Below are positions 1 to 32,000 of a stretch of 32,000 nucleotides of DNA, one piece after another (position 1 is the stretch's first letter; every line of letters begins with the position of its first letter). The stretch comes from Edaphobacter aggregans (lineage in GTDB: Bacteria > Acidobacteriota > Terriglobia > Terriglobales > Acidobacteriaceae), in contig NZ_RSDW01000001.1 in the NCBI RefSeq assembly GCF_003945235.1, forward strand, positions 1,980,001-2,012,000. Reading direction: 5' to 3'. Under the pieces are notes generated by a model. The model did no database searches. It saw nothing but the letters and a program-made list of their open reading frames with translations, and was not told the origin of the DNA. A program made the translations under genes and the position numbers.

Positions 1-678
1 GGCGTCATCTTCCGCCTCGGCCGCATCTCGCCCGCCAAGGGCCCCGGCGTCATCCTCGTCTTCCGCCCGCTCGACCAGATCGTCCGCGTCTCGCTCCGTC
101 AGGAAGCCATGGAGGTCCCGCCCCAGGACGTCATCACCAAGGACAACGTCACCCTCAAGGTGAACGCCGTTATCACCCTGCGCGTCATCGACCCCACCAA
201 AGCCGTCATCGAGGTCACAAACTACATCTACCAGACCTCCCAGTTCGCCCAGACGACACTCCGCTCGGTCCTCGGCGAGGTCAACCTTGATGAACTCCTC
301 GCCCACCGCGAGACCCTCAACCAGCGCATCCAGACCATCATCGACGGCCACACCGCGCCCTTCGGCGTAAAAGTCGTCTCCGTCGAAGTCAAGCAGGTCG
401 ACATGCCCGAATCCATGCTCCGCGCCATGGCCAAACAAGCCGAAGCCGAGCGCGAAGCCCGTGCCAAGATCATCCACGCCGAAGGCGAGTTCAACGCCGC
501 CGCCAAGCTGGTCGACGCCGCCACTCTCATGGCCACCCAGCCCATGACCCTCCAACTCCGCTACCTCCAGACCCTCACCGAGATAGGTGTCGAGAAGAAT
601 ACGACCATCGTCTTCCCTCTTCCAATGGAGCTCATGAACCTGTTGAATAAAACATTGACACCGGGCTCCGAGAAGTAA
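1..678 (+). CDS. SPFH/Band 7 (stomatin-like, slipin) family protein, 5'-truncated by window edge
   Basis: Frame 1 is open from nt 1 ([50 protein letters not shown]...), so track ORF 109..678 is only the part after an internal Met. It has an SPFH core followed by an Ala/Glu-rich helix ([22 protein letters not shown]) and [10 protein letters not shown], typical of stomatin/HflK-like proteins. Confidence 0.85.
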
Positions 679-713
679 AAGAAAGTAGCAAGAGAGAGAA
701 GAAGGAACGATCC

Positions 714-1346
714 GTGAACAGCCGCTACAACGAGGAACCCGACCTCCAAGACTACCAGGAGAGCACCGGCGAGCGCGAGATCTCCCTCAACACCGCCACC
801 ATTCTCGGCATCTTCTTCCTCCTTGCTCTCCTCTGCGCCATCTTCTTCGGCTTCGGCTACACAATGGGCCGCCGGACCACCTCGCCAGCCGCGGCACCCA
901 TAGCCGACACATCCTCAACCCTCGCCACCAACGGCAGCGCCAAACCTGCCCCCGGAAGCGCCGCCCCACAACTCACCCGTAAAGCCGTCGACGACGACAC
1001 AACCCCCACTCCGCCCACGATCCAACAAGTAGCCCAACCCCTCGAGAAGCCCGCAGCCCCCACCCCCGAACCCCCAAAGGCCGCGCCCGTAGCCGCCGCC
1101 CCAGCTGTCGCAGCCACAACCCCAGACGGCCCTCCAGCAGTAGTCCAGGTAGCCGCCGTCTCGCATCAAGAAGACGCCGACACCCTCGTCAACGCTCTCA
1201 AGCGCCGAGGCTATAGCGTAGTCGTACGCCACGAGCCACAGGACAAGCTTCTGCACATCCAGATAGGCCCGCTAGCCAGCAAGAAGGATGCCGAGGCCAT
1301 GCGCCAGCGCCTCCTCTCCGACGGCTACAACGCCATCGTCAAATAA
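714..1346 (+). CDS. SPOR domain-containing membrane protein (peptidoglycan-binding)
   Basis: GTG start with AAGGA 7 nt upstream. One TM helix (ILGIFFLLALLCAIFFGFGY), a long Pro/Ala-rich linker, and a C-terminal SPOR-like fold (VVQVAAVSHQEDADTLVNALKRRGYSVVV...IQIGPLASKKDAEAMRQRLLSDGYNAIVK). Confidence 0.75.
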   Translation: MNSRYNEEPDLQDYQESTGEREISLNTATILGIFFLLALLCAIFFGFGYTMGRRTTSPAAAPIADTSSTLATNGSAKPAPGSAAPQLTRKAVDDDTTPTPPTIQQVAQPLEKPAAPTPEPPKAAPVAAAPAVAATTPDGPPAVVQVAAVSHQEDADTLVNALKRRGYSVVVRHEPQDKLLHIQIGPLASKKDAEAMRQRLLSDGYNAIVK

Positions 1347-1349
1347 CAA

Positions 1350-1436
1350 TTGTCATTTTCAAAAGTGTGATCCTGAGCGGAGCTATTCACAGCCTCATCG
1401 TGAATAGCGCAGTCGAAGATCTGTTGTTGTTTTCTT
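1350..1436. repeat. Dispersed intergenic repeat copy 1 (TTGTCAT / TGTGATCCTGAGCGGAG ... CGAAGATCTG) with an embedded perfect 9-bp hairpin
   Basis: ttgtcat at 1350-1356 and tgtgatcctgagcggag at 1366-1382. The hairpin is gctattcac (1382-1390) / gtgaatagc (1400-1408) with a 9-nt loop. cgaagatctg lies at 1414-1423, followed by a T-rich tract. It sits between convergent genes. Related copies are at 21737-21768 and 21781-21824. Confidence 0.6.
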
Positions 1437-1460
1437 CACCGAGAAACGTCCGCAGTCTAA

Positions 1461-2222
1461 CTAGGTAGTCGCAGAGTCCACCGGCTTCATCTGTTCCGGC
1501 AGAGCCTCCGCAATCGCCTGCCGAACCGCTCGCAGCAACTCCTCACGAGTCGCATAATCCGCAGGCTCAACCACAGGCAGCATCTGGACCCGCGCCACTC
1601 CAGGCGTAATCGCAACACTGCCCTTGTGCATCATCGTCTCGGTCCCCGAGATCGCAATCGGAACAATCGGAGCCTGCGTCTGCTGCGCCAGATAGAAAGG
1701 TCCCTTCTTGAAGGTCATCAGTCTCCCATCCCGCGACCGCGTCCCTTCAGGAAACACCAGAATATGCAGCCCCGACTTCAGCGCCTCGCCAGCCGCAATG
1801 ACACTCGCTTGAGCTGCGTCCCGGTTCCCTCCACGTTCCACGGGCACAAACCCGCCCATCCGCATCGCCCGCCCAAGGATAGGAATGTTCATCAGCTCCT
1901 TCTTCAGCAGCACCGAACTCCTCCCCGGCAACATCGGCAGCAACACCGGAGGATCCAGGTTCGACACATGGTTACACATGTAGATGGAAGGCCGATCCGT
2001 CGGAACATGCTCCAGCCCCGTAACCTCCACGCGAATCCCCGCAGCCCGCACCCCTGCATTGGCGATCCACATCGCAACCCTATACAGCAGGCTGATATCC
2101 CCCACAACCAGCGTATAGGGAATCCCCACCACCCCGGCCAAGGGCCCCAGAGCCAGATACACAAACAGCAGCTTAAACGTCGCAAACATACCGCTTTTCA
2201 GAATAACGTACCCAAGCCCCAA
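1461..2222 (-). CDS. plsC: 1-acyl-sn-glycerol-3-phosphate acyltransferase (lysophospholipid acyltransferase family)
   Basis: Acyltransferase motif I NHVSNLDP (HX4D) and motif III FPEGTRS, with an N-terminal hydrophobic helix. The track start at 2222 is TTG; the ATG at 2189 (MFATFKLL...) is an alternative. Confidence 0.85.
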   Translation of the reverse strand: MGLGYVILKSGMFATFKLLFVYLALGPLAGVVGIPYTLVVGDISLLYRVAMWIANAGVRAAGIRVEVTGLEHVPTDRPSIYMCNHVSNLDPPVLLPMLPGRSSVLLKKELMNIPILGRAMRMGGFVPVERGGNRDAAQASVIAAGEALKSGLHILVFPEGTRSRDGRLMTFKKGPFYLAQQTQAPIVPIAISGTETMMHKGSVAITPGVARVQMLPVVEPADYATREELLRAVRQAIAEALPEQMKPVDSATT

Positions 2223-2519
2223 CCCTTCGTCGCCCCATCTGCCCTGAGAACACTAAGAAGTTAGTAATGCGTAGAATCTTCTCTTCGATCAGAAAAAGTT
2301 ATCAACTGCGAATCATCCATATCTATCTCGCGCATTTCTAAATCACTGTCAGATAACAGTTATGCAAATGGTCATCAAATTGCTTCAAATAACAGATAAG
2401 AAAAGGCCTGTCGTAAGTGGAAGCACCGACATCATACAGTTCGGACCTTCTGGCAGGCGGTCTTGAACGAGTCACTTCTCTCTTTTCCAGATCCCTAAAC
2501 GGAACTCAGGAGGATTTAC

Positions 2520-3182
2520 ATGAAACTCTATTCGAAGGCTTCGGTCTTTGGAGCAGCATTACTTGCTTTAACGACCGCTTTTGCGTCAGCAGATACGATT
2601 CAACTAGGTAGTTACCAGACCGGTGGTTCAAGCCTCGGTAATGGAAACACTGCTGTTGCTTTTGTGGGATCGTCTACCACAACATTTGCGCTCTCCCCAG
2701 ATGGTGTGTGGGCTCCCGCAGGAGCCAACTCCGTCTGGGTCTCCAATAATGCAGGATCAGGCCCAGGAGGAAGCGTTGTCGAGCCTACCGCTATCTATTC
2801 GTACACCACCACCTTCAATACCTTATCCAGCAATTACACAGGCTCTATCTCGGTACTGGCAGATGACACAGCCGATGTGATCTTCAACGGTCACATGCTG
2901 CAAGCAGAGGGCAGTATCGGTGCCGACACTCATTGCGCTAGCGGACCTCCTAACTGCAGCGTTCCAACATTGATTACCCTTCCGAGTGGGGACTTCCTGA
3001 CTGGCCTAAACACACTGCAATTCGATGTACAGCAAGAGATCGCTCAAACAGGACTTGATTTCTATGGATCAGTCTCGTCGCCAGTCTCCACCTCAGCCAT
3101 TCCAGAGCCGGGTACATTGTTGCTCTTGGGTACCGGTCTTATAGGATCTGCATTCTTACTAATGCGCAAGAGACTGGCATAG
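2520..3182 (+). CDS. PEP-CTERM sorting domain-containing secreted protein
   Basis: Signal peptide MKLYSKASVFGAALLALTTAFASA, a Gly/Ser/Thr-rich body, and a C-terminal IPEPGTLLLLGTGLIGSAFLLMRKRLA (PEP motif + TM + basic tail). AGGAGG at 2508-2513 lies 6 nt before the ATG. G+C is visibly lower and A/T-ending codons are more frequent than in the flanking genes. Confidence 0.85.
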   Translation: MKLYSKASVFGAALLALTTAFASADTIQLGSYQTGGSSLGNGNTAVAFVGSSTTTFALSPDGVWAPAGANSVWVSNNAGSGPGGSVVEPTAIYSYTTTFNTLSSNYTGSISVLADDTADVIFNGHMLQAEGSIGADTHCASGPPNCSVPTLITLPSGDFLTGLNTLQFDVQQEIAQTGLDFYGSVSSPVSTSAIPEPGTLLLLGTGLIGSAFLLMRKRLA

Positions 3183-3207
3183 CACAAAACACGAAGCCAA
3201 AAACACT

Positions 3208-3251
3208 AAAACCCACCGGAAGTGCCCATGGCATCTATGGTGGGTTTTTGT
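3208..3251 (+). terminator. Rho-independent terminator after the PEP-CTERM gene
   Basis: aaaacccacc (3208-3217) is the perfect reverse complement of ggtgggtttt (3239-3248). The stem runs into a T-tract (3245-3249), 26 nt after the stop codon. Confidence 0.7.
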
Positions 3252-3361
3252 GTGTAGAACGCTTCTTTCGGCAACCATTCCTCTAGAAGGACTTCTAAGA
3301 GGAATCCAGCTCTAACCAAACCAAAAATAAAAATGGCACAGAGTGGGAAGGGCACCCCCTC

Positions 3362-4828
3362 TTACATATCGCCTCTGGGCTGCAGCGTACGTCCAGCACG
3401 CAAAACGATCGAATCCGAGATAGCCCGCGGTAGCTTTTGATAAATTCCGCCGAACCCTCCATTCGAAAGGATCGCCACAACATCGCCATCCCGCAACTCC
3501 GGTGCAATAGCAACCACGATCGCATCCGCATCCGTATGAACCGAAGCCGGAACACCCCGCTCATTCAAGGCTGTAATAACATGCTCCGGAACCAGCCGCT
3601 CATTCGCAGGAATGCTCTCCGACTTGAACACTGAAGCCAGCACAACCCGATCAGCCAACGCAAGACTGTCCACCAACGCCGTCTCGAACACGTTCCGTCG
3701 CAGCGTATTCGACCGCGGCTCAAGCACCGCCAGCAGCCGCTGTCCGGGATAGCGCTCCCGCAAGGCCCGCAGCGTCTCGCGAATCGCCGTCGGATGGTGC
3801 GCAAAGTCATCGATGATCGTCACGCCGCCAACTACAGCACGCACCTCGAGCCTGCGTTTGACACTCTTGAACGTCGCAAGCGCCTCAGCGATGGCCTCAA
3901 TCGGAATGCCCTGCCCAGCCGCAAGCGCCGCAGCAGCCGTAGCGTTCAGAGCATTGTGCTCACCAGCCATCGGTAAACTCAACTCGGCGAACGGCTCACC
4001 GCCGCGCAGAAGCGTCCATCGCGTCAACGGCCCATCATGGCGAAGATGCGTAACGCGCCAATGCGACTGTTCACCGAAACCATACCGCTCCACCGCACAA
4101 AACGCCCGCGCAACACATTCGCTGACGTTCTCGCTCCCATCGAAAGCAACGATACGTCCGCGCCGCGGGATCAGATTCACAAACCGTTTGAACGCCGTCT
4201 TCACAGCAGAAAGATCTACGTAAATATCGGCATGGTCGAACTCCACATGTGTCAGAATCGCCGCATCTGGAAAGTAGTGCAGAAACTTCGGCCCCTTATC
4301 GAAGAAGGCCGTATCGTACTCATCGCCCTCCAGCAGAAACGGCCGTGTTGGCCGCACCATAAAGCTGGTCGCGAAGTTCTCCGCCACGCCCCCAATCAGG
4401 AACGAAGGAGCAAGCGTCGTATCCCTCCACGAGGCCACCTCGTAGATCCAGGCGAGCATGCTCGTCGTCGTCGTCTTCCCATGCGTGCCCGCCACCACCA
4501 GCGACTCGCGCCCTCTCAGGAATTCGTCATGCAAAATCGAAGCCATCGAGCAAAACGGAATCCGCGCATCCAGCACATACTCCAGCTCCACATTGCCACG
4601 CGAAATGGCGTTACCGACCACTACCAGATCCGGCCGTAGCTCCAGATTGCACTCCGCATACGGCTCATAAACCGGAATCCCCAGCCCGCGCAGCAAATCG
4701 CTCATCGGCGGATAAGCCGCAGCGTCCGAGCCTGTAATGTAGTGGCCCTGCATTTGCAACATGCCCGCCAGCGAAGCCATAGCCGTGCCGCAGATGCCGA
4801 TTAAATGAATGTGTTTAGGACTTTGCAT
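3362..4828 (-). CDS. mpl: UDP-N-acetylmuramate:L-alanyl-gamma-D-glutamyl-meso-diaminopimelate ligase (murein peptide ligase)
   Basis: 488 aa, collinear by eye with E. coli Mpl: HLIGICGTAMASLAGMLQMQGHYITGSD, the ATP site GTHGKTTT, EGDEYDTAFFDKGPKF, LEFDHADI-like VEFDHADI, DDFAHHPTAI, LEPRSNT and SNGGFGGIYQKL. Confidence 0.9.
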   Translation of the reverse strand: MQSPKHIHLIGICGTAMASLAGMLQMQGHYITGSDAAAYPPMSDLLRGLGIPVYEPYAECNLELRPDLVVVGNAISRGNVELEYVLDARIPFCSMASILHDEFLRGRESLVVAGTHGKTTTTSMLAWIYEVASWRDTTLAPSFLIGGVAENFATSFMVRPTRPFLLEGDEYDTAFFDKGPKFLHYFPDAAILTHVEFDHADIYVDLSAVKTAFKRFVNLIPRRGRIVAFDGSENVSECVARAFCAVERYGFGEQSHWRVTHLRHDGPLTRWTLLRGGEPFAELSLPMAGEHNALNATAAAALAAGQGIPIEAIAEALATFKSVKRRLEVRAVVGGVTIIDDFAHHPTAIRETLRALRERYPGQRLLAVLEPRSNTLRRNVFETALVDSLALADRVVLASVFKSESIPANERLVPEHVITALNERGVPASVHTDADAIVVAIAPELRDGDVVAILSNGGFGGIYQKLPRAISDSIVLRAGRTLQPRGDM

Positions 4829-4844
4829 GAATCGTCAGAGAAGA

Positions 4845-5786
4845 TTAAACCGTAACAGCTGCCTCGATAAATTGCATCCGCGAATTTTCTCCAATTGACA
4901 GATCAAGCCTGACAGAAACACCCAGCGGAAGCGTGATATTCCCCTTGTCAACGTGTCCGGAACGAAGTCCAATCGCCACTGGGCCGTCAAAATCCCGCAG
5001 CGCATGCAGAATCGCGCCTTCCAGATACTCCTGCTCCTCCGTAGTGACGCACTGACGCATATCGCCAAAGACGATGCCCCTCACACCCTCCAGCCGGCCC
5101 GCATACCGCAGGTGCAAAAGCAGCCGATCCCACTGATACGGCTTCGTCCCAATATCCTCAAGGAAGAGAATCGTATTCTTGCCGACCTGCGGAGCATAGG
5201 GAGTACCCAGCGCCTCCGCATAGATCGAGATGCACCCGCCGCGAAGCCTGCCTTCCGCGACGCCGGCACGCAGAACCCGCAATCCATCCGCTGCACCAAG
5301 CGACCAGGCACCATCACCCTCGAACGTATGTCGCCAACTAGTCATATCCACGCCATCCTCGCGCGAAAAATCCGCCGCAACCATCGGTCCATAAAAGCTG
5401 ATCAGATTAGCCTCATTCTCCAGCCAGCTATGCAGCGAGGTATGGTCGCTGTATCCGATAAACGCCTTAGGATTCGCGCGAATCAGCTCAGCATTTAGAT
5501 ACGGCAGCAGCTCCGCCGAGCCCCAGCCTCCGCGCGTGCAAACGATACCATCGATCGCTGGATCCGCGAAGGCAGCATGCAGGTCGGCAAGTCGATCCTC
5601 GAACCGGCCGGCGTAATATAGCGGTCCGCTATCCAGAGCGTGCGGACTCAAGACCGTCCGATACCCCAGCGTCTGCATGTGTTTGAGCCCGCGTTCCACC
5701 AGTTCAGGCTTCGGCGTACTCGCAGGCGAAAGGACTGCCAGTGTCGCGCCTGGTCGCAAAGCCGCAGGCTTCACAAGTGCATTCAC
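4845..5786 (-). CDS. ldcA: LD-carboxypeptidase (muramoyltetrapeptide carboxypeptidase, peptidase S66)
   Basis: S66 triad context is present: nucleophile GYSDHTSLH, acid FLEDIGTKPYQWDR, His in LRSGHVDKGNITLPLG. It lies 16 nt upstream of mpl, and its start overlaps the stop of the dapF-like gene by 4 nt. Confidence 0.85.
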   Translation of the reverse strand: MNALVKPAALRPGATLAVLSPASTPKPELVERGLKHMQTLGYRTVLSPHALDSGPLYYAGRFEDRLADLHAAFADPAIDGIVCTRGGWGSAELLPYLNAELIRANPKAFIGYSDHTSLHSWLENEANLISFYGPMVAADFSREDGVDMTSWRHTFEGDGAWSLGAADGLRVLRAGVAEGRLRGGCISIYAEALGTPYAPQVGKNTILFLEDIGTKPYQWDRLLLHLRYAGRLEGVRGIVFGDMRQCVTTEEQEYLEGAILHALRDFDGPVAIGLRSGHVDKGNITLPLGVSVRLDLSIGENSRMQFIEAAVTV

Positions 5787-6586
5787 AGTCCAGCAACCTC
5801 ACCACGGCAGATAATCTCGGCTGGCCCAGTCAATTGCATCGCCACATCAGCAGAAGACCAAACGGTACGCTGCGGACCGCCCTCAGCATTGGCAGTCAAC
5901 TCTCGCGCAACTCCACGCAGAGCCATCGCCGCCGCCGAGGATGCACACGTTCCCGTACCGGACGAAGTCGTTGGCCCGCACCCACGCTCATAAATACGAA
6001 ACGCAATCTCATTTTCGCTGAGCACCCGGACAAATTCCACATTTGTTCCATGTGGAAACAGCGGACTGGTGCTGATGCGCGCTCCAAGCTCTTGCCACCG
6101 AAGCCCGTGCGCACTGAAATCCTCCGAATTGACAAACAGAACAAAGTGCGGATTACCCACATTGACCATGGCTCCCACCACGTTCCCGACACCCGGAAGC
6201 TCAATCGTCCGTGGCATCACACGCGGCACACCCATCCCGCTCTCAATCAGATACAACGGATCCGCCACCTCGACGACACGGCACGTGCGAACACCTCCAT
6301 GCGTACCGAGAGCCACCTCATCCAAGCCTTCACTACTCGCAAGCCATGCAGCTACACAACGAGTCCCGTTGCCGGACAACTCCGCTTCACTCCCATCCGC
6401 GTTGAAAAGCCGCAGGAAAAATTCGCCATTCGGCCTGCGCTCCAGAAACTCAATACCATCCGCGCCAACGCTTGTGTTCCGTGAGCAGAGCTTGCGCGCA
6501 AGTTCAGCATGACGCCGCCCCGCCAGATGTTCTTCAATAATCAGAAAGTCATTGCCGCAGGCGTGTGCCTTCACAAAAGGAATCAT
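5783..6586 (-). CDS. dapF: Diaminopimelate epimerase (DapF) family protein; both catalytic Cys positions are Ser
   Basis: MIPFVKAHACGNDFLIIE, LFNADGSEAELSGNGTRC, VGNPHFV and IYERGCGPTTSSGTGTCA are collinear with E. coli DapF. I prefer the ATG at 6586 because the track start at 6640 would overlap the mgtC-like gene ending at 6594. See the finding on the Ser substitutions (codons 6374-6376 and 5960-5962). Confidence 0.8.
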   Translation of the reverse strand: MIPFVKAHACGNDFLIIEEHLAGRRHAELARKLCSRNTSVGADGIEFLERRPNGEFFLRLFNADGSEAELSGNGTRCVAAWLASSEGLDEVALGTHGGVRTCRVVEVADPLYLIESGMGVPRVMPRTIELPGVGNVVGAMVNVGNPHFVLFVNSEDFSAHGLRWQELGARISTSPLFPHGTNVEFVRVLSENEIAFRIYERGCGPTTSSGTGTCASSAAAMALRGVARELTANAEGGPQRTVWSSADVAMQLTGPAEIICRGEVAGL

Positions 6587-6593
6587 GATGTTC

Positions 6594-7331
6594 TTATTCT
6601 GCCTCAACATCACGAAATGCGAGGACTTGATCAGCCTCATCGCTGGCCCTCAGCTCCGCGAGAAGATGAGCATGCATCTTTGCATTTCCCTTCACGACAA
6701 AGGTCAGCCTCTCAAGCGCCGCCACGCTATCTCGCTCAATGACGTTCAACCGCTCGCCCGCCCGATCCATAACGCTCAGGATCGCCACATACATCTTGTT
6801 CTGATTCGTTCCGCGAACTTCATAGATCAGCGGATATCGCTGCCAGCCAATGATCCCCTCAAGATGGCCGATGAAAATCAGGGAAATCAGCGTAATCATC
6901 GTCGCCAGAACCGCCTCGATGTACAGGCCCGCGCCACAAGCCATGCCGATCGACGCAACCACAAAGACAGTCGCCGCACTCGTCAGCCCAACAACTCGAT
7001 CACGCGTATGCAGAATCAGGCCTGCTCCAAGGAACCCTATCCCCTGCACGATGTTCGAAGCAACTCGTCCCTTATCAGGATTCCCGTCGCCCGCCAAAAC
7101 CGCCGAAAGCAGCGTAAAGAAAGCACAGCCCATACACAGCAGCATGTTCGTACGCAAACCTGACGCCTTGTGCCGCCGTTCCCGCTCAAGGCCAATTGCT
7201 CCGCCCAGCAGGCACGCCGCAACCAATCGCGCTGCTGTACCCATGGAGAGCAGCTCTTGATCAATCTGACTGAAATGAAATGATGACGGAATCAACATAA
7301 GTCTGCGTGGATAGTAGCACCGTAAGCCCAC
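6594..7331 (-). CDS. MgtC/SapB family membrane protein
   Basis: MgtC signature LLGGAIGLERERRHKASGLRTNMLLCMG, about 4-5 TM helices, and a C-terminal soluble domain. The start is uncertain: in-frame ATGs at 7298 and 7244 are alternatives to 7331. Confidence 0.75.
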   Translation of the reverse strand: MGLRCYYPRRLMLIPSSFHFSQIDQELLSMGTAARLVAACLLGGAIGLERERRHKASGLRTNMLLCMGCAFFTLLSAVLAGDGNPDKGRVASNIVQGIGFLGAGLILHTRDRVVGLTSAATVFVVASIGMACGAGLYIEAVLATMITLISLIFIGHLEGIIGWQRYPLIYEVRGTNQNKMYVAILSVMDRAGERLNVIERDSVAALERLTFVVKGNAKMHAHLLAELRASDEADQVLAFRDVEAE

Positions 7332-7376
7332 AATGTAGCGACTCTCTCGCCAGGCGTATCCAAGCCAATATCCGGT

Positions 7377-9041
7377 CTACGAAGCTCCAGGCGGCAGCGA
7401 AAATCGCTCCGACCGATAGATCCGCGCACATGGCTGCCCCGTCGTGCAAAGCACTGTCAGCTCAGTAAGCCCTTGAGGGCGTTCCGCCACAGCCTTCGAG
7501 ACCGCATCGCCGGCCATCGCAATCACATACGCAGCCCGCCCCGCCGGATCGGCCAACGCCGCCATCCAGCTGTCGTAATCATTCTCATTCCATGTCTGCT
7601 TTAGCGGAATGCCAGCCTGCTGCAGCGCACCGACATGGTCGGAAACATACATCAGGATCGGAACTCCCGCTGGAAAGCTCTTGAGCTCCCGCGCCAGCGC
7701 CGCCTCGAACGCCACCCGCGTCGTCGAATTTACCTGCGCCTCTTTCAGAACAAGAGGCACCCGATACATCATCGCAACCGTATTGGCCGCGATTAGCGCG
7801 AGCGCAATCGGATGCATCAGTCGCGACTTCAGAGGCTGCGACGCCCTCCATCGCTGCTCAATCCAGGCCACCGCAAAGAACAGGAACACAGCAAGCGCCG
7901 GCAACAACTCCATTCCATACCGCGAGTTGTAGTACGAGTGCGGCCAAAGCGGCGGGATAAAAATCGGGACCGATCCGAACGCAACCGAGTACACGTAGAA
8001 GGCCAGCGGCAACCAAAGAAGAATCACGACCTGCGTAAACCCGCGCCGAACCGCAAGCACCGATCCAGCGATCGCCACAGCCATTACAGCAAACCCAATC
8101 TCCCAGGCAGCAGCATCCAACTGCGCCGTACGCATATACAGAATCAATGCCCAAACAGGATTGTGCCATCCGCGATAATGTCCCGCACCCGGAGGAGTCG
8201 TCTTCCTCTCAATAGCCCCAGCCGAGTAAGGCCCACGCATAAAGTCGAGCGCATCATGAAAGAAATGCTGGTTATATGCAAGCCAACTCAGCGGCCCAGC
8301 CACCGTCAGCAGTGTAAACACCACAAAGAACGGAGCCACAGCACGCCACACATCGCGTTTCCGTCTGAGCTCCCAGGCCACCACGCACCACACAACGGCG
8401 CCGAGCACCCACCCGTCGTACCGTGTAAAGACCGCCGCCATGATAAACAGCGCAATCAGAATCATCCGCCGCGCAACGAAACCAGTCTTCCCACGATGAA
8501 TCGCATCGACGCATTCGACCGTCAGCAGCGTCAGCCAAATCAGCAGCGCAAGAAACAGCGGCTCGGTCATCGCTGTCGTCGACAGATACAGCAGGTTCGG
8601 ATTCAGCCCAAAAAACAACGTCGCGGCAAGCGCCCACTTCGGCGTCATCATGCGCCGCGCCAGCCGGTACAGTCCTGCAACACCCGCCACATAGCACAGC
8701 AACGACGGCCACGAACCAGCCAATCCGTTCTGCCACCATTCCATCTTTTGCACGAACGGAACCATCAGCAGGTGCGGCAGCGGAAGCCACACTCCGCCAA
8801 GCTGCGACAACCCCGGATTGCGCGAATCCAGAATCCGCCGCGCAATTCCCAGGTGCGCGACCGCATCCCCATACAGCAGCACATATCCGCGCAGAAAGCT
8901 GACAATCAGTGCAACAAAGCCCACAACAACAGCGGCCAGCGCTACAGGACGTGTCTCCTCCCGAGTAGCTGGCCGCACCACATCGCCGCTTCCTTCGACA
9001 ACCGGAGCAAGCGGACCCGATCTACGCCCGCGTCGTGTCAA
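7377..9041 (-). CDS. Polytopic membrane glycosyltransferase, GT-C fold (ArnT/PMT-like, GT39/GT83-type)
   Basis: 554 aa with an Arg-rich N-terminus and at least 10 hydrophobic segments. An acidic first-loop motif (LLYGDAVAHLGIARR) and a soluble C-terminal domain are present. The family call rests on architecture only. The track start at 9041 is TTG and overlaps the pfkB-type gene by 20 nt; the GTG at 8981, preceded by GAAGGAAG, is an alternative. Confidence 0.55.
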   Translation of the reverse strand: MTRRGRRSGPLAPVVEGSGDVVRPATREETRPVALAAVVVGFVALIVSFLRGYVLLYGDAVAHLGIARRILDSRNPGLSQLGGVWLPLPHLLMVPFVQKMEWWQNGLAGSWPSLLCYVAGVAGLYRLARRMMTPKWALAATLFFGLNPNLLYLSTTAMTEPLFLALLIWLTLLTVECVDAIHRGKTGFVARRMILIALFIMAAVFTRYDGWVLGAVVWCVVAWELRRKRDVWRAVAPFFVVFTLLTVAGPLSWLAYNQHFFHDALDFMRGPYSAGAIERKTTPPGAGHYRGWHNPVWALILYMRTAQLDAAAWEIGFAVMAVAIAGSVLAVRRGFTQVVILLWLPLAFYVYSVAFGSVPIFIPPLWPHSYYNSRYGMELLPALAVFLFFAVAWIEQRWRASQPLKSRLMHPIALALIAANTVAMMYRVPLVLKEAQVNSTTRVAFEAALARELKSFPAGVPILMYVSDHVGALQQAGIPLKQTWNENDYDSWMAALADPAGRAAYVIAMAGDAVSKAVAERPQGLTELTVLCTTGQPCARIYRSERFSLPPGAS

Positions 9042-9966
9042 GGTGTGAAATCTCCATAAACAGCTTGAACCGCTCGTCGATCTCTTCCCGCGTCACGCCC
9101 TGCAAACGCTCGGTCCCAAACTTCTCCACCGCAAACGAGCCCATCACGCCGCCGTAGAACATCGCCGTACGAAACACCGCAGGAGTCAACTCAGGCTGCG
9201 ATGCAAGATAGCCATAGAACCCACCAGCAAAGGAGTCACCAGCACCCGTCGGATCGACAACCTCAGCCAGTGGCAACGCCGGCGCACGAAAAGGGTGCGA
9301 TGCCTTGATGCCGTCACCAAACGACCGGTCTCCAAAGAACGAAGTCGCACCATACTCGCCATGCTTCACGACCAGCGTCTTCGGCCCCATCTCCAACACT
9401 TTCTTCGCAGCCAGCACAAGATTTTTCTCTCCCGCCAGCATCCGCGCCTCGCCATCATTGATCAGCAGCACATCCAGCTCACGCAGCACCTTCGCCAGAT
9501 TCGCAGCATGATCGGCGATCCAGTAGTTCATCGTGTCGCCGCACACCATCTTTACATTCGGCATCTGGCTACGAACCCGCGCCTGCAGCACCGGATCGAT
9601 GTTCGCCAGAAAAAGATACTCGCTGTCCTTGTAAGCCTCGGGAATCTTCGGCTCGAAGTTCGCAAACACGTTCAAATCCGTACCCAGCGTCTGCGCCTCG
9701 TTCAGAGAGTTCACATACGATCCCGTCCAGTGGAAGCTAAGCCCATCAGCCCGCTCCAGGCCGCGCGTATCAATTCCACGCCGCGTCAGCACCGCCTCGT
9801 GCTCCGCCGTAAAGTCCTTGCCCACAACAGCAATCACACGGACCGGCGTAAAGTAGCTGGCCGCAAGAGCAAAGTGAGTCGCAGCCCCACCCAGGCAATG
9901 ATCCACCGCACCATGCGGCGTCTGAATGCTATCGAACGCTACCGATCCAACGACAAGAATTGACAT
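9022..9966 (-). CDS. PfkB-family carbohydrate/nucleoside kinase
   Basis: N-terminal GG lid motif (CLGGAATHFA) and the C-terminal PfkB signature DPTGAGDSFAGGF. The substrate cannot be deduced. Adjacency to mtnP is compatible with adenosine or another nucleoside/sugar. Confidence 0.8.
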   Translation of the reverse strand: MSILVVGSVAFDSIQTPHGAVDHCLGGAATHFALAASYFTPVRVIAVVGKDFTAEHEAVLTRRGIDTRGLERADGLSFHWTGSYVNSLNEAQTLGTDLNVFANFEPKIPEAYKDSEYLFLANIDPVLQARVRSQMPNVKMVCGDTMNYWIADHAANLAKVLRELDVLLINDGEARMLAGEKNLVLAAKKVLEMGPKTLVVKHGEYGATSFFGDRSFGDGIKASHPFRAPALPLAEVVDPTGAGDSFAGGFYGYLASQPELTPAVFRTAMFYGGVMGSFAVEKFGTERLQGVTREEIDERFKLFMEISHLDTTRA

Positions 9967-10047
9967 GAGTTCCTTCTGAATAAAATGAGAAATTCAACCT
10001 GAAGCAATGCTGCTCAAAGCAGCATCAACATAAGCCCAAACGAAATC

Positions 10048-10911
10048 TTACAAATACTTCTCCAACAGCAACGAAAGCTTCTGCCTCGTCTCCGCTGGAA
10101 TCACCTTGCGGTCAGTCAGAATCGCGTACTTCAGCGCACTGGCGCACGCGCAGTCCCTTTCGCCCTTCGGCATAGCGGCCACTGCCGCTTTCACAACCTT
10201 CGCCGCGTTCTCTGAGTTCTGGTGCATCACCGCAACAATCTGATCGACAGTCACATCATCATGGCCTTCGCGCCAGCAATCGTAATCGGTCACCATCGCC
10301 ATCGTTGCATAGCAAATCTCTGCCTCGCGAGCCAGCTTCGCCTCCTGCAGATTCGTCATCCCAATCACATCCGCGCCCCAGCTGCGGTAAAGATTCGACT
10401 CTGCCCTCGTCGAAAACTGCGGCCCTTCCATGCAAACATACGTCCCGCCGTTCTTCCCGACCACACCAACCGCAGCGCACGCCTTCTCAAACACCGAAGC
10501 CACCGTCGCACACACCGGATCACCAAAACCCACATGTGCCACAACACCATCACCAAAGAACGTCGACGTACGCGCAAACGTACGGTCGATGAACTGATCC
10601 GGCATCACAAAATCCGTAGGCTTATGCTCTTCCTTCAGCGAGCCCACCGCAGACACCGACAGAATTCGCTCCACTCCCAATGCCTTCATTGCATAAATAT
10701 TCGCGCGAAAGTTCAACTCCGTCGGCAGCAGCTTGTGCCCACGTCCATGCCGAGCCAGAAAAGCAACCTGGCGCCTCTCAAGCTCGCCCAGAATAAACGC
10801 ATCGGACGGGTCCCCAAACGGCGTCTCAACACGCTCTTCACGCACTCCGGTAAGTCCCGGCATGGCATACAGACCGCTGCCGCCGATGATTCCAATCTCT
10901 GCCTTGCTCAA
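10048..10911 (-). CDS. mtnP: S-methyl-5'-thioadenosine phosphorylase
   Basis: IGIIGGSGLY, ARHGRGH, CMEGPQFSTRAES, GMTNLQEAKLAREAE and MVTDYDCW. The track start at 10983 overlaps the upstream gene by 59 nt. The in-frame TTG at 10911 has GGAG 8 nt upstream, lies after that gene's stop, and gives the usual short N-terminus (LSKAEIGIIGG). Confidence 0.85.
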   Translation of the reverse strand: MSKAEIGIIGGSGLYAMPGLTGVREERVETPFGDPSDAFILGELERRQVAFLARHGRGHKLLPTELNFRANIYAMKALGVERILSVSAVGSLKEEHKPTDFVMPDQFIDRTFARTSTFFGDGVVAHVGFGDPVCATVASVFEKACAAVGVVGKNGGTYVCMEGPQFSTRAESNLYRSWGADVIGMTNLQEAKLAREAEICYATMAMVTDYDCWREGHDDVTVDQIVAVMHQNSENAAKVVKAAVAAMPKGERDCACASALKYAILTDRKVIPAETRQKLSLLLEKYL

Positions 10912-10924
10912 ATGCTTCGCTCCT

Positions 10925-12505
10925 CTACCGGACGTGATCCGGCCCCATCGCTGTGGTGTGTCCTTCAGAAGTATATCGTCCAATGCCGCCAGCCTTCATG
11001 ACGCCGAACGACGAAAGCCCCCGTGCCATCGTCAACGCAGGCTCATGCAACTCCGGCGCTCCTGCAACCTGCAACGGCGCATCCGACTGCACGCTCTGAA
11101 TCCGATCACGCAGTTTCCGCGCTAGCGCCAGATCAAACCCTTCGCTTACAAAAACTCCAGCGCCCGAGATCGAAAGATACACATCGCCTTCATTGGTCGA
11201 ATACACCTGCTCGCTATCGTCCAATTCATCCTTCGATCGCCGCACCACACCCGAGTACTTCCGCGGAATCTGCGCCGAATAGATACGCAAAAAAGTCCGC
11301 GCCGAGTCTGGATTCTTCCACCGCGAGCTATACAAAAGCCCAATCGATGCCGTGGATTCCTTCTGTGCGTCCGTCACGGCCGACTTGCGCTGCGCCGCGT
11401 AGTACACGCCACCGTTCCAAGCCGGAGCCAGCGCATCCGCAATCTCGCGTCCGCCAAACAGCTCCGCCAGAATCCGTACATCCAGCTCACCCATCACGCC
11501 CAGGTCATACGGCGTGTAATCCGCCTCGATCAGCGGATGAATATCCGGCAAATGCAGCACCGGCACCGGCGTATGCCTCATATAAGCCGCCGGATGCATA
11601 ATCTCGAAGCTCGACGACGGCGGATTCGCCAGCACGCCCGCAAACGCCGCCTCCTTACCCGCCTTCACCAGAATCGCCTGCTCAAACCCCAGCCCCTCGC
11701 TATAAGGAAACAGCAGCGACTCCTGCAACAGCAGCGGAGCCCGCGCCATCACTGGCGACCCGCCATTATCCGCCACCGAATCCTTCATCTTGTCCGCAAG
11801 CTCGGGAGCATCCGCAATCGTCTTCCCCGTCGACCGCATCGTGTAGTCGATAAACACGGCCATTGCCTGCCCTTCAGCTACAGCTTCACGAGCCGTCTCT
11901 GCCTCATCCACCTGCAGATGCTTGTTATCGTCGGCCACAGTGTACGAGATCCCCGTCAAGCTCACATCCGACCACTTCGTCAGCCCCACACGCTGATCCT
12001 GCAACGCGTGAGTCAACTCATGCGCCAGCACAGGCTTCTGCTCGTCCGGTTGAATCCAGTCCAGCAGATTCACCGTCTTCGTCTTGTTGTCATAGAAGCC
12101 CGCAATCTGCTCCGTCAGCAACGCAAGAAGAAACGGCCGCAGATGAAAATCCCGATCCAGCAGACCAAACTTCTTCAGCACAATCTCGGAACGCTCCATC
12201 CGCTTCGCGCTCTCATCCTCATCGAACTTCGCCTTGAGATAATGATTGACCTCATCCCGCGATATCAGCTTCCGCTTCACGCTGTGTTCGATAGGCAGCT
12301 TCGTATCACTGCTGACAAAGCCCAGAATCTCATCCACCGAGCGAAAGAGATCCTTCGCCTGATCCTTCGTCATCCGCGTCTCATTCGACGCATCAGCCGA
12401 GGCCTGCACACCGTCCAGCGTCCCCGCAAAACCCACCTGTGCCAGACCGACCAACAACACGGCCGCCGCAATCCAGCCCCTGCTCCAAACTCTTCGCTGC
12501 AACAT
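10925..12505 (-). CDS. Secreted hypothetical protein with HExxH zinc-metallopeptidase motif
   Basis: Signal peptide MLQRRVWSRGWIAAAVLLVGLAQVGFAG. A single HExxH occurs in VLAHELTHALQDQ. Codon bias matches - strand genes, so coding is well supported; the function is only motif-level. Confidence 0.55.
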   Translation of the reverse strand: MLQRRVWSRGWIAAAVLLVGLAQVGFAGTLDGVQASADASNETRMTKDQAKDLFRSVDEILGFVSSDTKLPIEHSVKRKLISRDEVNHYLKAKFDEDESAKRMERSEIVLKKFGLLDRDFHLRPFLLALLTEQIAGFYDNKTKTVNLLDWIQPDEQKPVLAHELTHALQDQRVGLTKWSDVSLTGISYTVADDNKHLQVDEAETAREAVAEGQAMAVFIDYTMRSTGKTIADAPELADKMKDSVADNGGSPVMARAPLLLQESLLFPYSEGLGFEQAILVKAGKEAAFAGVLANPPSSSFEIMHPAAYMRHTPVPVLHLPDIHPLIEADYTPYDLGVMGELDVRILAELFGGREIADALAPAWNGGVYYAAQRKSAVTDAQKESTASIGLLYSSRWKNPDSARTFLRIYSAQIPRKYSGVVRRSKDELDDSEQVYSTNEGDVYLSISGAGVFVSEGFDLALARKLRDRIQSVQSDAPLQVAGAPELHEPALTMARGLSSFGVMKAGGIGRYTSEGHTTAMGPDHVR

Positions 12506-12564
12506 ATCCCTCTCAATCGACCGCTATAATCAAGTGTACGCAGAGTTTCACGTTACCGCCCACC

Positions 12565-13611
12565 ATGGCCCCCACCGCCCAATCCGAAATCACCAACCCG
12601 GCCGCGACCCAGCTCAACGCTCTGCTCGACAAAGCCGCAATATTCCCCCTCAACGAAACCGGCTGGATCCGCGCCACCGGCGAAGACCGAGTCCGCTGGC
12701 TCAACGGCATGGTCACCAACTCCATTCAGGACCTCAAACCCGGCAAAGGCTCCTACAGCTTCGTTCTCAGCGTGCAAGGTCGCATCCAGGGCGACGCCTA
12801 CATCTACGCCGAACCCGACGCCCTCCTCCTCGAAACCGCTTCCGCGCAAGTTCCCGGCCTCATGGCCCTCCTCGACCGCTTCATCATCATGGACGACGTA
12901 GAGTTATCCGACGTCTCAGCCACCCGCTCCGGCCTATCCATCGCAGGCCCCGAAGCCGCAGCCCTCCTCGCAAAGCTCGGTCTAAACGTCGAACACCTCG
13001 CACCCCTGGACCTCCAAACCACCGAGTGGAACTCCACCCCCGTCACCATCATCCACGCTCACAGCCCACTCGTCCCCCGCTTCGAGCTCTGGGCCGACAC
13101 CGCAACCATCGCCTCCCTCTCGCAGGCCCTGCTCGCCGCCGGAGCCGTCACCACCGCCCCCGAGAGCCTCGAATACCTCCGCATCCTCGAAGGCACCCCG
13201 CTCTACGGCAAAGACATCCGCGACCGCGAGCTCCCTCAGGAGACCGCCCAGGCCCGCGCCCTGCACTTCAACAAGGGCTGCTACTTGGGTCAGGAGATCG
13301 TCGAGCGCATCCGTTCCCGCGGCAACGTACATCGCACCTTCAGCGCCTTCCGCCTCGAAGGAGATCTACCCCCGGCTGGATCGATGCTCGAAGCCGAAGG
13401 CAAACAAATCGGCGAACTAACCAGCACTGCCTCCATCCCGCTTCCATCAAATCCCGTGCAGCTCGCGCTAGGCTATGCACGCCGCGAAGCCTTGGACCGC
13501 GGCCTCCCGCTCACCTATTCCGGCGGCATCGCCATACCTATCGCCATCCCTTTTTCGCCCGCTGAAGCCCCAGGGCAATCACCAGCATCTGAATCTCCCG
13601 AAAGAGCCTAA
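12565..13611 (+). CDS. ygfZ: Folate-binding YgfZ/CAF17 family protein (GcvT-like aminomethyltransferase fold)
   Basis: GWIRATGEDRVRWLNGMVTNSI and the family signature FNKGCYLGQEIVERIRSRG. I take the ATG at 12565; the track start at 12439 would overlap the divergent upstream gene. Confidence 0.8.
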   Translation: MAPTAQSEITNPAATQLNALLDKAAIFPLNETGWIRATGEDRVRWLNGMVTNSIQDLKPGKGSYSFVLSVQGRIQGDAYIYAEPDALLLETASAQVPGLMALLDRFIIMDDVELSDVSATRSGLSIAGPEAAALLAKLGLNVEHLAPLDLQTTEWNSTPVTIIHAHSPLVPRFELWADTATIASLSQALLAAGAVTTAPESLEYLRILEGTPLYGKDIRDRELPQETAQARALHFNKGCYLGQEIVERIRSRGNVHRTFSAFRLEGDLPPAGSMLEAEGKQIGELTSTASIPLPSNPVQLALGYARREALDRGLPLTYSGGIAIPIAIPFSPAEAPGQSPASESPERA

Positions 13612-13613
13612 TT

Positions 13614-14240
13614 ATGTCCGAAAAGAACAAGCCCTTCGTCATCACCGACCGCCGCAAGTTCACCCTCGACGGCGAGCCCCGCCCCGACGCCGACCCATCC
13701 CCCGAGAAAGAAAGCCGCGAGCCCGCAGCAGCCGCGCCTCCGCCGGCACCCACTGCCATTCCCGAACCGCCCGCCGCACCACAAGCCGAAGAGCCGGAGC
13801 ACGACCTGCCCCCCGCGCCCACAGCCGAGCAGACCGAGCAGTCCCGCCGTGCCTACGAGATGACCGCCGAGCGCCTCGACACCGCGATCCGCGCTGCAAA
13901 CCCCGGCGCCGACCATCCCCCGGCCATGAGCTTCGACCAGCTCGTCCAGTCCGTCTACCTCACCGCCATGATGCAGCTCGGCGGGGCCACTCCCGAGGGC
14001 CAGCAGCCCCAGGTCGACCTCATGGGCGCGCGCCAAAGCATCGACATGCTGGGTGTCCTCGCTGAAAAAACCAAGGGCAACCTCACCCCAGACGAAGACC
14101 GCCTCCTCGAAAGCGCCCTCTTCGAACTCCGCATGGCCTTCCTCGAGATCACCCAGGCCCTCGCCCGCTCCGCCGCCGCCAAAGCCGGATCGCCCACAGG
14201 TGGCCGTCCAAACCCCGTCGGCCCGAGTATCGTTCGCTAA
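13614..14240 (+). CDS. DUF1844 domain-containing protein
   Basis: N-terminal KPFVITDRRKF, a Pro/Ala/Glu-rich linker, then FDQLVQSVYLTAMMQLGG...VDLMGARQSIDMLGVLAEKTKGNLTPDEDRLLESALFELRMAFLE. As I recall, this is the DUF1844 pattern. It starts 2 nt after the ygfZ-like stop. Confidence 0.7.
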   Translation: MSEKNKPFVITDRRKFTLDGEPRPDADPSPEKESREPAAAAPPPAPTAIPEPPAAPQAEEPEHDLPPAPTAEQTEQSRRAYEMTAERLDTAIRAANPGADHPPAMSFDQLVQSVYLTAMMQLGGATPEGQQPQVDLMGARQSIDMLGVLAEKTKGNLTPDEDRLLESALFELRMAFLEITQALARSAAAKAGSPTGGRPNPVGPSIVR

Positions 14241-14243
14241 ACG

Positions 14244-15059
14244 ATGGAGGCAACCCTCACCTTTCTCGGCACCGGAACCTCCATGGGCGTCCCCACGCTC
14301 GGTTGCGACTGCGCCGTCTGCACCTCCGCCGTCTCTCCCGGCGGAGACCCGCGCAACCGCCGCACCCGGCCCTCCATCCGCCTCGCCTACAACGACCACA
14401 TCGTCCTCATCGACACTGGCCCCGACTTCTACGCTCAGGCCATCCGCGAGAACCTCCGCCACGTCGACGCCGTCCTCTACACCCACGGCCACGCTGACCA
14501 CATCATGGGCTTCGACGACCTGCGCCCCCTCAGCTTCCACCACAAAGGCAACCTGCCCATCTACGCCGACGACCACACCGCCGCCACCATCGAGCGTGTC
14601 TTCGACTACACCTTCCGCACCGAAAACCGCCACCCCACCAGCGCCCGCGTCACCATCCACCGCATCGACCCCACCCCCGGCGCCGGCTTCGACCTCTTCG
14701 GAGCCTGTTTCCGCCGCATCCCCGTCACCCACGGCCGCCAGCAGATCACCGGCTACCGCTTCGGCAGCGCCGCCTACATCACCGACATGAGCGACATCCC
14801 GGACGAGAGTATCCCGCTCCTGCAAGACCTCGACGTCCTCATCCTCGACGCCCTGCGCCGCGACCCGCACTTCAGCCACTCGCACTTGGAAAAATCCATC
14901 GGCTTCGTCGAAAAACTAAAACCCCGCCGGGCCCTCTTCACCCACATGAGTCACGACCTCGACCACGCAGCCACCGAAGCCGAACTCCCACCCCACATCC
15001 GTCTGGCCTACGATGGCCAGCAGATCACCTTCGAGATTGCCGCGGAGAGTACTGCATGA
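14244..15059 (+). CDS. MBL-fold metallo-hydrolase (PhnP/GPMB-like)
   Basis: TFLGTGTSMGVPTLGCDCAVC, metal motif YTHGHADHIMGFDDL, and later H/D ligands (FTHMSHD). Confidence 0.8.
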   Translation: MEATLTFLGTGTSMGVPTLGCDCAVCTSAVSPGGDPRNRRTRPSIRLAYNDHIVLIDTGPDFYAQAIRENLRHVDAVLYTHGHADHIMGFDDLRPLSFHHKGNLPIYADDHTAATIERVFDYTFRTENRHPTSARVTIHRIDPTPGAGFDLFGACFRRIPVTHGRQQITGYRFGSAAYITDMSDIPDESIPLLQDLDVLILDALRRDPHFSHSHLEKSIGFVEKLKPRRALFTHMSHDLDHAATEAELPPHIRLAYDGQQITFEIAAESTA

Positions 15060-15823
15060 GAATCCTTCTGAAACTTTTGCTGCTGCTGTCCGCCAGTCAG
15101 CTTGCCCTCGCACAGCGCGCTACCTTTACTCTGCCCGAGACAGGACAAGTCATCACGTTCTCATTTCACCCCGTGTCGGACCCTAGCGATAACTTCGACT
15201 CTGTTGACGTGACCTCCGCTGACAAACACTTTCATTTCCCGGCAAAGAATACAGTCGCTCGGTTTCCTGCAACCGCTAAAGAACGGCGAGCAGAAGGATT
15301 TTGGATCGACATCCCGGGCTTAAAACTTCACCCCTCGCGATACTTTCTCGTCGGCAACTATGGAACCGCTACTGATGTTCATTCCCTTCTGTTCTTTGTT
15401 GGGGCAGCTTACGCTAGCGAAGCATCCCCGTTACTTGTCCTTGGCTTTTCTGCAACGGGCGAGCCATACAAGGTACTTGAGCGTCAATATCTGGATGTAA
15501 CTTCATTTCAATTGGCTCCCGATGGCACTCCCCTTATAGTCGGCAAAGACGCTCTCTCAGAGGTTATGCGCGGAGATGGTGGCAACGGCTCCGCCAAGCC
15601 ATACGCGACTACCTACGACCCCTTCTCAGTGTTCACATTGCGTTCAGGAGAGAAGGCTGTTTATTCGTTAGAGGAATCTCGTAACTACAACCTGAAGCAC
15701 TATGTATGGGCAGGTCCTCACTCTCGCGAAGACTTTGCGGTCTTCTATAACATTCCTGGGCATCCGAAACCGCTTGGTGCGCCGATTTCGCGTGCGGAAA
15801 CTCTTCTCGGAGGAAGTAAATAA
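15056..15823 (+). CDS. Hypothetical secreted protein (no recognisable domain)
   Basis: Signal peptide MRILLKLLLLLSASQLALAQ. The ATG overlaps the MBL gene stop (ATGA). G+C is lower and codon endings are mixed, unlike neighbouring + strand genes. I recognise no motif. Confidence 0.6.
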   Translation: MRILLKLLLLLSASQLALAQRATFTLPETGQVITFSFHPVSDPSDNFDSVDVTSADKHFHFPAKNTVARFPATAKERRAEGFWIDIPGLKLHPSRYFLVGNYGTATDVHSLLFFVGAAYASEASPLLVLGFSATGEPYKVLERQYLDVTSFQLAPDGTPLIVGKDALSEVMRGDGGNGSAKPYATTYDPFSVFTLRSGEKAVYSLEESRNYNLKHYVWAGPHSREDFAVFYNIPGHPKPLGAPISRAETLLGGSK

Positions 15824-15881
15824 AGCGCACTCATCATCACAGAATGAATGTGAATGATCGGTTTCCGCCAATCCGACAGTC

Positions 15882-16883
15882 ATGAAGATCTATCGCCAAC
15901 TCGCCGATCTCCCCGCTAACTTCGGCCCCTCCATTGCCACCATCGGCAACTTCGACGGAGTCCATCGCGGCCACCAGTGGGTCATCGCCGAAGTCGTCGC
16001 CCGCGCCCGCGAACTCAACCAAACCTCCGTCGCCATCACCTTCGACCCCCATCCCGCGCGAGTCCTCCGCCCCGACGCAAGCCTCCCGCTCATATCGCCC
16101 CTCATCCGCAAGCTAGAACTCCTCGAAACCACGGGCCTCGACGCTGTCCTCGTCCTCCCCTTCACCGAAGAGCTCTCCCAGCACACCGCGCGCGCCTTCG
16201 CCACCGACGTCCTGCAGCAAGCCCTCCACGTCACCGAGTTGCATGAGGGCGAAAACTTCCGCTTCGGCTATCAGGCCGAGGCCGGCATCGAAAGCCTCGA
16301 AGCCCTTGGCCGCGAACTAGGCTTCTCCGTCCGCATCTACTCCCCCCGCACTCTTCGCGGAGGCCCCGTCTCCTCCAGCCGCATCCGCCAGCTCATCGCC
16401 GCAGGAGACGTCAGCCACGCCCGCGCCCTCCTCGGCCAGCCCTTCTCCATCGACTCCACTCCAGCCTCAGGACGCGGCTACGGCACTCGCTACACCGTCC
16501 CCACCATCAACCTCGCGCCCTACAACGAACTCCTGCCCGCCAACGGCGTCTACATCACCACCCTCACCATCGGCACCGGTCCCTCAGCCGAAACCTTCGA
16601 CGCCGTCACCAACGTAGGCAACCGCCCCACCTTCGGCGCCGACTCCTTCACCGTAGAATCCCACCTGCTCAACTTCCACCCTGTCGAACTTACCGAGCAA
16701 ACCCCGCTCACCCTCACCTTCCTCAAGCGGCTTCGCGCAGAAATCCGGTTTCCTTCACCCGAGGCCCTACGAGAACAGATCGGCCGAGACGTCCGTCAAG
16801 CCCAGCGTTACTTCACTCTTTGTCGGCTGGTGGCTTCGAAACCCCACTCCTCGGCTCATCCGACGGCTTTGCTGGCGCCGTAG
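15882..16883 (+). CDS. ribF: Bifunctional riboflavin kinase / FMN adenylyltransferase
   Basis: IGNFDGVHRGHQ (nucleotidyltransferase HxGH), SSSRIRQLI, and the kinase part GYGTRYTVPTINL, VESHLLNF, FLKRLRAEIRFPSPEALREQIGRD. A C-terminal extension of about 20 aa overlaps the PBP1A 3' end. Confidence 0.9.
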   Translation: MKIYRQLADLPANFGPSIATIGNFDGVHRGHQWVIAEVVARARELNQTSVAITFDPHPARVLRPDASLPLISPLIRKLELLETTGLDAVLVLPFTEELSQHTARAFATDVLQQALHVTELHEGENFRFGYQAEAGIESLEALGRELGFSVRIYSPRTLRGGPVSSSRIRQLIAAGDVSHARALLGQPFSIDSTPASGRGYGTRYTVPTINLAPYNELLPANGVYITTLTIGTGPSAETFDAVTNVGNRPTFGADSFTVESHLLNFHPVELTEQTPLTLTFLKRLRAEIRFPSPEALREQIGRDVRQAQRYFTLCRLVASKPHSSAHPTALLAP

Positions 16884-19374
16884 CTCCATTCTCCGGCACC
16901 ACCACCTTCTTCACCGGCACAACAGAACTCTTCGGCACAACCTTCACAGCCTTCGGGCCGCCGGGAGCATCCGCGCTATCCCCGGGAAGCGCCGTCGAAC
17001 TTGGAGCAACACTCGTCCCAGCCTTCGCCGGAGGAGGCGCATCCGGCTCCTCCTCCTCAGGCGCCTCTTTCGGAGCAGCTGCCACGCCCCGATTCAAGGG
17101 CACGTCCAGCGTCTTCTTCGGAGCACCCTCAGCCGCAAACGTCTCATCCGGCTTATTCGCAATCGCCGCCTTCATAAAATCCATCCACATCGGCAGAGCC
17201 GCGCGAGCCCCCGTCTCCTTCTCCCCCAGCGACTGCCGATCGTCATACCCAATCCACGTCCCGCAAGTCACCGACGGCGAAAATCCAATGAACCACGCAT
17301 CCGTAAAATCATTCGTCGTCCCCGTCTTCCCCCCAAACGGATGCTTCATCTGCGAAGCCGCAACCGCCGTCCCCTGCCGCACCACAGCCTGCAGAAACTG
17401 CATCATCGTCCGAGCCGTCTCGACCGAGATCACCTCATCCACCTGCACCGAATCCTGATCGAACGGCAGCCCATCCGCCTGCGTCACCTTACGAATGTAA
17501 TGCGGCTCAATCCGAATCCCATCATTCGGAAAAACGCTGTAAGCCCCCACCTGCTCATACAGCGTAATGTCAGCCGACCCAATCGCCACCGGTAGAAACG
17601 CCGGAATATCGCTCGTCACCCCAAACCGGTGCGCCGTCTCGATCACCTTCCTGATCCCCACACGCGCGGCCAGTTTCAGCGCCGGAATATTCCGCGATTC
17701 GGCAAAAGCATTCAACAGCGTCATCGCGCCCTTATAGTTCGGCTCGTAGTTATGCGGCGTATACGGACCGCTCGGCGTAGGAAACGTCACCGGCCCGTCC
17801 ACAATAATGTCCGTAGGCTTGGCCCCCGCCTCTACCGCCGTCGTATACACATACGGTTTGAACGACGACCCCACCTGCCGCTGCGCCTGCGTCGCCCGAT
17901 TGAACTGCGACAGCGCAAAATCTCGTCCCCCCACCATCGCCAGCACCTCACCGCTGGCATTGTCCACCGCCATCATCGAAGCCTGCGCACCCGAGTCCTG
18001 CTGCAGCGAAGCCCGCCACGCCCCATCCGCGCCCTTCTCCTCAATCCGCACATACACCACATCGCCATTCCGCAGAAAGCTATCTCCATCCACATTCTGC
18101 GTCCACTTCCAATCCTCCGGCGTCATCACAACCTGCAGCCCACCCAACTTGACCGTGACCTTCTTCGCCTCAACCGAGGTCACCACCCCATGCACATAGC
18201 TACCCTTCTCCAGCGATTGCGTCCAATCCGGATGCTTGTACGTCTCGACATCCCCACCACCCAGCACCACGTTCGATAGATTCCCGACCCACCCCTTCCG
18301 CCGCTCATACGTAGCTATCCCATCCAGCACAGCCTTGTTCGCCACAATCTGCAGATCAAGATCGAGCGACGTATACACCCGCAACCCCGCGCCATGCACC
18401 TGTTCGACGCCATATTCCTTCTCAAGCTGCCGCCTTACCTCCTCCACAAAATAAGGCGCCACACTATTCGGCGGAGACTCAAGACGCAGCCCCAGCGGCG
18501 CCGACTTCGCCGCCTCAGCCTGAGCCTCCGTAATCTTCCCATCCGCCAGCATCTCGCTCAGCACAAGATTCCGCCGCCGTAGCGCCCGATCCGGAAACCG
18601 CACCGGCGAATAATACTCCGGCCCCTTCGGCAGCGCCGCCAGCAACGCCGCCTCGGGCAACGTCAAATCCTTCGCATGTTTGCTGAAGTAGTACTGCGAT
18701 CCCGCCTCAAACCCATACGTCCCACGCCCCAGATAGATCTGGTTGGCATACAGCTCAAAGATCTGCTGCTTGGTGAACCGCCGCTCGATCTGCATCGACA
18801 GAATCACTTCCTGTAGCTTCCGCCCGTAAGTCTTCTCCGAGGACAGAAAAAGATTCCGCGCCAGCTGCATCGTGATCGTCGAAGCCCCTTGCGCCCTACC
18901 CTGCGCATGCAGATCCCGATACGCCGCGCCCACCGCCCGCACCAGGTTCACCCCCCAGTTGCGTTCAAAGCTCTTATCCTCAATCGAGATAATCGCCTGC
19001 CGCAGCACCGGCGCAAACTCCGAGTACGGCACCACCACCCGCCGCTCCAGCGCAAACGACCCAAACACCTTGCCATGAATATCCAGCAATTCTGTTGTAG
19101 TATTCGGGTGATACCGCGCCAAATCCTCCATCTGCGGCAGATCGATCGAGTAGACCAGCATCAGCCCACACAGCGCCCCAAAGACGGCCGACAACCCCAG
19201 CAATGTATAGAAAGTAAACCGCCGCGCAATCCGGCGGCTCGGATACTCCGGCCCCATCAGTACGCGGCGAAAGAGTTGTCGCCACCGAGGCTCAACTTCA
19301 ACCTCAGCAGACGCCGTTTCGCGATGAAATAAGCTCGGCACTGGTCTCCCACAATAGCATGTACGAACACACAA
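16813..19374 (-). CDS. mrcA: Penicillin-binding protein 1A (bifunctional glycosyltransferase/transpeptidase)
   Basis: GT51 motifs IEDKSFERNWGV, GASTITMQLARN, RKLQEVILSMQIE. Transpeptidase motifs SSFKP (SxxK), SRN, KTGTTND. N-terminal TM helix and a Pro/Ala/Lys-rich C-terminal tail of about 110 aa. The start is uncertain: TTG 19374, GTG 19341 or ATG 19257. Confidence 0.9.
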   Translation of the reverse strand: MCVRTCYCGRPVPSLFHRETASAEVEVEPRWRQLFRRVLMGPEYPSRRIARRFTFYTLLGLSAVFGALCGLMLVYSIDLPQMEDLARYHPNTTTELLDIHGKVFGSFALERRVVVPYSEFAPVLRQAIISIEDKSFERNWGVNLVRAVGAAYRDLHAQGRAQGASTITMQLARNLFLSSEKTYGRKLQEVILSMQIERRFTKQQIFELYANQIYLGRGTYGFEAGSQYYFSKHAKDLTLPEAALLAALPKGPEYYSPVRFPDRALRRRNLVLSEMLADGKITEAQAEAAKSAPLGLRLESPPNSVAPYFVEEVRRQLEKEYGVEQVHGAGLRVYTSLDLDLQIVANKAVLDGIATYERRKGWVGNLSNVVLGGGDVETYKHPDWTQSLEKGSYVHGVVTSVEAKKVTVKLGGLQVVMTPEDWKWTQNVDGDSFLRNGDVVYVRIEEKGADGAWRASLQQDSGAQASMMAVDNASGEVLAMVGGRDFALSQFNRATQAQRQVGSSFKPYVYTTAVEAGAKPTDIIVDGPVTFPTPSGPYTPHNYEPNYKGAMTLLNAFAESRNIPALKLAARVGIRKVIETAHRFGVTSDIPAFLPVAIGSADITLYEQVGAYSVFPNDGIRIEPHYIRKVTQADGLPFDQDSVQVDEVISVETARTMMQFLQAVVRQGTAVAASQMKHPFGGKTGTTNDFTDAWFIGFSPSVTCGTWIGYDDRQSLGEKETGARAALPMWMDFMKAAIANKPDETFAAEGAPKKTLDVPLNRGVAAAPKEAPEEEEPDAPPPAKAGTSVAPSSTALPGDSADAPGGPKAVKVVPKSSVVPVKKVVVPENGATAPAKPSDEPRSGVSKPPADKE

Positions 19375-19419
19375 CTGCGGCAGATCAGAGTGCCAGGAAT
19401 CAGGAACGGAAAATCGTCG

Positions 19420-20649
19420 TTAAGCGGCCTTGCCCTTCAAAATATCAAGCGCCTTTGTAAGCTGCTCATCCACCGTCACGCTCGATTTCGCCGGCGCCGG
19501 CTGGGTATCGGCAGGCGTAGCATCATCATCCGCCACTCCGCCATCGTCAGTATTAGAAGCCACCAAAACTCCCGGCGTCACGCCCTCATCCTGCAGCTTC
19601 TTACCCGAAGGCGACTCGTACTTAGCCACCGAAAGAATCAACGCCGCACCATCCGACAGTTCAAACGTCTTCTGCTGAGCACCCTCGCCAAAAGTCTTCT
19701 CGCCCACAACCTCAGCGCGCTTGTTCTCCAGCAGAGCCGCAGCAACAAGCTCTCCCGGTCCAGCCGTCCCGCGATTCACCAGCACCACCACCGGAGCATT
19801 CGCATTGATCGCCTTTGAAGGATCAGCCGTAAACGTCTGCTTCTGCACCTTCTGCCCCTCGAGCATCGCAATCGTGCCCGACTTCAGCAACATATTCGCC
19901 AGCCGCGTAGCCTCTGTCATATCGCCCGCCGCAACATCTCGCAGGTCCAGCAGAATCTTCTTGTTCCCTGCCTTTGACATCCCCTTCAGCTTGGCCTCAA
20001 CCTGCTGCACATGGTCGTGATCCAGAACCACCGGCTTCAAATAGAGAATCGACGCGTTCTCATACATCGTCTCCGAAACCGGAGGCATCGCCATCATGGT
20101 CCGCGTCATCGTGACCTTATCCGGATTCGGCTTCCGCGGCCGCACCACCGAAACCGTCAGCTCGCTGCCCGGCTGTCCTTCCAGCAGCAACTGAATCATC
20201 GCCAGCGAGAGGTCCCGCGTATCCTGCGACCCAATCGCCTCGATAATGTCGCCGTCATTCAAATTCGCCTTGTCCGCCGGGCTTCCAGGCACCACCGAGA
20301 CCACCGTCGCATAGCCATACCGCTTCGACACGTTGATCCCAACCTGCGCCTTACCGCCCTTGTCCGCCTTATAAGTCTTGTAGTCTTCCGGCGTCAGGTA
20401 GCTCGAGTCCGCATCCAGCGACTCCAGCAGCCCACGCAGCGCGCCGTTCGTCACCGAATTGATGTTCGGCTCTTCGACATAATCCGTCTGGATGTGCCGC
20501 AACACCTGACTGTACACATCGATTTGCCGATATGCACCCTCCTGCTGTTCCGTGGCAGCGCTCACGCCGCTCGAGTTCACGCCGAGAAATACGGTGAGCA
20601 CCAAAACAACCGACACGACCAGCAGCAGAATCTTCGTAATCTTAGGCAT
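19420..20649 (-). CDS. S41 (C-terminal processing peptidase)-like PDZ protein, catalytic dyad apparently missing
   Basis: Signal/TM segment MPKITKILLLVVSVVLVLTVFLG, a PDZ domain (VVSVVPGSPADKANLNDGDIIEAIG) and an S41 core (ILLDLR...VVVLVNRGTAGPGELVAAALLENKRAEVVGEKTFGEG). The ATG at 20649 is preferred over the track start at 20709. See the finding on the GTAGPGE / FGEG motifs. Confidence 0.8.
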   Translation of the reverse strand: MPKITKILLLVVSVVLVLTVFLGVNSSGVSAATEQQEGAYRQIDVYSQVLRHIQTDYVEEPNINSVTNGALRGLLESLDADSSYLTPEDYKTYKADKGGKAQVGINVSKRYGYATVVSVVPGSPADKANLNDGDIIEAIGSQDTRDLSLAMIQLLLEGQPGSELTVSVVRPRKPNPDKVTMTRTMMAMPPVSETMYENASILYLKPVVLDHDHVQQVEAKLKGMSKAGNKKILLDLRDVAAGDMTEATRLANMLLKSGTIAMLEGQKVQKQTFTADPSKAINANAPVVVLVNRGTAGPGELVAAALLENKRAEVVGEKTFGEGAQQKTFELSDGAALILSVAKYESPSGKKLQDEGVTPGVLVASNTDDGGVADDDATPADTQPAPAKSSVTVDEQLTKALDILKGKAA

Positions 20650-20783
20650 AGACAAGAACATCTCCGGAACAACGTGACAGACACATCTCCACCGACAACA
20701 TGGCGACACGGGTTAGACGTAACCCGCTGCTGAAATGATACTCTCGTACGAAGATTGCGTGCGACCGGACGGTCTGCAACGTT

Positions 20784-20860
20784 TGGTGGCGGTGGACAGA
20801 ATCGAACTGTCGACCTACGGGTTATGAGTCCGTCGCTCTAACCATCTGAGCTACACCGCC
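20784..20860 (-). tRNA. tRNA-Met (anticodon CAU), elongator-type; an Ile2 (lysidine) identity cannot be excluded
   Basis: The reverse complement folds as a 77-nt cloverleaf: acceptor GGCGGTG/CACCGCC, D stem GCTC/GAGC, anticodon loop CTCATAA, T arm GACAG-TTCGATT-CTGTC, and an encoded CCA. The G1-C72 pair argues against an initiator. An A31/C39 mismatch closes the anticodon stem. Confidence 0.9.
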
Positions 20861-20957
20861 GATGTGGTGAGTGACCGCGCCCATCAGGACATTCAAGCCA
20901 AGCGCGACCCAAAGGAGAATCGCCGCGGCACAGTCAGATACCATCATACTTGATTCC

Positions 20958-21713
20958 ATGCCCCCCGAAAAGCGCACCCCTCGAATCCTCGGAGTGATCC
21001 CCGCCCGCCTCGCCTCCACGCGACTCCCCCGCAAAGTCCTCCGCAACATCGCCGGTCGCCCAATGCTTGCATGGGTTTACGAGGCCGCCTTGGCTTGCCC
21101 CCAACTCGACCAGGTCATCATCGCCACCGACTCCGACGAAGTCGCCGCCCTCTGCCATCAACAAAACTGGCCCGTCCAACTCACCTCGCCCGACCTCCCC
21201 AGCGGCACCGACCGCCTCCACGCCGTCTCCCAGCTCATCGACGCCGACATATACGTCAACATCCAGGGCGATGAACCCCTCCTCAAGCCCGAACACCTCA
21301 CCGCCCTCCTCCGCCCCTTCACCCGGCCCGAAGTCGAGGTCTCCACCCTAAAAGTCCGCTGCACCCCCGACAACATCAACAACCCCAACGCCGTAAAAGT
21401 AGTCACCGCCGCCGACGGTCGAGCCCTCTACTTCTCCCGCGCCACCATCCCCTACAACAGAGATCACGACCGCGACGGAACCACCCCCCAATACTGGAAG
21501 CACCTCGGCCTCTACGCCTACCGCAAAGCCGCCCTCCAGAGCTTCCCCACCCTTCCCCCCAGCACCCTCGAGCACACCGAGCGTCTCGAACAACTCCGCT
21601 TCCTCGAAAACAACATCCACATCCACGTCGAACCCACCGACCACGACACCATAGGCGTAGACACCGAAGAAGACCTCCAAAAAGTCGCGGCCATCCTTCT
21701 GCAACGGCGCTGA
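20958..21713 (+). CDS. kdsB: 3-deoxy-manno-octulosonate cytidylyltransferase (CMP-Kdo synthetase)
   Basis: ILGVIPARLASTRLPRKVL, GTDRL, VNIQGDEPL and HLGLYAYR. The ATG at 20958 is preferred; the track GTG at 20871 would abut the tRNA. Confidence 0.88.
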   Translation: MPPEKRTPRILGVIPARLASTRLPRKVLRNIAGRPMLAWVYEAALACPQLDQVIIATDSDEVAALCHQQNWPVQLTSPDLPSGTDRLHAVSQLIDADIYVNIQGDEPLLKPEHLTALLRPFTRPEVEVSTLKVRCTPDNINNPNAVKVVTAADGRALYFSRATIPYNRDHDRDGTTPQYWKHLGLYAYRKAALQSFPTLPPSTLEHTERLEQLRFLENNIHIHVEPTDHDTIGVDTEEDLQKVAAILLQRR

Positions 21714-21738
21714 TTTTTAGCTCAGTGCTTTTTTGTTT
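21707..21738 (+). terminator. Putative rho-independent terminator of kdsB
   Basis: gcgctga (21707-21713, includes the stop codon) pairs with tcagtgc (21722-21728; 7 bp with one G-U). It is followed by ttttttgtttg. Confidence 0.45.
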
Positions 21739-21768
21739 GTCATCCCCGCAGGAGATCTGCTTTTGCCG
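21737..21768. repeat. Dispersed intergenic repeat copy 2 (TTGTCATCCCCGCAGGAGATCTGCTTTTGCC)
   Basis: Shares TTGTCAT, GATCTG and TTTTGCC blocks with the copies at 1350-1436 and 21781-21824. Confidence 0.55.
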
Positions 21769-21780
21769 TTCTTGTTTTGC

Positions 21781-21824
21781 TTGTCATTACTGAGCCGAAG
21801 GCGAAGAACCCCCCGCATTTTGCC
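21781..21824. repeat. Dispersed intergenic repeat copy 3 (TTGTCATTACTGAGCCGAAGGCGAAGAACC...GCATTTTGCC)
   Basis: In tandem with copy 2, 13 nt downstream. It shares TTGTCAT, CTGAGC, CGAAG and TTTTGCC blocks with copy 1. Confidence 0.55.
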
Positions 21825-21954
21825 CGCACCGCCACAAATCCTCCATGGCGCGCCCACCCCAAAACCTGTCAAGCTCAAACATCAATCACCCCAAGCAAAA
21901 TCAACAACATACCATTGCTGATCCATTCCACCCAATCAGCTAAAATAGATATTA

Positions 21955-21989
21955 GGAAAGAGAAAAAGCCCCGGACACCAACCGGGGCT
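21955..21989 (-). terminator. Rho-independent terminator of the manC-pmm-HAD operon
   Basis: agccccgg (21967-21974) / ccggggct (21982-21989) form an 8-bp GC-rich stem with a 7-nt loop. On the - strand it is followed by tttttctcttt. It lies about 100 nt downstream of the HAD gene stop. Confidence 0.7.
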
Positions 21990-22090
21990 TTCCCTTTAAC
22001 CAGACCTGACCAAAACGAAGTCCAGACCTAAACATAATGAATCGAAGACTTTAGCACCGAAAGCACCCAGAGGGGGATACCCATGACCGA

Positions 22091-22756
22091 CTACGCCAAA
22101 GGAGTAAACCGCAATTCCAGCCCATCCCCCGCTACAGTAACCCCCAGCCTCTCCAGCGACTCAACCACCCAATCCGCCTCCGCCAACTCCTCAGCCGAGT
22201 GGGTCCCCAGCACTCCCAGCACCCGACACCCCGCAGCCACCCCAGCCCCTACCCCCGAAGGAGCATCCTCCACCACAATGCACTCCTCCGGCGAAAATCC
22301 AAGCAACCCAGCACCCCGGCGATACGGCTCCGGGTCAGGCTTCCCCCGCTCCACCATATCGGCACTAATCAGCCGAGCAGGAACCGGCAACCCAGCCGCC
22401 TCCAGCCGCCCCAGCAAAAGCCGCGTCGTAGCCGAAGTCACAATCGCCCACCGATCCAACGGAAGGCTCTCCATCAACTCCTTCACCCCGGGCAGAACCT
22501 TCAGATCCGCCGTGTCCTCCATCTCCATGTCTTCAATCACGCGAAGCCCCTCCTCCGCGTCGATGTCCGGCCTCAGACTCCGCACAATCTCAATCGCCCG
22601 CATTCCATGCGGAACCTCATACGTATCCGCGTTCGGAATGTCATACAGCTTCGCCCACCGCTGCCAGCACCGCACCACAGACCCGATGGAGCTGATCAGC
22701 ACCCCATCCATATCAAACAAAATTCCCTTCGTCTCAACCACAACCGGCTGACTCAA
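22091..22756 (-). CDS. HAD-superfamily hydrolase (sugar-phosphatase / beta-phosphoglucomutase-like, subfamily IA)
   Basis: Motif I ILFDMDGVLISS, motif II IVTSAT, motif III K (RGKPDPEPY), motif IV VVEDAPSGVGAGVAAG. The start overlaps the pmm stop by 4 nt. Confidence 0.8.
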   Translation of the reverse strand: MSQPVVVETKGILFDMDGVLISSIGSVVRCWQRWAKLYDIPNADTYEVPHGMRAIEIVRSLRPDIDAEEGLRVIEDMEMEDTADLKVLPGVKELMESLPLDRWAIVTSATTRLLLGRLEAAGLPVPARLISADMVERGKPDPEPYRRGAGLLGFSPEECIVVEDAPSGVGAGVAAGCRVLGVLGTHSAEELAEADWVVESLERLGVTVAGDGLELRFTPLA

Positions 22757-24195
22757 ACAGCACTCCCTTGCAATACAAACTGTTGCGCCGCCTCAAGCAC
22801 CTTGGCGACCGACTCCGTTGAACAACTCTCGCAATACACCCGCAGCAGTGGCTCCGTACCCGAAGCCCTCAGCAACAACCACGTCTCAGCAGCATTCGGC
22901 TTCGAACCGCAATCAGGATTCTCGAGGAAGAACTTAATGCCATCCATCGTCTCCACCCGCAGAACCTCCATCCCGGCAAAGTCCTTCACTCCAGCCTTCG
23001 CCCGGGCAATCGCAGACTGCTTCAACGCCTCATCAATATGCATATCCACGCGCCCATACTGGTGCTCGCCAAACTCCTCCTGCAGCGCCGCCACAAGCTC
23101 ACCCAGCGTCTTCTTCTCATCCGCCATCACATTGGCCAGCAGAAGCGAATTCAGTAACCCATCGCGCTCCGGAAGATGCCGGCTAATACCCACCCCACCC
23201 GACTCCTCGCCCCCAATCAAAATCTCCTTCTCCAGCATCAGGTCGCACACATACTTGAACCCGATCCCATGCTCATTCAGCTTCCGCCCATACTTTGCCG
23301 CAATGCGGTCGATCATCTTCGTCGTATTGAACGCCCGCGTCACTTCACCAGGCCACTTCTTCCGCTCCAGCAACCAATACATCAGGATGGAAAACACCTT
23401 ATGCGCATCGACAACGTTCCCATGCTCATCCACCGCGCCAATGCGATCCGCATCGCCATCCGTAATCAACCCGGCATCGCACTTCTCCGCAACCACAGCA
23501 AGCTGCGTCTCACGAATATGCGGCAGAATCGGCTCCGGATTGATCCCCGGAAACAGCGGATTCACCTCATTACGAATCTCCACAAACGGAATCCCAGCCC
23601 GCGTAAAGATCCCCGCAATCACCCCACGCCCAGCCCCATACATCACATCGATCAAAAACTTATATCCCGACTTACGAATCGCATCGAGATCGACAAACCG
23701 CTCAATCGCGGCAATGTAATCCGGATTGAAGTCCACCTCTTCGATCTTCGCTTTCGTCGCACTCACCGGCAGCGGCTTCTCCAGATAACTTTCAATCGAA
23801 GCCATGATCGAAGGCTTGCCTGACCCGCCATAACTAGCCTTGTACTTAACCCCGTTCCACTCCGCAGGATTGTGGCTCGACGTAATCATCACGCCACCAG
23901 CAGCCTTCCTCTCCCGCACCGCATACGACAGTGCAGGTGTCGGTGTAATCCCCGAAGCAAACGCCACAGGAATCCCCGCTCCAGCCAACACCTCAGCCAC
24001 AACCCGCGCAAACGACCGCGACCCAAACCGCGTGTCATACCCAATACAAACGCCCGCCGAAGCATCCTCATGCGCCAGCACATAGTTCGCAATCGCCGCC
24101 GCGGCCACCCTCACATTGGCATAGGTAAAGTCGTCAGCGATAATCCCCCGCCACCCATCGGTCCCAAACTTCACCACCGTCTTCGTCTCAACCAT
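22753..24195 (-). CDS. Phosphomannomutase/phosphoglucomutase (alpha-D-phosphohexomutase family)
   Basis: FGTDGWRG, active-site loop TSSHNPAEWNG, Mg loop TDGDADRIGAV, sugar loop GGEESGG and phosphate loop LRASGTEPLLRVY. Confidence 0.88.
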   Translation of the reverse strand: MVETKTVVKFGTDGWRGIIADDFTYANVRVAAAAIANYVLAHEDASAGVCIGYDTRFGSRSFARVVAEVLAGAGIPVAFASGITPTPALSYAVRERKAAGGVMITSSHNPAEWNGVKYKASYGGSGKPSIMASIESYLEKPLPVSATKAKIEEVDFNPDYIAAIERFVDLDAIRKSGYKFLIDVMYGAGRGVIAGIFTRAGIPFVEIRNEVNPLFPGINPEPILPHIRETQLAVVAEKCDAGLITDGDADRIGAVDEHGNVVDAHKVFSILMYWLLERKKWPGEVTRAFNTTKMIDRIAAKYGRKLNEHGIGFKYVCDLMLEKEILIGGEESGGVGISRHLPERDGLLNSLLLANVMADEKKTLGELVAALQEEFGEHQYGRVDMHIDEALKQSAIARAKAGVKDFAGMEVLRVETMDGIKFFLENPDCGSKPNAAETWLLLRASGTEPLLRVYCESCSTESVAKVLEAAQQFVLQGSAV

Positions 24196-24224
24196 ATTTT
24201 GCTTTTCTGCTCCGTATTCAGCGG

Positions 24225-25385
24225 CTAGATAAGATCTTCTCTGCCCTTGGTCTTCAGTTCTGCAACCACCTTGCCCACATCCTGCGACCGCTCGCGCGTC
24301 GTAATCAGCAAAGCATCCCCGGTCTGCACCACCACTAGATCGCTCACGCCCACCAACGCAATCACCTTACCCGGAGCATAAACATAGTTCCCGCACGAAT
24401 CGATCGAGATCGTCAGCGGATCTTGCCCATCGATCACATTGGCGATCGACACCATATCCGGCGGACACGCTGCCACATGTTCATGCAGCGCCGACCAGCA
24501 CCCTAGATCGTTCCACGCAAAATCACCCGGCAGACAATAAATCCCGGAGTTCATCTCACCCTTGGCCGACCGGGGCTCCAGCACCGCATAATCGATGCTG
24601 ATGTTCTCGCACTGCGGATACTCCTCGGCAAACACCCGCTCAAACTCCGCCGTCCCATACGCCGCGGCAATCTTCTCCAGCAGCGGAGCCATCGCCGGCC
24701 GAAACTCCCGTATCGCCCCAGCAAGCGTCCGCGCACTCCACAGAAAAATCCCGCCGTTCCAGGCATAATTTCCCGAAGCAACAAACTCCTCCGCCCGCGC
24801 GCGATCCGGCTTCTCCGTAAACCGCTTCACCCGCCGCACTTCGATCCCACTGTCAGCCACCGCAGGATCATCCACCACTCCACCCAGCTCGATATACCCA
24901 TAACCCGTCTCAGCCCGCGCCGGAGGCACACCCAACACCACGACCTTGTCCCCACTCGCAGCCAACGCCACGCCCGCTCGCACCACCTCCGCAAACCGAG
25001 CCGTGTCCTTAATCGCATGGTCCGAAGGAAAGATCCCAATCACCGTCTCCGGCGCAGTCCTCTCCAGCAAAAACGCAGCCAGCGCACACGCAGGAGCCGT
25101 ATTTCTCGCAGCCGGCTCACTCAGAATCCGCTCCCGAGGCACCTCCGGCAACTGCTCCCCGATCACATCATCCAGCAAATCATTCGTGATCACCCAAACA
25201 TCCGACGCATCTGCCAGCGGCAACAGACGATCCAGCGTCTGCTGAATCATCGTGCGCTGCCCATCCAGCGCCAGCACCTGCTTCGCCTTGGCCTTACGAC
25301 TCCGTGGCCAAAACCGCGTCCCACTCCCTCCTGCAAGAATCACAGGAGCAAACCGCACGTCAGATTTACTGCTTCCCATTGGCAT
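24225..25385 (-). CDS. manC: Mannose-1-phosphate guanylyltransferase
   Basis: ILAGGSGTRFWPRSR pyrophosphorylase signature, FTEKPD and NGGIFLW. The length (386 aa) fits a transferase without the cupin isomerase domain. Confidence 0.85.
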   Translation of the reverse strand: MPMGSSKSDVRFAPVILAGGSGTRFWPRSRKAKAKQVLALDGQRTMIQQTLDRLLPLADASDVWVITNDLLDDVIGEQLPEVPRERILSEPAARNTAPACALAAFLLERTAPETVIGIFPSDHAIKDTARFAEVVRAGVALAASGDKVVVLGVPPARAETGYGYIELGGVVDDPAVADSGIEVRRVKRFTEKPDRARAEEFVASGNYAWNGGIFLWSARTLAGAIREFRPAMAPLLEKIAAAYGTAEFERVFAEEYPQCENISIDYAVLEPRSAKGEMNSGIYCLPGDFAWNDLGCWSALHEHVAACPPDMVSIANVIDGQDPLTISIDSCGNYVYAPGKVIALVGVSDLVVVQTGDALLITTRERSQDVGKVVAELKTKGREDLI

Positions 25386-25398
25386 ATGGCTCCATAGT

Positions 25399-25434
25399 CA
25401 AGAAAAAGACCGCACCAACCTTCCTTGTGCGGCC
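25399..25434 (-). terminator. Terminator-like hairpin plus T-tract between the aminotransferase gene and manC
   Basis: - strand reads GGCCGCAC-AAGGAAGGTTG-GTGCGGTC-TTTTTCTTG (8 bp with one G-U). It lies 18 nt after the aminotransferase stop, and its T-tract ends only 13 nt before the manC ATG. Confidence 0.55.
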
Positions 25435-25452
25435 TCTCTCACAACTTCATTT

Positions 25453-26646
25453 CTAGCCCAGCGTAGCGAAGTACTCTCGCATCCGCTTCACACCCTCATC
25501 CACAACATCGTGCGACACAGCATATGACAGCCGAATATGCTCGCTAGTCCCGAACGCCTCGCCCGGAACCACAACCACATGCGCCTCGCTCAACAACTTC
25601 GCCGCCAAGTCCGTCGCCGACTTCACGCCGCCCTTGCCGATAAAGTTCTTCACATTCGGATACACATAAAACGCCCCCTGAGGCATCGTGCAAGTCAGCC
25701 CCGGAATCGTCTCAAAGCCCGTCAGAATCTGGTCGCGCAGCTTGATGTAATCCGCACGCATCTCTCCGACGCAATCCTGCGGCCCACTCACCGCCGCAAT
25801 CGAAGCCCGCTGCACCATGCTCGCCGTATTCGACGTGCTCTGCGACTGCAGCTTGCTCATCGCCGCAATAATCGGCTTCGGCCCAAGAGCAAACCCCGCT
25901 CTCCACCCCGTCATCGCATACGTCTTCGACAGCGACCCCAGCACAACCACATGCTCCTTGCAATCCGTGAACGACCCACCGCTCACAAGCTGCCCGGTGA
26001 AGTTCAGATACACATAGCACTCATCCAGCAGCACATAAATCTCGCGCTTATGCGCCAGCCGAACAATCGCCTCCAGATCCTCAGGCGAAACCACCGCGCC
26101 CGAAGGATTCGACGGCGTATTCAAAATAATCGCCTTCGTCTTCGGAGTAATCGCAGCCTCAATCATCTTCGCCGTAATGCGAAAGTTCTCCGACTCCTGG
26201 CTCTCCACCGGAACCACCACACCGCCCGCATACTGAATGATGTCCTTGAACGACACCCAGTACGGTACCGGCAGAATCACCTCGTCGCCATGATCGACCA
26301 GCACCTGGATCGCATTGAACAGCGCCAACTTACCGCCCGTCGTAAACACACACTCGTCCGGCGTGTAGTCCGACCCAAAATCACAAGCATGACGATCCAC
26401 AATCGCCCGCCGGACCTCCGGAATACCCGCGACATTCGTATAGCGGGTAAAGTTCTTCTCGATCGCCTCAATCGCCGCGTCCTTGATGTGCCGCGGAGTA
26501 GCAAAGTGAGGTTCACCCGCGCCAAAGTCCGCCAGGTTCACACCTTCTGACTTCAACTTCAGCGCCGCCGCCGTGATCGCCATCGTCGCCGAAACTTCAA
26601 TGCGGCCGATGCGGTCCGCAAATATCTTGGTTGCCGTTGTGCTCAT
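25453..26646 (-). CDS. Pyridoxal-phosphate-dependent aminotransferase, class I (aspartate aminotransferase-like)
   Basis: 397 aa. The PLP-lysine context is SLSKTYAMTGWRAGF; NPSGAV and PYWVSF are also present. GAGG lies 2 nt upstream of the ATG. Confidence 0.88.
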   Translation of the reverse strand: MSTTATKIFADRIGRIEVSATMAITAAALKLKSEGVNLADFGAGEPHFATPRHIKDAAIEAIEKNFTRYTNVAGIPEVRRAIVDRHACDFGSDYTPDECVFTTGGKLALFNAIQVLVDHGDEVILPVPYWVSFKDIIQYAGGVVVPVESQESENFRITAKMIEAAITPKTKAIILNTPSNPSGAVVSPEDLEAIVRLAHKREIYVLLDECYVYLNFTGQLVSGGSFTDCKEHVVVLGSLSKTYAMTGWRAGFALGPKPIIAAMSKLQSQSTSNTASMVQRASIAAVSGPQDCVGEMRADYIKLRDQILTGFETIPGLTCTMPQGAFYVYPNVKNFIGKGGVKSATDLAAKLLSEAHVVVVPGEAFGTSEHIRLSYAVSHDVVDEGVKRMREYFATLG

Positions 26647-26709
26647 ACCTCTAGTGTGTCAGATTTGCCCCCCGAGATAAAGCACACCCCCAACGAATCC
26701 CGATTTACG

Positions 26710-27492
26710 CTATCTGCCAATCAGCCGCAGAATCTGACCCGCAGCATCGGCAACATCGGTCCGGCACCCAGCGTAACAAGTGGCACCCGCCACCGCATGT
26801 TGGAATACCCTCACCAAATCTGGCGATTCCGCCAAAACATGAGGCGTGTTCCGCAATAGGGTCAGCAATCCTTCGCTTTGAGGCATCGCCGCCACACTCC
26901 AGGTACATTCAGGCCGATACTCCAGCGCCAAAACCCAGCCAACCGGCGCCGGCGCATCCCCAATCGAAGCATTGCATTCGCCCGGCAGCACCGGGAATTG
27001 CTCAGGGCAGCCATTCCGCAGCAACAAAGGCCGAGGATATGGGTGCACCCGCCCCTCGGAATCGATCAGCGCATACTCATCGGAAAAATAGGTAGCGCCC
27101 CGCCGCAACAGCTCTGCCACCAGCGACGATTTTCCCGAATGCGTGACCCCCGGCAGCAGCAACACCCGTTCGCCCCACAGAACGGCGCCCGCATGAACGG
27201 CGTGCAGCGTCGTCAGGTGCTGGATCACAGCCTCGTCCAACACCCTGATGAGGTCCGGCACCAGGCTGATCGCTTGACCAGCCGATGCCACCACCGCATC
27301 GTCAACTGACAACTGAAATTGATCCGAAACCCGAACTAGGCGGATGGAGATATCAGGCTTCTCCGCGCCGCCAACCAATCGCGGTAGCGAAGGAAAAACA
27401 TAGCGTTCTAGGATGGCATACGTTTCAAGGCACTCCGCCGCCACTTGAATATGGCAGCCAAAAGCGCGAACCTCAAAACCGAGAGTGGGCAT
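26710..27492 (-). CDS. HPr kinase/phosphorylase-related P-loop kinase (HprK C-terminal-domain-like)
   Basis: VHAGAVLWGERVLLLPGVTHSGKSSLVAELLRRGATYFSDEYALID aligns by eye with the HprK catalytic domain (VHGVLV..G.GVLI.G.SGVGKSE.ALEL..RGH.L.ADD). The Walker A GVTHSGKS is at 27127-27150. GAGG lies 4 nt upstream of the ATG. Confidence 0.7.
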   Translation of the reverse strand: MPTLGFEVRAFGCHIQVAAECLETYAILERYVFPSLPRLVGGAEKPDISIRLVRVSDQFQLSVDDAVVASAGQAISLVPDLIRVLDEAVIQHLTTLHAVHAGAVLWGERVLLLPGVTHSGKSSLVAELLRRGATYFSDEYALIDSEGRVHPYPRPLLLRNGCPEQFPVLPGECNASIGDAPAPVGWVLALEYRPECTWSVAAMPQSEGLLTLLRNTPHVLAESPDLVRVFQHAVAGATCYAGCRTDVADAAGQILRLIGR

Positions 27493-27506
27493 AGCCTCGC
27501 GTCAGT

Positions 27507-27532
27507 AATGTCTGTCCAGAAAAACAGACATT
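27507..27532 (-). promoter_or_regulatory. Intercistronic RNA hairpin just upstream of the kinase ribosome-binding site
   Basis: aatgtctgt (27507-27515) is the perfect reverse complement of acagacatt (27524-27532), with an 8-nt loop. On the mRNA strand it ends 14 nt before the kinase AUG. Confidence 0.5.
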
Positions 27533-27645
27533 CATAATCCTGCACACAGCGATCGGAGCAAGATGGCTTGGAGCAGATGGCTCGATTGCGAATAAGCCGA
27601 GGGATGCAAAGAAGACGTTCTTGTCTCTGCACCCACTCAAAATGT

Positions 27646-28092
27646 TCAGCTATGCGGCTTCGGAACTGGCACAGGTGTGGGTGGGGGCGGAGGCGTGGGC
27701 GTCGGACGTATAACCGAAGACGCTTTTTGCGCGTAGGCTCGTTGGTCTGCAACAGATAACGCCACGACGAGCGGCAGCGCGGCAGCGCTCACCGTTCCGA
27801 TGAATTCGCGACGGGTCGCCTTTGAGGCCCCCCATGTCTTCACCAGTTTCTTGTCGTTCAGTTGCAGAATCGCCTCTTCTGCCAGTTCTTCATTTACCGC
27901 TGGGTCGAACGAGCGCTGCATGCCTTCTGTCACTCTGGCGAGTGTCGTCGGATCACTGCATGCGTCCCAGGCTGCGCCGGCCATCGCGTTCAATGCGAAA
28001 ACCGTCTCGTTTTTAGCGTCGACAATAACTTTTGAACCGTCGGGAAGTTGATTGATTACCAAGGCATCTGAATTGGTGCGTTCTACCTGCAT
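27646..28092 (-). CDS. PqqD-family (RRE-like) domain protein fused to an internal twin-arginine/TM segment and a Pro-rich C-terminal tail
   Basis: GAGG lies 7 nt upstream of the ATG. Residues ~8-84 fit the PqqD pattern (VIVDAKNETVFALNAMAGAAWDACSDPTTLARVTEGMQRSFDPAVNEELAEEAILQLNDKKLV). TRREFIG follows at 27796-27816, then the hydrophobic TVSAAALPLVVALSVA, then AYA-Q, then the tail QKASSVIRPTPTPPPPPTPVPVPKPHS. Confidence 0.7.
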   Translation of the reverse strand: MQVERTNSDALVINQLPDGSKVIVDAKNETVFALNAMAGAAWDACSDPTTLARVTEGMQRSFDPAVNEELAEEAILQLNDKKLVKTWGASKATRREFIGTVSAAALPLVVALSVADQRAYAQKASSVIRPTPTPPPPPTPVPVPKPHS

Positions 28093-28352
28093 ATACTGAC
28101 CTCTTTTTTTGGAGTCTCAGCAAGGACGGGCCCACTCTCGGAATTCCGAAAGTGTACGCCCGCATGGTTATTTTGTGGCGGATTCTTTAGTAACCTGATG
28201 TATTTTTCTCACTCCCCCTGCAACGCCTTGCGGGGAGCGCCAATTCCGTGTAACCTCCTCTCTTCCAAGACATGGATCGCGATAGCGCTTTGCACGAGTC
28301 AAAGTGCAAGCTGCAACATATTGCGACATATGCAGCGAAGCGGAGGGGACGA

Positions 28353-29498
28353 ATGCAAGCCGATTGCGAGTCTTGCGAACTGCTGCTCCGTGCAATTGCC
28401 CAACCGGCCAATGCAGAGCAAATTCAGCGCGCTGCTGTTAAAGTTCGCGACTGGGATTCGGTCCTCAGGTTGGCGCACGAGCACCGTGTGTCCTCGATGC
28501 TTTTCTCGCGACTCGCAAACATGGTTCCCGCGGTCCCGCTGATCGTGCAGAACCGCCTTCGCGCCGAGTACGACAGCAACATGTTTCACAATCTCGCGAA
28601 TGCAGTGGAATTGCTTGCCGTACTCAAAGTACTCGAACACGAGATGATTCCGGCCATGCCGTTTAAGGGTGTCGTGCTGGGAGCGTCCATCTACCACGAC
28701 CCTACGACGCGCCCCGCCGGCGATCTGGATCTGCTCATCCACTACAGGCATCTCAAGCCAGCCATGGCTATTCTCCTCGAACGAGGATACGAACTGAAAA
28801 CTCTCGCGCGTGCCGATGGAATCCCGTTCGATCCGAACTACACCTACGAATACCGTTTCGAACGGAAAACTGACGGAATGATATTGGAGCTTGGCTGGAG
28901 ACTTGAGCTTGCCCAGCCAAAATTCAAACGCGATCTCGGTCTCGATTGGGTATGGCCAAGCCGGCGAACCACCATGCTGGCAGGTGCCGAAGTTCCAGAC
29001 ATGAGCCCCGAGATCACCTTGCTGGTGCTTTGTCTGCATGGGGGCAAGCACGCGTGGTCGCGGCTCATCTGGATCTGTGACGTCGCGCAGCTACTGGCTT
29101 CGTCTCCCGGCCTCGATTGGAAAGAAGTCGTCCACGAAGCGAAGAAGTCAGGACTATGCCGCACGCTCGCCTTGGGTGTATTGCTTGCGCATCAAGTCGC
29201 GGGCGCCACAGTTCCTCCGACTGTCCTGCGGCGCTTTGAAGCGGACACGACCGCACGCAACTTGGCGCAACATTTCCAGCAGAATTTGTTTGCCGCGCCG
29301 GGCATCACACCCATGGGCCGCATTCCTTACACCGTCCAGTTGCTCGACTTCCGCGATCAAGTCAGGTGGCTCTTGTCCTTTGACTTCCTGCGGCCAAATG
29401 AGAGAGATCGAGCAGCCCTCCAACTACCGAAGCCGCTCCACGCCCTCTACTATCTGATTCGCCCCTTCCGCATCTTTTGGGATAGATCGGCAAGGTAA
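28353..29498 (+). CDS. Nucleotidyltransferase family protein (PF14907 / NTP_transf_5-like, pol-beta superfamily)
   Basis: FKGVVLGASIYHDPTTRPAGDLDLLI (G..x..DxD; Asp codons at 28722-28730) and an N-terminal ELLLRAI...DWDSVLRLAHEHRVSSMLF helical region, which I recall as typical of this family. The ATG at 28353 has GGAGG 6 nt upstream and is preferred over the track start at 28272. Confidence 0.7.
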   Translation: MQADCESCELLLRAIAQPANAEQIQRAAVKVRDWDSVLRLAHEHRVSSMLFSRLANMVPAVPLIVQNRLRAEYDSNMFHNLANAVELLAVLKVLEHEMIPAMPFKGVVLGASIYHDPTTRPAGDLDLLIHYRHLKPAMAILLERGYELKTLARADGIPFDPNYTYEYRFERKTDGMILELGWRLELAQPKFKRDLGLDWVWPSRRTTMLAGAEVPDMSPEITLLVLCLHGGKHAWSRLIWICDVAQLLASSPGLDWKEVVHEAKKSGLCRTLALGVLLAHQVAGATVPPTVLRRFEADTTARNLAQHFQQNLFAAPGITPMGRIPYTVQLLDFRDQVRWLLSFDFLRPNERDRAALQLPKPLHALYYLIRPFRIFWDRSAR

Positions 29499-29714
29499 GC
29501 GCTGCTATCAGAAATGGTGTGAAGGACGATGCCCGTACAGTTCCAGTTCCGCACCATATCGTCTCAGAGAACCTTGACGACTCAACCCCTCAGGAAAGCC
29601 TGAAAAACACAAACCTGCGCCCAATCACACAGGATTTTCATCCAGCGAAGTCCACCCGCATGTCTAATGTTTTGAAGACTTTGCACACTCTACTCTGGGA
29701 GGGGGAGGGTACCC

Positions 29715-30209
29715 TTAAACCCGGCCCGGCACCTTAGCCTTCAACCGCTCCACCACCAGCGGCGGCACCAGCGCCGTCACATCTCCGCCCAACTGAAACA
29801 CCCCTTTGATCAGCCGCGAACTCACATACGTGTACTTCTCCGCCGGCATCATGAAAAGCGTCTCCAGCTCCGGGTCGAGCTTCCGGTTCATCATCGCCAT
29901 CTGAAACTCATACTCATAGTCCGAGATAGCCCGAATTCCCCGCAGCACAGCCTTGGCACCCTGCTGTCGCGCAAAGTCCACCAGCAATCCATCAAAGGTC
30001 GTCACCGTCACATTGCCGAAACCCCGTGTAGCCTCGGCGATCATCTCCTCGCGCTCGGGAACGGTAAACAGCGGCGTCCCCTTCTCCGCATTCCGCAGGA
30101 TCGCCACCACAAGGTAGTCGACGATCTTCGACCCCCGCGCAATCAGGTCGAGGTGCCCATTTGTCAGCGGGTCAAACGTCCCAGGATAGATTGCCTTTAC
30201 CGTATGCAT
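29715..30209 (-). CDS. coaD: Pantetheine-phosphate adenylyltransferase
   Basis: 164 aa with IYPGTFDPLTNGHLDLI (T/HxGH), RAISDYEYEFQMA and SSRLIK. Confidence 0.92.
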   Translation of the reverse strand: MHTVKAIYPGTFDPLTNGHLDLIARGSKIVDYLVVAILRNAEKGTPLFTVPEREEMIAEATRGFGNVTVTTFDGLLVDFARQQGAKAVLRGIRAISDYEYEFQMAMMNRKLDPELETLFMMPAEKYTYVSSRLIKGVFQLGGDVTALVPPLVVERLKAKVPGRV

Positions 30210-30267
30210 ACCACCAGAAGCATACTTGCTCCCACCTCCGCAGCCAACCCGACATTCTCGATGCAGC

Positions 30268-31461
30268 TCATCCCTGCCGCCCCGCCCCAGACGCCAGCTT
30301 GCCTTTCAGGCTCAGAAAATACTCCTCAAAGTACCGCCTCGACAGAAAACAAACCAGCACGCACGCCATAAAGACAATCACAAAACGAGCAAGCCCCGCC
30401 TGAAGCGACATTACCGTCGGCCGCACAAATCTCGACCGATCGAGCAACTTGTCATAGAGGTCGAACAGGAAGAGATGAAACATATACATCCCATAGCTGA
30501 TGTAACCCAAAAAGCGGAGCGGCGTCGTCCACCACAGCACCTGCGGTCCATCTCCCCACAAAAGCGCCACTATCACCAATCCGGCGAACAGCACATCGAA
30601 CGGCACCGCCTGAAATGCAGCCCCAGCCGGTGTCGCACGATGAAGCAGGTGCATCGACACGGCAATCCCAAGCAAGACCACACCCAGCCCCAGCAGCCCC
30701 ACAGTCAGCCGTCGCACATTGCGTAGCGTAGCGAACCGGGACCGCAGAAAGATTGCGATCAGCCCACCGATCGCCAGGTTATCGGCAATCAGCCACGTCA
30801 TCATGTGGGGGTCGCCCAAAGGTGGCCGTCCCATCTGCGACAGGAATCGCAGCACCGGGCAAACAACCAACATGGCCATGCAAACATACGCCAGCCGCCT
30901 CAATGTAAGGCGCCGAACTACCCACGGCCACACCAGATAGAACTGTTCCTCCACCGCCAGCGACCAGAACGGCCTATAGATACTGCCGCCAACGGGAAAA
31001 TACGAACTCAAATTCGCCATATTGAACAGGCACAAACCCACATAGCCCCACGTGATGTGAACCACCCTGGACAACCACACCAGTGTCACGACATAGAGCG
31101 GCAGAATGCGCAATGTCCGCCGCAGGTAGAAGTTCTTCCCATAGTTCTTCCGCCCGCGCGAGTCCAGCAGAATCCCCGTAATCAGAAACCCTGAAAGCAC
31201 AAAGAAAAGATTGACGCCCAGCCAGCCGAACGTAAAAGCATGAGACAGCCTTTCCAGCGCCGCACTCTCACCGCCACGTGCGCCAGGATTCCAGTACAGG
31301 CCGTGATAGAGCACGACCGACAGAACGGCGATCCCACGCAAGGCATCCAGCCCAGGCATCTCTCGCTTCAACAGAGGGGACCGCCCATCGCATGACCGTC
31401 GCGACTGGGAAGCCTCTGTAGAAGCCTTTGTACCCTCTAACGTATGCAAAGCAATGGTCAT
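30268..31461 (-). CDS. Acyltransferase family 3 (OafA/YrhL-like) integral membrane protein
   Basis: LDALRGIAVLSVVLYH N-terminal signature with about 10 hydrophobic helices. The start is either ATG 31461 or ATG 31359. Confidence 0.8.
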   Translation of the reverse strand: MTIALHTLEGTKASTEASQSRRSCDGRSPLLKREMPGLDALRGIAVLSVVLYHGLYWNPGARGGESAALERLSHAFTFGWLGVNLFFVLSGFLITGILLDSRGRKNYGKNFYLRRTLRILPLYVVTLVWLSRVVHITWGYVGLCLFNMANLSSYFPVGGSIYRPFWSLAVEEQFYLVWPWVVRRLTLRRLAYVCMAMLVVCPVLRFLSQMGRPPLGDPHMMTWLIADNLAIGGLIAIFLRSRFATLRNVRRLTVGLLGLGVVLLGIAVSMHLLHRATPAGAAFQAVPFDVLFAGLVIVALLWGDGPQVLWWTTPLRFLGYISYGMYMFHLFLFDLYDKLLDRSRFVRPTVMSLQAGLARFVIVFMACVLVCFLSRRYFEEYFLSLKGKLASGAGRQG

Positions 31462-31650
31462 CGGTGGCCGAACGGGTATTTGAGCCCCTAAAAACGTCTC
31501 TGCTCCTACCCGGCATTTTCTTCTTCGTATCTCTAAACAATCATGATTTCTATCGATTGCCTATGCCTCTTCCGTGACATGGCCGAAACAAAATAATTCG
31601 TCGCTTTGGTAGTCTTCACAGCAGCCTTGCCGTCTGTCTTTTATAGAAGT

Positions 31651-32000
31651 ATGGAAGCTGATCCCCTCATCCCGGTCACTGCAGAAACCATGCCCGCTCA
31701 CGCCACCATCGCCGGCACCTTCGACACAACGGACCAATCCCCCGCCACCCCATTCGACGACCTGGCCACCGTCATCGCTCTCTACGAGCAGCGCGTCTAC
31801 CGTTTTCTCCTCTCCTCCGTCCGCGACCCCGATCTCGCCCAAACCCTCACACAGGAAACCTTCCTCCGCGCCTGGACCTCCCGCGCCAGCTTCCGCTCCG
31901 ACTGTTCCATCGCCACCTGGCTCATGCGGCTCGCCCTCAATCTCGTTCGCGACCACACCCGTACCGAGCGCTTCCGCTTCTGGAAGCGCGCCTCGGCCAC
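31651..32000 (+). CDS. ECF-type RNA polymerase sigma-70 family factor, 3'-truncated by window edge
   Basis: It is absent from the ORF track because no stop is reached. My translation from the ATG at 31651 is MEADPLIPVTAETMPAHATIAGTFDTTDQSPATPFDDLATVIALYEQRVYRFLLSSVRDPDLAQTLTQETFLRAWTSRASFRSDCSIATWLMRLALNLVRDHTRTERF. This is the sigma region 2 pattern (..Y...VYRFL......A.DL.QETFLRAW.....F.....WL..IA.NL..D..R). C-ending codon bias fits a + strand gene. Confidence 0.8.
   Translation, partial: MEADPLIPVTAETMPAHATIAGTFDTTDQSPATPFDDLATVIALYEQRVYRFLLSSVRDPDLAQTLTQETFLRAWTSRASFRSDCSIATWLMRLALNLVRDHTRTERFRFWKRASA

What the first reader, a model, noticed from the sequence alone, without database searches (positions are those of the whole stretch)
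5783..6586. DapF homologue in the mpl-ldcA peptidoglycan-recycling operon has both catalytic cysteines replaced by serine
The protein is collinear with bona fide diaminopimelate epimerases. However, at the two positions equivalent to E. coli Cys73 (..SEVAQCGNGARC..) and Cys217 (..ERGAGETQACGSGAC..) it reads SEAELSGNGTRC and ERGCGPTTSSGTGTC. Both replaced residues are TCC Ser codons (6374-6376 and 5960-5962, checked on the nucleotide sequence). It is established that DapF uses a two-thiol acid/base mechanism and that the Cys residues are treated as invariant. A natural Ser/Ser variant is therefore predicted to be a poor epimerase or no epimerase at all. The gene is translationally coupled (4-nt overlap) to ldcA, with mpl 16 nt further downstream. 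The genes for releasing and re-ligating L-Ala-D-Glu-meso-DAP are thus co-expressed with it. It may be a DAP- or tripeptide-binding or otherwise neo-functionalised paralogue rather than the lysine-pathway enzyme.
Basis: partly seen in the sequence, partly recalled or inferred. Interest (0 to 1): 0.6.

Follow-up and report, generated by a model that had tools for sequence, protein, structure and literature searches.

The report
Natural serine-serine diaminopimelate epimerase (DapF)
This soil acidobacterium's only diaminopimelate epimerase gene (needed for lysine and cell wall) really has serines where textbook enzymes have two catalytic cysteines, but the change is fixed across its family and working serine-type enzymes were published in 2025, so it is another member of a known kind.

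Summary
Observation confirmed: Ser71 (TCC 6374-6376) and Ser209 (TCC 5960-5962) align to E. coli Cys73/Cys217. It is not an assembly error: 120 of 121 close homologues are Ser/Ser by motif (the other has a change beside the motif), all 39 fully read family loci are too, and all six Ser codons occur at both sites. The reading 'poor or dead epimerase, neofunctionalised paralogue' is not supported. This is the only dapF in a 99.98%-complete genome that has dapA/B/D, lysA and a meso-DAP-type MurE, and no DAP dehydrogenase. The family is essentially single-copy. All ten DAP-contacting residues are kept and dN/dS is 0.05-0.1. Natural Ser/Ser DapF enzymes were described by Lamer et al. 2025 (J Mol Biol 437:169375; read only through PMC13728532): in the Anabaena enzyme, Ser-to-Cys inactivates. 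Best reading (0.87): the housekeeping LL-/meso-DAP epimerase using a serine pair. The ldcA-mpl link is limited to one branch, and other Ser/Ser acidobacteria lack it. Activity of this lineage is untested, and its kinship to the Anabaena enzyme could not be tested. The scan has noted this variant in at least eight other genomes. Ordinary: new member of a known kind.

The parts
5783..6586 (-). dapF, Ser/Ser-type diaminopimelate epimerase, 267 aa (an in-frame ATG at 6640 would give 285 aa but overlaps the upstream gene; most homologues are called at 267 aa)
   Evidence: AlphaFold2 model pLDDT 95.2, best Foldseek match DapF 9mro TM 0.87
6374..6376 (-). Ser71 codon TCC, equivalent to E. coli Cys73; directly before predicted helix 72-86
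5960..5962 (-). Ser209 codon TCC, equivalent to E. coli Cys217; directly before predicted helix 210-224
4845..5786 (-). ldcA-like LD-carboxypeptidase (peptidase S66), GTG start overlapping the dapF stop by 4 nt
   Evidence: PF02016 + PF17676 over cut-off; NF008424 matched but below cut-off, 125 vs 378; junction
3362..4828 (-). mpl, murein tripeptide ligase, 16 nt after the ldcA stop
   Evidence: TIGR01081 428 bits, cut-off 388.7
6594..7331 (-). MgtC/SapB-family gene ending 7 nt before dapF (start uncertain); often adjacent in relatives
   Evidence: PF02308
7377..10983 (-). upstream same-strand genes, probably the same transcript: GT-C-like membrane protein (weak PMT_2/DUF6020), PfkB kinase, PNP/UDP phosphorylase-family gene
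   Evidence: co-transcription inferred from spacing only, no promoter found

Best explanation
This is the organism's housekeeping diaminopimelate epimerase. It interconverts free LL-DAP and meso-DAP for lysine synthesis (LysA) and peptidoglycan (MurE, Mpl), using a serine pair in place of the cysteine pair. Shown here by sequence and model: DapF fold; Ser71 and Ser209 at the two catalytic positions, each at a helix N-terminus; all DAP-contacting residues kept; sole copy; purifying selection. Shown in the literature for another member: a natural Ser/Ser DapF depends on its serines. Inferred: a two-base mechanism in the closed, water-poor site, one serine removing the alpha-proton and the other protonating the opposite face (by analogy with H. 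influenzae, Ser71 acts as base on LL-DAP; from my own knowledge). Also inferred, and weakest: the serines are activated by helix dipoles, backbone NH groups and nearby extra hydroxyls (Ser208, Thr213). The place beside ldcA-mpl is a later, branch-limited grouping of genes that handle DAP.
For: Only PF01678 gene in a one-contig, 99.98%-complete genome (relaxed tblastn and motif scan agree). Pathway demands it: asd-lysC-dapB and dapA-dapD cluster at C1:2084721-2093472, lysA over cut-off, MurE over cut-off with the DNPR motif typical of meso-DAP ligases (motif meaning from own knowledge); no DAP dehydrogenase in this genome or over cut-off in 80 family genomes; no second Alr-like gene of the DapF2 type seen among the four PF01168 matches (by inspection). 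Family: 78 of 80 genomes have TIGR00652, essentially one copy each; all 39 fully read loci Ser/Ser. The ten DAP contacts named for Anabaena DapF (PMC12039745) correspond to N12, N62, G72, N73, N145, N182, E200, R201, G210, T211, kept in 105-108 of 108 Ser/Ser loci. dN/dS 0.05-0.10 against close relatives where synonymous sites are not saturated. Lamer et al. 2025 as cited in PMC13728532. A second Ser/Ser group lies beside dapA/dapB in seven metagenome loci.
Against: No assay of any acidobacterial Ser/Ser enzyme was found; the primary 2025 paper could not be read and the Anabaena Ser/Ser sequence could not be obtained, so transfer of activity rests on analogy. Engineered Cys-to-Ser changes hinder catalysis in canonical DapF-fold enzymes (PMC12039745). 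E. coli dapF mutants still grow because another racemase supplies some meso-DAP (GapMind 2026), so being the only copy is not proof; this genome also has a PhzF-like and a proline-racemase-like DapF-fold gene. The column of E. coli Tyr268 (dimer interface, own knowledge) is Cys here and usually small in Ser/Ser proteins. The gene is not next to the dap cluster.
Confidence: 0.87

Rival explanations
1. One reading: a catalytically poor or dead DapF kept as a DAP- or muropeptide-binding partner of LdcA/Mpl, or re-aimed at peptide-bound DAP, with meso-DAP made by another enzyme.
For: Translational coupling to ldcA and linkage to ldcA/mpl in 67 of the Ser/Ser loci read; engineered Cys-to-Ser hinders canonical enzymes; dapF loss is tolerated in E. 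coli.
Against: No second dapF, Ddh or DapF2 found. Both ends of the pocket keep the residues that bind free amino and carboxyl groups, which argues against an acylated (peptide) DAP. Serine itself, not just any non-cysteine, is fixed, using all six codons, as expected of a catalytic residue. Ser/Ser loci outside the Terriglobales family (8 of 8 same-order, 14 of 14 other-phylum-branch, plus Bryobacterales, Blastocatellia, Aminicenantes) show no ldcA/mpl within the 1.5-5 kb held.
Confidence: 0.06
2. An active racemase/epimerase or eliminase of a different small substrate (for example lanthionine or another amino acid), with DAP epimerisation a side activity.
For: The DapF fold carries several specificities and members are often mis-annotated (PMC12039745). 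Ser/Ser DapF-like genes also occur in what look like biosynthetic clusters on Streptomyces and Agrobacterium plasmids.
Against: All distal-site residues for DAP kept; passes the DapF equivalog; best sequence and structure matches are DAP epimerases, ahead of O-ureidoserine racemase and far ahead of PhzF and proline racemases; single-copy, vertical pattern across the family.
Confidence: 0.04
3. It is a DAP epimerase, but a nearby cysteine (C10, C77, C203 or C214) has taken over the acid/base role.
For: C10 lies beside the amine-binding N12, and C203 within the ERG loop; C77 and C214 follow the two motifs.
Against: C10 is present in 67 and C203 in 43 of 108 Ser/Ser loci; C77 and C214 are also present in all 26 Cys/Cys enzymes and lie inside the predicted helices.
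Confidence: 0.02
4. Assembly error or recent decay of a Cys/Cys gene.
For: TCC differs from TGC by one base.
Against: Fixed in over 250 related sequences with all six Ser codons; intact frame; dN/dS 0.05-0.10.
Confidence: 0.005

Closest known systems
[quoted passage not shown]
   Same: DapF fold with serine at both catalytic positions.
   Different: In Anabaena sp. YBS01 the Ser/Ser gene is a second copy beside a Cys/Cys one; here it is the only dapF, across a whole family. Whether both belong to one clade, and whether the paper's survey included Acidobacteriota, could not be checked. Activity not measured here.
Canonical DapF, EC 5.1.1.7 (TIGR00652, PF01678; PDB 9mro, 3ejx, 2gke, 4ijz, 5m47)
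   Same: Passes the equivalog cut-off; same fold (TM 0.87 to 9mro); all ten DAP-contacting residues; about 30-35% identity.
   Different: Ser71/Ser209 for the Cys pair; Ser208 and Thr213 where Cys/Cys enzymes mostly have Ala, Leu70 where they mostly have Met; Cys260 for E. coli Tyr268.
Other DapF-fold enzymes: O-ureidoserine racemase (7vdy), PhzF, proline and hydroxyproline racemases/epimerases; chlamydial bifunctional DapF (NF038284)
   Same: Fold; natural variation at the catalytic positions occurs in this superfamily.
   Different: Lower scores (7vdy 29% identity; PhzF/ProR 13-17%; NF038284 78 bits vs cut-off 350), different motifs.

Membership tests
Canonical Cys/Cys DapF | TIGR00652 equivalog score above cut-off, two PF01678 domains | tested here: met
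   199 bits vs 114.65; two domains
Canonical Cys/Cys DapF | Two catalytic cysteines | tested here: not met
   Ser71 and Ser209; so not filed as a Cys/Cys DapF
Canonical Cys/Cys DapF | DAP-binding residues at proximal and distal sites | tested here: met
   N12, N62, G72, N73, N145, N182, E200, R201, G210, T211
Ser/Ser DapF (Lamer et al. 2025) | Serine at both catalytic positions | tested here: met
Ser/Ser DapF (Lamer et al. 2025) | DapF overall fold kept | tested here: met
   model pLDDT 95.2, Foldseek TM 0.87 to 9mro
Ser/Ser DapF (Lamer et al. 2025) | Serine-dependent LL/meso-DAP epimerase activity | not testable with these tools
   needs an assay; genomic need and conservation support it
Ser/Ser DapF (Lamer et al. 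2025) | Same lineage as the assayed Anabaena YBS01 enzyme | tested here: inconclusive
   Anabaena Ser/Ser sequence not obtainable. With other Ser/Ser groups as stand-ins, one clade for the three main groups is not rejected (p-AU 0.76), nor for all Ser/Ser rows (p-AU 0.078); the free quick tree splits them
Pseudo-enzyme / neofunctionalised paralogue | A second, canonical gene supplies the original function | tested here: not met
   no second dapF and no Ddh in the genome or family sample
Bifunctional chlamydial DapF/glutamate racemase (NF038284) | Score above curated cut-off | tested here: not met
   78.4 bits vs 350

The most novel reading that the evidence does not exclude
The acidobacterial Ser/Ser DapF is not (only) the free-DAP epimerase but has been re-aimed at the recycling pathway, binding or epimerising DAP in the tri- or tetrapeptide handled by LdcA and Mpl. 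A milder and likelier novelty (about 0.3, interest about 0.35) is that it is an origin of serine catalysis independent of the assayed Anabaena enzyme and serves as the sole epimerase of a whole family.
Probability: 0.06. Interest if true: 0.6.

Novelty: new member of a known kind. Interest (0 to 1): 0.2.

Why it matters
The surprise (serine replacing both catalytic cysteines in a working epimerase) is real but already in print with bench work. What this gene adds is range and context: in a very abundant soil family the serine form appears to be the only route to meso-DAP, not a spare copy, so it is a good second test case. The phylum also holds natural Cys/Cys, Cys/Ser and Ser/Ser relatives that could help show how a serine is activated. 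For annotation: Ser/Ser dapF genes should not be flagged as dead.

Tried and rejected
Reading the primary paper by PMID and DOI failed; 'DapF-SS' and 'C73S C217S' searches found nothing; PMC3610995 was not held, so the role of Tyr268 rests on my own knowledge. No natural Ser/Ser DapF turned up among PDB matches by sequence, profile or fold (judged from titles and the alignments shown). The Anabaena YBS01 genome is not in the annotated collections; attempts to reach a cyanobacterial Ser/Ser sequence through plasmids, the ESM Atlas and homologue searches gave none. Multiple independent origins of Ser/Ser looked likely on the quick tree (the careful search did not finish) but are not shown: constrained trees were not rejected (four long-branch rows left out, the two catalytic columns dropped). 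'Conserved across the whole phylum' was tested and is too strong: of 39 weaker phylum matches read, 19 are Ser/Ser, 2 partly read with Ser, 5 Cys/Ser, 13 Cys/Cys. Promoter scan gave nothing. No literature on acidobacterial peptidoglycan DAP isomer found. No complex prediction was sent: adjacency to ldcA alone did not justify it. DapE and DapC were not identified individually (20 M20-family matches; several class I aminotransferases).

Full report
Observation. The minus-strand ORF at 5783-6586 is an intact 267-aa protein that passes the NCBIfam DapF equivalog (199 bits, cut-off 114.65) and Pfam PF01678. Ser71 is TCC at 6374-6376 and Ser209 is TCC at 5960-5962; both align to the catalytic cysteines of E. 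coli (C73, C217) and of four solved DapF structures. The 4-nt overlap with ldcA and the 16-nt gap to mpl are as reported; mpl passes TIGR01081 and ldcA carries both S66 domains. Nearest named relatives are Edaphobacter and Granulicella (Acidobacteriaceae).

Not an error, and selected. Among the query and 120 homologues at 85-96% identity, every one has serine at both sites (120 by motif, one with a change beside the motif). In 108 genomic Ser/Ser loci all six serine codons occur at each site. dN/dS against close relatives is 0.05-0.10 where measurable. None of the protein's cysteines replaces the pair: C10 and C203 are variable among Ser/Ser proteins, and C77 and C214 are shared with all Cys/Cys enzymes read.

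Not a paralogue. The genome is one contig, 99.98% complete, and holds one PF01678 gene (one search agrees). It has asd-lysC-dapB and dapA-dapD clustered about 100 kb away, lysA, and a MurE with the DNPR motif, and no DAP dehydrogenase. The other DapF-fold genes are one PhzF-like and one proline-racemase-like gene. In 80 family genomes of different genera, 78 have TIGR00652, essentially once each, none has Ddh over cut-off, and all 39 loci read in full are Ser/Ser. A succinylase-type route to lysine and a meso-DAP wall need an epimerase, and this is the only candidate found. Caveat: E. coli survives without dapF through a weak back-up racemase.

Active-site anatomy. The AlphaFold2 model (pLDDT 95.2) has Ser71 and Ser209 directly before helices 72-86 and 210-224 and matches cyanobacterial DapF 9mro best (TM 0.87). 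The ten residues that contact DAP in Anabaena DapF (PMC12039745) all have their counterparts and are kept in 105-108 of 108 Ser/Ser loci. These bind a free amino and carboxyl group at both ends, which argues against a peptide substrate (inference). Columns that differ with the serine state are 208 (Ser in 33 of 54 Ser/Ser vs 3 of 33 Cys/Cys rows), 213 (Ser/Thr in 37 of 54 vs 3 of 33) and 70; they are candidates for tuning the serines, but kinship confounds the count. The column of E. coli Tyr268 is Cys here.

Range and operon. Ser/Ser DapF forms a well-supported group over much of Acidobacteriota (31 rows, SH-aLRT 98), but not the whole phylum: a divergent DapF group in other classes is Cys/Cys, Cys/Ser or Ser/Ser. 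Further Ser/Ser groups occur in Zixibacteria/Ignavibacteria and widely in metagenomes, some beside dapA/dapB. One origin for the three main groups is not rejected (p-AU 0.76), nor for all Ser/Ser rows (0.078), so repeated origin is not claimed. Linkage to ldcA/mpl is seen in 67 Ser/Ser loci, nearly all Terriglobales, and not in the other Ser/Ser lineages within the flanks held. The serine pair therefore appears older and wider than the operon.

What is known. PMC13728532 states that Lamer and colleagues identified DapF enzymes that use two catalytic serines with the same fold, that changing them to cysteines inactivated the Anabaena sp. YBS01 enzyme, and that this organism has both a Cys/Cys and a Ser/Ser gene, possibly against oxidative stress. 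I could not read the primary paper or obtain that sequence. So 'works like' is well supported and the class-defining sequence features are met, while activity of this lineage and its kinship to the assayed enzyme are untested. I found the paper before consulting earlier scan notes; those record the same variant in at least eight other genomes with the same conclusion, and one note that says nobody has tested such an enzyme is superseded.

Verdict. Real feature; most likely the housekeeping DAP epimerase with serine catalysis (0.87); re-aimed or dead recycling partner 0.06; other substrate 0.04; cysteine take-over 0.02. New member of a known kind, interest 0.2. Residual value: a sole-copy, family-wide example, and natural Cys/Ser relatives for studying serine activation.

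Noticed in passing
L166-L191 (phylum genomes G234, G095, G214, G070, G052, G121, G213, G191 and others): A divergent acidobacterial DapF group with a one-residue insertion after ERG holds Cys/Cys (13), Cys/Ser (5) and Ser/Ser (4) members side by side: possible natural steps between the two chemistries.
   Followed up: partly
L312:1492-2436 (Streptomyces plasmid NZ_CP108679.1) and L316:253-1149 (Agrobacterium vitis plasmid NZ_AP023281.1): Ser/Ser DapF-like genes between a 2OG-Fe dioxygenase and a molybdopterin oxidoreductase gene in two distant phyla; looks like a shared biosynthetic cassette with a probably different substrate.
   Followed up: no
L169 (G131, Geothrix) and L192-L311 (metagenomes): A widespread second Ser/Ser group, 30-36% identical to this protein; G131 and G189 have two DapF matches; seven loci lie beside dapA or dapB. 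Possibly the group of the assayed Anabaena enzyme (my recollection, unverified).
   Followed up: partly
P0161, P0189, P0191, P0242, P0260, P0176: Six of 150 distant representatives have one serine and one cysteine, scattered over the tree.
   Followed up: no
L024 (G002:C1:753600-754396): The only dapF of a 99%-complete same-genus genome has two single-base deletions; sequencing error or pseudogene not distinguished.
   Followed up: partly
window 2520-3182 (+): A PEP-CTERM gene lies between mpl and the plsC-like acyltransferase gene (1461-2222), on the opposite strand.
   Followed up: no
window 6594-7331 (-): An MgtC/SapB-family gene stays directly upstream of dapF in many relatives, including some that lack ldcA/mpl linkage; no functional link known to me.
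   Followed up: no
window 26710-29498: Unnamed ORF, PqqD-domain protein and PF14907 nucleotidyltransferase cluster; already covered by earlier scan notes.
   Followed up: no

Follow-up and report, generated by a model that had tools for sequence, protein, structure and literature searches.

A widely conserved trio of PqqD-fusion, HprK-like kinase and PF14907 genes related to lasso peptide tailoring enzymes: a putative cassette for peptide modification and export

The clusters for phosphorylated lasso peptides, such as paeninodin (PadeK), the Bradymonas peptide (BsfK/BsfB1/BsfN) and pseudomycoidin (PsmK/PsmN), encode a kinase of the HprK type together with a PqqD-like RRE protein and a nucleotidyltransferase-fold protein of the PF14907 family. 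BsfB1, an RRE, speeds the phosphorylation by BsfK of the core-peptide residue Ser3, and lasso clusters with a kinase are also found in Acidobacteriaceae (PMC10368454). PsmK phosphorylates a Ser, and PsmN, in which D134 and D136 are essential, is needed for the presence of a hexose on that phosphate (PMC6993621). Pairs of HprK-like and PqqD-like proteins are present in two further systems: in the HPr-rel-A system (HprK-related kinase A with a PqqD-family protein) and in the SynChlorMet cassettes, where ScmC (HprK-like) and ScmD (PqqD-like) are paired in peptide modification.

The same three families meet in the soil bacterium Edaphobacter aggregans within the 32-kb window that was analysed, between two housekeeping genes coding for an aminotransferase (25453–26646) and CoaD (29715–30209). 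An original prediction, made from the sequence of this window, had placed three tailoring-type genes there, and all three ORFs were found. EDE15_1683 (26710–27492, minus strand) codes for a HprK/PEPCK-fold P-loop kinase-like protein of 260 aa. At a distance of 153 nt upstream on the same strand, also as predicted, lies the gene for a 148-aa PqqD/RRE fusion protein (27646–28092), a putative self-recognising precursor. The PF14907 (NTP_transf_5) nucleotidyltransferase-fold gene is divergently oriented (28353–29498, plus strand) and codes for 381 aa from the ATG at 28353; its longest ORF spans 28272–29498 (plus strand, 408 aa), and a start equivalent to the ATG at 28353 exists in about one third of the longest ORFs of its homologues. 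For comparison we used 79 other acidobacterial species-representative genomes, with one locus each and flanks of 10 kb, and most of these loci keep the divergent layout. The intergenic region (28093–28352) showed no match to a sigma-70 consensus and is therefore only presumed, from the gene arrangement, to hold a shared promoter. Departure of two of the genes from the strand-specific codon pattern of the window, as described in the original prediction, was also seen in third-position G-C skew, which is +0.08 for the PqqD-fusion gene versus +0.31 to +0.73 in other minus-strand genes, and −0.09 for the nucleotidyltransferase gene versus −0.25 to −0.71 in plus-strand genes.

The kinase-like protein shares 100% identity with a protein of E. 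aggregans. When its AF2 model (pLDDT 91.8) was compared to the PDB by Foldseek, all of the 50 matches listed were either ATP-PEPCK (E 9e-6, query-normalised TM-score ~0.57) or HprK/P (E ~2e-3). This assigns it to the HprK/PEPCK-type superfamily fold, in agreement with the HprK-like catalytic core that had been proposed. Fold, P-loop and acidic pair are shared with HprK/P (1ko7, 1kkm, 1knx, 2qmh, 3tqf, 1jb1), but the N-terminal domain is a different one, an HPr/PTS context is lacking, and over the full length the structural score is better for PEPCK. A Pfam search of the window kinase gave no match, PF07475 (Hpr_kinase_C) included, so that the expected support from this family was not obtained; relatives of the kinase gave only weak, sub-threshold PF07475 matches. 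The catalytic motif (27076–27195, minus strand) consists of H100, the predicted P-loop G115-V-T-H-S-G-K-S122 (27127–27150) and D138-E139 (27076–27081), and H100, G115, G120, K121, S122 and D138 are invariant among 30 family members. The sequence holds the catalytic residues of lasso kinases (H ... GxxGxGKS ... DD) at a spacing identical to BsfK (H148-G163-G166-G168-K169-S170-D186-D187), with His118 replacing G166 and Glu139 replacing D187.

The nucleotidyltransferase scored 184 bits against PF14907 (gathering score 31.2), as its earlier assignment required, and has the pol-beta-type G ... DxD motif of this family. In the numbering of the 408-aa form the motif consists of K132-G133 and G150-D151-x-D153, with GDLDL read at 28719–28733, and corresponds to the KG ... 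DLDL sequence that had been pointed out in the divergent 381-aa ORF. Conservation of K132-G133 and D151-x-D153 reaches at least 95% among 63 homologues, and the DxD motif is equivalent to D134/D136 of PsmN.

Membership of the fusion protein in the PqqD family was confirmed by a PF05402 score of 26.5 bits (gathering score 23.4). It has 867 homologues, and the 120 of these that were listed are short (128–223 aa). In the AF2 model residues 1–87 (27832–28092, minus strand) form a PqqD-like winged-helix RRE domain, for which the best PDB matches were lasso B1 proteins with bound leader peptide (5v1v, 5v1u and 6jx3; target-normalised TM-score of 0.71 for 5v1v, TbiB1), followed by the RRE domains of TigE, CteB, ThcOx and TruD. 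The nearness of this domain to lasso B1, the motif spacing of BsfK/PsmK and the DxD of PsmN uphold the view that the trio is made up of relatives of lasso tailoring genes. AF2 confidence was low over residues 91–129, and docking of the RRE domain in cis is therefore not supported by the model.

Behind the RRE domain the homologues follow a common order of twin-arginine, hydrophobic stretch, (D/E)Q(R/K)A(Y/H)A, a Ser at +5 and a hypervariable tail. Residues 93–121 of the window protein (TRREFIGTVSAAALPLVVALSVADQRAYA; 27730–27816, minus strand) resemble a Tat signal, with (S/T)RRxF(I/L) followed by a region of moderate hydrophobicity that includes P107, a basic c-region residue and AxA, and the SRRxVLKK of Pyrinomonadaceae is nearer still to the Tat consensus. 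These elements, in the form RR-(19–27 aa)-Q[RK]A[YHF]A, were present in 200 of 206 unique homologues, with Ala at −3 in 198 and at −1 in 194 of the 200. The uncharged stretch has a median length of 20 aa and a mean Kyte-Doolittle hydropathy of 1.9, and R94, R95, P107 and Q117 are invariant in the homologue alignment. Unlike Tat signals, the segment is internal, with its RR at residues 94–95 behind an 87-aa folded domain, and the fusion proteins have no conserved internal start codon before the RR motif. A signal that begins at residue 93 after a folded domain is atypical for Tat or Sec; position-based Tat predictors would reject it, and its role as a Tat signal is putative. To our knowledge, no Tat substrate carries a fused RRE. 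The bufferins (PMC11626156) illustrate that a RiPP precursor may bear an export signal instead of a classical leader.

Five residues past the AxA follows Ser126 (27715–27717, minus strand), the final conserved position ahead of the hypervariable tail. Ser is found at +5 in 199 of 200 sequences, and the distance from Pro107 to Ser126 is fixed at 19 residues in 198 of 199. This invariance makes Ser126 a candidate phospho-acceptor; another conserved Ser, S20, is part of the invariant PDGS motif within the RRE domain. Acceptors in lasso peptides are located at the C-terminus or at +3. The predicted exported tail or core peptide comprises residues 122–148 (QKASSVIRPTPTPPPPPTPVPVPKPHS; 27649–27729, minus strand) and is of the Pro-rich type, while Cys-loop, hydrophobic-end and poly-Thr tails occur in other homologues and a conserved 6-Cys tail in the Pyrinomonadaceae sister clade. 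The length past the Ser is at minimum 1 residue, with a median of 21. Cys-loops, 6-Cys mini-domains and poly-Thr stretches are features characteristic of extracytoplasmic peptides. In its description of the trio, the original prediction mentioned neither the Tat-like segment nor the Ser at +5, nor the links to glycosyltransferases presented below.

Across the comparison set the PqqD-fusion and kinase genes are neighbours in nearly all 79 loci and a PF14907 gene is found in 69, so that the adjacency is not due to chance and the predicted co-occurrence holds. In at least four loci (L024, L028, L068 and L077) PF14907 is missing in spite of ample flanks, and it is therefore either not strictly required or encoded elsewhere. 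The genes around the trio are unrelated among the loci, L002–L004 included, and our data support that the trio is a conserved, self-contained unit. Its position between housekeeping genes and its deviant composition, like that of an inserted element, might have suggested an anti-phage defence island or the mere neighbourhood of three unrelated genes. Both views are effectively refuted by the near-universal co-occurrence in 79 genomes with differing flanks, and none of the three window proteins had a match in PADLOC. Since the flanks are different in all other loci, co-transcription with the aminotransferase gene is without functional meaning.

None of the ORFs scanned in the window codes for an Asn-synthetase-like lasso cyclase, and none recurs in the 10-kb flanks of the 79 loci. 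A transglutaminase-like B2 peptidase had no Pfam match in the window and is absent from the neighbourhoods of L002–L004 and L087–L090; an ABC exporter was not found in the window, and no ABC gene recurs within 10 kb of the 79 loci. The absence of these functions from the window had been predicted correctly, and the stand-alone character of the trio, also predicted, is supported by the neighbourhoods examined. The trio also differs from lasso clusters in that RRE and presumed substrate are joined in cis in one polypeptide, and in that a twin-arginine signal-like segment with AxA replaces the leader (YxxPxL ... T-2); P-L-V is an invariant motif of the fused segment, but position −2 is occupied by Y, H or F. 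A separate precursor with YxxPxL ... T(-2) was not detected as a conserved small ORF in the gaps between the PqqD-fusion and kinase genes. As these gaps measure only −14 to 324 nt, a conserved hidden precursor gene was ruled out.

The fusion gene itself behaves like a RiPP precursor gene, with a conserved recognition part (RRE and signal), a hypervariable core whose tails cannot be aligned, and multiple copies. Two to four tandem copies with differing tails were present in 16 of 79 loci, and the paralogues of one locus carry different tail types beside one kinase and one nucleotidyltransferase. Poly-Thr tails occur in loci where the kinase has a fused GT2 (with or without GT25), as in several homologues, or where the glycosyltransferase is directly adjacent; this association of glycosyltransferases with Thr-rich tails comprises about five loci. 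On the basis of the paralogues with differing tails, the covariation of tail and glycosyltransferase, and gaps without a small ORF, the tail of the fusion protein is likely the substrate, as had been suggested. Alternatively, the fusion protein could be a membrane-anchored RRE chaperone that presents a separately encoded precursor of a lasso or other RiPP, with the tail as extracytoplasmic spacer. In all characterised systems RREs bind a separate leader, the domain has its best structural matches in 5v1v and 6jx3, and kinase-containing lasso clusters do exist in Acidobacteriaceae (PMC10368454). However, duplication of the whole gene with diversification of the tails is the behaviour of a substrate and not of a chaperone, an inert tail cannot explain the fixed Pro-Ser spacing or the covariation with glycosyltransferases, and no conserved small ORF, lasso C or B2 gene lies within 10 kb in the 79 loci. 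We consider a chaperone function quite unlikely.

The glycosyltransferase links also bear on a function in the assembly of a cell-envelope glycan. The fusion protein would then stay uncleaved in the membrane, and its juxtamembrane phosphoserine would serve as primer or anchor for a phosphodiester-linked sugar or polysaccharide, with no peptide natural product being made. In Pyrinomonadaceae a polysaccharide operon (Wzz, glycosyltransferase, epimerase, WecA-like) ends at its 3′ side with the trio, and its WecA-like gene overlaps that of the kinase. Sugar-nucleotide genes (ManC, PMM, KdsB and Acyl_transf_3) near the trio in the window are a further point in favour of such a function. GT2-kinase fusions fit this view, and so do poly-Thr and Pro-rich tails, which resemble glycosylated stalks; in L075 about 100 further residues follow the poly-Thr linker and may form a folded domain. 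Yet, of the 79 Acidobacteriaceae-type loci, only 1 had any homologue of those glycan genes within 10 kb, many tails are Cys-looped, hydrophobic or very short and thus not stalk-like, and AxA and the basic c-region are conserved in the manner of a cleavage site. We regard a glycan function as unlikely; its first steps, phosphorylation and then sugar transfer, overlap with those that we propose for modification of the tail.

The original prediction had also named the HPr-rel-A system, with which the trio shares the pair of HprK-like kinase and PqqD-family protein. The curated cutoffs are 200 bits for TIGR04352 (HprK-related kinase A) and 35 bits for TIGR04353 (PqqD_rel_X). The window kinase reached a local, sub-threshold score of 47.1 bits with TIGR04352 (aa 89–160), and the window PqqD protein had no TIGR04353 match at E ≤ 0.1; the Pyrinomonadaceae homologues scored 62 and 20.1 bits, respectively. 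As these scores are under the cutoffs, membership of the trio in HPr-rel-A was rejected. All 83 relatives of the window kinase that were sampled matched TIGR04352 at E ≤ 0.001, a number not reached with any other model. The trio represents a distinct clade, and the fused signal and tail are its own feature. ScmC and ScmD profiles gave weak, sub-threshold matches in some relatives; the defining enzymes of SCM cassettes are radical-SAM/SPASM proteins (TIGRFAMs descriptions), of which the trio has none.

The kinase could also act as a regulator, in the way that HprK/P acts on HPr: reversible phosphorylation of the small PqqD-domain membrane protein would report on a metabolic or envelope state, again with no natural product. 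The founding member of the HprK/PEPCK fold is regulatory, the UniRef label of the window kinase is Hpr(Ser) kinase/phosphatase, and S20 is invariant inside the RRE domain. Hypervariable tails and tandem paralogues are nevertheless unexpected in a signalling protein, and fusions to glycosyltransferases indicate biosynthesis. Moreover, the conserved partner is a PF14907 protein, whose sole characterised relative decorates a phosphopeptide, and no HPr, PTS or transcription-factor genes recur in the flanks of the trio. We therefore view such a switch as very unlikely.

With the gene anatomy, folds, conserved motifs, co-occurrence, tandem paralogues and tail/enzyme covariation established here, we give a probability of roughly 55% to the trio being a self-contained cassette for RRE-guided peptide modification and export, built from the families of lasso tailoring without the lasso machinery. 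The presence of an RRE, an internal export signal and a variable tail beside a kinase and a transferase suggests that the product of the cassette is probably a modified secreted peptide of a new type. The 148-aa protein would be recognition element and substrate together: its PqqD/RRE domain would recruit the HprK-like kinase, by analogy to lasso B1 and BsfK, and the kinase would phosphorylate Ser126. In a step like that of PsmN in pseudomycoidin, the PF14907 enzyme may then attach a hexose or a nucleotide-linked group to the phosphoserine, and further sugars could be added by the glycosyltransferases that some relatives have next to, or fused with, the kinase. The RR/hydrophobic/(D/E)Q(R/K)AYA segment would act as an internal Tat-type signal, the modified tail would be translocated and presumably freed by signal peptidase after AYA, and the RRE domain would remain on the cytoplasmic side. 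We found no description of such a cassette in the searchable literature; it is widely conserved, uncharacterised and related to the enzymes of lasso phosphorylation and sugar decoration. For the free tail of the window protein a monoisotopic mass of 2808.565 Da was computed, to which a phosphate would add 79.966 and a phosphate with hexose 242.019.

All three open reading frames of the original prediction were found where it had placed them. The HprK-like kinase gene (260 aa, 26710-27492, minus strand) encodes a protein 100% identical to E. aggregans EDE15_1683, and the gene for the 148 aa PqqD-fusion protein (27646-28092) lies 153 nt upstream of it on the same strand. The gene for the PF14907 nucleotidyltransferase is divergently oriented on the plus strand. 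Its longest open reading frame spans 28272-29498 (408 aa), and its probable start is the ATG at 28353 (381 aa), a start position present in about one third of the homologues' longest open reading frames. The trio is flanked by an aspartate-aminotransferase-family gene and coaD, and the remaining genes of the window have ordinary cell-envelope and housekeeping functions (Mur ligase, LD-carboxypeptidase, DapF, PBP1, S41 peptidase, KdsB, PMM, ManC, RibF, a YgfZ-like protein and an MBL-fold hydrolase). As predicted, lasso machinery (Asn-synthetase-like cyclase, transglutaminase-like peptidase, ABC exporter) was not found in the window. A search for terminator and promoter consensus sequences around the trio gave nothing beyond shuffled expectation.

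Third-position G/C skew is unusually strong and strand-specific in the window, minus-strand genes being G3-rich and plus-strand genes C3-rich. Two genes of the trio had been predicted to break this pattern, and they do: the skew of the PqqD-fusion gene is +0.08 versus +0.31 to +0.73 for other minus-strand genes, and that of the nucleotidyltransferase gene is -0.09 versus -0.25 to -0.71 for plus-strand genes. This agrees with a fairly recent arrival or inversion of the cassette. A PEP-CTERM protein gene (2520-3182) deviates in the same way, with a low GC content (0.51) and a weak skew (-0.25), and may be another recent acquisition. The stretch from 13001 to 15000 is GC-rich (0.66-0.67 versus about 0.58 elsewhere) and contains a DUF1844 gene (13614-14240, plus strand), an MBL-fold gene (14244-15059, plus strand) and a long antisense open reading frame (13608-14885, minus strand) that has no family match and is probably spurious.

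Two of the three predicted family assignments were recovered by Pfam: PF14907 unambiguously (184 bits), and PF05402 (PqqD) with a score that barely exceeds the gathering score (26.5 versus 23.4 bits). The kinase had no Pfam match, and by sequence its assignment was the weakest of the trio. Since a profile of the kinase family retrieved only insignificant KaiC P-loop matches from the PDB sequences, we compared folds. The AF2 model of the kinase is confident (pLDDT 91.8), and the PDB structural matches, among the 50 listed, were all ATP-dependent PEP carboxykinases or HPr kinase/phosphorylases. At the level of predicted structure this settles the HprK-like assignment. Mutagenesis of BsfK, a kinase from a phosphorylated lasso peptide cluster, revealed H148, G163, K169, S170, D186 and D187 as important residues (PMC10368454). 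Their equivalents in the window kinase family (H100, G115, K121, S122, D138 and E139) have identical spacing and are invariant, and the position of BsfK G166, which tolerates mutation to Ala (PMC10368454), is occupied by an invariant His. Residues 1-87 of the fusion protein adopt the fold of a RiPP recognition element (RRE) in the AF2 model. The top structural matches were lasso B1 proteins with leader peptide (5v1v with a target-normalised TM-score of 0.71, 5v1u, 6jx3), followed by RRE domains from other RiPP enzymes. The PF14907 protein retains K-G ... G-D-x-D, a motif in which the exchanges D134A/D136A inactivate the pseudomycoidin nucleotidyltransferase PsmN (PMC6993621).

An exhaustive HMM search revealed a very large kinase superfamily (9,250 clusters at 50% identity, E <= 1e-3). 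HprK_rel_A matched all 83 sampled kinase relatives (E <= 0.001, best E-value 6e-24), and 17 of these 83 also matched canonical HPr(Ser) kinase. These profile matches indicate that the window kinase belongs to a distinct clade of HprK-like kinases outside TIGR04352, which gave a local match of 47 bits at a cutoff of 200. The suggested name 'HPr-rel-A system' thus did not hold for this cassette, which scored below the cutoffs for both the HPr-rel-A and the SynChlorMet systems; among the literature matches listed, SynChlorMet returned only unrelated acronyms. In its genes and models the cassette can be likened to the module that tailors phosphorylated lasso peptides. Because it lacks a C protein, a B2 protein and a separate precursor, it does not represent a lasso cluster.

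Relatives were sought in one genome per GTDB species and found in 133 species. We retained 79 loci, all from Acidobacteriota, and screened all their open reading frames with family HMMs. The PqqD-fusion gene adjoins the kinase gene in nearly all of these loci, as expected if the genes belong together. PF14907 was found in 69 of the 79, mostly divergent and upstream, and in L055, L069, L070 and L075 downstream on the same strand; it was not found in L024, L028, L068 and L077 despite ample flanking sequence. Three homologues on long contigs had the same three genes and entirely different neighbours. When the other flanking open reading frames of the 79 loci were clustered, no fourth partner common to all loci emerged, and neither lasso genes nor ABC or Tat genes appeared. 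Of the flank families, secreted Ig-like repeat proteins were the commonest (26 loci, all in one sub-clade), followed by a DAO oxidoreductase in 18 loci, a beta-carbonic anhydrase in 8 and a NusG-like protein in 7; no family was universal. None of the three proteins matched a PADLOC defence-system model, and an anti-phage role was rejected on this ground. These data effectively exclude that the trio results from chance adjacency or is part of a defence island.

The fusion protein has a common layout in 200 of 206 unique homologues. The RRE domain is followed by a Ser/Gly-rich linker and a (S/T/N)RRxF(I/L) motif. Next comes a stretch of about 20 uncharged residues, with a mean hydropathy of 1.9 and an invariant Pro, and then the sequence (D/E)Q(R/K)A(Y/H/F)A, in which position -3 is Ala in 198/200 and position -1 in 194/200 cases. 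After four further residues a Ser follows in 199/200 sequences, and the distance from the invariant Pro to this Ser is 19 residues in 198/199. The tail after the Ser is hypervariable in sequence and length (1-60 residues). It can be Pro-rich, as in the window protein (QKASS-VIRPTPTPPPPPTPVPVPKPHS), can form a Cys-x(n)-Cys loop, can consist of a Pro/Ser/Gly stretch ending in GWLLGLLGL or, in divergent loci, can be poly-Thr. The conserved segment has all sequence features of a Tat signal peptide, including a basic c-region residue and an AxA signal-peptidase site, although it begins at residue 93 and not at the N-terminus. AF2 confidence is low for residues 91-129, which include this segment. 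An internal start that would yield a separate small Tat pre-peptide was rejected: no conserved internal start codon was found, and the commonest in-frame start upstream of the RR (GTG at -11) occurs in 29 of 90 genes.

Several deviating fusion genes were observed. Some tails contain uninterrupted runs of roughly 20-36 prolines (L020:8485-8979, L024:8572-9150, L043:7414-7887), which are unusual among bacterial proteins and whose translation should depend heavily on EF-P. The fusion gene of Tunturiibacter gelidiferens M8UP28 (L002/L010; L002:7396-7875) diverges about 12 residues past the RR, lacks the PLVV...AxA-Ser segment and looks like a frameshift. In this strain an IS110-family transposase gene (L002:9423-10436) is located just downstream of the kinase gene, and the cassette may be decaying or contain an assembly error. 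In a distant relative (L084:1761-2167) the PqqD open reading frame terminates with ...SRRA*, and an overlapping 36 aa open reading frame (MIQRVAMVGAVTIGAPIVSVVAPTPAQTVPPDPGPD) looks like the hydrophobic segment and tail; either RRE and precursor are naturally split into separate genes here, or the metagenome contig contains a frameshift.

In 16 of the 79 loci, 2-4 tandem copies of the whole fusion gene are present beside a single kinase and nucleotidyltransferase gene, and the tail types differ between the copies. Such paralogy matches the behaviour of precursor genes and is unlike that of chaperones, and we consider it quite unlikely that the fusion protein is a membrane-anchored chaperone for an unlinked precursor. 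The gap between the PqqD-fusion and kinase genes ranges from -14 to 324 nt, and four loci compared directly showed no obvious similarity in the gap sequences. A conserved small precursor gene hidden in this gap is therefore excluded. Four loci have a gap of 1.3-1.7 kb, because they contain a GT2 (+/- GT25) glycosyltransferase, either as an N-terminal fusion to the kinase or as a separate gene. The exhaustive search also had several GT-kinase fusions among its best kinase homologues. Natural fusion proteins of GT2 (+/- GT25) and kinase comprise 549-819 aa (P0246, P0250, P0258, P0259, P0283; L069:6522-8981; L007:7611-9704), and we know of no description of this architecture. Strongly Thr-rich tails occur in L055, L069 and L075, all three with a fused or directly adjacent GT2 and L075 with an additional UDP-GlcNAc 2-epimerase, while the median Thr fraction of the other 85 tails is 0.05. 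Tail composition thus tracks the enzyme set in this small sample of three strongly Thr-rich loci. The fusion architecture persists at about 30% kinase identity, and in L085 the gene for an RRE-RR-PLV-QQRAYA-GGAKS-tail protein precedes those for the kinase and a PF14907-like protein.

The related lasso systems suggest a possible chemistry. BsfK phosphorylates Ser3 of a lasso core, a reaction strongly accelerated by the RRE protein BsfB1 (PMC10368454). PsmK phosphorylates a Ser of pseudomycoidin, and PsmN, which is of the PF14907 type, is required for placing 1-2 hexoses on this phosphate (PMC6993621; reviewed in PMC8498205). By analogy, in what we regard as the most likely mechanism, the RRE domain of the fusion protein would bring in the kinase, the invariant Ser126 would be phosphorylated, and the PF14907 protein would decorate the phosphate; in some lineages accessory glycosyltransferases may extend the glycan or add further ones. 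A regulatory phospho-switch, another possible role of a phosphorylated Ser, appears very unlikely to us. In the proposed pathway the RR/hydrophobic/AxA segment would then direct post-translational, Tat-like translocation of the modified tail, with release after AYA. A signal of the Tat rather than the Sec type would be expected because cytoplasmic modification would have to be finished before export. Tat signals are known, from work on thylakoid Tat, to insert as loops and to accept N-terminal extensions, and loop insertion would keep the N-terminal RRE cytoplasmic.

The most far-reaching possibility, with a rough probability of 0.35, is an undescribed class of RiPP-like peptides whose precursor has its own RRE in cis and, as 'leader', an internal twin-arginine export signal. 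The RRE would recruit a Ser kinase and a phospho-decorating enzyme to a fixed Ser and would withhold the signal until modification ends, like a built-in Tat proofreading chaperone; the hypervariable phospho(glyco)peptide would then be exported and cleaved. Exported tails would be Pro-rich, Cys-looped, hydrophobic or poly-Thr. The predicted free tail of the window protein, QKASSVIRPTPTPPPPPTPVPVPKPHS, has a computed monoisotopic mass of 2808.565 Da unmodified, 2791.539 Da with pyroglutamate, 2888.531 Da when phosphorylated and 3050.584 Da with phosphate and hexose.

A sister clade is represented by L086 and by a protein family with more than 2,000 members, of which the named ones are from Pyrinomonadaceae. 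In its fusion proteins SRRxVLKK is followed by a hydrophobic region and an ALA site, and after a Ser comes a conserved 6-Cys mini-domain, which would be the exported part. Here a polysaccharide operon ends with the kinase, fusion and PF14907 genes (L087:1-10445, L089:1-10445, L090, L088). The operon also encodes Wzz/BY-kinase, epimerases, GT2, several GT4, SIS and cytidylyltransferase, PfkB and a WecA-like protein, whose gene overlaps that of the kinase by 8 nt. For this clade it is attractive to view the fusion protein as a primer or anchor for envelope glycans, which would share its first steps with the RiPP-like pathway. Homologues of glycan genes were found within 10 kb in only 1 of 79 Acidobacteriaceae-type loci, and a general link of the trio to polysaccharide or sugar-nucleotide genes was rejected; the link is specific to the Pyrinomonadaceae, and overall we regard the primer function as unlikely. 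In the window, genes for KdsB, a HAD phosphatase, PMM/PGM, a ManC-like mannose-1-phosphate guanylyltransferase and an Acyl_transf_3 O-acyltransferase lie near the trio (20871-25385 and 30268-31461). Since such genes are nearly absent beside the trio in other loci, these neighbours are probably coincidental.

In the literature covered, from which most subscription-journal papers are missing, neither an RRE fused to its own substrate nor the gene trio is described; the papers retrieved dealt with lasso peptides or with general RRE tools. We know of no earlier protein in which an RRE is joined to the substrate it serves, or in which a RiPP-like leader doubles as an internal Tat-type signal, and there is a realistic chance that the cassette makes exported phospho(glyco)peptides of a new RiPP-like class. 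If so, the kinase/nucleotidyltransferase tailoring pair would be separable from lasso peptides and form the core of an independent, widespread pathway (at least 133 species in the window clade, more than 2,000 fusion proteins in the Pyrinomonadaceae sister clade, 9,250 kinase clusters at 50% identity in the wider superfamily). Thousands of acidobacterial genes known only as 'PqqD family protein' would then encode precursors for modified peptides that are secreted and may be antimicrobial or surface-active. In soil, Acidobacteriota rank among the most abundant bacteria, and to our knowledge almost nothing is known of their secreted peptide chemistry. Current RiPP tools seek a short separate precursor and a class-defining enzyme and would miss the cassette; a PqqD domain, an RR/hydrophobic/AxA segment, a Ser and a variable tail, encoded beside an HprK-like gene, would provide a rule for genome mining. 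The cassette would also supply a defined substrate for the function of the PF14907 enzyme, a question remaining from the pseudomycoidin work.

In about 26 of the 79 loci (L056-L081 and others, e.g., L074:10814-16124, L079:10822-16519), the trio lies between opposite-strand genes whose products are large secreted repeat proteins containing ASH/Cep192/PapD-like Ig domains, with such genes also about 5 kb upstream of the kinase gene. One of them often ends 28-260 nt past the kinase gene. This arrangement could reflect shared neighbourhood ancestry or a functional link to surface proteins.

Follow-up and report, generated by a model that had tools for sequence, protein, structure and literature searches.

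In the soil acidobacterium Edaphobacter aggregans, one gene encodes a PqqD-like RRE domain, an internal signal of the twin-arginine (Tat) type, and a variable C-terminal tail in a single chain, a layout that is conserved among Terriglobales and seems to be undescribed. With a confidence that falls a little short of even, we propose from sequence and conservation that the gene may encode a self-contained export substrate, in which the RRE would remain cytoplasmic, the tail would be the exported cargo, and Ser126 at the junction between signal and tail would be modified before Tat export. The gene lies within the 32-kb stretch of DNA that was analyzed (the window), where it is flanked by genes for a predicted kinase and a nucleotidyltransferase (Table 1). 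The identical protein in NCBI (RSL16173.1/WP_125484820.1, E. aggregans) carries "coenzyme PQQ synthesis protein D" as its sole annotation, and public databases label the family no more precisely than "PqqD family protein" or "hypothetical protein."

Table 1. Coordinates of the fusion gene, its predicted parts, and the neighboring genes in the window
Feature	Position	Strand	Evidence or remark
HprK/PEPCK-fold P-loop kinase (predicted), 260 aa, EDE15_1683	26710..27492	-	Downstream, same strand; TIGR04352 E 1.7e-12 (below cut-off), AF2, Foldseek
Structured intergenic spacer, two hairpins, between fusion gene and kinase	27493..27645	-	Fold z-score -3.25
Whole fusion ORF, 148 aa: RRE, internal Tat-like signal, variable tail	27646..28092	-	Translation; NCBI WP_125484820.1
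Variable tail V127-S148: Pro-rich linker and PKPHS end motif	27649..27714	-	One of several heritable tail classes
Conserved junction Q122-K-A124-S-S126	27715..27729	-	Invariant S126 as candidate modification site; A124 conserved to 90% or more
c-region D116-Q117-R118-A119-Y120-A121: basic residue and AxA	27730..27747	-	Alignment; Q117 invariant
h-region T100-A115, 16 residues, TVSAAALPLVVALSVA, moderately hydrophobic	27748..27795	-	Alignment, hydropathy; P107 invariant
Twin-arginine motif T93-R94-R95-E96-F97-I98-G99	27796..27816	-	R94 and R95 invariant; TIGR01409 best local match at residues 93-112
PqqD/RRE domain, ~residues 8-87: three strands, three helices, flanking strand	27832..28071	-	Pfam PF05402, AF2, Foldseek
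GAGG Shine-Dalgarno-like site	28100..28103	-	7 nt 5' of ATG, read from sequence
NTP_transf_5 (PF14907) nucleotidyltransferase, 408 aa	28272..29498	+	Divergent; Pfam 184 bits

The fusion gene is conserved as a single ORF in Terriglobales

The fusion ORF starts with ATG. A genome scan that reached only the close Terriglobales family returned 58 loci, all from Terriglobales, and a profile search of the fusion family, which is centered on this order, returned 180 representative clusters at E<1e-10 and 1762 at E<1e-3, although ordinary PqqD proteins are probably among the weaker matches. R94, R95, P107, Q117, and S126 are invariant columns of an alignment of 51 sequences; both arginines are still invariant across 64 sequences with identities down to 24%, and RR, P107, Q117, AxA, and S126 are kept in hundreds of homologues. 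This conservation places the fusion architecture far above chance. The 148-aa fusion with the order RRE, internal Tat-like signal, AxA site, and variable tail had originally been predicted from the DNA alone, and every detail of that description proved right, with the architecture being conserved. The prediction had also named a junk extension, a frameshift, and an assembly error as outcomes that would refute it, and none of these holds. Recurrence of the single-ORF layout in 58 independent genome loci excludes a frameshift or an assembly error, and these loci together with hundreds of metagenomic homologues of the same architecture rule out a junk extension.

The N-terminal domain has a predicted RRE fold

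Known RREs either stand alone or form part of modifying enzymes. By predicted fold, the N-terminal ~87 residues of the fusion protein are an RRE/PqqD peptide-binding domain. Pfam PF05402 matches residues 22-75 with 26.5 bits (gathering score, 23.4), and the AF2 model (pLDDT ~90 in this part) contains strands at residues 11-15, 21-25, and 30-34 and helices at residues 36-44, 51-61, and 68-80. The top match of this model in a Foldseek search of the PDB was the lasso RRE TbiB1 (5v1v_A; E 7.4e-4, TM 0.71 on target), and PqqD 5sxy was matched too. Pfam, AF2, and Foldseek hence bear out the PqqD fold that had been proposed for residues ~8-84, AF2 being one of the fold checks that had been called for.

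A Ser/Gly linker connects the RRE to the Tat-type signal. AF2, which models the chain without a membrane, draws residues 109-113 as a beta-strand (pLDDT 59-76), which requires a pairing partner within the chain, and has residues 114-125 form a helix that packs into it. Leader peptides bind RREs as a fourth strand beside beta3 (PMC7470986). In a mutual information analysis (MI-APC), the pairs 33-110 and 32-111 rank among the top inter-region pairs, a ranking that is confounded by subfamily and phylogenetic signal.

A Tat-type signal is placed behind the folded domain

Tat signals carry the RR pair within the first ~35 residues. Here, it is found at residues 94-95, behind a folded domain, and in this position the segment departs from Tat signals. 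A motif of the S/T-R-R-x-F-L-K type (TRREFI), an uncharged h-region of moderate hydrophobicity that exceeds the 13-residue minimum, and AxA in a c-region with a basic residue are present. The predicted Tat-type signal is thus complete but placed internally. The elements that had been claimed for it, i.e., TRREFIG at residues 93-99, a 16-residue h-region, and AYA↓Q, are present, and RR and AxA are conserved among homologues. RR occurs in all 120 closest cluster representatives, 116 of which have [STN]RRxF[ILVM], and [ST]RRxxLK in 23 of 149 distant representatives. In the close family, the h-region comprises 18 to 19 uncharged residues with a mean Kyte-Doolittle value of 1.97 and leads into [DE]Q[RK]A[YH]A; A119 and A121 of the AxA site are at least 90% conserved, and the c-region has the typical length of 6 residues.

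The summed Hessa dG of the h-region is +1.9, whereas an acyltransferase encoded in the window has values from -1.2 to -0.45 in its best TM helices; the hydrophobicity of the h-region also overlaps the range of weak TM helices. The Tat HMM TIGR01409 scores 12.1 bits on the window protein, below its cut-off of 16.7; among 64 members, it matches exactly the signal segment in 17 at E<=1 (best E, 0.0036), and the formate_TAT model matches this segment in 10.

An invariant junction serine precedes heritable tail classes

S126 is located five residues past the AxA site. The junction reads EQRAYA-xx-A-x-S in the close family, and distant members share the consensus EQ[RK]A[YFH]AQx[AS]GSG; with Q117 and S126 invariant, this motif appears from the alignment to be conserved beyond the needs of a signal. 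Past S126, the sequences of the 51-member alignment are unalignable, and the N-terminal part is conserved. As originally described, the region after AYA in the window protein (Q122-S148; 27649-27729) consists of 27 residues with 11 Pro and a terminal Ser. In all members, low-complexity Pro, Thr, or Gly linkers begin directly past the junction. Tethered products typically have such a linker in this place, released ones do not, and it counts against release. Poly-Pro runs reach ~35 residues, and many tails have hydrophobic or aromatic tips (ILPFL, LPKLF, WWWPF, GILGWLLGLLGL).

Tails fall into classes, among them Pro-rich tails, tails with a two-Cys loop, and tails with the hydrophobic GILGWLLGLLGL end. 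The nearest neighbor belongs to the same class in 123 of 183 cases, as opposed to 17% by chance, so that the classes are heritable, and 16 of the 58 loci contain 2 to 4 tandem paralogues with unlike tails. The occurrence of such paralogues beside one enzyme pair suggests that the fusion proteins are substrates or payloads, not enzymes. Distant relatives keep the RRE, SRRxxLK, the h-region, and EQRAYAQxAGSG but carry passengers of 100 to 260 aa with SpaA Ig domains, CarboxypepD_reg, Peptidase_S74, poly-Thr linkers, or Cys-rich ends, a cargo of predicted extracytoplasmic type. The length of these passengers, some of which match folded domains, makes exported cargo a better name for the C-terminal part than strict RiPP core. 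The idea that the gene encodes a leader/core-like precursor is substantially strengthened. Two traits of RiPP precursors are found, namely, a conserved N-part joined to a hypervariable C-part and several precursor genes per enzyme set (16 of 58 loci), and the heritable tails and conserved partners also agree with it; a strict RiPP core is the less apt description in view of those passengers. The C-terminal Ser, which had been put forward as the kinase target, is not upheld in that role: only 27 of 120 tails end in Ser, with P, L, R, F, V, or H as the last residue of others, and it is S126 that never varies. A small subclass of tails shares the PKPHS end.

A kinase and a nucleotidyltransferase accompany the fusion gene

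The kinase gene adjoins the fusion gene in 54 of the 58 loci, the NTP_transf_5 gene in 50, and both do so in 49, and the flanking genes are unrelated. Judged by this gene order, the three genes constitute a predicted self-contained module of Terriglobales, and the link to the HprK-like kinase that had been drawn from adjacency alone was right and is conserved. In four distant loci (L005, L007, L068, and L069), the kinase gene is still beside a PqqD gene, together with either NTP_transf_5 or a GT2 glycosyltransferase gene; GT2 takes the place of NTP_transf_5 in L005.

TIGR04352 scores 47.1 bits on the kinase, compared with a cut-off of 200, and only the P-loop region (residues 89-160) is aligned. 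Foldseek searches with an AF2 model of pLDDT 91.9, built with database homologues, returned PEPCK (E ~1e-5) and HprK/P (1ko7, 2qmh, and 1kkm; E ~1e-3). This fold search settles the predicted fold of the protein as the one that ATP-dependent PEPCK has in common with HprK/P; a Walker A motif, GxxGxGKS, is present. H100, G102, G120, K121, D138, and E139 are invariant. When the PDB was searched by sequence, the single kinase and nucleotidyltransferase sequences had no match at E<=10, and the kinase profile retrieved only weak P-loop matches.

We looked for sequence conservation in the structured spacer (27493..27645) and found none, and an Rfam search of the cassette gave no match at E<=1. PADLOC returned no anti-phage defense match for the three cassette proteins, and that function was set aside. 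No lasso macrolactam synthetase (C) or leader protease (B/B2) was encountered among the Pfam- and NCBIfam-scanned ORFs of the window or among the genes listed for L001, L003, and L069, and a lasso cluster was discarded because the B and C genes are missing. A comparison by eye of all six-frame ORFs listed for the window, L001, and L003 revealed no small precursor ORF that their intergenic regions share.

Proposed route of the fusion protein and its alternatives

In the favored scheme, the signal would insert N-in/C-out, leaving the RRE in the cytoplasm and the tail in the periplasm. Before export, the RRE would act in cis, either by docking the kinase and the nucleotidyltransferase on its own chain or by holding the signal/junction segment as a strand of its beta-sheet, the latter by likeness to RREs that hold leader peptides. 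The kinase would phosphorylate the invariant S126, a site suggested by conservation, and NTP_transf_5 would then elaborate the phosphate, by analogy with the action of PsmK/PsmN on pseudomycoidin. The modified product would be exported by Tat, as a post-translational route that tolerates bulky cargo. Signal peptidase would probably cut AYA↓Q, a cleavage that is the least certain step, to release a 27-mer (2808.57 Da, monoisotopic, unmodified), while the RRE-signal stub would stay behind in the membrane. The cargo proper in the window protein would be the 22-residue Pro-rich stretch ending in PKPHS.

Were the signal left uncleaved, as the original prediction had considered, the product would be bitopic and cross the inner membrane with a single TM helix, its RRE facing the cytoplasm and its Pro-rich rod, capped by a short tip motif, reaching into the periplasm. 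It would serve as a periplasm-spanning tether or display stalk, with the kinase and nucleotidyltransferase acting on or recruited by the RRE. We take this seriously while judging it unlikely. The Hessa dG of the h-region, in its overlap with weak TM helices, fits an anchor just as well as a cleaved signal, and the positive charges on the N-side are consistent with an anchor, but the h-region is less hydrophobic than the good TM anchors of the same window, and the invariant S/T-RR-x-F-L exceeds what the positive-inside rule demands. Linkers that begin straight after the junction resemble those of tethered proteins, and long poly-Pro runs and hydrophobic or aromatic tips could touch another layer; the conserved AxA and the typical c-region speak for a cleaved signal instead. 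An improbable alternative keeps the whole protein in the cytoplasm, with the "h-region" as a built-in pseudo-leader bound in cis by the RRE and the tail modified and used inside the cell. The modeled strand 109-113, the packed helix 114-125, and the pairs 33-110 and 32-111 would suit this arrangement. However, AF2, which models no membrane, is prone to docking hydrophobic segments, RR followed by 18 to 19 uncharged residues and a basic AxA segment is the layout of an export signal that Tat HMMs detect, and the cargo of relatives (SpaA Ig domains, poly-Thr linkers, paired Cys, Cys-rich ends) is of the extracytoplasmic type.

Lasso-type logic, by which the 27-aa tail would be a RiPP core with its C-terminal Ser phosphorylated by the HprK-like kinase, has very little probability. 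It draws on the terminal Ser of the window tail, on the recurrent PKPHS ends, and on the phosphorylation of a C-terminal Ser by lasso kinases (PMC6993621), but conflicts with the scarcity of Ser ends (27/120), with the lack of a lasso cyclase or leader protease in the window and the inspected loci, and with the 100- to 260-aa passengers of relatives. Scarcely credible is the production of a 65-aa classical Tat pre-peptide, besides the full-length protein, from an in-frame GTG at residue 84 (27841-27843). This Val codon is GTG somewhat more often (36 of 75 gene copies) than other Val codons are (28%), but the remaining 39 copies have the non-start codons GTC, GTA, GTT, or ATC, and this internal start, once suggested, was consequently given up. 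The accompanying remark that the GTG lacks a convincing RBS was correct, since no SD-like sequence lies 5' of it in the window, and the SD-like matches in other copies may reflect the coding of conserved QEQ/QDK residues.

Comparison with known systems

If the favored reading of a self-contained export substrate is true, fusion of an RRE to its presumed substrate and to an internal Tat-type signal would be a new way for a single chain to link its recognition to its modification and export. A wider reading, which we consider doubtful, is that of an undescribed product class in which each precursor brings its own RRE and Tat signal. The RRE would serve in cis as an adaptor or chaperone that holds the signal/junction segment and recruits the kinase and nucleotidyltransferase, and Tat export would have to await phospho-(glyco/nucleotid)ylation of the invariant junction Ser. 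Peptides of the Pro-rich, disulfide-looped, or hydrophobic kind (whole Ig-like domains in relatives) would then be set free by signal peptidase or stay tethered through the modified Ser in the acidobacterial envelope. The heritable tail classes and tandem paralogues offer a ready set of candidate exported peptides, and the three-gene size should make reconstitution easy.

The signal itself shares S/T-RR-x-F-L(-K), a moderate h-region, a basic c-region residue, and AxA with Tat signal peptides and Tat-inserted signal anchors, but differs from them in its place behind a ~90-residue folded domain and in the additional invariant EQ...S junction motif. Tat chaperones (REMPs: TorD, DmsD, and NapD) are cytoplasmic proteins that bind the Tat signal peptide and delay export until maturation is complete. 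They resemble the RRE in the role proposed here, but act in trans and have unrelated folds; if the proposal is true, the fusion would be their cis counterpart, and we found no description of a cis-fused, RRE-fold equivalent. In borosins (e.g., OphMA), a single polypeptide that works in cis comprises the modifying module and the C-terminal core, the fused module being a catalytic methyltransferase without an export signal. The fusion protein similarly combines such a module and a C-terminal part in one chain, but its module is a recognition domain only, and an export signal is added.

We rate the cassette among RRE-dependent (HPr-rel-A-like) systems. HPr-rel-A, which comprises HprK-related kinase A (TIGR04352) and a PqqD family peptide chaperone (TIGR04353), also has an RRE/PqqD gene adjoining an HprK-like P-loop kinase gene, and TIGR04352 is the best family match of the window kinase. 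TIGR04353 is matched at E<=1 by 29 of 64 family members, of which P0213 alone reaches the cut-off (36.1 versus 35), and has no match to the window protein at E<=10; the window RRE and kinase both stay below the curated cut-offs. Unlike the 74 positions of TIGR04353, which cover an RRE only, the fusion chain includes the Tat-like signal, junction, and cargo. HPr-rel-A is a database definition for which no paper was found, and literature on ScmC and PF14907 likewise yielded nothing useful.

In pseudomycoidin biosynthesis, the HprK-family kinase PsmK and PsmN, an "uncharacterized NTP transferase," bring about Ser phosphorylation and then hexose addition; lasso kinases phosphorylate the C-terminal Ser, and in one lasso cluster a glycosyltransferase replaces the nucleotidyltransferase (PMC6993621). 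The pseudomycoidin (PsmK/PsmN) and paeninodin (PadeK) clusters have in common with the cassette an HprK-family kinase, an NTP transferase (PsmN being likened to PF14907 by description), and a PqqD-type RRE, and the glycosyltransferase that can stand in for the nucleotidyltransferase parallels GT2 in L005. The cassette differs in lacking a lasso cyclase, leader protease, and ABC exporter, in the fusion of the RRE to the presumed substrate, and in a conserved Ser that is internal (S126) rather than C-terminal. The kinase and NTP_transf_5 pair could thus be a test case for phospho-glycosylation of the PsmK/PsmN type beyond lasso peptides. Bufferins are RiPP precursors with a general-secretion signal (PMC11626156). 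They and their MNIO relatives that have Sec or lipoprotein signals (PMC11626156; PMC13056109) match our proposal in cytoplasmic modification, in export by general secretion instead of a dedicated exporter, and in an RRE-type partner; their signal is an N-terminal Sec signal and their RRE a separate partner protein, whereas the signal of the fusion protein is Tat-like and internal, and its RRE is part of the precursor.

Architecture and conservation of the fusion protein

The coordinates, the 148-aa length, the RR segment, the h-region, the AYA motif and the 27-residue tail with 11 Pro described in the original prediction match the sequence exactly (see the table below). NCBI has an identical Edaphobacter aggregans protein (WP_125484820.1), annotated there simply as "coenzyme PQQ synthesis protein D". 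The PqqD-like N terminus was likewise borne out, by Pfam PqqD (26.5 bits versus a gathering score of 23.4) and by a Foldseek search of the PDB with an AlphaFold2 model (51 homologues in the alignment; mean pLDDT, 79.8). The top match was the lasso-peptide RRE TbiB1 with bound leader (5v1v_A; E, 7.4e-4; TM, 0.71 by target), followed by PqqD (5sxy), and the modeled domain is accordingly taken as a genuine RRE. TIGR04353 ("HPr-rel-A system PqqD family peptide chaperone"; 74 positions, spanning the RRE alone) matched 29 of 64 diverse family members, one of which, P0213, attained its cut-off; the fusion family thus either branches from or is sister to the HPr-rel-A PqqD proteins. The signal and cargo extension is absent from every curated model, and a literature search found no mention of the HPr-rel-A or fusion system.

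Coordinates of features in the window and in related loci
Feature	Location	Strand	Details
Fusion ORF	27646..28092	-	148 aa
GAGG site	7 nt 5' of fusion-gene ATG		
Residue 84 of fusion protein	27841-27843		GTG codon
RR motif segment	T93-RREFIG99		
h-region	T100-A115		
Segment after h-region	D116-QRAYA121		
Tail	Q122-S148		27 aa, 11 Pro, terminal Ser
Kinase	26710..27492	-	260 aa
NTP_transf_5 ORF	28272..29498	+	408 aa
Spacer, fusion gene to kinase	27493-27645	-	two strong hairpins
PEP-CTERM protein	2520-3182	+	220 aa
Pfam-less ORF	10925-12505	-	
Pfam-less ORF	12534-13565	+	
Pfam-less ORF	13608-14885	-	
Pfam-less ORF	15056-15823	+	
KdsB-like cytidylyltransferase	20871-21713	+	
PMM/PGM-type phosphomutase and adjoining ORF	22753-25385	-	adjoining ORF, 386 aa
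Tandem paralogue arrays	L033:6001-8450, L035:3613-6390, L032:4854-6363		and 13 other loci
Tails with ~30-35 uninterrupted Pro	L031:6001-6495, L035:3613-4149, L037:5207-5686		
GT2/GT25 glycosyltransferase	L005:1848-3278		476 aa, between fusion gene and kinase
ParA/AAA_31-type ATPase	L069:8651-10246		531 aa

Screening of 5.8 billion proteins retrieved 867 homologues, nearly all of 135-180 aa. Among the 120 listed, all carry RR and 116 carry [STN]RRxF[ILVM], followed by an uncharged segment of 18-19 residues (mean Kyte-Doolittle, 1.97) and then by [DE]Q[RK]A[YH]A. A 51-sequence alignment revealed R94, R95, P107, Q117, and S126 as invariant and A119, A121, and A124 as at least 90% conserved, with no alignable sequence beyond S126. 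The anticipated pattern of a conserved signal and a variable tail therefore stood for RR, the AxA alanines and the tail, but not for the terminal Ser, which occurs in only 27 of the 120 tails. Profile searching against 1.84 billion representatives yielded 180 clusters at E<1e-10; every full-length member of the best 150 matches keeps an internal S-RR-x-[LMFV]-L, often as the textbook Tat motif SRRxxLK, 15-20 uncharged residues, and the junction E-Q-[RK]-A-[YFH]-A-Q-x-[AS]-G-S-G. R94 and R95 are still invariant across 64 sequences with identities down to 24%. The NCBI Tat-signal model TIGR01409 locates precisely the RR/h-region segment, scoring 12.1 bits in the window protein (below the 16.7 cut-off) and matching 17 of the 64 diverse members (best E, 0.0036); a formate-dehydrogenase Tat model matches 10 of the same 64. 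Hydrophobicity of the h-region is only moderate (summed Hessa dG, +1.9; in the window's polytopic acyltransferase, -1.2 to -0.45 for the three best helices and +2.3 to +4.7 for weaker ones), which suits a Tat h-region and is also compatible with a weak anchor. Collectively, these comparisons indicate that neither the internal signal nor the junction is accidental; both are conserved.

Tails and cargo

Tails are 8-49 aa long with 33% Pro and fall into recurring classes: Pro-rich with end motifs such as PKPHS (the window's own class), IRLPKLF, or ILPFL; a two-Cys loop, PC-x(3-7)-C; a Gly-rich stretch followed by GILGWLLGLLGL or LWWILHLLGLV; RPxAHVSxPPNSQD; CGIIKKxFGxC; and Trp-ended. These classes are heritable: the nearest relative (<90% identity in the N-part) shares the class in 123 of 183 proteins, versus 17% by chance. 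Some tails contain runs of ~30-35 prolines, which would need EF-P for translation and probably expand via CCN repeat slippage.

In distant relatives the RRE and signal precede much longer passengers (median, ~54 aa; maximum, ~260 aa), among them poly-Thr or Thr-Pro linkers, SpaA/CarboxypepD_reg Ig-like domains, a Peptidase_S74 chaperone domain, Gly-rich repeats, and Cys-rich ends. Such elements typify extracytoplasmic proteins, an argument for the C-terminal part being exported cargo and not junk.

Genomic module and partner enzymes

Scanning a single genome per species identified 58 loci, all in Acidobacteriota and most in Acidobacteriaceae (Tunturiibacter, Edaphobacter, Alloacidobacterium, Terracidiphilus, and Pseudacidobacterium). 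The fusion gene is adjoined by a homologue of the 260-aa downstream protein in 54 loci and by the divergent NTP_transf_5 gene in 50, both being there in 49; at least three of the loci without one or both partners are cut by a contig end. Since flanking genes differ completely between genomes, the three genes form a self-contained module. In 16 of the 58 loci, 2-4 tandem fusion genes, each with its own RRE and a differing tail class, share one kinase/NTase pair: L014 combines a hydrophobic end with a two-Cys loop, and L033 a poly-Pro tail, a ...HRWW tail, and two Cys-containing tails. This pattern is that of substrates or precursors, not of enzymes or adaptors. L032 also contains a truncated copy.

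The kinase, 100% identical to EDE15_1683 of E. aggregans, has HprK-related kinase A (TIGR04352) as its top family match (E, 1.7e-12; 47 bits versus a cut-off of 200). Its AlphaFold2 model (pLDDT, 91.9) matches ATP-dependent PEPCK (E, ~1e-5) and HprK/P (1ko7, 2qmh, and 1kkm; E, ~1e-3), which places it in the known PEPCK/HprK P-loop fold; H100, G102, G120, K121, D138, and E139 are invariant. The divergent gene encodes a strong PF14907 NTP_transf_5 member (184 bits) with no PDB relative by sequence search. Its 408-aa ORF has no exact match in a 15-billion-protein collection and is longer than the homologues from other loci (346-381 aa); the annotated product probably begins at a different start codon.

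The closest characterised kinase and NTase pairing is that of pseudomycoidin, in which Ser is phosphorylated by the HprK-family kinase PsmK and PsmN, labelled an "uncharacterized NTP transferase", is then needed to attach a hexose to the phosphopeptide; a glycosyltransferase replaces the NTase in a related cluster (PMC6993621). Among distant relatives, the kinase is still adjacent in L005, L007, L068, and L069, and the third gene is NTP_transf_5 in L069 but a GT2/GT25 glycosyltransferase in L005, whose fusion cargo is two SpaA Ig-like domains. NTP_transf_5 is absent from the 4.2-kb L005 contig, echoing the swap reported for lasso clusters. The ParA/AAA_31-type ATPase gene next to the L069 cassette might be a further module component there.

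Proposed mechanism and alternative readings

The analyses establish the architecture and its conservation, the partner folds, the tandem paralogues, and the extracytoplasmic character of related cargo; functions are inferred from sequence and models. The Tat-type signal would direct N-in/C-out insertion, leaving the RRE in the cytoplasm, where it could act in cis by recruiting the kinase and NTase or by holding the signal and junction. RREs bind leaders as a fourth strand. AlphaFold2 renders residues 109-113 as a beta-strand, which must pair with a strand in the chain; with no membrane in the model and a pLDDT of only 59-76 there, the strand is weak evidence for a cis role. Mutual-information pairs 33-110 and 32-111 ranked among the highest between regions but are confounded by subfamily signal. 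The most plausible candidate modification site is S126, because it is invariant, is conserved together with Q117 beyond signal peptidase needs, and is common to all cargo types. Modification would occur in the cytoplasm, followed by the Tat route, fitting for a product decorated there.

Cleavage between AYA and Q122 would free a 27-mer (2808.57 Da). The immediate start of low-complexity linkers after the junction favours a tethered product, held either by the modified Ser or by an anchor that stays uncleaved, and a membrane-anchored RRE is a live rival. The proposal of a RiPP-like precursor is partly supported in its overall logic, with a conserved "leader", a variable payload, tandem copies, and enzymes of the tailoring type. 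Its C-terminal Ser target is not supported, given the scarcity of Ser-ended tails (27/120), and folded domains also occur as payload. A second product from the internal GTG is not supported, a start codon occurring at that position in only 36 of 75 copies. The component kinds (RRE, Tat-type signal, HprK-like kinase, and NTP_transf_5) are all known, as is the use of general secretion signals by RiPPs, in bufferins (PMC11626156); no published account came to light of a presumed substrate that carries its own RRE in front of an internal Tat-type signal, and public annotation gives just "PqqD".

Other features of the window

The scanned ORFs of the 32-kb window include no lasso cyclase or protease, no radical SAM enzyme, and no ABC exporter. 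Outside the cassette, the window has housekeeping genes (Mur ligase, LD-carboxypeptidase, DAP epimerase, PBP1, S41 peptidase, FAD synthetase, KdsB-like enzyme, PMM/PGM, aminotransferase, and CoaD). The spacer folds at -61.4 kcal/mol over 176 nt (27485-27660; z, -3.25). One perfect stem, of 11 bp, lies immediately 5' of the kinase start. Related loci do not conserve the spacer sequence, and neither an Rfam match nor a U-tract terminator was called. The phosphomutase and KdsB-like genes lie a few kb from the cassette, and a link is unlikely because flanks differ in other genomes. Four ORFs have no Pfam match at E<=1e-4 and cannot all be genes, since some overlap on opposite strands. At its C terminus the 220-aa protein carries a PEP-CTERM sorting motif (Pfam, 27.5 bits); the organism therefore probably has an exosortase-type sorting system.
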